64,000 nt of DNA from Camelus ferus (GCF_009834535.1 NC_045699.1:75206001-75270000); one strand, 5' to 3'; counted from the stretch's first letter, positions 1 through 64,000 are shown. Notes: generated by a model not told the origin, from the letters alone. Numbers and translations: made by a program.

Positions 1-946
1 CGTGCAGTGTCTGGAGAGACTGAGGTGCAAGCCGCCTCACACACAGCTGAAGATAAAAGCAAAAGGCACAACATCCAAGGACAAGATTAAAGTCAAACAC
101 ACCTGAGTTACAGAGGTGCATGCATTTATCAAAACTCAGCTACATACACTTGATTTGTTTTATCATATGCAGATCTCGCTCAGAAGAAAAAGAAAATTAA
201 ACAACACTAAATTCTAGTTAATGGGGAGGGAATGTGGCACCCTGAGCTGAGATTTTTTTGTAGCTGGTGATGAGCATATAGATTGATTTTACTATTTTGT
301 CTACTTTTGAACATGGTTTCATAGTTGAAATATTCCCTGATAAAAAGTTTAAAATTCACAAGCTAACATGAGATGCCGTGTTTTAACTGACTGGACTAGC
401 AAAGATCAAACATGAATGGCTCCCTAGTTGGTTAAGGATGAAAACCAAGCACCCCACACATGCCTGGTGGTTCAGCCTTTGTGTGGGGTGGGAAGTGTAT
501 CCCCTGACCCAGCAAGTCTCCTAAGGACTTGCCCTACAGACTGGCCCTCAAATGCAAGAAACACTGTCCGCACGAGACCACTCACTGCAATAACGAACGG
601 CAAGAGCTTGGTCAACCGAGAGATGCCAGTCAGCAGAGACCCAGGGGGGCCTCATGGGAAGGGGCCTCGGGCAGGAGGCAGGGAGAGAACGCTCTCACCG
701 TGGGACGCCTCATGCCTCTGAAACTTGAAGCACATGCACGTGTGACCCGCCCAAAGAATAACCATCTAAGAGCCAACACCAAGCTCTCCTGCAACACCCA
801 GGCACAGCTGTTCCCTGGCACACAGCTGACCGGGGATCCTCCTGTCCTGGGTCAGCTCTCGTCCCTGGAGTGCTGGCCGTGGTGCTGAGGGGCCTGTTGT
901 CCGAGCGAGTCTGGGCAGGCAGGGGCGGGGAGGGGGGGATACTCAC

Positions 947-3900
947 CGTGATGACGTCCAGGACGCTGAGAAGACTGTGGACGCTGTCTCCAGCCAGAAC
1001 CTCTTTGACCACCACCTCAGTGCCATCCTGCACTTGGGAAGCAGAGCCGAGTTATCCACTGTGTGAGGCCAGGCCAGACCCAGGCCAGCTGGGCAAACCA
1101 ACTGCTACCACCGCTGCTCCAGGGGGGCAAAGGTCGCTCCGAGCAGACTTGTGGGAATGCGGTATGAACAGCTCAAAAGCAGAGAGCAGAAGAAATGAGG
1201 ATGAGGCACAGGAACAAAGAAGCCAGCCCAGCATGGCCTCTCGGCCCCGTGGCTTGTCACTGCTGGGTTGATTGCCTGAGTGAGTTTGCTGGCCTAACTA
1301 AAAGGGCTGTGAGGACCAAATTTAGTTATTCTCAGCATAAATAATAGCATTTTGACATATCATTCCTCTGGATTAAGAGAAAGAAAGCCCTGCAACGCTG
1401 GTGATTTAATACAAGAACTTCATCTCAGCACAACCCAGGAAAACCCCTCTGAACTTGTTCAAACCCAGCACTGGTCAGTGTCCATGAGCCCGTCCATCTG
1501 GCCCAGAGGCTAGGCGTTTGTGGGGAAGGCCTCCCAGCTGGATGACATTGAGGCCCCATCTGGAGGCCATTTCCTTTCTAATTACCCCATTAGGTCGGCG
1601 CAGACAAAGCTGCACCTGTGAAAACCATGCCCTAACAATGCCATGGTCGAGAAGCCCGAAGGACACACAGGCGCCCTCCTGGGTCAGGGCCCCTGGGGCC
1701 GGCAGGTGGGGACTTTCAGGAGGCCCGGGATTCCGTAAGTGTCTATGGCGGGAAGCCTGGGTTAGTTCCCGCCTGGAAAGCAACACACCCTTAGCAGGCC
1801 TGGCCTGGAGGTCACCCCCTGGCAACTGTGATTCACAGGTATAATCCCACAGAGGTAGGAAGCAAGAAGTCAGCGTCCAGCTGAATTAACTTGATGAGAG
1901 TTAAAATTAATTATAATCTGAAGGCTGAAAATAGGCCGGGATGTGACCGATCATGGCAGATCAGCACTCAACCACTGAGGTTTCCGAGGACGTGGGAGAG
2001 ACTTTTCAAAACGCTTCCAGCCTTGGCAGTGAAGTGCAGAGGTGAGCCCGGCGCATGGAAGCACGTGTGCAGGCGGAAGTGAGAGCGCCCACGGCAGCAG
2101 CTGCGCCCCGCCTGCGGGTCGGAGCCTGCCTTCTCCCCACAGAGCTAAAACTTGAAGTTTCGCACTAACTTGTCAATGGAAAACAGAAACAAGTTTGAAG
2201 CCGGCCGACCTCCGAGTGAACACATGATAGACCCCTAGCCTGCCCGCCAAGCCTGAGGCCCTCACCGTGTCCTGGGTGCAGACTTCCAGCCGCCCGTCCT
2301 GCACCACGTAGACGCTGGTGTCTGGCTCCCCTGGCCGGAAGACATACTCCCCTTCGAGAAGCTGCACAAAGACCATGTGTTTGCAAAGTTCCAGGAACAG
2401 AGGCTTCTCAAAGTGACCCAGGACCCTACAAGAAACAGAGCGCACGTGGGACACCTTCCGGGAAGGAGGGAAGGAGAGGAGGATGGGAACAGGCCACCCA
2501 CCCTGCCGGCCAGACCACAGAGCCAGCTTTCAGGGTCTGCAGAGCCCACAGCACAAGCGCCTGGAATCACCATCAGGGCAGAAGCTCAGACTCAGGAATT
2601 CCCCTAGCCGTTTTCCCATCAGCTCACAGAACCCTCTAGCCACGACTGTGAGCTGGAACCAGACGCACAACCAACGGCCGGGAAGGAAGAGCCAGCGGAG
2701 GAGGGTGTCCAGGGAGGCGGGGGCCAGACGCTCGACCTCCCATCAGCCACGTGCTTCCCGCACTCCCTGCACCCCCCTGAAGATGAAAACGCCAACAAGC
2801 AACAGACACACAGAGAAGAACCGACCAGGAGGCTCTGCTCACCGCCCGGAGGGCAGACACGGCAAGAGGAAAGGAGCTTTGCCGACCGATGAGAGAGATG
2901 TTCACACACTGGGGTCTGGGGACGCCGCTCCGGCTTACACGTGGGTTAATGTGAATGTGACGCTGACCACAGCAGCCTGCGTGAGGCCCATCCAGCAAGC
3001 ACTGTGCATCTGCTTTCGTTATTAAAGGAAAGGGTCAGGGGTGAAGGGCGTCCAGGCTGAAACTAAAGACCAAGTGCCCCTCCTCCTGGGACGCCAGTGC
3101 CGGCCCTCCTTCGATGCTGACTCCCTTCCGGGTGCCAGGGCCACACCGACTCACTGTGTCGTGTTGATGTGGTTTTTTGGAAACCTTGAAGGAAAGTATC
3201 CCTGACTTATTTGATGTTCTTTGCTCTGACAAGGCATAAAACTGTGCTGAAAACTATGCTTCTCTGGAGCAGCTCCTCAGAGTTATCTGTGAGGCTGTCT
3301 TTCCGGCTACAGTTCTTAGGTTGGTCTCAATAAAACTGTTTTCTATTCCTGTTACAAACTGTTTATTGATTACTTTCATTGACACAAGCATCAGCGGCCA
3401 CAGGGAAAGGAAACCTCGGAGGCCAGGCCAAAGGCAGTCCCCTGGCACAGCGCAGGCACACACAGGCCTCCCGTGTCCACCTCCTCTCTTACCGAACATT
3501 TTTCAGCATGTACAAAACTTCTGACGGCAGGTGGGAGTTCTTCACGTCAAACTCCGTGAGGTCAGCCTCCAGCAGGGAGGGCGGGGGCTCCTTTGGCTGC
3601 AGGGTGGGGTACTCCTTCTTGAAACGTAGAATCCTACAAGGCAGAGACAGGTGCATCTGGAGGAGAAGCCCACAGGGTTCAAAAGCAGACAGGGAAGCCG
3701 CAGGCAGGACATGCGTAGGCTCGCTAGTGCCCATGGGGGAAGGTGGCTGGGATGAGATGTGGTCTGAAGGGCACTCCCAGTACCTCTTGGCCAAAGACAG
3801 CACCTTGGTCCTCTTCCTCACCCGCTGCCTGGGGGCGGGTGTGCTCCCCACAAGTGTGTGGGGGAGTGTGGTCACCTGCAGGGTGAAAGGGGGAGGCCAA

Positions 3901-6900
3901 GTCTGCATCTGCCACTGGCCAGATCCAATTCTCAGCCTCAGGGTCAGTCCCAGCCCTCAGGACCTGCCCCACCTCTAGGCCTGACGCCAGCCTCCGAAGT
4001 CTGGCCCCACCCTGCCCACCTGCCCAGGAGAAGAGAACAATCCTTGGTGCTGTTGACAATGATGCTGCACGGCTGTGTCCCCAAACAGCCAGGGCTCTGA
4101 TAGCCTGAGTCCCCAGGCCTGTGTCCCCTTGGCCTGAGGTGGATGCTCCCTACCTCACACCCATCAGGCTGGCATGGTGACCCCTCCCCTCCAACCCAAG
4201 TGCCCTGGTCTGGAAACCTCTTCACCCTTCCTCATGGCCAAGGCCCAGTGGACTGCCCTGAACATGGTGCTGAGCAGCACAGAGGGCCTGGCCCCAACCT
4301 GGGTATTGGCCGGCCCCCTTGCACAGCCACTGCCCCCTGCTGTCCCTCAGCTCCCCGTGGTGCCAGCTGTGGTTGTCAGGGTATCCTTCCCTCCAGGGTG
4401 CCCCAGCACCTTAGCTCAGCCAGCTCACTGCTGCACAGGCCACAGTGGGACCACCAAGGGACAGATCCCCCATCCAGCCACACACCAGGCCTTTGAGACC
4501 TGATCGGGGTCACTCGTGTGGCCCTGCCTGAGCCTGCGGCAGGCCCGCTCACCATCCCTGCACCAGAGCTGGCCCCTGCCACACGGAACAGGCTGCAGGG
4601 ACCACAGCCTATCAGCAGCTTCCACTGAGCGTCCCTGCCCCTGCCTGACACTGGTGAGGGTCCACGAGAGGACACACCCAGGACCCCTGTCTGATAGTTC
4701 AAGTTCTCTGCAAAGAGCATGGATTGACCGGATTAACCGAGTAACCTGAGAAAAGTAGCAAATGGAAGATATTTATAATAGCAGCAAATATTGTAAGCGT
4801 GCACTGTAAGCACAGTGAGGCTCGGGCAGTCTGATGAGCCTCTTCTGCCCTCAGTGGGTAGGAGGGGGCTGGGGCCAACCAGCAAAGTCTGTACCAGGTT
4901 GCTTATCCCCAGGACAGGTGCCTGACACTGGAAAATGAGGCCCTGCAGCTGCCACCTCGTGGGTCCTGGCCCTAAATCCTGGCAGGATGACCAACCCCAG
5001 CCCCGGAGCCAGGCCCCTCTGTGCCATGCACTCCAGGGAAGCTCCCGAGAGGGGCTCTGCCCTCTTTCCCAGCTCATGTCCCCTCTCATCTCCAAGGCTG
5101 CAACCCAGACCTTCCAAGCTCTGGAGCCCCGCCCAGCCCCAGGCACAGGCCAGCAGGAGCCAAGGCGTCTGAGGGGTGGAGGCCGGGGTGTTGCAGGAGG
5201 AGGGCGGCCTATGTGCCGGGGCCGCAGCACCAGTTACCTTCCTCATGATCTTCCTGCCGTAGAACATCACTTTGTCTCTCTTCCGGAACCTGTACTGAGG
5301 AGTGGGCTGCACCTGTCCTGCAAGGGGAGCCAAGGGGCCGCCTGAGCCCAGCCAGGCAGCCGCAGGGCAGCGCTCTGCAGGCTGAGCTTGCTCTGCCCCG
5401 GCGGCACCACGCAGCATCTTGCCCCAGGGCTGCGACACACTGTGCAGAGGAAGCGGGAACTGTGTCTCTTCTTGGAAGTGACAGCCAGGAAAGTTGAGAA
5501 CCGACTCAAAGTCTCATGGATTCGACGTGCTCAGCCTCAGCCTGGACTGGCCATCAGTTTCCGACAAATGCCACCACAGGCTTGAGAGCTGCCAGCAGCA
5601 GCTCAAAACACGTGGCAAGTCACCCAAACCTCCCCCATCCCTCCAAGCCCTCCTCCCCTTCCCTCTAGAGCCAGAGTCTGAAGCAAGATACTCACGGAAT
5701 CGGCTAACCCTTCTGTATACAAAAAAGATGGTGATGCCAACAAGAGTCAGGGCCAGGAGAACTCCAATGGCAACCCCCACCAGCTGGGCGAGATCACAGA
5801 CAGAGCACCCATCAGCAAGGCCGCCATGACCCTCCCAACCCCAGCTGGGCACAAAGGGCCCCGAGCAGCCAAGGGTGAAACAGGCTGTAGGTCCCGGGGC
5901 CCACCCGTCACCCAGAGCACGTGAGGTGGTTACCATGGTGGACTGGGAATGCTGCTCCGTCAGCTGCAGGCCCCAGGACCAGAGGGTGGCCCCCAGAGAG
6001 AAGCCCTCCTGGAGGAGAAGGCTGCCATCAGGGAGGGCCGGGACCAGCACAGCCCTGACCTCCCAAGGCAGTGAGAACAGAGCTGCGCGTAGGGAGAAGT
6101 CAGCAGCCCTGGAGTCCTCCAGAAAGAGGCCACCTTCCAGGATGCTAAGGCCCTCTAGCACACCTGCTCAGGGGAAGGGCACCCTGGGAACGGCTGGGGC
6201 CAGCCACTGTGCTGCAGTGACAAACGCTCTGGGCATCATCAGTGCATCTGAGTCCTGAATCCTCAGCTTTCCAGGTCCTTAGGCACAAGTCCAGAGGAGT
6301 GAGCCCAGCCGGCCACAGGGGGTGCAAGGGCCACCCCTCAGTGCCCTCTGGTCACCAGCAGGACCACGCGCTGCTGGCCCCAGGCCAGACAGAAGCCCAC
6401 ACACCAGCAGGGCTGAGAAACCCCAAGGAGCCGACTGGATTTTGAGAACATTAAAGTCCAGCTCACAGCGGAGAAGGGCTACCAGGGAAGGAGTCAATGG
6501 GGGCTTCAGAAGTCCAGACCCCAGGGAGGGAGGGAGGAAGGTAAGCGAGAGTGACTGTGGGATGGTGAGTGGGCACTCACACAGAGGATGCCGGCTGAGG
6601 ATGGAAATGATAAGAAACCAGCCAAACAAGTAGCTCTTCTCCTCTCCTCCTGGTACCCACACTCCTCCTCCCAAGCAGCCAGGAACAGGATAGGGCTGGG
6701 GTGGAGGGCTTTTGTTAACCTCTCAAGTTCCTACACAAGTGCCAAGGACTAAAGCAGCCTTCCCAGTCTTCCAGAGAGCCGGGATCACACACAGCGTCGT
6801 GTGATCCTTGGAGCTCAACCACCACTTGGGGGGCAGCCAGGGCTGTCCAGGGAGGGGTCGCAGAGGTGCCCCATGACCTATTTACAATCTCCTGTGGTTG

Positions 6901-7236
6901 GGCATCTCAGAATTTTCAGCTTTTCAGAGTGGTTGCAATGCATTTAATTTTCTAATTTAGGAATAAAGGCCTTTGTGATGTGGCTACAGATGTCCCACTG
7001 GGAAAAGGCCTTGAGTCAAAAAGCAAGCAGGCTGCCTCAGGAGAAGCAGGAACTGACAAGTGTGCTCTTGGGGACAAGGAGGGAGGGCCTCAGCCCTGGC
7101 AAGGGGAACAGGGGCCCCACATGCCACTCCCACACACTGCAGGCTTGAAGGAGCTGCCGGTAGGGCAGATGTTAAAAGGACACTCTCTCCTCATCCAGAA
7201 ATGTACCTCTGGGCCCGCGTCCTCCTCTTGCTCCAT
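947..7236 (-). CDS. PNPLA7: Patatin-like phospholipase domain-containing 7, 5' part (249 codons; gene continues left of the window). Coding exons: 7207-7236, 5934-6008, 5696-5783, 5238-5317, 3784-3875, 3493-3633, 2266-2425, 947-1027
   Basis: Spliced translation [10 protein letters not shown]|[25 protein letters not shown]|[29 protein letters not shown](TM)|[27 protein letters not shown]|VTTLP...|ILRFKKEYP...YMLKNVR|[16 protein letters not shown]...|[27 protein letters not shown]. All boundaries are GT/AG, phases are consistent, and the total is 747 nt. Matches the NTE/PNPLA7 N-terminus and first cNMP-binding domain. Confidence 0.95.
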
Positions 7237-8469
7237 AGCTAGAAGTGAAACAAACAAAGTGAAAAGAAGAAAGGCTGGTTCCGAGCGAGTGGCCCCCCGC
7301 CTCATGCTCACGTGCAGAGCAGTGCTTCCAGCCCGTCCCCTGGGCTCCTTTCCACATTCTCACTGAGAGGAAAACCCTGATGAAAAACTGTTCTCCGTGA
7401 AGAGAAACTCATTTCAGAAGCAATCAGGGTCACTTTCCTTTCAGTAAATAGCCCTGGTGCGAATGCCCAGGAGCCCAGAACTGCAGCCAAGCCTGGGGCT
7501 CCTCTCTTCGCCAGGCCAGTAAAGGGCAAGCGAGGCCGCAGTTCCGGGCCTCGGGCGGGCACTGGGGCTGGGGCGGGGTGTGCGGCCATGGCCCGCTGTG
7601 AGCCAGACCCTTTCTAGTGGCCTGTGCCAGAGGGTTTCCCATCTGTGGCTGAGCCCTGGCGTTGGGTGTGTGGGTCCAAGGGGTGGCGAGCTCGGGGACC
7701 AGCCCTGCACACCTGGCTTCTGGGCCCTGGGGAGGAGCCAGGTCTAGGCCTTCACCCTGTGGCTCCCAGGCCCCTTAGAAGGGCGACAGCAAGAGAGGGT
7801 TTGTCTCTTCCAAAATCCCGCCCAGAGAAGTCAGGGAGCAGAAGGCAGGTGCGGGGTCTCGGTGCCTTTGCTCACCGGTCAGACGTCCTGGGTCTGCCCT
7901 GTCCCAGGGAAACCCTTTCTTCTCAGATTCTCCTTAAGGGCCAGCAGCTCCCTGACCCCACTCTGCTGCCCAGTCCTGGCCGGGCCGTTCTCGCCCTGGC
8001 CCCAGGCTGGCCGGAACCCTCACGCTCCCCACCACCCGGGCAGCCCGGCACCTGCCACGGAGCGGAAGCGCCTTTCGCGGCTCCACCTGACAGGCCCACA
8101 GGCGCCGGGACGCTGAGGGGCCGGGCCGGCGGAGCTGGCGGCGCGAAGGCTGGGGGGCAGCGGTCTCGGGGGCCTGGTGGCTAGGGGCGTAGCGTTGGAC
8201 GGTTGTGGTTGGGGGCCGTCGGGTTTGGGGGACCCTTCGGGTTGGGGGGTCATGCGAGGCGAGGCCGCCGGATGGGGGGCGTCCAGGTTGGGCCTCGGGG
8301 TTGAGGACTGTCGAGTGGGGGGGGCCGTTGAGTGGGGAACCGTCGGAGTTGCGGCCGTCAGGGCCGAGCGGCCCTGTGAGTCAGTGTGTGTCCCGGGTGG
8401 GCTGGGAAGCCGATGGCTACCCCTCCTCACAGAACCGGACCCCCGGGCCTGCGCTTGGCGGCGACTCAC

Positions 8470-8600
8470 CGGGACCGCGCGCTCCCGACGCCCGCGCTCC
8501 CGTCTCTCCACTCGAAGCCCCGCCCCCCCCACGCCCGCGCTCCCGACAGCCCCTCCCGGTGCCCGGATTCCGCCTTGAGGCTCCGCCCCCGGCGGCCGCG
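8470..8600 (-). other. PNPLA7: Candidate non-coding first exon of PNPLA7 (5' end approximate)
   Basis: Donor CCG|GTGAGT at 8469 on the minus strand inside the island; the ATG exon is preceded by a pyrimidine tract plus AG (ttgtttcacttctag|ctATG, exon start 7238). Confidence 0.4.
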
Positions 8601-8742
8601 CTCCCGACGGCCCGCCCCACGCATTGGCTGGGTCCCCGCCAGCCCCGCCCCCTCGCAAGGCCGAGGCTGCACATTGGGTGCGGCACAGCCAATCGGAGCC
8701 ACTCTCGCTGCGGCGCGGAGGCTGGGTGGCCCGGAAGCTGCC

Positions 8743-8847
8743 GTGAGCGCCGGAAGCGGAGCGCGCCGGGGCTGGGGATTGCGGCACGCCGAGCGGGTGT
8801 CGGCCGCGTGGTGTGCGCTGGGCTCGCGGAGCGTTCGCGTCGTGCAG
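8743..8847 (+). other. MRPL41: MRPL41 5'UTR intron (105 nt)
   Basis: Donor GTGAGC at 8743 and acceptor cgtgcag at 8847, 8 nt before the ATG. Confidence 0.65.
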
Positions 8848-8855
8848 GCCCGAGC

Positions 8856-9263
8856 ATGGGCCTCCTGAGCGGGGCGGCTCGCGCCCTGGTGCGGGGCGCC
8901 GACCGAATGAGCAGGTGGACCAGCAAGCGGGGCCCGCGCACCTTCCTCAAGGGCCGCGGCGCCAAGGGCACCGGCTTCCACGCCCGCGACAGGAAGTTCG
9001 TGCAGGTCAAGGAGATGGTCCCGGAGCTGGTGGTGCCCGAACTGGCCGGGTTCAGGCTCAAGCCCTACGTGAACTACCGCGCGCCGGAGGGCACAGACGC
9101 CCCCCTGACGGCCAAGCAGCTCTTCCTGGAAGCGGTGGCGCCTGCTATTGAGAAGGACTTTAAGGCCGGCACTTTCGACCCCGAGCGCCTGGAAAAGTAC
9201 GGCTTTGAGCCCACCCAGGAAGGCAAGCTCTTCCAGCTGTATCCCAAGAACTTCCCGCGCTAG
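8856..9263 (+). CDS. MRPL41: Mitochondrial ribosomal protein L41 (mL41), 135 aa, single coding exon
   Basis: [30 protein letters not shown]...KPYVNYRAP...[21 protein letters not shown]; Kozak context agcATGg. Confidence 0.97.
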
Positions 9264-9352
9264 GAGCCCGCGAGCGGAGGACTTGTGCCCACCTTCCTTG
9301 CCCGTCCCAGGTCGGGTGGCGGGTGGGAAGGCGTTTCCCTCGCTGCGTTTCT

Positions 9353-9416
9353 ATTAAAGGCCTTCGCTACCGTACAGGGTTTGTTTCGGGCATCTGTCAT
9401 TCATTGTGAAAATAAA
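9353..9416 (+). terminator. MRPL41 poly(A) signals
   Basis: ATTAAA at 9353-9358 and AATAAA at 9411-9416. Confidence 0.7.
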
Positions 9417-11083
9417 GCGTGCAATGTAGCAGGTTAGCGACCTAGGCTAAGTTCTCAGAGGTTCCATTACCTGTGAAACTGCAAAGAGCCGTTTTCTCAA
9501 CCACAAGGTTCTGGGAAGGAAGCGGGAACACATCGCTTAGACTGCGGAAGAGAATTACGAGGTAACCGAGCCACGTGACTGCACTGGTTAATTCATCCCC
9601 CAGATTCTTCAGCCCGAGGACTGATGAAAATATTTATGGAATCCAAGGTAACTATTTGGGGGGGGGGGGAGGTCAGGTGAAACTGCCCTCCTTGGGACAA
9701 ACCTAGAGACGCCACACAAGCTGGTGTCAAAACTAGGATTTCCCTAGTGATCGCTAGTCTCTTTCCACCTTGTGTTTGCCTGTTTCAGTGCATATAATCC
9801 TGCAATCTTTTAAATCCTGTTTGATATTTAATTGATCTCTGAGTTAAATATCTGAAAACAAACGCTAGAGGAGGGTTCAACATTAATATATTCTGACCTG
9901 TACTGGCATGAGTGCTGTATCATCAGAAAATAAAGCAAAAGATAGAAGTTTTGTGTTTTCTGACTGAACACCTATGTATCCTTAGTGGATGTTGACAAAC
10001 CCCACTGTGGATTGTACTTCAACATCCATTCCTTCCAGAGAGACAAGAAGGAACCTGTCCATGGAAGTTAGATCAGTCACAAACCCAGTTATGTTCTTGG
10101 AGTTAACAGTGTCCAGGCTGGGAAGCTACTTGGTTCACTGAAGACACGATGAGTGAGTGTGACTGAACACGTTTCAAGTTTATGACTCGCCAGGGCAGCT
10201 CAGAATGTGCACACAGCTTTTACTTATCTGTATGGGAGGTTTTACAAGCACTTCTGGTGCCATGATGTGATCTTTTAAAATGTTTATATAAAACTACTTG
10301 GGTTATAAAGTAGCTTTGAAAAAAACCCACTTCATTTAGTTATATAAATAGTTGCTTAAGTAAGTATGAAGAGCTGGAAGTCAAACACAAGAAGCAGAGA
10401 TGATTCTGACTTGGCGGCGGCGGCGGAGCTTTCAGGCCCCAGGGTCCACAGGAGGGGACTGGATGGACTGGTCATGATGTGTAGGGAGAAGGTAGCAGTG
10501 GCAGCAGCCAACAGGGTCACGTGAACCACAGCTCCAGGGTGCAGCTGGGCCTGCTGTCCTCCATCCACCAGGCTGGTAAGAAGGGCCGTCTGGGGTCTCT
10601 GGCCTTGCACTTACCCACTCTCACCTCTCCCCTCCCCTCCTCCCCAGCAGCTGGTGGTAGCAGCCAGGCACTGGGCACCCATCCTAACTGCCCGCCAGCT
10701 GGGCTCCCCAGCAGAGGCTGGGCAGATCCTATCAGGGGATGGTTTTCTGGCCTGGTTAAAGGAAGGAGGAAATTCACACACCAACAGTTTTTGAATAAAA
10801 GAACTGCTCTGGGTTTAAAAACAAAAACACAAGCAACTGACAAGTTTATGACTGGGAACCATGCCCCTCCCACTCCCTGGGCCCCGCAGCACAACAGCCC
10901 AGGGCAAAGACCACTTGCTGCCACAGAATCACCATTTTATTTAAGACAGGCCACCAGCTTTTGTGACTGCGCTGTTCGGTAAAATGCACTGAGCCCCATG
11001 CAGTCACCCGCAGACGGGGAGAATCTTAGTGAGATGGTCTGAGGACACTTCATTCCCAGAAAAGATAAAGTCGCACTCTTGGT

Positions 11084-11089
11084 TTTATT
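11084..11089 (-). terminator. DPH7 poly(A) signal
   Basis: AATAAA on the minus strand ~50 nt after the TGA at 11138. Confidence 0.65.
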
Positions 11090-11137
11090 TGTGGAAATGG
11101 TCCTTATGACTTCAAACCAAGCAACCTCTTCCCTAGC

Positions 11138-14100
11138 TCAGCTGCTGTCCCACTTCCAGAGGTGGAGAACATGATCATAAAAGGAGCAAGTGGCTAGAAG
11201 GTTGATGTCAAAGTTTGCTGCCTCCAAGTACAGGTCACAGTCACAGATCTGGAGCCTTGAGGCATGCAGCCGGCTGCCACAAGGAGCCTTCAGCCTGCCT
11301 CCACCCTGGAGCTTGGTACCACCCTCTCCATCGTCCACTAAAGGATCAGAAGAGGATGCTGGCGACTGGCCCTTAACCTTCAGGTTACAGACCACGTCTG
11401 CAGTTTTGGCTCCTGGGTCACTGCAGGGAAAGGACCCTAGGGGGAATAACGGCTGGGCCTGCGGCAGACGGTGGAAGTAGAGCCAGGACCAGTCGACTCC
11501 GTACACCAGTGCGTTGGGCAGGATGTGGGACAGGGCGACTGTGCAGGCTTCCTGCTTCTCCTCTGGAGCAAACCGGGCGGACACGGGAAACAGAGCATTA
11601 CCCAGAGTGGACCTCGTCACCCCGACCGACAGCCCCGCCCACCCTCCAAGCGAGACTCTGCCAAGAGCAGCCCCTGTGCAGCCCGCGGAGGAGCGTGGGG
11701 ATGCGCACAGAGGACAAAAGTCCTCATCTTGCAGGGAGCGTGCTGTGCCCACGAGGGGAGCTAGCCCGGCAACAGAACACGCATGCAGGGCACCTTCCCA
11801 GTCAGAGGACCTGCGAAAGCTTCCCATTAAGACTTAAAGCCAGGGACGAAGGACTCAGCACAGTGGGGGAAGAGCCGTGCAGGTGGCCATGGCCGAGGTG
11901 TCAGGGACCGGGGCTCGTCTGGAGGCCACGTCACATACAGTCCAGTGTGCTCTGTAAAAGAGTCTGGATTTAGCTTTTGCTTGGAAAGGAGTCACGGAGG
12001 ACCTGAAGCAAGAGCAATTTCCGAGGTGCCGTGGCAACTGCGAAGCTGGACAGAACAGAGCTGAGGGAGGGCTGAAAGTGACCCACGAGCAGAAGAAAGA
12101 AATGATGAGCTGTCGCCAGGCCTGAGGTGGTCAAGGGTCTGGGGTGAGGACCAGGCTGGCATGAGCAGCCATGGAAAATGGGTGGCCAGTGAGCCAGGGA
12201 TGTGGACTTAGGAAACTGTCAGCAGCGGGAAGCCCCAACAGCCCACCATTCAGCCTTCGAAGAGTCAGCCTGGAGGCTGCAACACCCTGAAGGTGGCCAC
12301 TGCTGCCTCCTGAGTGCCGGGATCCATGCCAAGTGATCTGAATCGCGATCGATCAGAATGAGCACTGATGAGGAAAGGCTGGAGCTGGACTCGGCAAACA
12401 TGAGACCCTCCTCCCTCACCCAGGGCTTTCCCCGGGCAGAGGGCTCTGGCAGGGAGCTGGGCGCTGAGGCTCCCAGAGGGCAGAGAGACACACTGGCCAC
12501 ATGCATGGAAGGAAGGCCCAGGAGATGCCCCGCTCGGGTGGGGACGCCTGGCCCTGGTAACTAGTGGACGACAGGTCTTCCTGCTGCACAGAGACATGAC
12601 ACCTGTGACACAGCACGGCTGCCCCTCGGGGGCACGCGGAGCCCAAACAGAACAACACGTTACGTTAGGCAGCAAGGGGTGGAAAGTTCCAAAGAGTAGG
12701 AATGGTGCAGGCCACATTCCGACCTAACGCAGTGAAACAAAATGAATGACACGGTCAAAACAAAAGACTGCTTCCACCTAGAAGTCTAAAAACCTTCTAC
12801 TAAAGCCACTCATGGATAAAAGGGAAATACGAACTCAAATCACAGAACTTCTTTATAAAAAGTGCAAGTGAAATGACTACAGTCATAACCTACAAGTATG
12901 CTTACATCACAGAAAAGTTCAAACATAAAAACACGTAACATAAACAGATTAATAAAGATGAGTGAACTGTACTCCCAACTCAGAATGCTAGAATGAGAAC
13001 TAAGGAGGCACAGGGAGAGGAACAATACAGACAAAAAGAGACACTGATGAGAGCAGAGAACAGAACACACCATACAACCAAAATCAAAATCCTTTCAAAG
13101 AAATAATATACACACTACTAACTAACCTAATTAAGGAAAAAGAAATACTTATTTCAATGTTTGCATAAATATATAAAGTAAAACATGACAAAGGGCAAAA
13201 TAGCCATTAGAGGGAATTTTTTTTTTAAACTAACCTGAGTGTGGGAGGGAAAAGGCTTTTTAACTAAAACACAAAATCTAGATTGAATTTTAAAAATCTA
13301 TAAATTGTATTACATTTAAGAAAACCTTCTGCATGGGGAAAAACACCACCAAAGGCAGATCAAGGCAACAGAGGAAACATTTCCAGCCTAAACCAGAGGT
13401 CAAGGGTCAAGGCCACTGCACAGAACTCCAAGCCGAGAGAGAAAAGGACCAGAAGCCAGAGGGGAAACAGGCAAAGGACAGACAGAGGCACTTCACAGAG
13501 ACAGATATAACAGCAGCCCTCAGCAAGTGAGAGTATGTTTAACCTCACTCCTAGTTAGAGACACGCAGGTTTAAGTTCCTGTGAGACGCCACTTCACAAG
13601 CCTGATGGCGCTGCTGGCGAGGCTGAGGGGAGGCAGGCTTCCCCATGTGTGGCTGGTGAGGAAACAGTGAGATCCGTGCTCACCTGGGACCCTGTAGCCC
13701 CTCATCTAGGCAGCAGCCCTGAGGATACCTTCAGTGAGGCAGAAGCATGCGCACAACAGAATACACGTCAAGCACTATTTACAGTGGCAAACTACTGGAA
13801 GAGCCCAAACATGCACCTAGAAAGTTGGAAGAGAGATCTGTAGTATACGCACCAAATGGTGTGCTATGTAACCTTTAAAAAGAGCGAGGCCAACAGGCAC
13901 GTGGAAAGATGCTCAATGTCGCTAATCATCAGAGAAATGCAAGTCAGAGCCACAGTGAAGTATCACCTCACACCAGCCAGAATGGCCATCTTTAAAAAGT
14001 GCACAAACGATAAGTGCTGGAGAGGCCGTGGAGGAAAGGGAATTACCTCCTGCACTGCTGGTGGGAATGCAGTTTGGTGCAGCCACTGTGGAAAACAGTA

Positions 14101-17100
14101 TGGAGATTCCTCAAAAGATTAGGAATAGACTTACCATATGACCCAGCAATCCCATTCCTGGGCATATATCCAGAAGGAACCCTACTTCAAAAAGACACCT
14201 GCACCCCAGTGTTCACAGCNNNNNNNNNNNNNNNNNNNNNNNNNNNNNNNNNNNNNNNNNNNNNNNNNNNNNNNNNNNNNNNNNNNNNNNNNNNNNNNNN
14301 NNNNNNNNNNNNNNNNNNNNNNNNNNNNNNNNNNNNNNNNNNNNNNNNNNNNNNNNNNNNNNNNNNNNNNNNNNNNNNNNNCATTCTAAGTGAAGTAAGC
14401 CAGAAAGAGAAAGAAAAATACCATATGAGATCGCTCACATGTGGAATCTAAAAAACAAACAAACAAACAAGCATAAGTACAGAACAGAAACAGACTCAAA
14501 GACATAGAATACAGACTTGTGGTTGCCAAGGGGGTGGGGGGTGGGAAGAGATAGACTGGGATTTCAAAATTGTAGAATAGATAAACAAGATTATACTGTA
14601 TAGCACAGGGAAATATACACAAGCTCTTATGGTGGCTCACAGAGGAAAAATGTGACAATGAATATGTATATGCTCACGTACAACTGAAAAATTGTGCTCT
14701 ACACTGGAATTTGACAAAACATTGTAAAATGATTATAAATCAATAAAAAATGTTAAAAAAAAAAACAAACTTACAGTTACTGAGGGGAAAGAAGGTGGGA
14801 AGGGATACATGGGAGTCCGAGATTTGCAAATACTAACTACTATACATAAAACAGGTAGATTTGTTCTGTACAGCACACGGAACCATACTCAGTACCTTAT
14901 AGTAACCCACGCTCACACATGCACATGCACACTCCCACACAGCACCCCGCGGCTATGAGCACGGCTACGAGCACAACTAATGACCAGATCTCAGGCTGTA
15001 AACAACACTGGCACTAAGAGGCCGCAGGACTTCCAGAGGAACAGCTGACCCCGGGTGCAGGGGAGGCAAAGTACGAGATGAACCTGGAGCTAACTGTGCC
15101 CCAAAGCAAGGAGGGGCAGTTGGCCGTCCTTCCCCTGAGTTCCACACCCACAGAGTCAACCAACTCAGGATCAAAAATACCACACGACCCAAGGCTGGAG
15201 GAAGCTACAGGCTTGGAACCCCAGGCCACAGGGCCACCTGGACTCAAAAATCTCTGAGGACATATGAAAAGGACATTCATGCTGTGTTAGGTATTACAAA
15301 CAACTGAGAGATGATTTAAAGTGTCCAGGTAAATGCAAACACTGGGCCATTTTATCTGAGGGACCTGGTGTCTGCAGGGGCCCTGGAACCCACCCCCGTG
15401 GATACCAGGGAACAACTGTATATGGATACAGATAGACACATGGAAGAAAGGACAGCTCTTCCTTACAAAAGAATACGAATTTTAAAATGTGGGAAGGATA
15501 GTAACAGAAAATCACCATTCTGCAATTACAGTAGTAACTTATCAGGCAAGAATCATCAATGGATTGAGTGAAAGTCTGATGAGAAACACAGGTTCAAAGA
15601 CTCATCACAGGCTATTAATTACAAAGGAAAAATAGCTTTTTTACACTGGAGAAAGCTAGGGCAACCACTTTGACCACATGGTCCAGTTAACATCTGCCAC
15701 AAAGGACAGAGTGGCGTCACGTGACTCCTGACCCAACACACTGAGGAGAGAATGTCACCTCTGTCAGGTCCTGGTGGAAGAGGGTCCGGCCCAGGACAGG
15801 AGACAATTTCAGACTCAGACCATGAACAGACGGAAGCAGGCAGCACCCGTGAGGGACCCTGAGTGGCTCCCCAGCGTCAGAGGAGAGGCTTTACAGCAAA
15901 CAAAACCTTATTATAGGTAAACAGGGCACCGTGCATCAACAAGAGGGTCCATACGTGAGGAAAACACAGTTATGAACAAGGACACCCCTAACAAGAACCC
16001 CAAAACCTCTGAGACAAAACCTGACAGAACTGAGGAGGAGCCAACAGTGACAGCTGAGACTTCAGCCCCATGCTGTCAGTGACGAACAACCAGGCGGACA
16101 GTCAGCAAGGAAGCAGCAGCCCTGACCGCCCCCACAGGCCCTCCGCCTGTGTCAGCAGCGCAGGCCCCTCGGAGGGGCAAGCGGGGCTCTCCCCGGCGGC
16201 CGCACGCTCGGCACGCCTCAACAAGCCCGGAGGAGCCCACAGTGGCGTCAAGTCAGAAATCCTAGCAGAAAGAAATCGAGGGCGCCCACGAGAATGTGGA
16301 AATTAAACCACACACTCGTGAATAGCCACTCAGTCAAAGAAGGTATCACAAAACGCCGACGCTGACGGAGAGGAACGACCTCAGACTGTGACAGTGCGAG
16401 CCGCCAGGGCAGGGAGGAGCGTGGGTTCAGAGGAGGACGCTGGTGCAGAGCCAGTGCAGAGGAGCCCGGCCCCAGGAGCCACAATGGGGCTGAGGCGCTA
16501 AGTCGCTTCTTTGCATGGAGGAGGGGACGGGAGGTCACGGGCTGAGAGTGAGGGGAGGACAGGGGTGGGGGCTGAGAAAAGAAACGGAAATAGTTTGGAC
16601 AGCAAAAGAATGACAGGTCAGGTTCACCTGGAGATTCCAAGCACCCACAGGAGCATGAGGTGAAGGGAAGGGAGACCATGCAGGGGCTGCGTCCCCCCAG
16701 CCGCACGCTGTGGCTCGGCCTCAGGCAGAGCTTTCCCAGTGCCAGGTTCTCCTGGAGCATCAGACCACAGGGACCACACTGACCACAGCAGGACGATGTG
16801 GCAAAGGTGGGTCAAGGATGGTTATGAAAGCGACAAGCGGTAATGCGTCTGGAGGAGGGGTCCCAATAGGGCCAGAAAGTCGCTGAGATGCAGAAGGTAC
16901 CATGACAATCCAGACGGTCAGGTAAGAGCCATGCGCAGAGGGCAGGGTGACAAACCTCGGCAAGGCCTCGGGCGTGGCCCTGGGAACATGCGAAGAGGCA
17001 AGAACTGGGGCCCCCGCTCACCTACTGCCCTTTGGCAGTTGAGGACCTTAAAGCCTCCGTGCACACAGGCCGCCAGCAGCAGGTGGCGGCGGAAAGGGTG

Positions 17101-20100
17101 CCACTTGAGCCTCCACACCCCGCCCTGCACGGGCGTGTCCGCGAGCGGCTGCTTCATGTTCCGAGTGTCCCAGAGCAGGACGTGCTCGTCGTAGCTGGAA
17201 CCGGGGCCACAGAGAGCACATGGGAGCGCGGGGCCCAGGGCACCCACCTGCTTACCCTCCCAGACAGACCCAGGGCCCACCGCCCCTTCAGGGCCAGCCC
17301 ATGAGACATGGCCACCGCCACGACACGGAGAGGCCACGGCTGGTGCAGGAAGGCATGGGAACAGACGCTGGGTCTCACCTTCCTGTGGCCAAGACGTTCT
17401 CCTGGTGTGGGCTGCTCTGGATGCTGCACACGCCCATGGAGTGTCTGTGAGCGGAGGGCAGGGACTGAGCTGGTGCCCTGGCAGGCCCCTGGGACCCTGA
17501 GGCACGGGCAGCGCCGGCCCCCCACCACCTACCTTCTGCTTGTGAACACGGATGTGGGGGGCGTCCTGGTGTCCCAGCCTTTCAGGAGGCCATCGTCCCC
17601 ACCTGCACAGAACAGAAATGCCCAACAACGGCCGGCGCGTCTCAGGCGGCATTCTCACCCACGAGGAGGTTCCTGGGGACCATCCTCCCGGGGGGTTGCA
17701 GGCAGGCACCAGGCAGAAGAGCCAAAGCAGCACCTGGGAATGGTCACCCTGGCCGTAACCTGAAGAAGGCGTGTGTGGGGAAGAGGGAAGGACCAAGGCT
17801 GCCCCAGGAGGAGAAAGGGCAGGCCAGGAAGTCCAGGGGAGAATTTCCAGGTCACACGTGACTCAACCCTTCGGGGTCCTGACCACCAGGAACCTGCACC
17901 CACGTCAAGGGACTCTGAACAGGACCTGCACAAGGGAGGCATCAAATGTGGAGACCTGAGGTTCTGGAGCCTGCAGCGCCGCTCCACGTGGTTGTGACCT
18001 GACAGAAGAGGCCCTGTGCTTGTCCTGGGGGAACTGAGAGGAAAGGGAGAGCAAGGGGGCGGCACGCCGACCCACAGCCGGCCTTGGGAGAAAGGCAACA
18101 GCAAGCACAGGGCCGCGCTGCCTTGAAGGAGGGAGGGAAGGGACGGCTGGAGAACAGGTCGCGCAGGGAGGACAAACAGGAGCAGAAAGCCCTCGGAGGC
18201 CTGAGCCCTCCGTTCCCCGACCATCTACACCCACCGTCCACCCATCTGCCCCCCACAAACCTGTCCTTCCATCCATCCTCCAGCCACCACCCGTCCAACC
18301 ACCCACCCACCTACAGGTAGTTACTGAGCGAAGTACAGACCCTGGGACAAAGAATACGGGTGGACCCACGCCCAAGTGGACGGGCAGAAGCAGGCCATCT
18401 GGGCAAGGCGCCTGCGGGTGGGCCTCAAGCACAGCTGCCTTCTGTGGCGAGTGCGTAAGGAGAGCTGCCTGTGGCGTCTTTACACCATGGTCTGTCCTTC
18501 TCTCTCACATCACACTCGCCTCACCAGGACGCCTATCCGACTGCCTTCACACCGAGCAGCCTCACCACTTCTCACCTCCGTTGCTCCCAGCGTGCACCCG
18601 CGGGGGTGACAGGCCTCCAGGCGACACCACAGCCCTTGCAGTCTGCACTCAACACACTCCTCAGATTTTAAAACACAGCCCAGAAGAGATCACTCCTCTG
18701 TTCAACATCCGCAACGGCTCCCTCCACGCTGAGCTGAAGCCACAGTCCCTCCCGGGGCTGGCGAGGCCGTGCCCCCGCGGCTTCTGCTCTCACCTTCCAG
18801 TCCAGCACCGCCTGTGCCACCCGGCCACGCTGGCTACGCGCTGTTCCGAACACACCGGGCTCACTCCTGCCTTGGGGCCCTTCGCCTATGGCGACTGTGC
18901 TCTGTCACACAACCTGCACCTGCCCGCACGCCTGAGCCCCTCAGCCCGTCCCACCTTTCTTCTCCCCAGAGGACGTACACCTGCCGCGCACACTGTGCTT
19001 CCTGTTCGCTGCCGTCTCCTGCCAGATGGTGTGAGCACAATGAAAGCAGGGACTTTTGTCAGCCTGCTCACGGGTGTGTCCCAAGCCCCCAAGACAGTGC
19101 CTGGCAGGCAGCAGGTGCTCAGTAAACACCTGCTGAATGAACAGCCTGGTCCTGCGTTATAACATCATTGTCCTGTACCTCTGCTCTGAATCAGCTTAGC
19201 CTTCGGGTAGGGAAACTGGTTCAGAAATGAGAGCTCAAACAATTAAATCTTCACTGTTCTCCCCGAGGCTGCTCAAGGGTGTGACAAGTAACCCAGAAAG
19301 GACCCTCCTTCAGGGGAGAACAAGCATTAAACACATAATCAGAATTAGGATGAGCACAGGATGTCAAGAGAGCGATTCCAGCATCTCTAAAAACGAGACT
19401 GTAAGCTGAGCCCCGCCAGACATGTAGAATTAACGCCTAAAGGAGACATCACGTGACCAAGCACCAAGATTGCTGAGAACATGGAATATTTGAAGAAAAG
19501 AAGTCAGAGGCATGGAAGGAGGGTTCGAAATTGGACCAGAAAGGCAGGCACAGGACCACAGGTCTCACACCAAGTGTTCTGGCAGGAGCTGCAAAGAGCA
19601 ATATGGTACACGAGGTGGGCGGAGGCTGCAGGTCTTCACAAGAGTGGAGGCTGGACTGGAAAAGGGGGAGAATGAACACAGGGCTATCACTCAGGGCTCA
19701 GCCCCAACAAACGGGAGGAGACTGAGTCCGGACAAGTGGAGAGAGAGAGAGATGGCCAATTCTGAGATGCTCCTGTGGTAAAACCAGCAACACACACTCA
19801 GGGGAGGGGTGAGCGGACAGCGGGAGGGGCAGGTATGCACAAGGCAGCATAGGAGCGCATGGCCCAGCCCGTGATCCTGGGCGAGTGCCTGCGAAGCACC
19901 CCTGCAGGCAGGATAAATGCATCAAGAATGCAGGAAAAAGGTCTGGCTAAAAACCACAGCACAGTGTTTCTGGAAGAGACATTAACGGAGGTCAGGAAAA
20001 CAACGACATGGAGCAAGAGGAGGGTCCAGAGGACAGTGAACACTTCCATGCTGTGGGAAAGGGGCCCCCCAGGTAATGGGAAGGCTGGAAAAAGGACAGT

Positions 20101-23100
20101 CCAGGCAGCGTGGTGTGACGACCAGGGAAAAGTGTGGGGGCGCAGGGGCCCGGTGTGTGAGTGCTGCCGTGCGACCGGGTGTGTAGCTGTCGCTGTCACT
20201 CAGCAAGAGGTTCCGCTGTGGCGGGGCGAGGTCACACAGCCTCCTGACCAGCCGGCAGAACACCCCGGCTTCACGTGGTGTTCTGAGCACACTCAGAACT
20301 CAGCTCACGTGGGGCTGAGCACACTCCCAGCAACTGAGAGAGGGAGACGGGTCAGATCTTTCCTTTGCCTCTCTGCAAACTCTCCGGCTCCTCTTCCGCC
20401 TTCTCGCTGAGGCCAGTGCCCTCCCTGCCCGTGAGCTACCCAGAGCCCCCCGTCCCCAAGCTCTGTTCACCTCTCATTCCCACCCCAGCAACCCCCAAAT
20501 ACATACCACTACCAATACCAGGAAATTAACCCTACTTCATGCTTCCTTTTCTTTGGGACAGTGAAATACTCCAAAGAGGAAACAAACCTGAAACCCAACA
20601 TGAAAATTCAACTCTGGACCCAGAAGCACCAGCAGGGAGGGGCTCCGACTGGACTGTGAGAGTGAGTGAGGCCCCCTCCGCCACAGCAGCACAGCAGGGC
20701 CTCACCAGAGCTGCTCCAGCACGGGGTGGCACCATCCGGGCCTGCAGGGCCTGCACAGATTGCACCTCGCCCTCTAGGTGAGCCCCAGCCACGGCCTCTG
20801 CCCTGGAAAATACCCTCTCCGCAAGAGGGTTTCGTGATCCTAGCAGGACCAGAATCAAGTAGCCTTCTCTGCTCCCCATCCCTGCGCCCTCAACCAGACT
20901 TGAGAGAGAACCGAAGCGGAGGGGGTACCAACCTGAATACACAACCTCTGTCTGCCAGTAATTGAAAGCAGCAATCCAGGCCTCAAAGTGATGGGCCTGC
21001 CACGTGGCCACAGCCTGCAGCCCCGGCCCTGCCTCGCTCACCTTCAGGAGGGACAGCTGCCCGTTGGAGTCGCTGCTAATGAGTTTCAAGGGCTGGTCAC
21101 TGGCTCTGGACACAGGGAACCAATGGAGAAACCTGGCTGAAGTTCAAGCACAGACTCAAACGCATCACTCTCTTCTGGCTCCCAACTGGTGACACTTTAT
21201 GCCCCCACAGCATGTCACACAGAGGCTTTCCACAGACCTGGAGTGTGGACATGCCTCTTAAGAAGCGTGCTTGAGGGGGGAGTGAATAGGTCAGTGGTAG
21301 AGCATATGCCTAGCATGCATGAGGTCCTTGGTTCAATCCCCAGTACCTCCATCAAAATAAATAAGTAAACAAACAAATTACCTCCCCCAAAAGTAAAAAA
21401 ATTAAATAAATAAATAAGTATCAGCTCCTCCCGATAAAAACACCACCCCTTCTAACTAAAAGGCCGAACTTTTTTCTTTTTCCATCAGGCCTGGCAGTGA
21501 TGTTCCCAGGTTTGGGGAGCCACAGATGAGGCCAGCACAGGTGGCTTTCGTTCTCTTGCGTGAAGATAGGAGTGGATGCCCAGGGGAAGACTCGGGCCCA
21601 CCAATGCCAGCCCTTACCTTCCAGCCTTCCCAGTGGACCAGTCCAAGGACAAGGCCAGACCCCGCTTTTCCAGGGCAAAGCGGGAGAATGGCTCTAGCAT
21701 GTAAGAGTTCTGCTGTGGAGAAAGGAACGTGATCAAAGGGGCACGGCCTCAGACCCAGAGAGGATTTCTCCTCTGGTCCAGGAATGCTGCCGTCCCCTTG
21801 TTTCTACAAAGGGCCTGGCCCTTGTCACCGACCTCGGATCGCACCAAGCGGAGGAGCTCTACGGACCCGCCAGCATCCGCCACGCCCAAGAGGGCGTGGC
21901 CGCCCACTGGGACGTGGCACCTGCGAAGACACACGTGCCAGTTAGAACCCGGGGCGTGCCCAGAGCACTGGAGAGCACCATGCACCCCAGTAACTATTTA
22001 AATTTCAGCTTCAAAACTGGGTGTGAGCCTACAATTCTGTTTCAACAAGATTCCCCAGCTTATGAAGCAGAAAACTAGCATTGCTTCCCAGACTGACAGA
22101 GATGTGGAAAAACCCGTCTACAGCATCCTCCAGGTGCCAACAGGTGGGCAGGACAGGACGGTAAAGAAATGAACCCAAGCCTCAGACACTCCCCCGCCCT
22201 GTGGAACGCTGCCAGGCATCAGGCTCCTCACAACAAATTCCAGACAAGCAGGACTGTTCCCAAAGTCGTACCATTTCATGTCCAGGATTGCAGACGTATC
22301 TCTCCTTTGGATCTCAACCAGGGGGCAAGTGGAACCATCCTCATTGAAACTATACAGGTAGAGGCGGCCTAAACGGACTTGAGGCTCATCAACATCCAGT
22401 CCACTCTGCAAAAAAGCTCAAGTGAGTCCTCTAATCACCTTCACAGATTCTGAGGAGCCCAGGGATGGGGACTGAAAGAAAGAAGAGACTGGCCAAGACT
22501 CTGGAACTGTGCCTGGAGGCAGCACCCCGACTTCCTGAGCTGGAGAAATGTCTCTTGTATGCAAGTAATGGGTAGGGGCTGAGCCCTCCTCTACTCAGCA
22601 CAGGAGACTCCTTATAAATCGGCCTCCTTCTATATCGGCCAAGAGCAGGGTTAGGGTCAGCACAGGGCTCAGTCTGCCTGGGACAGCCCTGGCTTAGGGC
22701 TGTTGCCCCAGCACCAGTTCTCACGCTTTAAAGTGTCTGGTTTGGATGCACATAGATGCCTTCAAGAGAGTGGGTACAGCTACTGCGAATCCCATTTTCT
22801 CTTTACTCTAGACTTCATCCGTAAACTTGAACCACGCCTGCAGAGATGACATCCTGCTTTCGGGATGCCCTGTTTCTAACCTACTTTCTGGCCACAAGGC
22901 CAATGTCGCATCTGCACCCCCTGTGCGACTCCACGCCAGTTTTCTCTTTCGACCGAGGCTTGCGGTCGGCTCTGCCTCTTGGGAGCCCTTTCTCGCTCTT
23001 CTCCAGAGAAGAGCCCGACCCTGGGGCTCTAGCTGCTTGGGAAATGCCACCTGGGGATCGAAGGCCTGTGGAGACCGCGCGAGGCCGGAGGGCACCGCGC

Positions 23101-23246
23101 ACCTTGCCCCCCGGGTCGGCGGGCTGGTCCTCCGGCTTCCGCAGCTGGTAGGTGCCGCACGCCAGCAGGCGCCTGCAGCCCTCCAGCGGGCACCACTCCA
23201 CCGAGTCCGCAGTGTGCTCCGCGTCCACCGCCTGCAGCAGCCGCAC
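11138..23246 (-). CDS. DPH7: Diphthine methyltransferase/methylesterase DPH7 (WDR85), WD40 protein, 9 coding exons: 23103-23246(start unresolved), 22272-22405, 21833-21920, 21618-21709, 20933-21105, 17533-17602, 17379-17444, 17022-17194, 11138-11562
   Basis: Spliced reading [20 protein letters not shown]...ACGTYQL...RLGRLYLY...AILDMKWCH...[14 protein letters not shown]...YSGGDDG...GVCSIQSSP...[21 protein letters not shown]...[10 protein letters not shown]...VYGVDWSW...[16 protein letters not shown]. All junctions are GT/AG and in phase; 454 aa counted from the GTG at 23246. No in-frame ATG in exon 1 (see findings). Confidence 0.93.
12780..13885 (+). mobile_element. Old, degraded L1 fragments
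   Basis: A-rich decayed ORF2-like sequence (aatctagattgaattttaaaaatctataaattgtattacatttaagaaaaccttctgca; gtttaacctcactcctagttagagac; gcactatttacagtggcaaactactggaagagccca). Confidence 0.6.
13888..14765 (+). mobile_element. Younger 5'-truncated L1 (ORF2 C-terminus, 3'UTR, poly-A), antisense to DPH7
   Basis: Translates [42 protein letters not shown]...[15 protein letters not shown]; has a frameshift; ends aataaaaaatgttaaaaaaaaaa. Confidence 0.9.
14220..14381. other. Assembly gap (162 N) inside the L1
   Basis: Run of N. Confidence 1.
14766..14910 (+). mobile_element. Second L1 3'UTR fragment in tandem
   Basis: caaacttacagttactgaggggaaag...ctgtacagcacacggaaccatactcagtaccttatagtaacc resembles artiodactyl L1 3' ends. 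Confidence 0.6.
15275..15421 (-). mobile_element. MER2-like TcMar-Tigger fragment
   Basis: Reverse strand tacagttgttccctggtatccacgggggtgggttccaggg...tttaaatcatctc...taatacctaac resembles the MER2 terminus. Confidence 0.6.
18450..19143 (+). mobile_element. L2 3' fragment
   Basis: Classic L2 end: acagtgcctggcaggcagcaggtgctcagtaaacacctgctgaatgaa. Confidence 0.7.
21275..21417 (+). mobile_element. tRNA-Ala(AGC)-derived SINE (camelid vic-1-like), antisense in DPH7 intron 4
   Basis: A-box-like taggtcagtggtagag, anticodon arm gcctagcatgc, B-box ggttcaatccc, and an A-rich tail with ttacctccccc. Confidence 0.85.
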
Positions 23247-23660
23247 CCGACTGCCGGCCGCCCAGCATTCGGAGAAGGACGCGGCGGCGACCGGGGTGGC
23301 GGAGAGTGGGTGGCGGAGGCGGGCGGATGAAGCCAGGTTGAGAGCAGGGTCGGCGGGCCCGGAGCTGCGGCGAGAGCGGGGCCAGGGCCGGGATGGTGGG
23401 GGGCACTGCTCAGCTCGGGCGCGACACTCCTCCCACTTCCGCCGCCGTCCCCTCTCCGCGACTCCTTCCGGAGCGCCAAGGCAGGACTTCCGGCCTCCGT
23501 AGACGCCCCGCGCGAGGGAGGCCGGGCTCCCGCGCCCCCTGCCGGCCGGCGGACCTCAGCTGGCCCTACGTGCTCCCCTCGCGCTTAGCAGCCGCCCAGA
23601 CGCGGGCTTGGGAGACGCGCGCCGCGTGTCCTGCACGGATTCTCGGGACAGCTGAGCTGA
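23050..23660 (-). promoter_or_regulatory. DPH7 CpG island promoter
   Basis: CpG-dense; ETS CGGAAG motifs at ~23435-23441, ~23465-23471 and ~23486-23492 on the minus strand. Confidence 0.75.
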
Positions 23661-24052
23661 TAGAGGAAAGCAGGGCATGGGAATGGGGCGGGTAAAGGGC
23701 CTGGACACCCAGGGAGCCGAGTTCAGGGTCTGACGCAAAGGGACTGAGCCTGGTCTGCCCTCCCTGACCCTCTGGAGGGCCTGAGTGCGGTGCGTCGCGG
23801 GGCGCAGACCTGCCGGCTGGACAGCACAGAAAGCAGACAGGGCTGGCCGGAGGGCACTGGCAGGGGTGGAGGGCGGGAAGGTGAACAGAGGGCACGGAGA
23901 ACCAGGGTCTGGGCAGAGGGGCAGGCTCTGCCTGCCAGTTAGACTTAGGATGCAAGGGAGACCAGCAGTCATGATCTGATTTGGGAGACCGAGTACGTGT
24001 TGACACCGTTCAATAAAATCAGTTGACTCTACAGTATGTTGAGGAACGCAAG

Positions 24053-24602
24053 TGTGGGCTATCTTAAGGATTTAATTGTGTATCCCCCACAGATATGTTT
24101 AAGTCCTAACCTGAGTACCAGAGAATGTGACCTTTGGAAACAGGGACTTTACAGAAGTACTCTGGTTAAAACCAGGTCATTAGGGTGACCCTAATCCACT
24201 AGGACTGGCCTTATGAGGGGGAATTTGGACTGTGAGACACCCACAGACGGAAGAAAACATAAAGACAGGCTTGCCAGGTATTCTGATCTACAGGGCATGG
24301 CTGCCCTAAGCCAGGAGTCCGGAGCACACCTTCCCTTCCCTTGAGCCTTCAGAGTGAGCCCAGCCCTGCCAATGCCTGGACATGAGGCTTCCAGCTTCCA
24401 GCACCCAGACAATACATTGTTGGGTGTTTTGTTTTGTTTTGTTGGGGGGTAGGTTTATTTATGTTACAGAGGAGGTACTGGGGATTGAACCCAGAACCTC
24501 ATGCTAAGCACACACTACCAACTTGAGCTATACCCTCCATCCACAATACATTGTTTTTAAGCCACCCAGTTTGTAATGCTTTGTTGTAGTAGCCCTGGGA
24601 AC
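24053..24602 (+). mobile_element. MLT1-type (MaLR) LTR interrupted by a SINE
   Basis: aattgtgtatccccc...gtcctaacc...gaatgtgacctttggaaacagggac...ttaagccacccagtttgtaatgctttgttgtagtagccctgggaac. Confidence 0.75.
24422..24542 (-). mobile_element. tRNA-Ala-derived SINE with perfect 13-bp TSD
   Basis: TSD acaatacattgtt at 24409-24421 and 24543-24555; tRNA head and aataaataaacc tail on the minus strand. Confidence 0.9.
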
Positions 24603-26516
24603 CTGGACGTGAGACTGAAATCCACATGGATACGTGGGTAGTGAGCCTGTGGCTCCAAAGTGGTTTCTACGACTGGAAATACAGACGTGGGTCCACAGCT
24701 AGGACGGCAGCTGCAGCACAGCAGCAGAAACGGTTTCAGGAAGCAACCGGGCACCCTGAAGCCACGTGTCTTGATTTGACCTGGTACCAAAGGCAGTCTG
24801 GTCAAGCAGCCCCACACCATGCTCCAGTTAAGAACAAGTCCCACGTTTTAACCATGTGAGTGAATGCTGAACATTCAGAGGCTCTCAGATGTGTGGCTAT
24901 CAAGGTCAAGAGGTCAGAGCCATCAAAAGAGAAAGTAAACCTGGGGCGGGTTATCAGATGAAGGACAATGGATGCAAATGGGGTAAGAGCAGTCTGTGGA
25001 CCCTGGGACGCCTTCAGCAGGGCGTCCACTGCAGAGGCCATGGTAGGGGTGTGAGTGAACACCTGGAGCCCCACAGTACCTGCCCCGCTCCAGCGCAGGG
25101 CCCTGCACCAGCAGACTCAGGGTCCCTATCACCCAGCACAGGGCACAGCACCCTCAGGTAGGGGACAGCCACCAGCTACTGCAGTGGCTCCTGCAGTCAC
25201 CTCAGACAGCAATCCCCGGGTCAAGGCTATTCCAGATGAGCCCATGAGACCCGGCAGAAAGCAACCAGGGTCAGGACCCAGTGTGGCATCCTATGGGGGA
25301 GCTGAGACCCCGCCGCTTCCCTTTCAGTGTAATTGCCCTATGAACGGCTGACCACAGAGCAGTTGGTGCCAGTCAGGGAATGTGAACAGGCTGGAGGTCC
25401 GCCCTGACTGCTCCCCAAAGGACACAGGCAGGACCCACAGCCTATGCTCCGGGCCTCCTCAGCCCAGGAGCCTGTGTTTGAAAGCAAATTGAGCACACCC
25501 ATGGCTCCATGTCTGACGCTCGCCGAAACCTCAATGTGCTGGCCTACTCAGGAGGCCCCAACCTCAACAGTCCCGGCCACAGCTGGCCTCCAGAAGCAGG
25601 GGTTATCCCACCCTGGACTTGTCCCAAGGGCTCCAGCCAGCTGCTGTCTGTGACTGTCTCTCAGGATCACACGCCCTCCTCCCGGTAGCTTCCTGAGCCC
25701 CACTACTGCTCACCGAGGGTCCGGAGCCCACAGCCAACCTCACCTATGCAGCAAAAAGGTCCTGACCTGGAAGGCCCACTACCCCCAAACTGCACAGCAG
25801 CAGTCTTTTCAGTAAAACCCACGTGGAGCATATAAAGTTCCTGCCTTCCCTTGGGGTCAGGACAGTCTTCCTCCTGCTCCTTGAATGTTGCTCTCACCTG
25901 TGTCCCCAGCCCTGAATTCCGGGACACATGCCCAGAAGGCGCCAAGTTCTGTAAAAGGAGCTACTAAAAGCTCAGCTCACAGACCAACGGCCACCTAGTG
26001 GCTGGCCCCAGCCCGGGGAAGCAGCAAGAGCACGCAGCCTCCTGGAAGATGGCAGAAGGTGGCAAACGGGAAGGTGTGGCAGAGGCCTGCAGGACCAACG
26101 TGGGGCCAGGGAGGGCCCGGGACAGATGGTCAGAGTTGGTGTGGTCAGCCTTCACTCTCCCAAGATCAAGGCCTCCAGCAGGCTGGCTGGCTGGCCCTGG
26201 AGACCAGCAAGTCCCCAGCCAGACGGCCTGGCCCCAAGTAACTCTGCAGGTGTACCCGGTGCTGCCCAGCTCTCAGAGGTTTGTGGCTCCTGGAACAGAG
26301 GGAGGCCTGGCCTGGGGATACAGCCCAGCAGCCAGGGAAGCAGTGCTCACCCCTCTGGGGCGCTCCAGTTCATAGGGCGGACCTCAGCGGGCCTGCCGGG
26401 CAGAACCTCCTGCCCCCAGCTCCCACCCACTCAGTGCATGAGTCAAATGAGAATTCACCAGGGCCGGGGCCAGAGCAGCGGGCAACCTACAAGAACCCCC
26501 AGCAGCTCCTGCCCCA

Positions 26517-26546
26517 GGACAAGGACAAGGACAAAGACAAGGACAG
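26517..26546. repeat. (GGACAA)5 hexamer repeat
   Basis: ggacaa ggacaa ggacaa agacaa ggacag. Confidence 0.85.
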
Positions 26547-26628
26547 GTCTGGGTCTCCTTTGCACCCCCACCCCCAGATGGCAGATGAGGAGAGCAGAGA
26601 GCAGCCGGCACGCCGGGCGGTACCACCC

Positions 26629-26634
26629 TTTACT
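26629..26634 (-). terminator. Probable ZMYND19 poly(A) signal (variant AGTAAA)
   Basis: By eye, the only PAS-like hexamer within ~2.5 kb of the stop; upstream UGUA motifs near 26699, 26757 and 26768; UG/U-rich repeat downstream. Confidence 0.5.
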
Positions 26635-26874
26635 TCGCCTTGTGCCACAGTCCCAGGCCGCCGCCCTGCCTGACTCAGCAGCCCAGGAGCTCAGGTGTTA
26701 CAGCAACCAACCCAATTGTAACCTCCGCCCCCCACCGCCTCCCCCCAAAAAAACTGTACATGAGTTTACAAACGTATTAACATATAAATAAGGAGAAGCG
26801 TCCGCGGGAGCCTCCCAGCTGTCTCTGAGCTCCAGGAGCCGGGCCGCAGGGCATGGGGCCCTGGGCGGTGGTGC

Positions 26875-26916
26875 TGGTCCGGGTCTGGGTCCGGGTCCAG
26901 GTCCGGTGCAGGTGCG
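26875..26916. repeat. (GGGTCC)-like hexamer repeat in the ZMYND19 3'UTR
   Basis: tggtcc gggtct gggtcc gggtcc aggtcc ggtgca ggtgcg. Confidence 0.8.
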
Positions 26917-27021
26917 GGAGTGACTCCTGCGGCAGCTCCGGGTCCAGCCGCCTGCCGGTGTTGGCAGCGCCCCAGGGAGATGGGAAGCCGCGAGTGCAGG
27001 GCTGCACGCTCCACTGCCCGG

Positions 27022-34237
<7,216 letters not shown>

Positions 34238-34430
34238 GGCCGGGCCTGCGCTCGGCCGGCGGCGCCGCTCCCTCGGGAAGCGCCGGGGCCAGGGCGGGGC
34301 CGCGGCGCGCCGGGCGGGCCAGGCGGACGAGTCGAGGTCGGGATCGGGGCCGGGCAGGCGGGCGGGCAGGCGGGACGAGGCTGGGCCGGGTTCGGGCCGC
34401 CGCCGCCTCGCGCCCGCCGGACCTGCCACG

Positions 34431-34451
34431 CGCCGCCGCCGCCGCCGCCGC
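34431..34451. repeat. (CGC)7 in the presumed ZMYND19 5'UTR
   Basis: Direct count. Confidence 0.85.
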
Positions 34452-35249
34452 GCGCACCACAGCGAGCGGGACCGGGGGCGGGGCGCGGGCTGACACACCC
34501 CCGCCCGCCGCCGCCCGGCCAATCCCGAGGAGCGCACTGCGCCGGCCGGCGCGCGCCGCCACCCCGCGGCCAATTGGCGGAGGCCGAGTGCGCCAGCGCA
34601 CTGAGGAGAAAGGCGAGTGCGGGGGAGGGGCGCGGCCGGGGGCGGCGCCTGCGCGGCCGCCCCGCGCGACGTCAGTTTCGCGGGAAGCTTTGTGCGGGAG
34701 GCGGCGCTACCGGCTCCCGGTCTCGGGACCCCGACCCTCATCCCCCGACCTCGCCGCCCCGACCCGGCCTCTGCCCCGCGCCGGGTCCCCGCCCCTCGCG
34801 GAGGGCGGCCTGGCTCCGCGCCCGGTGCCGTCCAGGCTCTGTAGGTCCGAGTCTTCGCGGGACTGGCTGTGGCTCCCCATAAACGGTCCCCAGTCCTCGG
34901 GCGGCGGGCAGGAGGCCAGAGTGGGGACGGGGCCCCGGAGCCCAGGGGCTGCTGTGACGTAGGGACTCGGGGGCCAGTGCCGACCGGACCTGGGAGCCCC
35001 GCGAGTGGCCCTGGCTGGCCGGGCACCGGCCCGCCCTCCTGCTCTTTTGACAGCCTCCTCTCAGGGGCCTGGGCCAGGACCCCTTAGCCCATCCTCGGCC
35101 TACGCCAGCCTTCCCTGGGCCTCGAGCCAGGGTGCTGAACAAGCTAGGCCAGGTCCTTCCCGAACAGGAACTCCAAGGCCTGACGACTTTGGGGGCTTCT
35201 GTCTGTTTCCTGGCAACCACCCTAGCTGGGCTGTCACCCCTGGCCCTCA

Positions 35250-36760
35250 GTGAGGGAGGCAGAAAAGGCCCGTGACCAGTGCGTTACAGGCCCTGTTGGA
35301 AAAGAATAAATGCTCTGGGAAAACAAGTGGACCAGCATCAGGGTGCTGGGGGCCTCTGGAAGGTGGTGGACAGAGTAGGCCCCAGTGACAAGTAATTGGA
35401 ACAAACAGAGGAGGAGAGTGAGAGAGCCCCATGTGGCTGTGTAGGAGAGTTCCCAGCAGAGGGAAGAGCCCGTGCAGAGGCTGTAAACTGGGGGCACATT
35501 TGGAGTGTTTGAAAAGTGGAGGAGGCCATTGTGACCAGACTGGAGTGAATGAGAGCAACAGGATATGAGCCAGAGAGGGGGTCACATGGACCCTTGTAAA
35601 GACTTTGATTTCTTTTGTTAGTTTTTGGTTTTTTTTTAACACCTTTCTTCTGGTATGGTTCTTGCACAGTAAACTACATGTATTTCAGATGTACAATTTG
35701 ATGCATTTGGATATCTGTATGCACCCATGAAACCACCCCACAATCCAGATACATAACATTTCCCTCCGTCCCCAAGAGGTGCAATTTTCCAATTCCCAAT
35801 TTATTGCTTCCCACCCCCTTGAACCCCTGGTAGTCATAAGATTGTTTTCTATGTCTGTGAGTCTGTTTCTGTTTTGTAGGTTAAGTTCATCTGTGTCCTT
35901 TTTTTAGATTCCACATATTATCGATAACATTTGGTATTTTTCTTTCTCTTTCTGGCTTACTTCACTTAGATTGACCATCTCCAGGTCCAAGGGACTTTGA
36001 CTTTTACACTCAGGAAAGTGAGGCCACTGGAGGATTGGGACAGGGATAGCTTTTCAGTGCATCCCGCTGGCTGATGGAGATGGCAGTTTGTAGGGGAGAG
36101 AGTGGAGGCAGGCAGGCCATTGAGGAAGCTAGTGCAAGCGCCCCGCTGAGAACTGACTGTGTTTGGACACCTTCGGTGCAGTGTTCTGCAGCACCCAGCA
36201 GAGCATGCGTTTTGTGGCAGCAACAAACAACCCTGAATTCTCAGGGACTTAGCAGCACAAAAATGTGTTTCTTGCTCATGCTAGATATTAAGGTTATAAG
36301 GCAGTTGAATATACAAGTACAGAGCTCAGGGAGGCGTCCAGCCCAGGTATAAATTTGGCATTCATTAGTGTATTTGTTGTGTTTTAAGCCATACAGCTGG
36401 ATGAGATCACCATGGGCAGAAATGCAGACAGAGAAGAAGAGGGACCAAATATTGAGCCCTGGGTACTCACATTAAGGGGAAGGGAGATTGAAAGAGGAGG
36501 AGCCCGGAGCCAGGTGAAGACAATGGAAGTGTGCACAGGAGGGATCAGCCCCAGAAGCTGCTGAAAGGTCCCAGACTGTGAGTGGAGCTGGGCACTGGCT
36601 CCCTGCACAAGTGAGCGATGCGGGGTCAAGGAGTGTGGAAGGAAAGATTGGAGACCCGGAGACAGACAACTCTTCTGAGGCGGTTTTGCTGAAAATGGGA
36701 GCAGAGAAACAGCCAAAGTGGGAAAGAAAAGGCAAGTCAAGATATAGTGGAAAGGAAATG
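35250..36760. mobile_element. L2 fragments with an inserted minus-strand L1 3' end (~35620-35990)
   Basis: L2-like ctgtgcagaggctg...gtgagagagccccatgtggc; L1 3'UTR ttgttttctatgtctgtgagtctgtttctgttttgtag...ttagattccacata...ctggcttacttcacttag. Confidence 0.6.
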
Positions 36761-37062
36761 GCACATGGCTCACCAGTGGGAATGACCCCACAGGGGAGAA
36801 TGGGGTGGGAGGTGAGGGGGTGGACAGAGCATTAGGGGATGGTTCAGCTCCGCCAGTTTGGAGGGGAGTCTGAGAGGAGTGTGGGTGTGGAGGTCGGAAT
36901 CGGGGTCGCTCTCTTCTGATGAGAAGTTTCTACCTTCTCAGGAAACAAGTTGAAGGTGAGGAGAAGGGAGCAACTGCTAGTGGTTGGAGGACACCAGGAG
37001 GGAACAGGAAGCACAGTAGGGTGGCCCCGCAATGTGAAGGGGACCCTTCAGTGTGACTGTGT

Positions 37063-37246
37063 GTGTGCTTTTTTTTTTAATGGGAGGCCACTGGTCTATC
37101 ATTTAAGTGGCCACCCAATTTTTTTTTTTTTTGAGGGGAGATAATTAGGTTTATTTATTTATTTTTAACTGAGGTGCTGGAGATTGAACCCAGGACCTCG
37201 TACATGCTAAGCATGCACTCTACCACTGAGCTGTACCCTCCCCTCT
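37063..37246 (-). mobile_element. tRNA-Ala-derived SINE with extended composite tail
   Basis: Head at 37150-37244, T14 at 37119-37132, extra 40 nt, T10 at 37069-37078; TSD tgactgtgt at 37054-37062 and 37247-37255. Confidence 0.85.
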
Positions 37247-38924
37247 TGACTGTGTTTTTCTCCAGCCTACTTGGGCTGCTCCGGAGAAGGCAAGGTGGAA
37301 GAAGAGAATTAGATCTAGCCAAGACTGTGGCTGTGCTGGGCGACTGGAGTGAGGTGAGGGGAGAGAGGAGGACGGTCTAAAAGAGAGTGGTCCCAATGCT
37401 TGCCCTGCCCGGGGCATCTGAGCTGAGTGAGGAAAGAGCAGAGGACCCCAGCAGGGGCGGGTCCGAGGGTTGGAGGTCCCCCTGAGGCCCAAAGGATGGA
37501 CGCTGGAGGGAACGAGCGAGGGGGCAGGTGAGTCAGAGTTGTGTGGCCTTAAGACCCCTAAGGGGCTGCATTAGCCGGTGAAGATCACGATTTCTGTTGC
37601 CTAGTGACGTGCGATAAGCCACTCAAGATGTCCGGGCTTGAAACAATGTGGATTCACTATGCTGCACAGCTCTGTGATTGACCGGCGCTCTTCTGTTCCT
37701 CACGGTGTTAGCTGGGTCCCTCCTTCAGTTGGGCTCAGCTGGGAACTTGCCTGCGGCACTCGTCTCTCTTCCAGGGGACCCTCTCTGTAGAGTGTCTCAT
37801 TACCCAGGCAGGATTGTCTGGACTGCTCCCAGTGACAAGTCCCAGTGGGCCTGTGCTTGAGTCACACTTGCTGGTATTCCACTGGCCAAAGCAAGTCCTG
37901 CGGGCAAGCCTGGAATCCATGAGGGAGGGATGTGGACAAGAGTGTGAGTCCTGGAAAGTGTGGTCCACTCGGGGGCCACCAGTGGACCAGCCTGCCCCCA
38001 GTCCACCCTCTGGCCCCTGATAATTCATGCTTCTCCCACATGAAGACCTCAGAACCACCACCTCACCAAGGCTCTAGGCTTCAACAGCACTGCTGAAATC
38101 CAGCAGGCATTTGTCACAATGTTCCTTCAAGGACTCGCTGCTCCCTGCACGTGGTTCCCTAATCCACTGTTTTCTAGAGTTCCTGGCTTCTTCTTCTGCA
38201 CCTAATTCTTGCCTCTTATTTCAAACTTTGTCCATTTTAGCTCAAGCAGCTCCAACTCTTAAGAAAAACTTTGTGGATTTTCTATGCATCAAATTCCAAG
38301 TCACTTCATTAGACAAAAGCCACACCTCAAATATCTTTGAGATGGCTCCTGTCTGCCATGGACAACAAGCCAGGTGCTGCAGGACAGTGACCCCAAGACA
38401 CTGGGAAGCCCTCCCGTGTGGCCGACAGGAGCCATCCCCCAGGGGTCTTAGCAGGGCATCCTGCGCCACACCCCTGATGCTACTCTGAGTCCCCATGTTG
38501 CTGCCAGTGCCCTGGGTGCCGTTTCTCACCCCGAGCCCTTTTGCTACCTGGAAAGGCTGGGACTGAGAATGGTTTTACTTTGCAGCTGCGAGACCTAGCT
38601 TGAGATATTCCTCCAGCTTCTGCTGGGACCTGGAACAGTGCTTCTTAAGTTCATTTCTCCTTTGTTTATTTGCCTTTAGTATAAACAACTGAAAGAAGCC
38701 AGTTGGCCCTTCACACTTTCTGCCAGGAAAGTCAGATCATTAGGTACATTTTTTGTCTTCCACGTCGCTGCAGGCAACAGTCTCACCGCCTTTCTGCCAA
38801 TACCTGACACGGCTAACCCTCCAGCCCCGATCAGCGGTGTTCTCGCTCCCTGCTTCCAAGGTAAGGGCCACATTTTAGACTTTTGTAATGGCGTATCTCA
38901 CTCCTGAGTGCCAGTGTCTGCTCC

Positions 38925-39430
38925 AGGTATCTGCTGCCGCACAGTAAATGACCCCAAAACTCAGTGGCTGAAAACAGCTATTGCTTGTCTCGCGATTCTG
39001 TGACCTAGATCGGGCTCAACCTGTTGATTCTTCTGCTGTTGGCAGGGGTGGTAAGTTGTCTCAGGTGTGATGCTCCACCCACAGCAGGCCTGTGACTTTC
39101 TTGATGCATTTAATGTAGTGGAAAGTTCTGGGGCTTCTGAGCCCAGACCTGAGCCCAGCTTCCCCCACCTTGGGGGCCTGCCCACACAAAGTCAGTCTCA
39201 TGACCTGGAGACTCTCAACAAAGCATGTGGGGAGACCTCAGGGAACGGATATCTGACCAGCCCCCAGCTACCCCAGCCACCCTAGTCAATGTGTCAGATG
39301 CAAGCAAAAAAGACATCTTGGACGTTCTAGCCTTGACAGGTATAACGCAGAGTAGAAGAGCTTCTGGCTGAACGCAGCCGAGTTTTCGGAGTAAGTGATA
39401 AACTGCGGAGGTCTGTTATGCAGCTATAGA
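38925..39430. mobile_element. MLT1-type LTR fragments
   Basis: accccaaaactcagtggctgaaaacagc... and the end ggtctgttatgcagctatagataccagaaac. Confidence 0.6.
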
Positions 39431-40649
39431 TACCAGAAACTTCCAGGGTCACTTGTGCAGCCACTAAGAATTCCTGCACGAGTGGTGTTAGAGAGAATGA
39501 CAGTGAGTGAGTCGGGAGCTGAAGTCACCAAAGGATAAGGGGGCAGGGCCTGGCTGTGAAGGTGACAACAACAGTGGTGGGGGGGTTCAGTCTGGGAAAA
39601 TGAGAGTTAAAGCTGTCAGGGCTTTTAGGGTGAAGGGGGAAACAGTCTGGAAGTGGGCACAAGGAGTCAGGAGGGCACCCACCCTACCTCCAGGCTCAGG
39701 GTACAGGGGTTGTGTGAAAACAAGCAGCTACGCTGTAGAACCTCTAGGGGAAGCCCAGGGTCCAAAAGACCAAAGAGGAAAGGAAGAGAGGTTGGGTGTT
39801 GGTAGTGATGGCAGATGGGAGGGCATAGTGGCAGAGTTTCCAGCACAGGGCAAGAGGGAGACAGGGTCAGTGTGGGAAGCCCTGCGGGGGTCCGAGGTGG
39901 GAGATAAGGGAGACCTGGGATAAAGGGCACCTACTTTCTGTCCCCATTTCCTCCATCTCAGCAGCAGCCCACACAAACTCACTCCCTCCTTCCTGAAACA
40001 CTCCCTTTTTGACTCTGGGTGGACATCTGGTATTTTGGGGCTGCCCCCAATCCTCTCCATCCCATGGGCACCCAGACCTCCTTGTTCAGGGATTACCCCA
40101 CTTGCATAGTCTTGACAGGAAAGTGTCTGAAGCCGGCCAATCAGATGCTCCCTCCTGGAGCACTGGAATCAGGGGAGGCCCGGGGGGCCTGCTGCCTGCT
40201 GCGTACCCCTGGCCCTGGGGACTGCCTGGCCCCTCCCCTTCCTCAGCCTGGCTCAGGGGGACCCCTCCAGCCTGTAAGTCCCCTCTTAGGTCGCTGGAGG
40301 GCTAATTAGCTTTCTGTGGCTTTCACCCTCCAACTCTGATGTCACCAGCGTTTTGAATAGACCTATATTTACAAACAAGGGTCTAACAAATCTACTCCTT
40401 TGTCTCCCCCAAACTCATGCCTAGAAGTGCCAGTTCTTTTGGGTGCGTATGGGCAACCCAGACTCTGCCTGTCATCATTCCCGCACCCCCCCAACCCCAA
40501 ACAACCTGTATCCAGGCCGGTCGTCTTCATCAAAAAGATGCCACCCCACTCGCCCAGCTGTTCTGGACAAAAACCTGGAGTCATCTTGACGCCCTCTTTC
40601 AAGCAACCCTGTATTTAACCTGCCAGTAGGCGCCCAGGTTCCTTCTCTA

Positions 40650-41249
40650 AGCCCAGCCTTCTCTCCCGTAGACCCATGCACGGTCTGCCCGCGAATTCGC
40701 CCCCGGGTATCGAGCCCCACCCCTCACCTGCCCCCTCCCCCCGCTGCGGGCCAATACCCCCCCCCCCCCGTCCTGGGTCACCAGCCCAGCCTGGACTCAT
40801 CCCAAAGTCGAGAAACGCAGGGTCGGGGAGACCCCTGGGCGGGGCCTGGGACAGGGCGCCGACCCGGCCCGCCTCCTCGACAGGTGGGGCGGTCGCGCTT
40901 CCCGGGGCAGCAGGAAGCGCGGGTGAGCCAGGTTCCGCGGCCCGCGCCGAGCCCCACCCTTCGGGTCGGCGCCGGGAAAGGTGGGCTGGGGGAACCAGAG
41001 GGCGGGAAGACCGACAGAGGCTGAGCTGGGGGATCAGGCAGGAGCAGGCGGGGGGCGAAGAGGGGGGTCGGGGGGTGGACAGGGAGGGGTGGGGACAAGG
41101 CACGGGGCGCTGGGGAACGCAGGCTGACGGGGCAGGGCCGGGGACAGCTCTGTCTGGGTGGCGACTGGTGGCGGGGTAGGGGGGCGGGGGGAGCAGGGCC
41201 CGGGGCGGGGCGGGGCGGGGGGCGGATCGGGGAGGGCGGGGCTCGGAGC

Positions 41250-41284
<35 letters not shown>

Positions 41285-41950
41285 AGTGCGCGGCCGCCCG
41301 GCCAGGGCCGCGGCATGGGGCGGGTGCAGCTCTTCGAGGTCCGCCTGAGCCACGGTCGCGTCGTCTACAGCCCGGGGGAGCCGCTGGCGGGGGCCGTGCG
41401 CGTGCGCCTGGCGGCGCCTCTGCCCTTCCGAGGTGGGCGCGGGTTCCGGGGAGGGCAGCACCTGCGGCGGGCCGGACTGGGCTCCGGCGCGGCTGCGGAG
41501 GCACTGGGCCCGGGACCCGCGAGGCCGGGGGCGCCGCCAGCCGCCCCTTCGCCCTTTCCCGCCGGCCCGGGGCGCGTCCGGCCGCGGGGAGTGCTGCGGT
41601 GCGGCGGGGCGGGAGGCAGACCAGCCGGGGTGGGAGGCTGGCGGCGGCGGTCGGGGCGGAGCAGGGAGGCCGGGGTGGCCCAGTCCTTCCGCATCTGCCC
41701 TTCCTGTCCTCTCGGCCTCGGGGCGGCTAGATTCGGGACGGGGACTTAGAGCACGTACACCTGGCCCCAGGCCACTCCGACTTGGGTACCTGACGCCTCC
41801 AGCCTTTCCTGTCGGGTCTCCGGTCCGTTGCGCCCGCACCTGCTGGGCCCTTACCTGGCGCCTGGCCCACGCGGGGCTCTCTCCCACACACCCAGGCTCC
41901 TGGTGCCGGCCCACCCCTTGAGATACAGCCACGCCGACAGTGCGGGTCCC
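40650..41950 (+). promoter_or_regulatory. ARRDC1 CpG island promoter with G-run cluster
   Basis: CpG-dense; multiple GGGGCGGGG boxes at 41170-41245; no TATA. Confidence 0.8.
41251..41283 (+). repeat. (CGG)11 in the ARRDC1 5' leader
   Basis: Direct count; ends 31 nt before the ATG. Confidence 0.9.
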
Positions 41951-44900
41951 TGGTGGGGTCCGCGGGGCACGTGCTTATACCCAGCCTAGGGCTAGTCCTT
42001 GATGGCTGGGAGGGTCTTTCTCTTCCTCGGGTACCCGGGCCCTGCCCAGCAGGCGTCTGGAAGCTGAACCCGAGCCCTGCTGGCGCAGACACCTGGGACC
42101 CTGAGACTGGGGATCTGGCTGCTGCCCCAGCCCTGCTAGGGCTGCCTGCAGGTGCTGGCTGTGGCCGCTGTCTCAGCTCTGGACAGGGCCCTGAGTGGGA
42201 CTTCACACCTTGGCCATCAGGGTGTGGTGGGCAAAGCCTCAGGCTAGGGCTTCTTTCCTGAAGCCTGCCTCTGAGTGTGAGATCCTGTGGCTGGTGTATC
42301 TGTGCTGGGGTGCTTCTCTGCCTTGGGGTGCTCGGCCAGAACCACAGCTGTGGGGCTTCCCTCTGGACCTTGACCCTCCAGGCCCCTGTGTGGTTGACGG
42401 CTCAGCACTGGTGGTCCTCCTCTCTGGGCAGCTGCTGTCCGTCCTGGACAACCCCCGACCTTGCCACTGTGTGATGCTGCAGTGGTCTAGGAGGAAGCTG
42501 GGTGTAGGGTGTCTCTTGTCCGGCGTCCAGCCATGTGGAGCCTCCTCGCATGACCTGTCACCTCTTTCCTCTGTCCCCAGTTGGAATTTGGGGTTTGGGT
42601 GGTGGTAAGTATGGCCATGGCAGGGCCACAGAAGGGGCAGTGCACCTCTTCGCTGGAGCACGAGCCAGAGGTGAGAGGTGAGTGGGGCTGGTAGACTCCT
42701 GGATGAGGGGATGGTCCTGATGGCTGGAGGACAGACAGACCCCACACAGAGCTCACCACCTGGCTCACCCGCCCTGTCGTCCTCCTGTGGCTGGGGGCCA
42801 GGGCAAACAGGCCATTGCTGACCACAGGGAAGGGATGGCCCAAGTGTGGGTGACTGGCCTGGGCTGGGCAGAGTACCCTAGCCTCCATGTCGTGGGTGGG
42901 CTGTGAGCGAATGGGCAGCTGGCTCGCAGGAGGCTGAGGGAGTCCCTGCTGATGGGCTGACTGTAAAAGTGCTGGCTGAGCCCTGGGTAGGGGAGGAACA
43001 GGTCAGATTACCAGCTGGGGAGTCGATGGATGACTGGCCTTAGGCCAGAGAGGATATTATTCAGGTTTTACAGGGTAGAGGGGCTGGAGGTGCTGGGGCC
43101 GCTGGAGGGCTCCAGCCCTGCCTAGTGTAGGCAAGGAAAATCCCTGGTTCTTTTTTTTTCTTTCACTCAAAAGATACTTGTTGAGCTTCTGCTACCAGCC
43201 AGTGATGCAACAGGGAAGCCCCCAGGAGGACATGGAGGAAGGGGGCCTCTAAACACCCAACTGAGGAGTGATAGGGATGGTCTGCACTCAGCCTAGAGGA
43301 CACTGGTTGCCCTGGGAGCTGATGTGGAAGAAAGCTGGGGAAGGAGGCTTTTTCCTGGAGCCCAGGCGGGGCTGCCCAGGGTTGTGCTCTGGAAGTAGGT
43401 GACGAGGGAGGGTGATGCCCGGACAACAGCTGCAGCCAGCCCCCAGCTCAGCCAGCTAACCCAGCTCTCACCGTGGGCCAGGTGCCATTCCCATTTCCCG
43501 AGGACCAATTCCTCACAGCAACCTTGGGGGGACGGGCACTGTCATTCACCTCATGTTATAGGTTTGGAAACAGGGCAGAGAGAAGTGGCTCATAGGCCAA
43601 AGCAGTAGTGAAAGGAGTGGCAAAGACTGGGCTGTCCCGGGTTTGGGGAAGCTGGCGGAGGGTGGGAGAGACCTTTGCAACCAGAACAAGGAGGAGCAAC
43701 CAGAGGTCATACTGCAGGTGGTGCATGGAGGGCTGCTGGAGGTGGGAGTGTTGGCTCAAGAGGGAAGTTCCAGACGTCACTCTGGCACACGGTTCACAGG
43801 ATGATTTTCCTTATAGAACCGAGCAGCCCCAAACCTCCAAAGGCCGATACTTGTCAGTCTGGTGCTCGTCTTTCATCCTGCATCTGGCACTATTAGAACT
43901 AAAACACTTTAAACCTAGATGGCACCCCACGATCTGCACCTGGCCAGATGCACCTGCCCCTGTCCTCTGGCCTTGCTCACCCCAGCAGATACCCATGCCT
44001 GGGGCAGGAGGGACCTACTTTCTGTGTGTGTCCACTCCCTGCACCTCCATTGTCCCTGCAGAGGAGAGAGTGGATGGGAGCAGTTTGACTTTAAGATGGT
44101 GACTGGAGGCTGCACATCCCGGCAGTGACTCTGAAGGAGCCTCGGCCTGCATGCAAAGGGGGGCCTTTGCCTGATTGTTGGGAGGTTCACAGAGTTTGGG
44201 CCTCACTGGGATAACCAAAGGTGGGTTTGTTTTTCTGGGGTCAGGTGCCACTGTGGCTTGTTCACCTTAATTCTGGGGCTGGGTCTAGGCTGAGTGGAGG
44301 ACCGTTTCAGCCATCTTGCCGCTGGACATGTGGGTTATGCCTACATGGTTTGCCGTCATGCCTAGAGTGTTGTTCAAGGCTCCTGGGTAAACAGGGTGAG
44401 ATTCTAAGGAGAACTGCTCTGGTAACTGTGCATACAATTATAGCCGATTTGCCTGGTTCTTCAGGGCCTCCATCCGTATCAGCTTACAGCTTGATAGCTA
44501 TAAAGGAGTGTCTGTTTTTCTCCTTCATCTACCACACATATCAAAATATTTAATATTTGCCAATCTGATGGGTTAAAATGGCAAGTCATCTGCGTTTCCC
44601 TGAATTTTAGTAGGTTGGACATCTATTCCTTTACCTCCTACTTTGTGAAAGTCACCCCTAAAGTGAATAACAAAACAACCATTTTGTTATTACTCATGGT
44701 GGTGGGTTGGGAATTCGGGCAGAGGTGGGCACTGTGTGCCGTCTTTGGGGGCCGGTCTGGGGACCACTGCCCCCTTCCAGTGTAGCTGTTGTTTCCAGCA
44801 TCCCCAGAGCAGCCCAACCCGAGGAGGGGGCCTGCCCTCTCCACGGGGAGTGTTTAAAGCAGGGTGGCGTCTGGAGCCCGCCCGGATGTCTGGTTAGTTC

Positions 44901-47900
44901 ACAGTCATGCTCCCCCCTCTCTGCCTGCTCCCCTGATGGTTTCTCTTGGTAGGAGCAGCATTGGTGCTCCAGATTTCCAGGGTGGGAATAGTTAGTCCCA
45001 GGCCTGGCCCTCAGAAGGGACAGCTGATGGAGCGCGGATTAGAAATTAGGGCTGAGGTCTGGGTGGTGAGGCTGGGCTGGCATGGAAGCCGAGAGTGGCC
45101 ACTGGCGGTGCTGACGGGGCAGAGGGCAGCCCGGGGCACTGTGGGACCAAAAGGAGGCCTGTGCCCGCAATGTGGGACCAGCCTGGGGAGACCACGGGCA
45201 CAGCTGGTGTGGCTGACCCCTAGTACTGGGCACTTAAGACACCACCTTCTTCCTGCCTAGTGGCTCCGTCAGGAAAGTGTCAGATTCTGAGTCACCTTCC
45301 TTCACCTGACCGTCAAGTCAGGGGAGGAAGAGGGCTGGGCAGGCAGGCTAAAGTACTTGGCCTTGACTCAGCAGGGAGAGGGAGGGGAGGGCGCCTCTGG
45401 GCTGTCCGTCACTGAGCTCCCACTCCCTGCCTTGCTTGGGTCTCCAGCTGTGCTGTTCCCTCTGGTGACCAGCGTTAGCGTTAGCTGGGCCTGGTTCAGC
45501 CATGACCTTCTGACTATAGTGGGCTCTGGGCACAGGTCTCTGGAACAGAGGAATTTGAGATCCTGACCAGCAGACGGACTGTGGCAGTGACCTCTGCTGT
45601 GAGGTTCCTGGTCTGTGTGCTTCCACTGGGAGCGGGTGGCGGTGGTGGGGTTGGGCAGGTCCAAGCCATCTCAACGCAGAAAACCAGCCCTCCTGGGCAG
45701 TACCGGCCCAGGAAGCCATGGTGTCCCCACACCTTCCAGTGTGCCAGACTGTTGGCTTTCTTATCTGCTCAGGCAGGTCTGACCACATTCCTGCAACTTA
45801 AGGGCTAGCAGTTAGCTTCCTGGAGCGGAAAGGGGTGCCTCCCAGACTAATTGATTTGCCTGTGAGGCAGCACGAAGGTGGGGGTGGAGGTCAGATGCCC
45901 CACAGGCCTCTCTTCACTATCAGTTTCCCAAGCATCCCCTATAGGGATTGCAGTTTTTACTGGTCTGATGGAGGTTGGGGGTTGCCCAGGGATCATCTGG
46001 GCGACCATTGGGAACTTCTTGTTCTGGACTGCAGGATAGATGGAGCTCTGTGCCTCAACACCCTGGCTCCCTGAAAGCACCCCAAGATGCAGGATGGGCA
46101 GGTGTCCTCTGGAGGGCACAGGCCATGGGCTGGCCTTCCCAGGGCCTAGCTGGGTGGGACTGCCTGGTCCCTGGGTGCTACCAGCCTTGCCTGCATCCCT
46201 GTGCTAGGGGTAGGAAGGGGCCCAGGTCAGCACGTGGCTGGGGCTCATGCTGTCCCCAACTTGCAGCCATCCGGGTGACCTGCACGGGGTCCTGCAGGGT
46301 CTCCAACAAGGCCAATGACGCAGCGTGGGTGGCGGAGGAGGGCTACTTCAACAGCGCTCTGTCTCTAGCTGACAAAGGTGAGTCTGTGAACCTGTCCCTC
46401 ACCCCATCCTATACGGTGACGCCTTGGGGCAGCCCTTGCTTGAGAGTGCGGTCTGGGGGAGGATATAGCTCAAGTGGTGGAGCGCATGCCTAGCATGCAC
46501 AAGGTCCTGGGTTTAATCCCCAATACCTCCTCTATAAATAAATAAATAAACCTAATCACCTCCCCCCTGAAAAAATAAGAATTAAAGAAAAGAAAGAAAA
46601 GAGAGTGTGACCTGTCTGTGCATCCTACCTCTCTGTCTGCCCCGGGACCCTGTGCTGGACCACCCTCTTCCAGGACTGCGCACTCCGATGGATTTTTCTC
46701 CCTGGCAGGCACGAGGCATTGCCTGATAGGGGCTGAGTGGCTGAAGAGGGCCGCTTCTCCTGGATTTGGATGGGCTCTGGCCCAACCCCAGAGGAGCCCT
46801 GACCCCCCTCCTGCTCAAACTCTCATCCCCCATCCTTTGCCCAGGCCACAGCCCTATGCTGCTGAGGTGCTGGTGACAGAGGCTGGGGGAACCCAGCAGC
46901 CAGACGCAGCCTGCTTCTGTCCTGGGCCCTGTGATGTCACCTCTAGGCTCCTGAGGTCCCCTCTCCCCACACCTCCCTCCTGTCTCTGCAGGGAGCCTGC
47001 CTGCTGGAGAGCACAGCTTCCCATTCCAGTTCCTGCTTCCTGGTGAGAGCCCAGCCTGGCCAGGCCTGGTGGTGATAGTTGCCAGGGGTGGGGTGGGTGA
47101 GAGATGAGGTGGGGACAGACAGCCGGTGCCAGTCCCTGCTCTCTCTCCAGCCACAGCTCCCACGTCCTTTGAGGGCCCTTTTGGGAAGATTGTGCACCAG
47201 GTCCGGGCCACCATTGACACTCCACGTTTCTCCAAGGATCACCAGTGCAGCCGCGTGTTCTACATTTTGAGCCCCCTGAACCTGAATAGCATCCCAGACA
47301 TCGAGGTGAGCCTGGGGCACTGGCCTCCTGGGTGGCCTGTACCCCTGCAGGAAGCCCTGTCCCCAGCAGAGGTGAGGTGTCCAGGGTCTGGAAGAGCAGT
47401 GGCCCCTCTTTCCTGAACTGACCATGCTGTGTCCCGGGGCCCCAGGGATCTAGCCTGCCCACACCTGCCAACCCCCAACCTGCTCTCCTTCCAAGCAACC
47501 CAATGTGGCCTCTACCACCAAGAAGTTCTCCTACAAGCTGGTTAAGACGGGCAGCGTGGTCCTTACTGCCAGCACTGACCTCCGAGGCTATGTGGTGGGA
47601 CAGGTGCTGCGGTTGCAGGCAGACATCGAGAACCAGTCTGGCAAGGACACCAGCCCTGTGGTGGCCAGTCTGTTGCAGGTTAGAGTCCCTGTGGGGCAGA
47701 GGAGGGGTAGATGGCTGGCCTGCCCAGGTTCACAGGGTGGCTGTTTTCCAGAAAGTGTCCTATAAGGCCAAGCGCTGGATTTACGATGTGCGGACCATCG
47801 CAGAGGTGGAAGGTGCCAGTGTCAAGGCCTGGAGGCGGGCGCAGTGGCAAGAGCAGATCCTGGTGCCCGCCCTGCCTCAGTCTGCCCTGCCGGGCTGCAG

Positions 47901-48600
47901 CCTCATCCACGTGGACTACTACCTGCAGGTCTGGGGGTGCAGGGGTGGTGGAGGAGGGGCCATGTGGGAGGAGGGGCCAGCGGCCTGGCCCCTCACCCCA
48001 CCCCCCAACCTCTCCAGGTCTCCATGAAGACTCCAGAAGCCATCGTGACCCTCCCGGTCTTCATCGGCAATATTGCTGTGAACCAAGCCCCACTGAGCCC
48101 CCGGCCAGGCCCAGGGCTGCCTCCTGGGGTCCCACCCCTGGTAGTGCCCTCAGCACCACCCCAGGAGGAGATGGAGGCCGAGGCCTGCAGCCCCCACTTC
48201 TTGGCGAACCCTGTCTCCCTCTCCACCAAGAGCCACTCACAACAGCAGCAGCAGCAGCCCCCTGCCGCCTTAAGCTCTGTGCCTGGTGCCCCTGAACCCC
48301 GTCCTCAGGATGGTAGCCCCGCCCCCCACCCTCTGCCCCCTCCCTTGTGCATCTCCACAGGTGCCACCGTTCCCTACTTTGCAGAGGGTTCTGGAGGGCC
48401 GGTGCCCACCACCAGTACCTTGATCCTCCCCCCGGAGTACAGCTCGTGGGGCTACCCCTATGGTGAGTGGGGGCCTGGGTCCTGGTGGGGAGGGAGGGCC
48501 ACAGGCCCCATGCAGACCCAGCTCTCTCCCTGCAGAGGCCCCGCCGTCCTATGAGCAGAGCTGCGGCAGTGCGGACCCCGGCCTGACCCCCGGGAGCTGA
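41315..48600 (+). CDS. ARRDC1: Arrestin domain-containing 1, 434 aa; exons 41315-41432, 46267-46377, 46992-47042, 47151-47305, 47496-47678, 47752-47928, 48018-48462, 48536-48600
   Basis: MGRVQLFEVRLSHGRVVYSPGEPLAG...|AIRVTC...|GSLPAGEHSFPFQFLLP|ATAPTSFEGPFGKIVHQVRA...; arrestin N/C folds, PSAP (48147-48158), PPEY (48429-48440), PPSY (48541-48552); 1305 nt, GT/AG, in phase. Confidence 0.96.
46455..46600 (+). mobile_element. tRNA-Ala-derived SINE, sense orientation in ARRDC1 intron 2
   Basis: A/B boxes and AGC anticodon arm; degenerate TSD gagagtgcggtct (46442-46454) / gagagtgtgacct (46601-46613). Confidence 0.9.
48240..48257 (+). repeat. CAA(CAG)5 coding repeat (Gln6) in ARRDC1 exon 7
   Basis: Direct reading KSHSQQQQQQPP. 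Confidence 0.85.
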
Positions 48601-48821
48601 CCCGTGCCGCCTTCTCTGGGCGGCCGACCTCTGCCCTGGGACTGGGCTCCCAGGGCCTCGTGCCTTCGCTCCCGGCCTGGCCCAGCCCACTCAGGATCCG
48701 CCGCTCTCCGGCCGCTCCCCGCGGCCTCCGCCTCCGGACCAGCATCTGCCCCAACTAGTCTCCGCGGCTGCCCTGTACTCGGCCTCTCCCCGGGGGTTGG
48801 GGCCTGGAGAGACGCAGTGTA

Positions 48822-48827
48822 AATAAA
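48822..48827 (+). terminator. ARRDC1 poly(A) signal
   Basis: AATAAA 221 nt after the stop, followed by a GT/T-rich segment. Confidence 0.75.
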
Positions 48828-50429
48828 GCGCTTCATTTGTAGAGCTGGGCACAGGGGCCTGCCGGACGCCCTCTCCTGCTGGGTGTGTGCGGGCTGCGCC
48901 CCGCCCGCCCGGGCCGCTCAGCCGCCCAGTTCCCCGGGGCTCTGGAGGACTCGCCCCTCCTCGGCCCCGCCCCCGCAGCCCCTCTTCCGCTCGGGGCCCC
49001 TCCCCCTTCCGGGTGTCGGGCCGGAGAGTGGGCGCGGGGGGCGCCCCCCGTCGGCGGGTACGACCAGCCCTGGGAACGGGGCGTGGGGGTTGCCCAGGGC
49101 GGGACTGGCGCGGGGCTCCCGGTTCCGCTTCAGGATGTGCCCCAGAGCCTCAGCGTTCACTTAGAGTGACCCTGTACTGGGGAGGGCACCGCCTCTGCTC
49201 CCTGCAGTGGCGGTCCACGGCCCTGGGCAACGCCGCTCAGACCTTCCGAGCCGCAGGAAACCCCGTAGGGCGTGAGGGGCGGGCTTCCCCAAGCCCCTCC
49301 CTTACCCTTGGCCTCAGTCTCTCGCCCCTTTGGCACCACCGCCATGTCTGGTCTAAGAGACGCTGCTTCTCGATTCCCACCCCAAGTGCGAACACATGAG
49401 CCCGCTTCCGAGGTCTACACGTCCAAGGACTATCGTCTAGGACATAGGGGACGGAGGAGCAAATAAAAAGTCAGGGTTGGCAGGCAGCGTTTCCCAAAGC
49501 TGTGTCACTCCAAAGGGGCCATGAATGCCCCACGGGGATGGGGTCCTGGAATGTGCTTTGGGAAGCCCTGGAGGTGGCGTTGAGATAAAATTTGGGTTCA
49601 AATTTCAGCTCTGCCATATGGTGAAGGGGTGACCTTAGCTAGGTGTGTCAGTTTATAAAAACCTCAGGAATATGAGGGGCAGGTTGCGAGCCCACGCCCC
49701 CTGCCCTCCATAACATGATTAAGTTTTCTTTGACGTTCAGATACTCATATGTATATATACACTTCATGATATACATTTATTTCTTGTGCATTTGACAGTC
49801 CAGAGGTGGAAGATTCAGGCTTGGTGGCATAGCTGTCGTTCTCAAGCCGAGGTTCCCACCCCTGGGTCCAGAATGGCTGTTCCAGTCTCCACCATCACCC
49901 AGCTGACTTGGCTTGCACCTCCAACTTCTGGGGGGCACAGGCTGGGAAGTAAATTGTATCACTCTTGCACACATCCCACTGGCTGCCTTTTCCAGATGGA
50001 AATGTGTAGGCAGCTGTGTGCCCTAAAATTTTACTATTTGTGGGTCAAGGAGAGGATGAATGCTGGAGAAAAGTGCAAAGCATGCCACAAGCAGGATAAC
50101 CTGTGAAACGTCTACTAGAAGCTGTAGCCTTATGGTTGAGACTCGTTTGCCTGTTTCAAATGGCATCCTGACAGTTGTGTGGCCTTGAAGGCACTCCCCT
50201 GCTTTGGTTCACTCACATAAGGTGGGTAAAAACAATGTCTGCCTCTCAGGACTGACCTGATGGTCAAAGAGGTAACATGTAACACGTCGTGTGCCAAGAA
50301 CACCTCTCAGTGGTCATAGGAGGCTAAGGGCAGGTCAGGCTGGTGGTGCAAAATGGGAGCATAGTCTACTTCTGACACATTGACTTACAGTAGATATCTG
50401 CCTGGTAAAGCACTTTTCTCCACATCTTA

Positions 50430-50760
50430 ACTCATTTATTCATTCAACAAATATTTATTTTGCCTCCTGCATGCCAAGCATTGTTCTAATCCCTGAACTT
50501 TTGGACTTACATTCCAGTGGGGAAAACAGACAATATGGTCATGGAGTGCTATGGGGTAAAATAAAGCAAGGAAGTTTTGGAGTGCAGTATTGTTTTAAGT
50601 AGGGAGGCCAGGGCATGCTTCCCTGAATAAGCGATATTTAATCCCAAGGATGGTCATGATGTGAGCCACACAGATGTCTGAGATGAGGGTTTCAGGGAAG
50701 GAACAGACGGGACCCACGGCAGGAGTGGAAAGGGAGAAGATGGTGCCAGACAGCTAGGTG
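50430..50760 (-). mobile_element. L2 3' end
   Basis: ttcattcaacaaatatttattttgcctcctgcatgccaagcattgttctaa. Confidence 0.7.
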
Positions 50761-51259
50761 TGGGTAAAGGCAGGTTGGGCCACGCAGGCCATGGAAGATG
50801 ACTGTTCCTGGGGCTCCAACAGAGCTTGGGGTTCCTGGCCTGTCACGAGCTGACTTAGGCTGCCCCAAAGAAACCTGGGAAGGCCTCCTTGGTACTTAGG
50901 GTCGTACTGCCTCCTCTGCACCTAGGCACCATCAATCCTTGACTCAGTGGAATAATTCTCCTGGAGTCTAATCACCCATGAGATTGTATCCTCACGGGAG
51001 TGAGGTCCAGATTAGCCTTTGACTCCGGGCCTTCTCACTTCCTGTTGTGAAGACTGGCGGAAGAACCTCAATTTCAGTCTATGCTTCTTTCCTCAACTCC
51101 CAGGGAAAAGACAAACAGGTCTGACCATGAAGAGTGGGTGGCTTAAGCCAGTTTGTGGTGCTGTCCAGTGAAGGCTGCTTGATGTTCAGGAAAAGTTCTT
51201 GCCCTGTGCATAACTCGGTGGCCTGCAGGGAGGTTGGAGTGATCGGGGAGGCTGCCCCG

Positions 51260-51745
51260 CCTCGGGCACACCTTTTAACTAGGGCACCCCCCCCAAGCCA
51301 GCCATCTTCCCTAACCAGAGCACCTTCTCCCCAAATCGGGGACAACCCTCCCCACAGATATTCTCCGCCTCATCCCGTACTTCCCAACCACGACACTGTC
51401 CCCGGCCAGGGCACACCCTCCTAGCGGCGCACTTTTCCTGATCAGAGCATCCTCCCCCGCAGTGCGGACATGCGCCCTGGCCGGGGCACCGCAGCGCGGG
51501 GGCACTCACATTAACTGGAGCACCCCTAACGATGACAACCCTCCCCACTGGGACAGTACCCTCTGCCCCCGGAGAGCCGCTTTCTCAGGACGTCACTCTC
51601 AGCCGCGACCCGCCTCCCCACGCCGGGCACATTCCATAACCGAAATACCCCACCCCCCAAGCCGGGGAATTCTCCCTAACCGGACACAGCCCGCAACTGG
51701 TGCACCCCTCCCAGCCGGGACACCCCCACCGGGCACCGCCCTAAG
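51260..51745. repeat. Degenerate GGRCAC + C-tract repeat array
   Basis: About 18 irregularly spaced motifs such as gggcacacc, gagcaccttctcccc, gggacaaccctcccc, gggcacaccctcc and gggacacccccacc. Confidence 0.6.
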
Positions 51746-51779
51746 ACGCAAGTCGGGGTCCGCCTTCTGAGAATGCCGA

Positions 51780-52950
51780 CGGAATCGATGTGTGTCCGGG
51801 GTTAGAGGTCAGGGGTCCTTCCCCACCAGGCCAGCCCGCCAGAATGCCTACGCAGAGTGAGAGGCTATCGCGCAAATGGGAGGACCACCGGAGGACGACG
51901 TGCGGCGCCGCGACGACTCCAGAAGGCCGCTACTCCCGGCCCCGCCCCCGCGGCCCGCCGTGGAGCTCCGGTTCCGGCCGGCGCAGGCCCGCGCCGCGGA
52001 CGCCGCTCACTGGCCACAGCGCGCAGGCGCGGGCTCGGGCGCAGGCGCAGACGCGCGCGACCGGCCCNNNNNNNNNNNNNNNNNNNNNNNNNNNNNNNNN
52101 NNNNNNNNNNNNNNNNNNNNNNNNNNNNNNNNNNNNNNNNNNNNNNNNNNNNNNNNNNNNNNNNNNNNNNNNNNNNNNNNNNNNNNNNNNNNNNNNNNNN
52201 NNNNNNNNNNNNNNNNNNNNNNNNNNNGCGGCGGGCCTGCGGGCCGGGCGCGCGGGCGGAGGCGCGGGGCGCGGGGCGCGGGCGAGGGGCGGGCGGGCCG
52301 GCGCCTCCCCGCCACCCCCGCGCCTCAGGCCGAGGCCGGGCCGAGGCGGCCGGGCGTCCGGGCCGCGCTGCGCGGGGCGCGCTTTGTGCGGGCGGGCGGA
52401 GGGGAGAGCGAGGGCGAGACGCGGCGGGCGCGGAGGGCCGCCGCCCGCGCCCCTGCCCGCGCCCCGAGCCCCCGGGGGGGCGGCCTGGAGCCCCGCGGAA
52501 GGGGCGGAGGACAAAAGGGAAAGTGGGGCGAGCCGGCCAACTTGGCGGCGCGAGTCGAGGCGAGGCTGTGCGCTCCCGGCGCCGCTCCTGCGCCCGCTGA
52601 CCTTTCACTTTGTTCCGAATAGGATGGCTCCGTCTTTCAGGAAAAGTTGGCCGGGCCGGCGCGCCGCTCCCGGACAATGCGGCCGGCCTGGTGGCTGTCA
52701 GGCGCAGGAGGGCACGACTTCTGCTCGTTTTAGGCGAGCGCTCAGCCGGGGCTCCGGATGTGAAAGTTCCCGTCCCTTTGTTGATGTCCCCGGCCTCCCC
52801 TTTACTCGTTCTCAGGAATAGTTTCCCCGGCTCGCAGCGGCAGGGGGATCAAACTCTCGTGAGGTGGACCACTGGCTTCCTGCAGCCCGGAGAGCAGGCG
52901 GGCGGCGGCGTGCCCGTGGAGACGCGGGGATAGTGCGCTCGCGGGGCTGG
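51780..52950 (+). promoter_or_regulatory. CpG island, inferred EHMT1 promoter / exon 1 region
   Basis: Extremely CpG-dense; NRF1-like GCGCAGGCGC at 52021-52030 and 52039-52048; position matches the mammalian order ARRDC1-EHMT1. Confidence 0.7.
52068..52227. other. Assembly gap (160 N), probably hiding EHMT1 exon 1
   Basis: Run of N in the centre of the island. Confidence 0.95.
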
Positions 52951-53479
52951 CATAAGGGACCAGTTTGGGAAAAAGTGATGACCTGGCGGTTTTCCCGTGA
53001 AATGACTCCACGTGTAGTCATAGCTGAGGGGACTTGTAAAGATCAGAGGCTGAGGTGTGTCCTAAGACCCTGTTACAGGAACCTGATGTGTGGACTCGGT
53101 GCATTTTTATCCAGGTAACTCACAGTCTGTTTACATTTCTTTATTTTTCTCTTACATTTTTGGGGGGGTATTGATATAAATAAACTGGTGCAGGGGAGTT
53201 TTTAAATTCAGCGCAGGGAGTATTAAGCGCCTGCAACATTCAAGGAACGTATTAGGCTCAACAAAAGAAAAAAGGTGAACTGTGTAACCCCAGGTCACTT
53301 CCAGGCTTGTTGGAGAGGAGATGGGTGGTGATTCTGGGATCACTTGTCAAGCATCTTCTGCGTCCGGCGCTGCAGGCCCTTGGGTAAGTCCTCTTGTGTA
53401 GCTTTCTCTGCTCCGGCAGTAGTTACTGTTCTTCCTGTTTAGCAGATGAGGAGGAGACACTTGGAAGAAATTGAATGAC

Positions 53480-53800
53480 GTGGCCTCATCTGTTACAGGA
53501 TTAGTACTTGTTTGGAGCCTGGCACATAGTAGGCTTTCAGTTAGGAATTGGTAGCAGATTGCCACCACGCCTCCAATCCCCAGGCAGCCTTGACTAGAGG
53601 CCTTGACTGAGGCGGCGGTAATGGCAGCAGTGTTCACTAAGCCTCCCCTGTGTCCAGCCCTGCCTCTGCTTGCGTCGTGAGTTCTCGTTGGCCCCAGTCA
53701 GCGATCTTTTGAGGTAGGTACTATCGTATTCCCATTTGCACGTGAGGAGACAGGCACGGTGAGGTCCTAGGTTCCAGAGCTGGTGCTGGAGAAGGTGGGT
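53480..53800 (-). mobile_element. MIR-like fragments
   Basis: ttcccatttgcacgtgaggagacaggcacggtgagg; gcctggcacatagtagg. Confidence 0.5.
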
Positions 53801-55606
53801 GCAGTGGTCTGAGATTCTAGGGCCCACAGTGCTGGACCTGTGGTGGTCAGTTTAAGTTAGTGGAAGCTCTGGGCTTAGACTCGTGATTCTGAGTGTTTAT
53901 TACGGAGGTGCAGGATAGGGCCAGGGGCCTCCTGGACAGTCGGTAGACCTGGGATTATCATTGCCACTGAATTGGGCAAATGGTTACTGGGTCAAGGTTC
54001 CCTAGCCGCCAAATGATTGAACCAGGAGGTGGACACTTGAAATGTATCTAACTGCATATTTACTCTTTCTTCTTTACCTTGACCTGGGAAGATAGTCACC
54101 ACTTTTTCACACTAAAAAGGACTCCTGAGGTAGTGAAACACATCCTCCATTTTATGGATTAGTAAGTGGGGGCTCTTGGGGTTTAATGTATGTTCAGGGC
54201 CCTCTAAGGATTTTGAGCCAGCAAGATGTAGCCTCTCAGCAGGACGGCCTTCCCAGGCAATTTCTGTGCTTCCAGCAGGGTGGCTACTATGTGTCTCTTT
54301 CTTGAACATTATGTTTTGTTTCTTAAAATAATACATGCACATGCATATAGTTTAAAAAGTCAGATAGTCCTGGAAGACGTTAAAAAAGCTGCTGTCTTCT
54401 CCTGCCTTTAGAGGCAGCAGCTACTTGACCCTTTGGCATTTACCTTATGTTTTCAAATCATGCTTCTGTAGTTGTGTCTTTATTCAGAAGTTTTCGGGAT
54501 TATCTGCTGGCGTCCACGAATGGTAGATGGCCATTTTCAGTTCTCTCACCCTGTCTCTTTTTTAGGTATCTCACAGTTTAGGTTAAATCCATGAGCGGAT
54601 CTTCGTCATTCTGTGCAGGTCATTTTTGTGCCTTGCTGGGCTGGATGGTGAACCACAGTTGTATTTCTTTTCTTGTGCAGCCTTTTTACTTTCCTGCTCC
54701 TTTTGTCCTGTAAAGTGTTTCTGGATTTAAGTTTTTACTCCTCAGACCTGTCAGCTCCCCCCCTCCCCCACCCCCGGTGTCCACAGTGCTCCCTGGGCGC
54801 CCGCCCTGGGCCGGGGCACATGGTCATCCTGGGCGTGCTCCCCCTTTCTCTCCCTGCCTCTCAGGCCCCCTCTGCATGCTCACTTGAGGTGGTGGGACAC
54901 ATTCTCTGGGAGCTTCCCGGAGTTTGCTGGGAGGCGGACTTCCAGGACTTGCCTGTCTGAAAATGTTTTTATTCTACCATTACACTTAAAGGTAAGTGTG
55001 GCTGGCCTTGGTGTTCCAGGTTGGAAGTAATTTTGGTTGTTGATCCAGTACCTTGTTTTCATTGTTGCAGTTGAGAAGCCCAGTTTGATTCATAATCCTT
55101 AGTGAGCATTACTTCTCCATCAGACTTTTAGGAGCCTCCCAATTCTCATGATGTACCTTAGTTGTAGCCTTTTTTCACTTATCCTGCAGGCTGTGAGTAG
55201 CCCCGAGATCTGGAGATGGATGTCCTGTCATTCCTGGGGGCGTTTTGTGTTCCCTGCGCATTCGAGATGTTTGTTTGCTACCGTTTCCCTGTGTTCTCCT
55301 TTCCCAGTTCTTTATTTGCACGTTGGACTTCCTCTGCTTACTATTCTGATGTTTAAAATCTTTTCTCCTTATCATATCTTGATCTTTTTGTTCTACGTTT
55401 TGGGAGGGTTTTTTTTTTTTTTTTTTTTTTTTACTGTTTACTAATTCTTCACTGAATTTTTTACTTCCTCATATTTTCATGTTCTTTACTGTTCTTTGTT
55501 CTTTTCTCACATCTCTTGTTCTTGTTTTACGTATACAGTATCTGCTTATCTCTTAATTTTAGTTGCATTTAAAAAATTACAAAATTAAAAAAATATTTTT
55601 AAATTT

Positions 55607-55700
55607 GGGGGGAGGGTGTGTATAGTTCAGTGGTAGAGCACTTGCCTAGCATGCAGTAGGTCCTGGGTTCAAGCCCTAGTATCTCTATTAAAAAAAAAAA
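55607..55700 (+). mobile_element. tRNA-Ala-derived SINE (short tail)
   Basis: tatagttcagtggtagagcacttgcctagcatgcagtaggtcctgggttcaagccc plus poly-A. Confidence 0.85.
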
Positions 55701-58700
55701 TTGTTTTTTGCACTTTTTCTTTTTCACCTGCGTTCCTCTTTGCTATTGTATCTTTTGGCTTCTTTTTCCATGCTGGAAACCCTTTTTCCAACGTCTGGTG
55801 ATCCTTGGCTGTTTATTCACCTTTGCGAAGAACATACTAAAAGTGGAAAGTTGAGCGGTATTGGGCTTGTTAACTTCCTTCACTGGAGGCTGATGACTAA
55901 TTTTTTTTAATTGAAATACAGTTACCGTACAGTATTAATGCTGTATTTTTGTCAGCACTCCTCCAAACGTCACGGTCCTCTGGTCTGGTTTCCTTGGAGC
56001 AGGCCCTCCTGTCCCTGCCCTGTTGGTCCCCCTGGCAGTCGGTCAGGGAGAAGGCCAGGGAAGAGGACGCTCTTTCCGGGGTTCCGTCAAGAGCCTTGCC
56101 TCATCCCCCGACTCAGTCAAGCAGCCTGCTCCTGCGTGTCTTTGTGCTGCTCTCCCGAGGTGTGGGGCATTTCTGGTGGAGTTTTTACAGAGCTAAACTG
56201 GTGTTTCGTGGCCATAAAAGAGTGCTTGTCTGAGTGGGTGGGTGGGGCCTGGGGACCAAAAGTCCAGCGTTCCTTACGTGGATTTTCCACCACAGCCCTC
56301 TCTAGTCCCTGGCGTCACCCCCTCTTCTGAGACGTCCCATGGTCTGGTGGGGCCAATCAGCCTACTCCTCAGCAGTGACCCCTCATTCGGGCTCCCCTCT
56401 TGCCTTGTGGAGTGATTCGGGGTTCCTACGTTCTCCATCTTCCCCCATCTTTGTGGGGTTTCAAGTGTTCCCTGGGTGGAGTTGACGTTGCTCTTTCCTG
56501 TTCTCGTCCTTGGTTGACCTTCCATGAGAGAGGGTGGACAGCCTCCTCTGCCATCCAGAGAGCAGCAGCGTTCATTCCACATCTCCAGAAGCATGTTGTC
56601 ACCCATGCCAAGAGCGTGCAGTCCTGTGCAGAGGGCTGCCCATCTTGGGTTTGTACTGTGAGGTGCGTGGTTCTGGCTCTTAGCCAGCGCAGGTCCTGGA
56701 GTCCTTCCTGATGGTCTAGTAGGGGCAGTAAATGTGCCTCAGCCCTGATGGCTGAAAGGACATTTGAGGGCAGCTTAGACCCCATGTGTGGTCAGTGCCA
56801 CAGTGGGGCTGGAGCCCCATTTCCTGCTTCTGCTTCCTGTCATTTCACAAAACTGCTTTGTAGGTTTGACCACACTTTATTGAGTTTCTCTTTGAAAACA
56901 GTGTAGCTTCTGGGAACCATATTTTGGGCTTGTCTCTTTAGGAACTTCCTGTTCTTTGCCATTTCACGGGACTTGCCTTGTTTGATGGCGGCTTCTGTCT
57001 CACAGTGAGTGGGCAGCTTGGCTCTGATTTACGTTGCTCACTCAGCATATCACGCAGGGGTACTTGCTGGAGCCCGGTTACTTTGGTGTACCGCAGTTGT
57101 GATGCAAAAAGTGTCAGTTCCAGAGTTGAGAAGTTCTTCCATTTACTGTCCCACTTTTTTTTAACTTACGGTTTTTTTCACTTATTTAGAAAAACTGCCA
57201 AATCGTCAAAGGTTTTGGATTTTAAAAAACAAAAGTTGAAGTGGTTATTTAAACTCTTCAAAGGTGGCTTTTTGTTTTTCTTGTGGTGTCTTTGTAAGTA
57301 AGTCACTTTCTCAGTAAGATCACTGTCAGTTGATATTTTATTTTGGAAAAGTTTTTGGACTGCTTTCTGCATCCCACTATTAATAGGTTTGTACGTTCTG
57401 ATCGGAGTATATTGAAAACTCTCTTCCCGGGGCTCTGTAAGCGTTTGTTGAGCAGTCTCTGTTTATGAAGAGCTGTTCTAGGTGTTGTGTAAGAGGACAC
57501 GCAAGTTTATGAGATTGGTCTCTGACGTCACAAAACCCACGAGTGTAATAGAGCAGATATTACCAAGCAGGAAACGAGGTGGAATCAGTGAAAAGTAAAC
57601 AAGAAGAGGCCTGCGCTGCTGCCGTGGGTGCTGCAGGCAGACTTGTGGGGAGCTCCCTGAGGAAGAGAGGTTAGTCCCGGTCTTAGAGAAGGTCGGTCAT
57701 GAGGTGGAATGACAAGGTGTAGTTGTGCACTTTAGAAAAAATGAGGCGTTTTAGCAAGTTTAGAAAGTTGAAACCTAAGAATGCCAAATGTTTGTCATGT
57801 GTCTGTTTCTGCGTCGTCTGAGAGCGTGCGCTCGCACTTGCGAGGCCGTGGGTGGCGAGCGCTTGCTGTCCACGCTCCAGCTCACTGCTTCCATGTCTGA
57901 ACTTGAGCACTTTTCAGAGCCGCGTGGTGTTTGTTTTATAGATGTCCCCGTTTCCTGGGTTGTGAATTGGGTGAGTCTGTGTCCTTTGGTGCATGCTGGC
58001 ATTACTGGGTCAGAAGGGGCGAGTGGCTGGGGGTGCGGCTGGAGAGGCAGGGCTGGGTCATCGAGGGCCTCGTCGCCGTAGAAGCGAGTTGGGAGTCCCC
58101 TGAATGCTGTGGACGATCATCAAAATCTTTTAGGTGTGGATCTATATTTTAGGAAGATGACCCTGGCTGCTGTGGGCAGAGTGGATGGAAAGAACCCAGA
58201 GTGGATGCAGGGACCCATGAACGGGCTGGGCCTTGAGGTGGGGGGGGGGGCAGGGACCCATGGATCGAGTTAAGGTATATTTGCTTACATTTATTTTGAG
58301 TCGATGTGTTGCTTTCAGGTTCAGAATTCAGTAAGTACAAAGAGATAAAGTGAAACATCCCCCTTCTTTGTCCACTAGCCACTCAGCTCTTCTCTTGGCG
58401 GGCTACCAGAATCATAATTATCGGGCTTATAAGGCAAACACATACGGAGATATCTTAGAATTTTTGTTGTGGAGCTTTCTCAAGCCTGCTCAGAAGCAGA
58501 CGTGGTGGAGTGAGCCCCGCACACCTGCCCCCGGCATCCACGGTTACCTCCTCGTGGCCTCTTTCCAACCCCGCAGGTATTTATTTTGAAGCCGTTCTTA
58601 GGTATAGTTCATCTGTGAATATTTCAGTTAATGTAAATATTTCAGGCAGTAAATACACAGTCGCTGTTCGGATTTCTCATTTAATTTCAAATTAGGGACA

Positions 58701-58904
58701 AAATACGGTCTATTCGTTGCCCTTGATACCTCTCAATTCTCAGAACATTAATTTCCATGTTTTCAGTTTTCTTTTGCAATTAAGTCTGAAGATAATGGTT
58801 CATTTGTCCCAGAGTTCCCTGTAACCTTGATTTTTGTGGATTACAGTCCCATGATGTTGTTTAAATGTCCCTTTGTCCCCTGTACTTCTTACTGTGGACC
58901 CTTA

Positions 58905-59395
58905 AGACCTGGAGCTGCTGCTTTCCAGTCTGTGAGTGGCTGGCCCCGTGGCTCTTAAGCAGTTGAGACGTGGTGAGTGTGAATTGAGGTGTGCTGCCAG
59001 TGCAAGCTGCACGCAGAATTTCCAAGACTCAGTGTGAAAAAGAGACTGTACAGTGTCCTGATAATACTTTAAAAAATATTGTTTGCATGTTGAAATATAA
59101 TCTTTCGGGTGTATTAGGTTAAATAAAATATTTGTGTTTCTAATTCCGCTTTACGGTTTTTTTTGGGGTGGGTAATGAGGTTTACTTATTTATTTTTTCA
59201 TTAATTTGTTTTTAGTAGAGGTACTGGGGATTGAACCCCGGACCCTGCTCATGCTAAGCACACGCTGTACTGCTAAGCTGCACCGCGCCCCTCTAATTCC
59301 TTTTTAAAATGTGGTTACTAGAAAATGAAAAGTTACTCACATAGCTCATGCTTGTGGCTGCCATCTTTCTGTTAGACTGCCCTGGCTGGAGGCCC
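58905..59395 (-). mobile_element. MER33-like hAT-Charlie element interrupted by a SINE
   Basis: gaattgaggtgtgctg...ttccaagactcagtgtgaaaaa...catgttgaaat...ggttaaataaaatat...atgtggttactagaaaat. Confidence 0.7.
59148..59291 (-). mobile_element. tRNA-Ala-derived SINE with 9-bp TSD
   Basis: TSD tctaattcc at 59139-59147 and 59292-59300. Confidence 0.85.
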
Positions 59396-60039
59396 CATCT
59401 GAGGTAGGTTTGCCTTTAAAAATTTTTTTTAGCAAGAATATGTCATAACTGGTATTAAGTTTTTTACCAGACGGAGTAAGTCTGATCCTCTGGCTCTGTG
59501 ATGTTAACAGTCATGATATTCATTGCTCAGAATCATTAACTCGTTAGGGGTGGTGTGGCAGCCTTTCTTTATCTCTTAGCTGGAATGCTCAGACGCAGAA
59601 GAACCGCTTAGTGATCAGGAGGTGCAGCTCACGTGAAAAGGAAGGATAGATTCTTGAGACTCCAGCACCCAGGGACCTTCCAGTAAGTGCTGGACTGAGA
59701 GAGGCTGAGGGGTTTGACACTTGTTTGCTGAGCTGCTTGTTAAGGTGATTTCTCTCCTGGAGTCCTCTCCCGCATCAGGTCTGAGGCTGGCATTTGGGCC
59801 CAGGAAGTCTTGGTTGCTTCCTCGTCCCTGCCTGTGCTCTGTGAACCCCTTGAGCACTAGGGTGGAACAAGATGCCAGTTGTTACGGTCGTCCTGTGGGC
59901 CAGTGAGTGGTCAGATGTCCCCCACCTCTGGCTCAGTCTGCCCTCTGTTCCCTTCTCTTACAGGAATGGTCTGCTGGAGGCTGGCACCGTGGTTCTGTCA
60001 CCACGTCTTAACCAGACTCCATAGCAATAGGACATTTAA

Positions 60040-62400
60040 CCAAAGCCTGAAGGCTATTTTTTTTGTGTGACAGATACACAGAAACATGCCCGTGTTACGT
60101 ATATGTTGTCTTCTGTGTTCCTAGTACCTCCGTCAAGCAGGGAGCTTTACCAGAAGCACTGAAGCCCCCTTGTGCCCTTTCCAGTCTGCCCTGCACTTGC
60201 CCCAGGGTAACTGCTGTCCCACCTTCTGGTACGTGGATTAGTTTTGCCTGATTCTGCACTTGGTTTGAAGGACACATGCGGTGTGTGCTCACATCTGCCT
60301 CCTTCCTGTCAGCACTGTGTCTCTGAGACGCATCTGTGCCATTGCGTGCCGTGGTGGTGTGCTCACTCTCATTTCACGTAGTACTCTGTTTGAACATACC
60401 GCGGTGCGCTTGAGTTGTTTCCAGTTTTGGGATACTCAGAAAGATGATGTGAACGTTCTTACATGTGTCTTTGGTAAATACAGGTACGTGTTTTGTTGGT
60501 GTGTGCCTAGGAGTGGGCGTGTTGAGCTGTGGAACGGGCATATGTACCCAGGGGGCTGTACCACGTTGTAAGTGAGAAGTGCCGTTGCTGTAAGTCCTTG
60601 CTAACATTTGGTCTTGTCTATCTTTCTTTTCACCATCTTGGTAGGTGTGTGCTGTGGTTTAATTTGCATTTTCCTGATGACTATTGATATTAAGGACTAG
60701 TATGCTTTTTGGTCATTTTGTTGAGACACTTTTGGGATGTGCCTATTTTAAGCTTTTTTTTTTTTTTGCTGCTGGTGGGTAGATATTTTATTCCTTTCTA
60801 TGGGTGAATAGTATTCCATTGTATAAATTTACTGTGCTTTGTTTATCCATTTATCATTTACTTCCTTTTTTTGGCTATTCTGACTAGTATTGCTGTGAAC
60901 ATTCATGAACAAGTGTTTGTATAAACAGATGTTTTCATTTCTCTTGGGTGTGTACCTGGGAGTAGAATTGCTGGGCGTGTGGTAACTCTGGTTGGGAATG
61001 CCAGACGGGTCTCTCCAGCAGCTGTGGCATTTCACAGTCCTGTCAGCAGGGTATGAGGATTCCAGTTTCTCCACATTTTTGCCAACACCTGTTATTAACT
61101 GTGGCTATAGCCATTCTGTTGGCTGTGGTATGGTATCTTGGTGTGCTTTTGATTTGAATTTCCCCTATTACTAGTGATGTTGAGCATTTTTTATGTGCTT
61201 ATTTGCCATTCGTATATCTTTACAGAAATGTCTGTAGAAGTCCTCTGCTCATTTCACGTGGGTTGTTTGTCTTTTTGTGGCGAGTTGTAAATGTGTTTTG
61301 TGTGTTGGAGGTTGTAGATACGAATCCCTTACAGACGTGTGATTAGGAAATACTTTCTCCCAGTCCATAGATTGTCTTTTCACTTTCTTGGTAGTGTTCT
61401 TTGAAGTGCAAATGTTTTTAATTTGATGAAGCCCAATTTATCTATTTTCTTCTTTTGTTGTTAGCACTTTTGGTCTCATATCTGAGAGTCTGTTGCCAGG
61501 TCCATTGTTAGGAAGTTACCCCTGTATTGTCTTCTGAGTTTTATAGTTTCAGCTCTTATGTTTTAGTCTGTGATCCGTTTTGAGGTAAATTTTGTCTGTG
61601 GTGTGAGGTAGGGGGTCCAGCTTCATTCTTTTGCGAGTGGAGATCCAGGTGTCCTAAACCACTGAAAGGGCTGTTCTTTCCCTCACTGGATTTCTCGACA
61701 CTGTTGTAAGCCACTTGACCGTAAATATTAGGACTTGTCTCTGGCCTCTTGGTTGTGGCACGCTGCTGACGTGACTGTCCTTAGCCAGCACCATCTTGAC
61801 TGCTATAGCCTGGGAGTGTGGGTCCACCACCTCTGTTCTTGTGCTCCTGGGCCCTTTGCAATGCCGTATGAATTTTAGCAGTAGCTTGTCCATAGCTGCA
61901 GAAAGCCTTCTAGGATTTTGATAGGGATTGCCCTGATTTTGTGGATCACTTTGGGGGTATTGCCATCTTAGTGATGGTCGGTCTTCCAGTCTGTGACGTG
62001 ACACACGGTGTCCTCCATCTGCTTAGGGCTTGGCTTCTTTTACCTTCTCCCCTACCCCCCAGTCAGTTGAGCTGAAGTTTTGTCAATTTTGTTATCTCTT
62101 CAAAGAATCAACTGTTGTTTTTATTGATATTCTGTTTTTCTGTTCTCCATTTCATTTCATTTCTCCTCTAAGCTTTATTATTTCTTCTGCTTCCTTTGGG
62201 TTTAGTTTGCACTTTCTGGAATCTTTTTTTTTTTTGTATAACATGAGGTGTAGGAATTAGGATTCATTGTCTTCTTTATGATTGTCCGCCTGAACCAGCA
62301 TCATTTTATAGACATCCTTTACTCATTGCACTTCAGTGCAACTTTTGCCGTAAATGAGGAAAAACCATATCTGGGAGGCTGTAGATGACTTTTTTCGTGG
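60040..62400 (-). mobile_element. Cluster of old L1 fragments, antisense to the inferred EHMT1
   Basis: Reverse-strand ORF2/3'UTR signatures (ttccagtttctccacatttttgccaacac; gatgttgagcatttttt; ttttgataggggattgc-like; gggtattgccatctta). Confidence 0.75.
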
Positions 62401-63954
62401 TAACTTGTTAATATTGGCTGCTGTCAGCATTGATCACTACATCACTAGATGAAGTCTGGCGAGGTTTTCTTTAGGTTGAAGATTTGTTCAGTCCACCTGC
62501 AAGGGCAGTTTTCCCCCATGTAATGGGTAATGTCGGGTTTTACAGCCCACAGCTTGGTGACATTGTGGTTGTCAGCCCAGCAGCTAAACCAGGTGTCATG
62601 TTGAGGCCACAGTTGTTTGCCAGACAGTTGGTGCTTGCCCACCAGCCTCACTGTTTACCTCTGGCCCATCACGCAGCTCCTCACTGTTGCGTGGGACTGT
62701 CATCCCTTCCTCCAGGCCTTGTGGCGACAACACAGGCCAGGGACCTCGCACATAGCAGGTGTGTAGATGGTCGCGCCCTCCTCCTCCTCCAGTCTTTTCC
62801 TCCAAGATGCCGTCTGGTCTTCTGCGATGTGCCTGGCACAGTGCTGGGGTTTACGAGGACCGCTCTGGCAGAGAGAGTGCCGCGGCCATGGCAGAAGCAC
62901 ACCTGGCCTGGGTGCCCTGGGCGCCCTTGGGAGGGGTCTTGTCCAGACAGGTAGGGCTGGGGTGGCGCGGAGTGTGCAGAGCAGGCTGATTCCTGTGATC
63001 CAGCCAAGGTGTATGTTCCTGTGAGACAGTTTCAGATGTGGGGGCGGCTGCTGGAATTTTCAGCAGTGGACTTTTGCTTGGCAGACATGTCGGATGGTGG
63101 GGCGGCTTGGAGCGCTGCGTTGGGTGATGCTCCTGGGGCCCGTCTCATGTGCCGTCAGGGATGGAGTCCGCTCGTCTTCTGGAGGTGAATCTCACGTGGC
63201 TGGACGGCTCCCGTTGGCGGCCCTGCCAGTGTCCCGTTTGCTCATGTGGATGCACTATGACCTTTACAAGTGGGCTTTTGTTGGGACCCAGCAGTGCGGC
63301 AGTTCCGATAACGTCTGGTAGTTTTCCTGGAGTGTCTTATGAGTTACGCACCCTACCGGGTGCCAAACGTGGGGCTTTGGCTTATCCTCCCAGCCTCCCT
63401 ATCAGATGGGGCTATTATCCCAGTATCTCCATTTCACGGAGGAGAAAAAGGAGATGATAAGGTGTACTGCCCGTGTTCTGCGCAGACAGTCTGAAGTTTA
63501 GAGTAAAGAATAGCAGACAAGCACATCGTCTTTGAAAGAGGAGCAGTCAGATTTAGGCTTCCTACCCATCAGCTGTCTTAGGTGCAAACTAGGGTGGGAG
63601 GAGGCGCACGGCCCTCCTGTGGCTCGTAGATGCACTGCCCAGGCTGTGGGCAGCAGGTTGCCCACGGGCACTGGGCTCCTCTGGGCGCCTGTTCACAGCG
63701 GGTCCTGGGAGCTCTGGGCAGGGCAGCACCCGACTGCTCATTTGTTTTTCTCTGCTTCAGTTGCTACTTGTGTGCTTTTGCCCCATCTGCTGGGAACTGT
63801 TCGGTCACCATGCATACCTAGTGTAGTCAAGACACAGGTTTAGATATGGCTAGCCTTGTCCCTTGTCCTCTCTGTTTCTAGTTTCTTTTGTTTCAGATCA
63901 CTTGATTTTGCTTTGTAAAGTTTGTGTGTGTAACAGAATCAGGTGGACTCTAGT

Positions 63955-64000
63955 CTCTTTTTGGGGGAGGTGCGGGAGGTAATTAGGTTTATTTATTTAT
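63955..64000 (-). mobile_element. Tail of another tRNA-Ala-type SINE, truncated by the window edge
   Basis: ttttggggg...gaggtaattaggtttatttatttat matches the tail of the other copies. Confidence 0.7.

What the first reader, a model, noticed from the sequence alone, without database searches (positions are those of the whole stretch)
23103..23270. DPH7 exon 1 has no in-frame AUG start codon
Seen: the DPH7 frame is open from a TGA at 23556-23558 down to the exon-1 donor and contains no ATG. It reads ...GAA TGC TGG GCG GCC GGC AGT CGG GTG CGG CTG CTG CAG ([13 protein letters not shown]). The only ATG (23266-23268) is 22 nt before the GTG, so it is out of frame by one base. The first in-frame Met after splicing is in LDMKW at the end of exon 2, which would delete the conserved TADSVEW/ACGTYQL strands. 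Inference: either the ancestral ATG became GCG at 23259-23261 (I recall an MAGS-type N-terminus in rodents, unverified, which would align codon for codon), or there is a 1-nt indel, real or an assembly error. All nine exons are otherwise intact and diphthamide synthesis is a conserved pathway, so an unusual start is more likely than gene loss.
Basis: partly seen in the sequence, partly recalled or inferred. Interest (0 to 1): 0.72.

Follow-up and report, generated by a model that had tools for sequence, protein, structure and literature searches.

The report
Camel DPH7 likely starts at CUG
The camel gene for the diphthamide-pathway enzyme DPH7 really has no usable AUG start codon. It most likely begins at a CUG codon conserved across most hoofed mammals, carnivores, bats, pangolins and moles, a point that current gene annotations miss.

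Summary
**Observation: confirmed.** On the minus strand the DPH7 frame is open from TGA 23558-23556 to the exon-1 donor (23103) and contains no ATG. The only ATG (23268-23266) is out of frame.

- This is not an assembly error. Contigs from four DNA runs and four RNA runs match the window with no indel. RNA shows the exon 1-exon 2 splice and no upstream exon.
- The gene is intact and expressed. It has nine GT-AG exons, and the last 365 residues are identical to Camelus ferus RefSeq DPH7.

**Explanation.** The proximal AUG (human W-M-M-G; here W-A-A-G, GCG 23261-23259) is missing in most Laurasiatheria, not only in camelids.

- An in-frame codon 75 nt upstream (23336-23334, aacCUGg) keeps A at -3 and G at +4 in 10 species aligned; the mole has G at -3.
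- That codon is CTG in nine of the 11 species, GTG in a ruminant-like contig and ATG in Pteropus. Afrotherian and armadillo models have Met at or next to this column.
- The distance from this site to the conserved domain varies from 54 to 102 nt and is always a multiple of 3.
- It is the only in-frame near-cognate codon upstream of the first conserved β-strand.

**Verdict.** Probable obligate CUG initiation, a new member of a known kind, with no direct evidence of translation. RefSeq's 365-aa camelid models start inside the propeller and are probably truncated.

The parts
23334..23336 (-). Candidate translation start: in-frame CUG in the context ctcaacCUGgc (A at -3, G at +4, C at +5)
   Evidence: it is the only in-frame near-cognate codon between the bounding TGA (23558) and GTG 23246; the site is xTG in 11 species: CTG in 9, GTG in 1, ATG in Pteropus. 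G at +4 is kept in all 11; -3 is A in the 10 aligned species and G in Talpa; all four RNA contigs extend at least 47 nt upstream of it.
23262..23336 (-). 25-codon N-terminal extension (L-A-S-S-A-R-L-R-H-P-...-S-E-C-W) lying between the CUG and the position of the lost proximal AUG
   Evidence: length differs between species (site to Gln anchor 102, 99, 87, 84 or 54 nt) but is always a multiple of 3. Alignment gaps here are 3, 6 or 15 nt, whereas upstream gaps are mostly not multiples of 3. There are no in-frame stops; predicted disordered (pLDDT below 50 for residues 1-27); fast-evolving at the amino-acid level.
23259..23261 (-). GCG (Ala) codon at the position of the ancestral proximal AUG
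   Evidence: camel W-A-A-G-S aligns with chimp/human-type W-M-M-G-C. Armadillo, Rousettus, elephant, pika and mouse carry a Met at or next to this position.
23266..23268 (-). The only AUG in exon 1. It is out of frame and in a weak context (ctccgaAUGc). It opens a 60-codon ORF ending at TGA 22391-22389 in exon 2.
   Evidence: the same ATG is present only in camelids and hippo (GAA/GGA + TGC codons) and absent in the other species aligned, so it is not a conserved ORF.
23556..23558 (-). In-frame TGA that bounds the open frame upstream
   Evidence: stop at -222 relative to the CUG.
23103..23521 (-). Exon 1 as transcribed. The 5' ends of the RNA contigs lie at 23383-23521 and the donor follows 23103.
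   Evidence: depth is 100-300 against 5-20 in intron 1. The 23103->22405 joint (CT..AC on the plus strand, i.e. GT..AG) is present in 4 of 4 RNA runs. There are no upstream joints or loose ends.
22272..22405 (-). Exon 2. It contains the first in-frame AUG (22279-22277), which RefSeq uses as the start of its 365-aa camelid models.
   Evidence: The RNA joint is reported at 22270/21918, equivalent to 22272/21920 because 2 nt fit both sides.
11138..21920 (-). Exons 3-9 of DPH7 (21920-21833, 21712-21618, 21105-20933, 17602-17533, 17444-17379, 17194-17022, 11562-11138, including stop TGA 11140-11138)
   Evidence: all introns are GT-AG. The spliced ORF from CTG 23336 is 485 codons with no internal stop. 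The last 365 residues are identical to Camelus ferus XP_032334934.1 (P0250).

Best explanation
The window carries an intact, expressed Camelus DPH7 gene (diphthamide pathway WD40 propeller). It has lost both AUG start codons that other placental mammals use.

Scanning ribosomes most likely initiate at the in-frame CUG at 23336-23334 (A at -3, G at +4). That gives a 485-residue protein. Its first roughly 27 residues form a disordered, fast-evolving leader, and the conserved propeller begins at about residue 30.

Ribosomes that scan past the CUG would mostly be captured by the weak out-of-frame AUG at 23268, a 60-codon dead-end ORF. Output is therefore probably modest and sensitive to start-codon stringency.

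The arrangement is not camelid-specific. The CUG (GUG in a ruminant-like contig) is shared across Laurasiatheria. It sits at or beside the start AUG of Pteropus and of armadillo and afrotherian models, so an ancestral AUG was probably replaced by a near-cognate codon.

**Shown:** absence of an AUG in DNA and RNA, the splicing, the intact ORF, conservation of the site and of the reading frame, and purifying selection on the 120 codons upstream of Met121, the RefSeq start.
**Inferred:** that the CUG is the codon actually used.
For: 1. **No usable AUG.** Searches show none in frame. Identical DNA in 4 runs and RNA in 4 runs, with no upstream exon, confirm it.
2. **Only candidate.** The CUG is the only in-frame near-cognate codon upstream of codon 31. 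The conserved fold starts at residue 29-31: the AF2 model has a strand at 30-38 with pLDDT above 90, and Foldseek aligns human DPH7 residue 4 and yeast residue 6 to residues 30-31.
3. **Site conservation**. CTG in Camelus, Vicugna, hippo, a pig-like contig, Lynx, Canis, Smutsia, Hipposideros and Talpa; GTG in a ruminant-like contig; ATG in Pteropus. G at +4 is kept in all. The -3 base is A in the 10 aligned species and G in Talpa.
4. **Frame conservation.** Distances from the site to the Gln anchor are 102, 102, 102, 102, 99, 99, 99, 87, 84, 84 and 54 nt, all multiples of 3. Alignment gaps downstream of the site are 3, 6 or 15 nt. Upstream gaps include 13, 7, 20, 4, 26, 2, 16, 1 and 10 nt.
5. 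**Bounded ORFs.** In Lynx and the ruminant-like contig an in-frame stop lies 105 and 81 nt upstream of the site. Neither has an in-frame ATG from that stop to the exon-1 donor.
6. **Protein alignment A3**. The site column holds L in 10 Laurasiatherian models, V in Rousettus, and M in Pteropus, Rhynchocyon and Dasypus.
7. **Purifying selection.** Camelus against Vicugna gives dN/dS 0.36 overall. The 120 codons that RefSeq omits have 3 synonymous and 0 non-synonymous changes. Nineteen columns invariant across 29 vertebrate DPH7 sequences lie N-terminal of Met121.
Against: - There is no direct evidence of initiation: no ribosome profiling, N-terminal peptide or mutagenesis.
- The extension shows only a weak coding signature at the amino-acid level. 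Minimum changes per codon position are 23/16/26, against 7/7/15 in the core.
- Indels that are multiples of 3 may be favoured by GCC-type triplet repeats whether or not the region is coding.
- The upstream context matches only 3 of 6 bases of the GCCGCC 'NAT1' enhancer described in PMC13754004.
- No unusual hairpin follows the CUG (z = -0.31).
- An out-of-frame AUG 68 nt downstream would drain ribosomes that scan past the CUG.
- The RNA evidence consists of unstranded assembled contigs. These cannot exclude rare alternative first exons in other tissues.
Confidence: 0.7

Rival explanations
1. Translation starts at one or more downstream in-frame near-cognate codons after leaky scanning: GUG 23246, CUG 23240 or 23237, or GUG 23228. 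The protein would lack the extension and begin at or inside the first β-strand.
For:: GUG 23228 has a good context (gcgGUGg); the Manis javanica RefSeq model starts M-R-L-L-Q at the codon equivalent to 23246, so a protein starting at codon 31 is thought viable.
Against: - These codons lie downstream of both the well-placed CUG and the out-of-frame AUG.
- GUG 23246 and the two CUGs have pyrimidine at -3 and C at +4.
- A start at 23228 removes most of strand 30-38.
- This reading does not explain the invariant Kozak positions at the upstream site or the frame preservation there.
Confidence: 0.12
2. The protein starts at AUG 22279-22277 in exon 2, as in the current RefSeq camelid models (365 aa).
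For:: RefSeq models for C. ferus, C. bactrianus, C. dromedarius and V. pacos start there. It is the first in-frame AUG.
Against: - This start would delete strands 30-38, 42-48, 57-66, 88-98 and 107-116 of the propeller, along with 19 invariant columns.
- The omitted 120 codons show 3 synonymous and 0 non-synonymous changes between camel and alpaca.
- Ribosomes would have to pass five out-of-frame AUGs first.
Confidence: 0.05
3. DPH7 is no longer productively translated in camelids. The gene is decaying, or only its transcript remains.
For: There is no AUG, and an out-of-frame AUG traps ribosomes that scan past the CUG. dN/dS for the region after Met121 is a moderate 0.47.
Against: - The 485-codon ORF is intact and has canonical splice sites.
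- The spliced mRNA is abundant.
- Overall dN/dS is 0.36, with no non-synonymous change in the N-terminal 120 codons.
- The same AUG-less architecture is retained, with intact genes, in at least six Laurasiatherian orders.
Confidence: 0.05
4. An alternative upstream exon or promoter, not seen in these samples, supplies an in-frame AUG.
For: Old RefSeq and GenBank models (529-579 aa in camel, 540-694 aa in dog, cat, hippo, whale and bats) invoke upstream starts. Only four RNA runs were examined.
Against: - One search shows no joint into exon 1 and no loose ends at its 5' side in 4 runs.
- The in-frame TGA at 23558 blocks any contiguous extension.
- The upstream starts in different species' models are not homologous to each other.
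Confidence: 0.05
5. A sequencing or assembly error, or a private 1-nt indel, has shifted ATG 23268 out of frame.
For: Removing one G from the GGG at 23263-23261 would put the ATG in frame.
Against: -: four DNA contigs from four samples are identical.
- four RNA contigs show no indel.
- alpaca and hippo have the same spacing, and most other species lack this ATG altogether yet keep the same frame.
Confidence: 0.01

Closest known systems
EIF4G2 (DAP5/NAT1), translated only from a GUG codon
   Same: The main ORF has no AUG start. It has a conserved near-cognate codon with purine at -3 and G at +4. EIF4G2 is cited as the classic case in PMC9789052 and PMC13754004.
   Different: EIF4G2's site carries the GCCGCC 'NAT1' upstream enhancer and is conserved across vertebrates. 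The DPH7 site matches only 3 of 6 of those bases. It is non-AUG only in Laurasiatheria; other placentals use an AUG there or 25 codons downstream.
NELFB (CUG), TRPV6 (ACG), STIM2 (UUG), TEAD1 (AUU): proteins made from a single non-AUG start
   Same: The whole functional protein depends on near-cognate initiation upstream of the first AUG (PMC4444357 abstract; PMC9789052 introduction).
   Different: Those cases have experimental proof and apply to human and mouse. For DPH7 the evidence is comparative only, and human and mouse DPH7 use an AUG.
Conserved non-AUG N-terminal extensions found by phylogenetics (Ivanov et al. 2011, PMC3105428; Fedorova et al. 2022, PMC9789052)
   Same: The same kind of inference is used: an in-frame open region upstream, a conserved near-cognate codon and a preserved reading frame.
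   Different: In those sets the extension is an additional proteoform alongside an AUG-initiated one. Here no AUG-initiated full-length form is possible. DPH7 and WDR85 are not mentioned in the main text of either paper; supplements were not searched.

Membership tests
DPH7 / WDR85 (diphthamide-pathway WD40 protein, named 'diphthine methyltransferase' in the databases) | Orthology by sequence and gene structure | tested here: met
   all nine exons align to chimp DPH7 and to the camelid models; the last 365 aa are identical to C. ferus XP_032334934.1; relatives are named diphthine methyltransferase.
DPH7 / WDR85 (diphthamide-pathway WD40 protein, named 'diphthine methyltransferase' in the databases) | WD40 β-propeller fold matching known DPH7 proteins from yeast to human | tested here: met
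   AF2 model with pTM 0.76; the propeller core outside the disordered segments (1-27, 79-82, 377-460) mostly exceeds pLDDT 90; the top Foldseek hits are Q9BTV6 (human), Q9CYU6 (mouse), Q55C80 and O74865, with P38332 (yeast DPH7) at rank 10, all labelled DPH7. Pfam WD40 and propeller families.
DPH7 / WDR85 (diphthamide-pathway WD40 protein, named 'diphthine methyltransferase' in the databases) | Enzymatic role in diphthamide synthesis on eEF2 | not testable with these tools
   Needs a biochemical or knock-out assay.
Main ORFs with obligate non-AUG initiation | No in-frame AUG that could yield the complete conserved domain | tested here: met
   The first in-frame AUG is codon 121, inside the propeller.
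Main ORFs with obligate non-AUG initiation | Near-cognate codon in a strong Kozak context, conserved across species | tested here: met
   xTG with G at +4 in 11 of 11 species; -3 is A in 10 and G in Talpa; x is C, G or A only.
Main ORFs with obligate non-AUG initiation | Coding-type conservation between the near-cognate codon and the known coding sequence | tested here: inconclusive
   The frame is strictly preserved, with no stops. The codon-position pattern is only weakly coding-like, and the camel-alpaca extension has no differences to score.
Main ORFs with obligate non-AUG initiation | Direct evidence of initiation at the codon (initiation-site profiling, N-terminal peptide, mutagenesis) | not testable with these tools
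   No ribosome-profiling or proteomic data could be examined.
NAT1-motif non-AUG sites (GCCGCC(A/G)NNXXXG, PMC13754004) | GCCGCC at -9 to -4, plus purine at -3 and G at +4 | tested here: not met
   Camel -9 to -4 is GCTCTC, which matches 3 of 6 (motif definition). A at -3, G at +4 and a non-G base at +5 are present.

The most novel reading that the evidence does not exclude
Across Laurasiatheria (at least six orders) the housekeeping enzyme DPH7 is made only from a conserved non-AUG codon: CUG in most, GUG in ruminants. This codon replaced an ancestral placental AUG. A second, proximal AUG was lost as well, so start codons have turned over repeatedly in one essential-pathway gene. Diphthamide synthesis in these animals would then depend on start-codon stringency factors (eIF1, eIF5, 5MP). 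Dozens of RefSeq and Ensembl DPH7 models would need correcting.
Probability: 0.6. Interest if true: 0.65.

Novelty: new member of a known kind. Interest (0 to 1): 0.55.

Why it matters
- **A new case with a readable history.** DPH7 would join the short list of proteins made solely from a non-AUG start. The history can be read across species: AUG in armadillo, some afrotherians and Pteropus; CUG or GUG in most Laurasiatheria; a different, proximal AUG in primates, rodents and elephants.
- **Annotation.** Pipelines disagree widely on this gene, and this explains why. Camelid models are 365 aa, models for dog, cat, hippo, whales and bats are 540-694 aa, and some Ensembl models have no Met. It also gives a concrete correction: a 485-aa product in camel.
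- **Physiology.** It suggests that DPH7 dosage in livestock and companion animals is set by near-cognate initiation efficiency. This can be tested with existing Ribo-seq and proteomics data from cow, pig and dog.

Tried and rejected
- **Assembly error or 1-nt indel.** Rejected by identical DNA and RNA contigs and by alpaca.
- **Hidden upstream exon.** No joints or loose ends were found.
- **RNA hairpin after the CUG as an enhancer.** The fold is no better than shuffled sequence (z = -0.31).
- **NAT1-type GCC enhancer.** Only 3 of 6 bases match.
- **Conserved alternative ORF from AUG 23268, or a frameshift from it.** That AUG is absent outside camelids and hippo.
- **Codon-position test on the extension.** Only weakly informative.
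- **Camel-alpaca dN/dS on the extension alone.** There are no differences to score.
- **Look-ups that failed.** Kogia isoform X7 and Canis aureus isoform X4 are not on record. Hippo and Canis lupus were used instead.
- **Literature.** No paper holds both 'DPH7' and 'non-AUG'. The three papers holding DPH7, CUG and initiation are unrelated by their titles and abstracts.
- **Earlier scan findings.** The search by words returned nothing.

Full report
**1.

Read on the minus strand, the DPH7 frame has a TGA at 23558-23556. It then stays open through ...[29 protein letters not shown]... to the last base of exon 1 (23103, followed by gt), with no ATG in frame.

The only ATG in 23600-23000 on that strand is 23268-23266, in another frame. 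After splicing it gives a 60-codon ORF that stops at TGA 22391-22389. The first in-frame ATG is 22279-22277, the M of L-D-M-K-W, near the end of exon 2.

**2. It is neither an assembly artefact nor a missing exon.**

Contigs from four DNA runs are identical to the window over 22900-23700, with no mismatch or gap. The runs are filed under four samples, four studies and two organism labels. One may be the assembly's own source, but the others are independent.

In four RNA runs:
- Exon 1 is covered at depth 100-300, against 5-20 in intron 1.
- The contigs run from 23103 up to 23383, 23441, 23468 or 23521.
- All four carry the 23103->22405 joint, which is GT..AG on the minus strand.
- Exon 2 continues into exon 3.
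- There is no indel in exon 1, and no joint or loose end on its 5' side.
- One 5'-leader SNP (23363 A>G) appears in three runs.

These are assembled, unstranded contigs, so rare isoforms cannot be excluded.

**3. The gene is intact and belongs to Camelus.**

Splicing nine exons, all GT-AG, from CTG 23336 to TGA 11140-11138 gives an uninterrupted 485-codon ORF. The exons are 23336-23103, 22405-22272, 21920-21833, 21712-21618, 21105-20933, 17602-17533, 17444-17379, 17194-17022 and 11562-11138. The last 365 residues are identical to Camelus ferus XP_032334934.1.

Against alpaca (L001), dN/dS is 0.36 for the whole ORF. In the 120 codons upstream of Met121 there are 3 synonymous and 0 non-synonymous differences.

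An AlphaFold2 model built on a 29-sequence alignment has pTM 0.76. It shows a WD40 propeller whose first strand is residues 30-38, while residues 1-27 are disordered. Foldseek's best matches are human, mouse, Dictyostelium and fission-yeast DPH7, with budding-yeast DPH7 at rank 10. Human residue 4 aligns to residue 31 and yeast residue 6 to residue 30.

**4. How databases treat it.**

Current RefSeq models for C. ferus, C. bactrianus, C. dromedarius and Vicugna pacos are 365 (or 364) aa and start at Met121. Older or GenBank models are 529-579 aa with invented upstream starts.

A Met121 start would delete five β-strands and part of a sixth. It would also delete 19 columns that are invariant across 29 vertebrate DPH7 sequences.

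**5. The lack of the proximal AUG is ancient, not camelid-specific.**

I searched 1.84 billion representative proteins with exon 1, then searched for homologues with a Pteropus model. Two groups emerged.
- The proximal Met is present in primates (W-M-M-G-C), rodents (M-A-G-S), pika, elephant, aardvark and armadillo.
- It is absent in Kogia, Monodon, hippo, a pig-like and a ruminant-like contig, donkey, dog, fur seal, ferret, badger, lynx, pangolin, Hipposideros, Miniopterus, Eptesicus and mole.

For the second group, RefSeq models run to 540-694 aa with unrelated far-upstream starts, and Ensembl-derived models begin without Met.

**6. A conserved upstream near-cognate start.**

The AUG-less species share an in-frame block, (A/F)-N-L-A-S-(S/P)-x-R-L-R-R-P..., about 40 codons before T-A-D-S-V-E-W. 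In the camel the Leu is CTG 23336-23334, in the context ctcaacCUGgc. It is the only in-frame near-cognate codon (CUG, GUG, ACG, UUG, AUU, AUC or AUA) between the bounding TGA and codon 31.

I fetched genomic DNA for alpaca, hippo, lynx, Hipposideros, Smutsia, Canis lupus, Pteropus, a pig-like and a ruminant-like metagenome contig, and Talpa.

| Feature | Result |
|---|---|
| Codon at the site | CTG in 9 species, GTG in the ruminant-like contig, ATG in Pteropus (where RefSeq starts the protein, M-A-S-T-S-R-L-R-R-P) |
| Base at -3 | A in the 10 aligned species, G in Talpa |
| Base at +4 | G in all 11 |
| Distance from site to the Gln codon of L-L-Q-A-V-D | 102, 102, 102, 102, 99, 99, 99, 87, 84, 84 and 54 nt, all multiples of 3 |
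| Alignment gaps, site to Gln codon | 3, 6 or 15 nt |
| Alignment gaps in the 120 columns upstream | include 13, 7, 20, 4, 26, 2, 16, 1 and 10 nt |
| Distance from a conserved GGAAGT promoter motif to the site | takes all residues mod 3 |

In Lynx and the ruminant-like contig an in-frame stop lies only 105 and 81 nt upstream of the site. Neither has an in-frame ATG from that stop to the exon-1 donor.

In protein alignment A3 the site column holds L in ten Laurasiatherian models and V in Rousettus. It holds M in Pteropus, Rhynchocyon and armadillo. Elephantulus and Chrysochloris start within one to three columns of it. The simplest history is an ancestral placental AUG at this site that became CUG in the Laurasiatherian stem, with a second, proximal AUG gained or lost in various lineages.

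**7. Mechanism proposed.**

Scanning 43S complexes would meet the following codons in order on a leader of about 50-185 nt that contains no AUG:
- the CUG in a good Kozak context;
- 68 nt further on, an out-of-frame AUG in a weak context (pyrimidine at -3, C at +4);
- poorly placed in-frame GUG and CUG codons (23246, 23240, 23237);
- a well-placed GUG (23228) that already lies inside strand 1.

Only the CUG yields the complete conserved fold. The extension it adds is predicted to be disordered and evolves fast. It probably serves mainly to carry the start codon.

Initiation efficiency is probably modest. The site lacks the GCCGCC 'NAT1' enhancer of PMC13754004, matching 3 of 6 bases. No exceptional downstream hairpin is predicted. 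The out-of-frame AUG exists only in camelids and hippo and arises from GAA/GGA + TGC codons, so it is a by-product and not a conserved ORF.

**8. What is shown and what is inferred.**

Shown:
- there is no AUG, in DNA or in RNA;
- the mRNA is correctly spliced and the ORF is intact;
- the N-terminal 120 codons are under purifying selection;
- the xTG site, its Kozak positions and the reading frame downstream of it are conserved.

Inferred: that ribosomes actually start at the CUG. I had no ribosome-profiling or peptide data.

Caveats:
- Indels that are multiples of 3 may be favoured in GCC-rich repeats.
- The species labels 'pig-like' and 'ruminant-like' are my guesses from sequence similarity of metagenome contigs.
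- The Rousettus Val, and the Leu residues seen only in protein models, cannot be assigned to specific codons.

**9. Comparison with what is known.**

The class is well established. It includes EIF4G2 (GUG), TRPV6 (ACG), STIM2 (UUG) and TEAD1 (AUU), listed in PMC9789052, and NELFB (CUG), PMC4444357. DPH7 (WDR85) appears in none of the main texts I searched, and no paper in the library holds both 'DPH7' and 'non-AUG'.

I therefore rate it a new member of a known kind. Its unusual feature is that the non-AUG state is lineage-wide in Laurasiatheria, while other placentals use one of two AUGs.

My enumeration and cross-species tests agree with it.

**10. Verdict.**

- The indel or assembly-error alternative is refuted, and camelid specificity is wrong.
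- Best explanation: obligate CUG initiation at 23336-23334, confidence about 0.7.
- Interest: 0.55.

Noticed in passing
window 22277-22279 (RefSeq start); proteins P0250, P0251, P0258, P0259, P0261, P0249: Annotation of camelid DPH7 is inconsistent. Current RefSeq models are 365 aa, starting inside the propeller. An older C. dromedarius model is 579 aa, and GenBank models are 529-538 aa whose upstream starts do not match an ATG in this window.
   Followed up: yes
proteins P0156-P0172, P0180 (whale, dog, hippo, fur seal, ferret, lynx, bats, mole, badger): RefSeq DPH7 models in many Laurasiatheria are 540-694 aa, against about 452-485 expected. Their mutually unrelated N-terminal extensions are apparently forced by the absence of a nearby AUG. 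Ensembl-derived donkey, narwhal and lion models begin without Met.
   Followed up: partly
window 23363: A>G on the plus strand, in the 5' leader upstream of the CUG, appears in 3 of 4 RNA runs. Alpaca and other camel protein models carry the G allele (Pro instead of Ser in the upstream frame). It looks like a polymorphism of the assembled individual.
   Followed up: partly
window 22272 / 21921-21950: In RNA run X19, a contig joins the end of exon 2 to sequence that matches, by eye, the reverse complement of the last ~30 nt of intron 2 before exon 3. Run X17 shows an odd 'goes back 173' joint at 22272->22100. This may be an alternative acceptor, intron retention or an assembly-graph artefact.
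   Followed up: no
window 22338-22395: Exon 2 carries four out-of-frame ATGs (22395, 22389, 22344, 22338) ahead of the in-frame ATG 22279. This makes reinitiation or leaky scanning to Met121 even less likely.
   Followed up: partly
window 14220-14381 and 52068-52227: Two runs of N (162 and 160 bases). The first lies in DPH7 intron 8.
   Followed up: no
L001:16027-16434 (-) and L010:1-329 (+): Gene neighbours seen in relatives: an MRP-L27-family (Pfam PF09809) gene downstream of alpaca DPH7, and a zf-MYND gene upstream of mole DPH7. I did not check whether the window shares this synteny.
   Followed up: no
L002 (hippo), 90 nt upstream of the CTG site: Hippo has an in-frame ATG 30 codons upstream of the conserved CTG, with no stop between them. 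Whether it lies within the transcript is unknown. No other species aligned has it.
   Followed up: no
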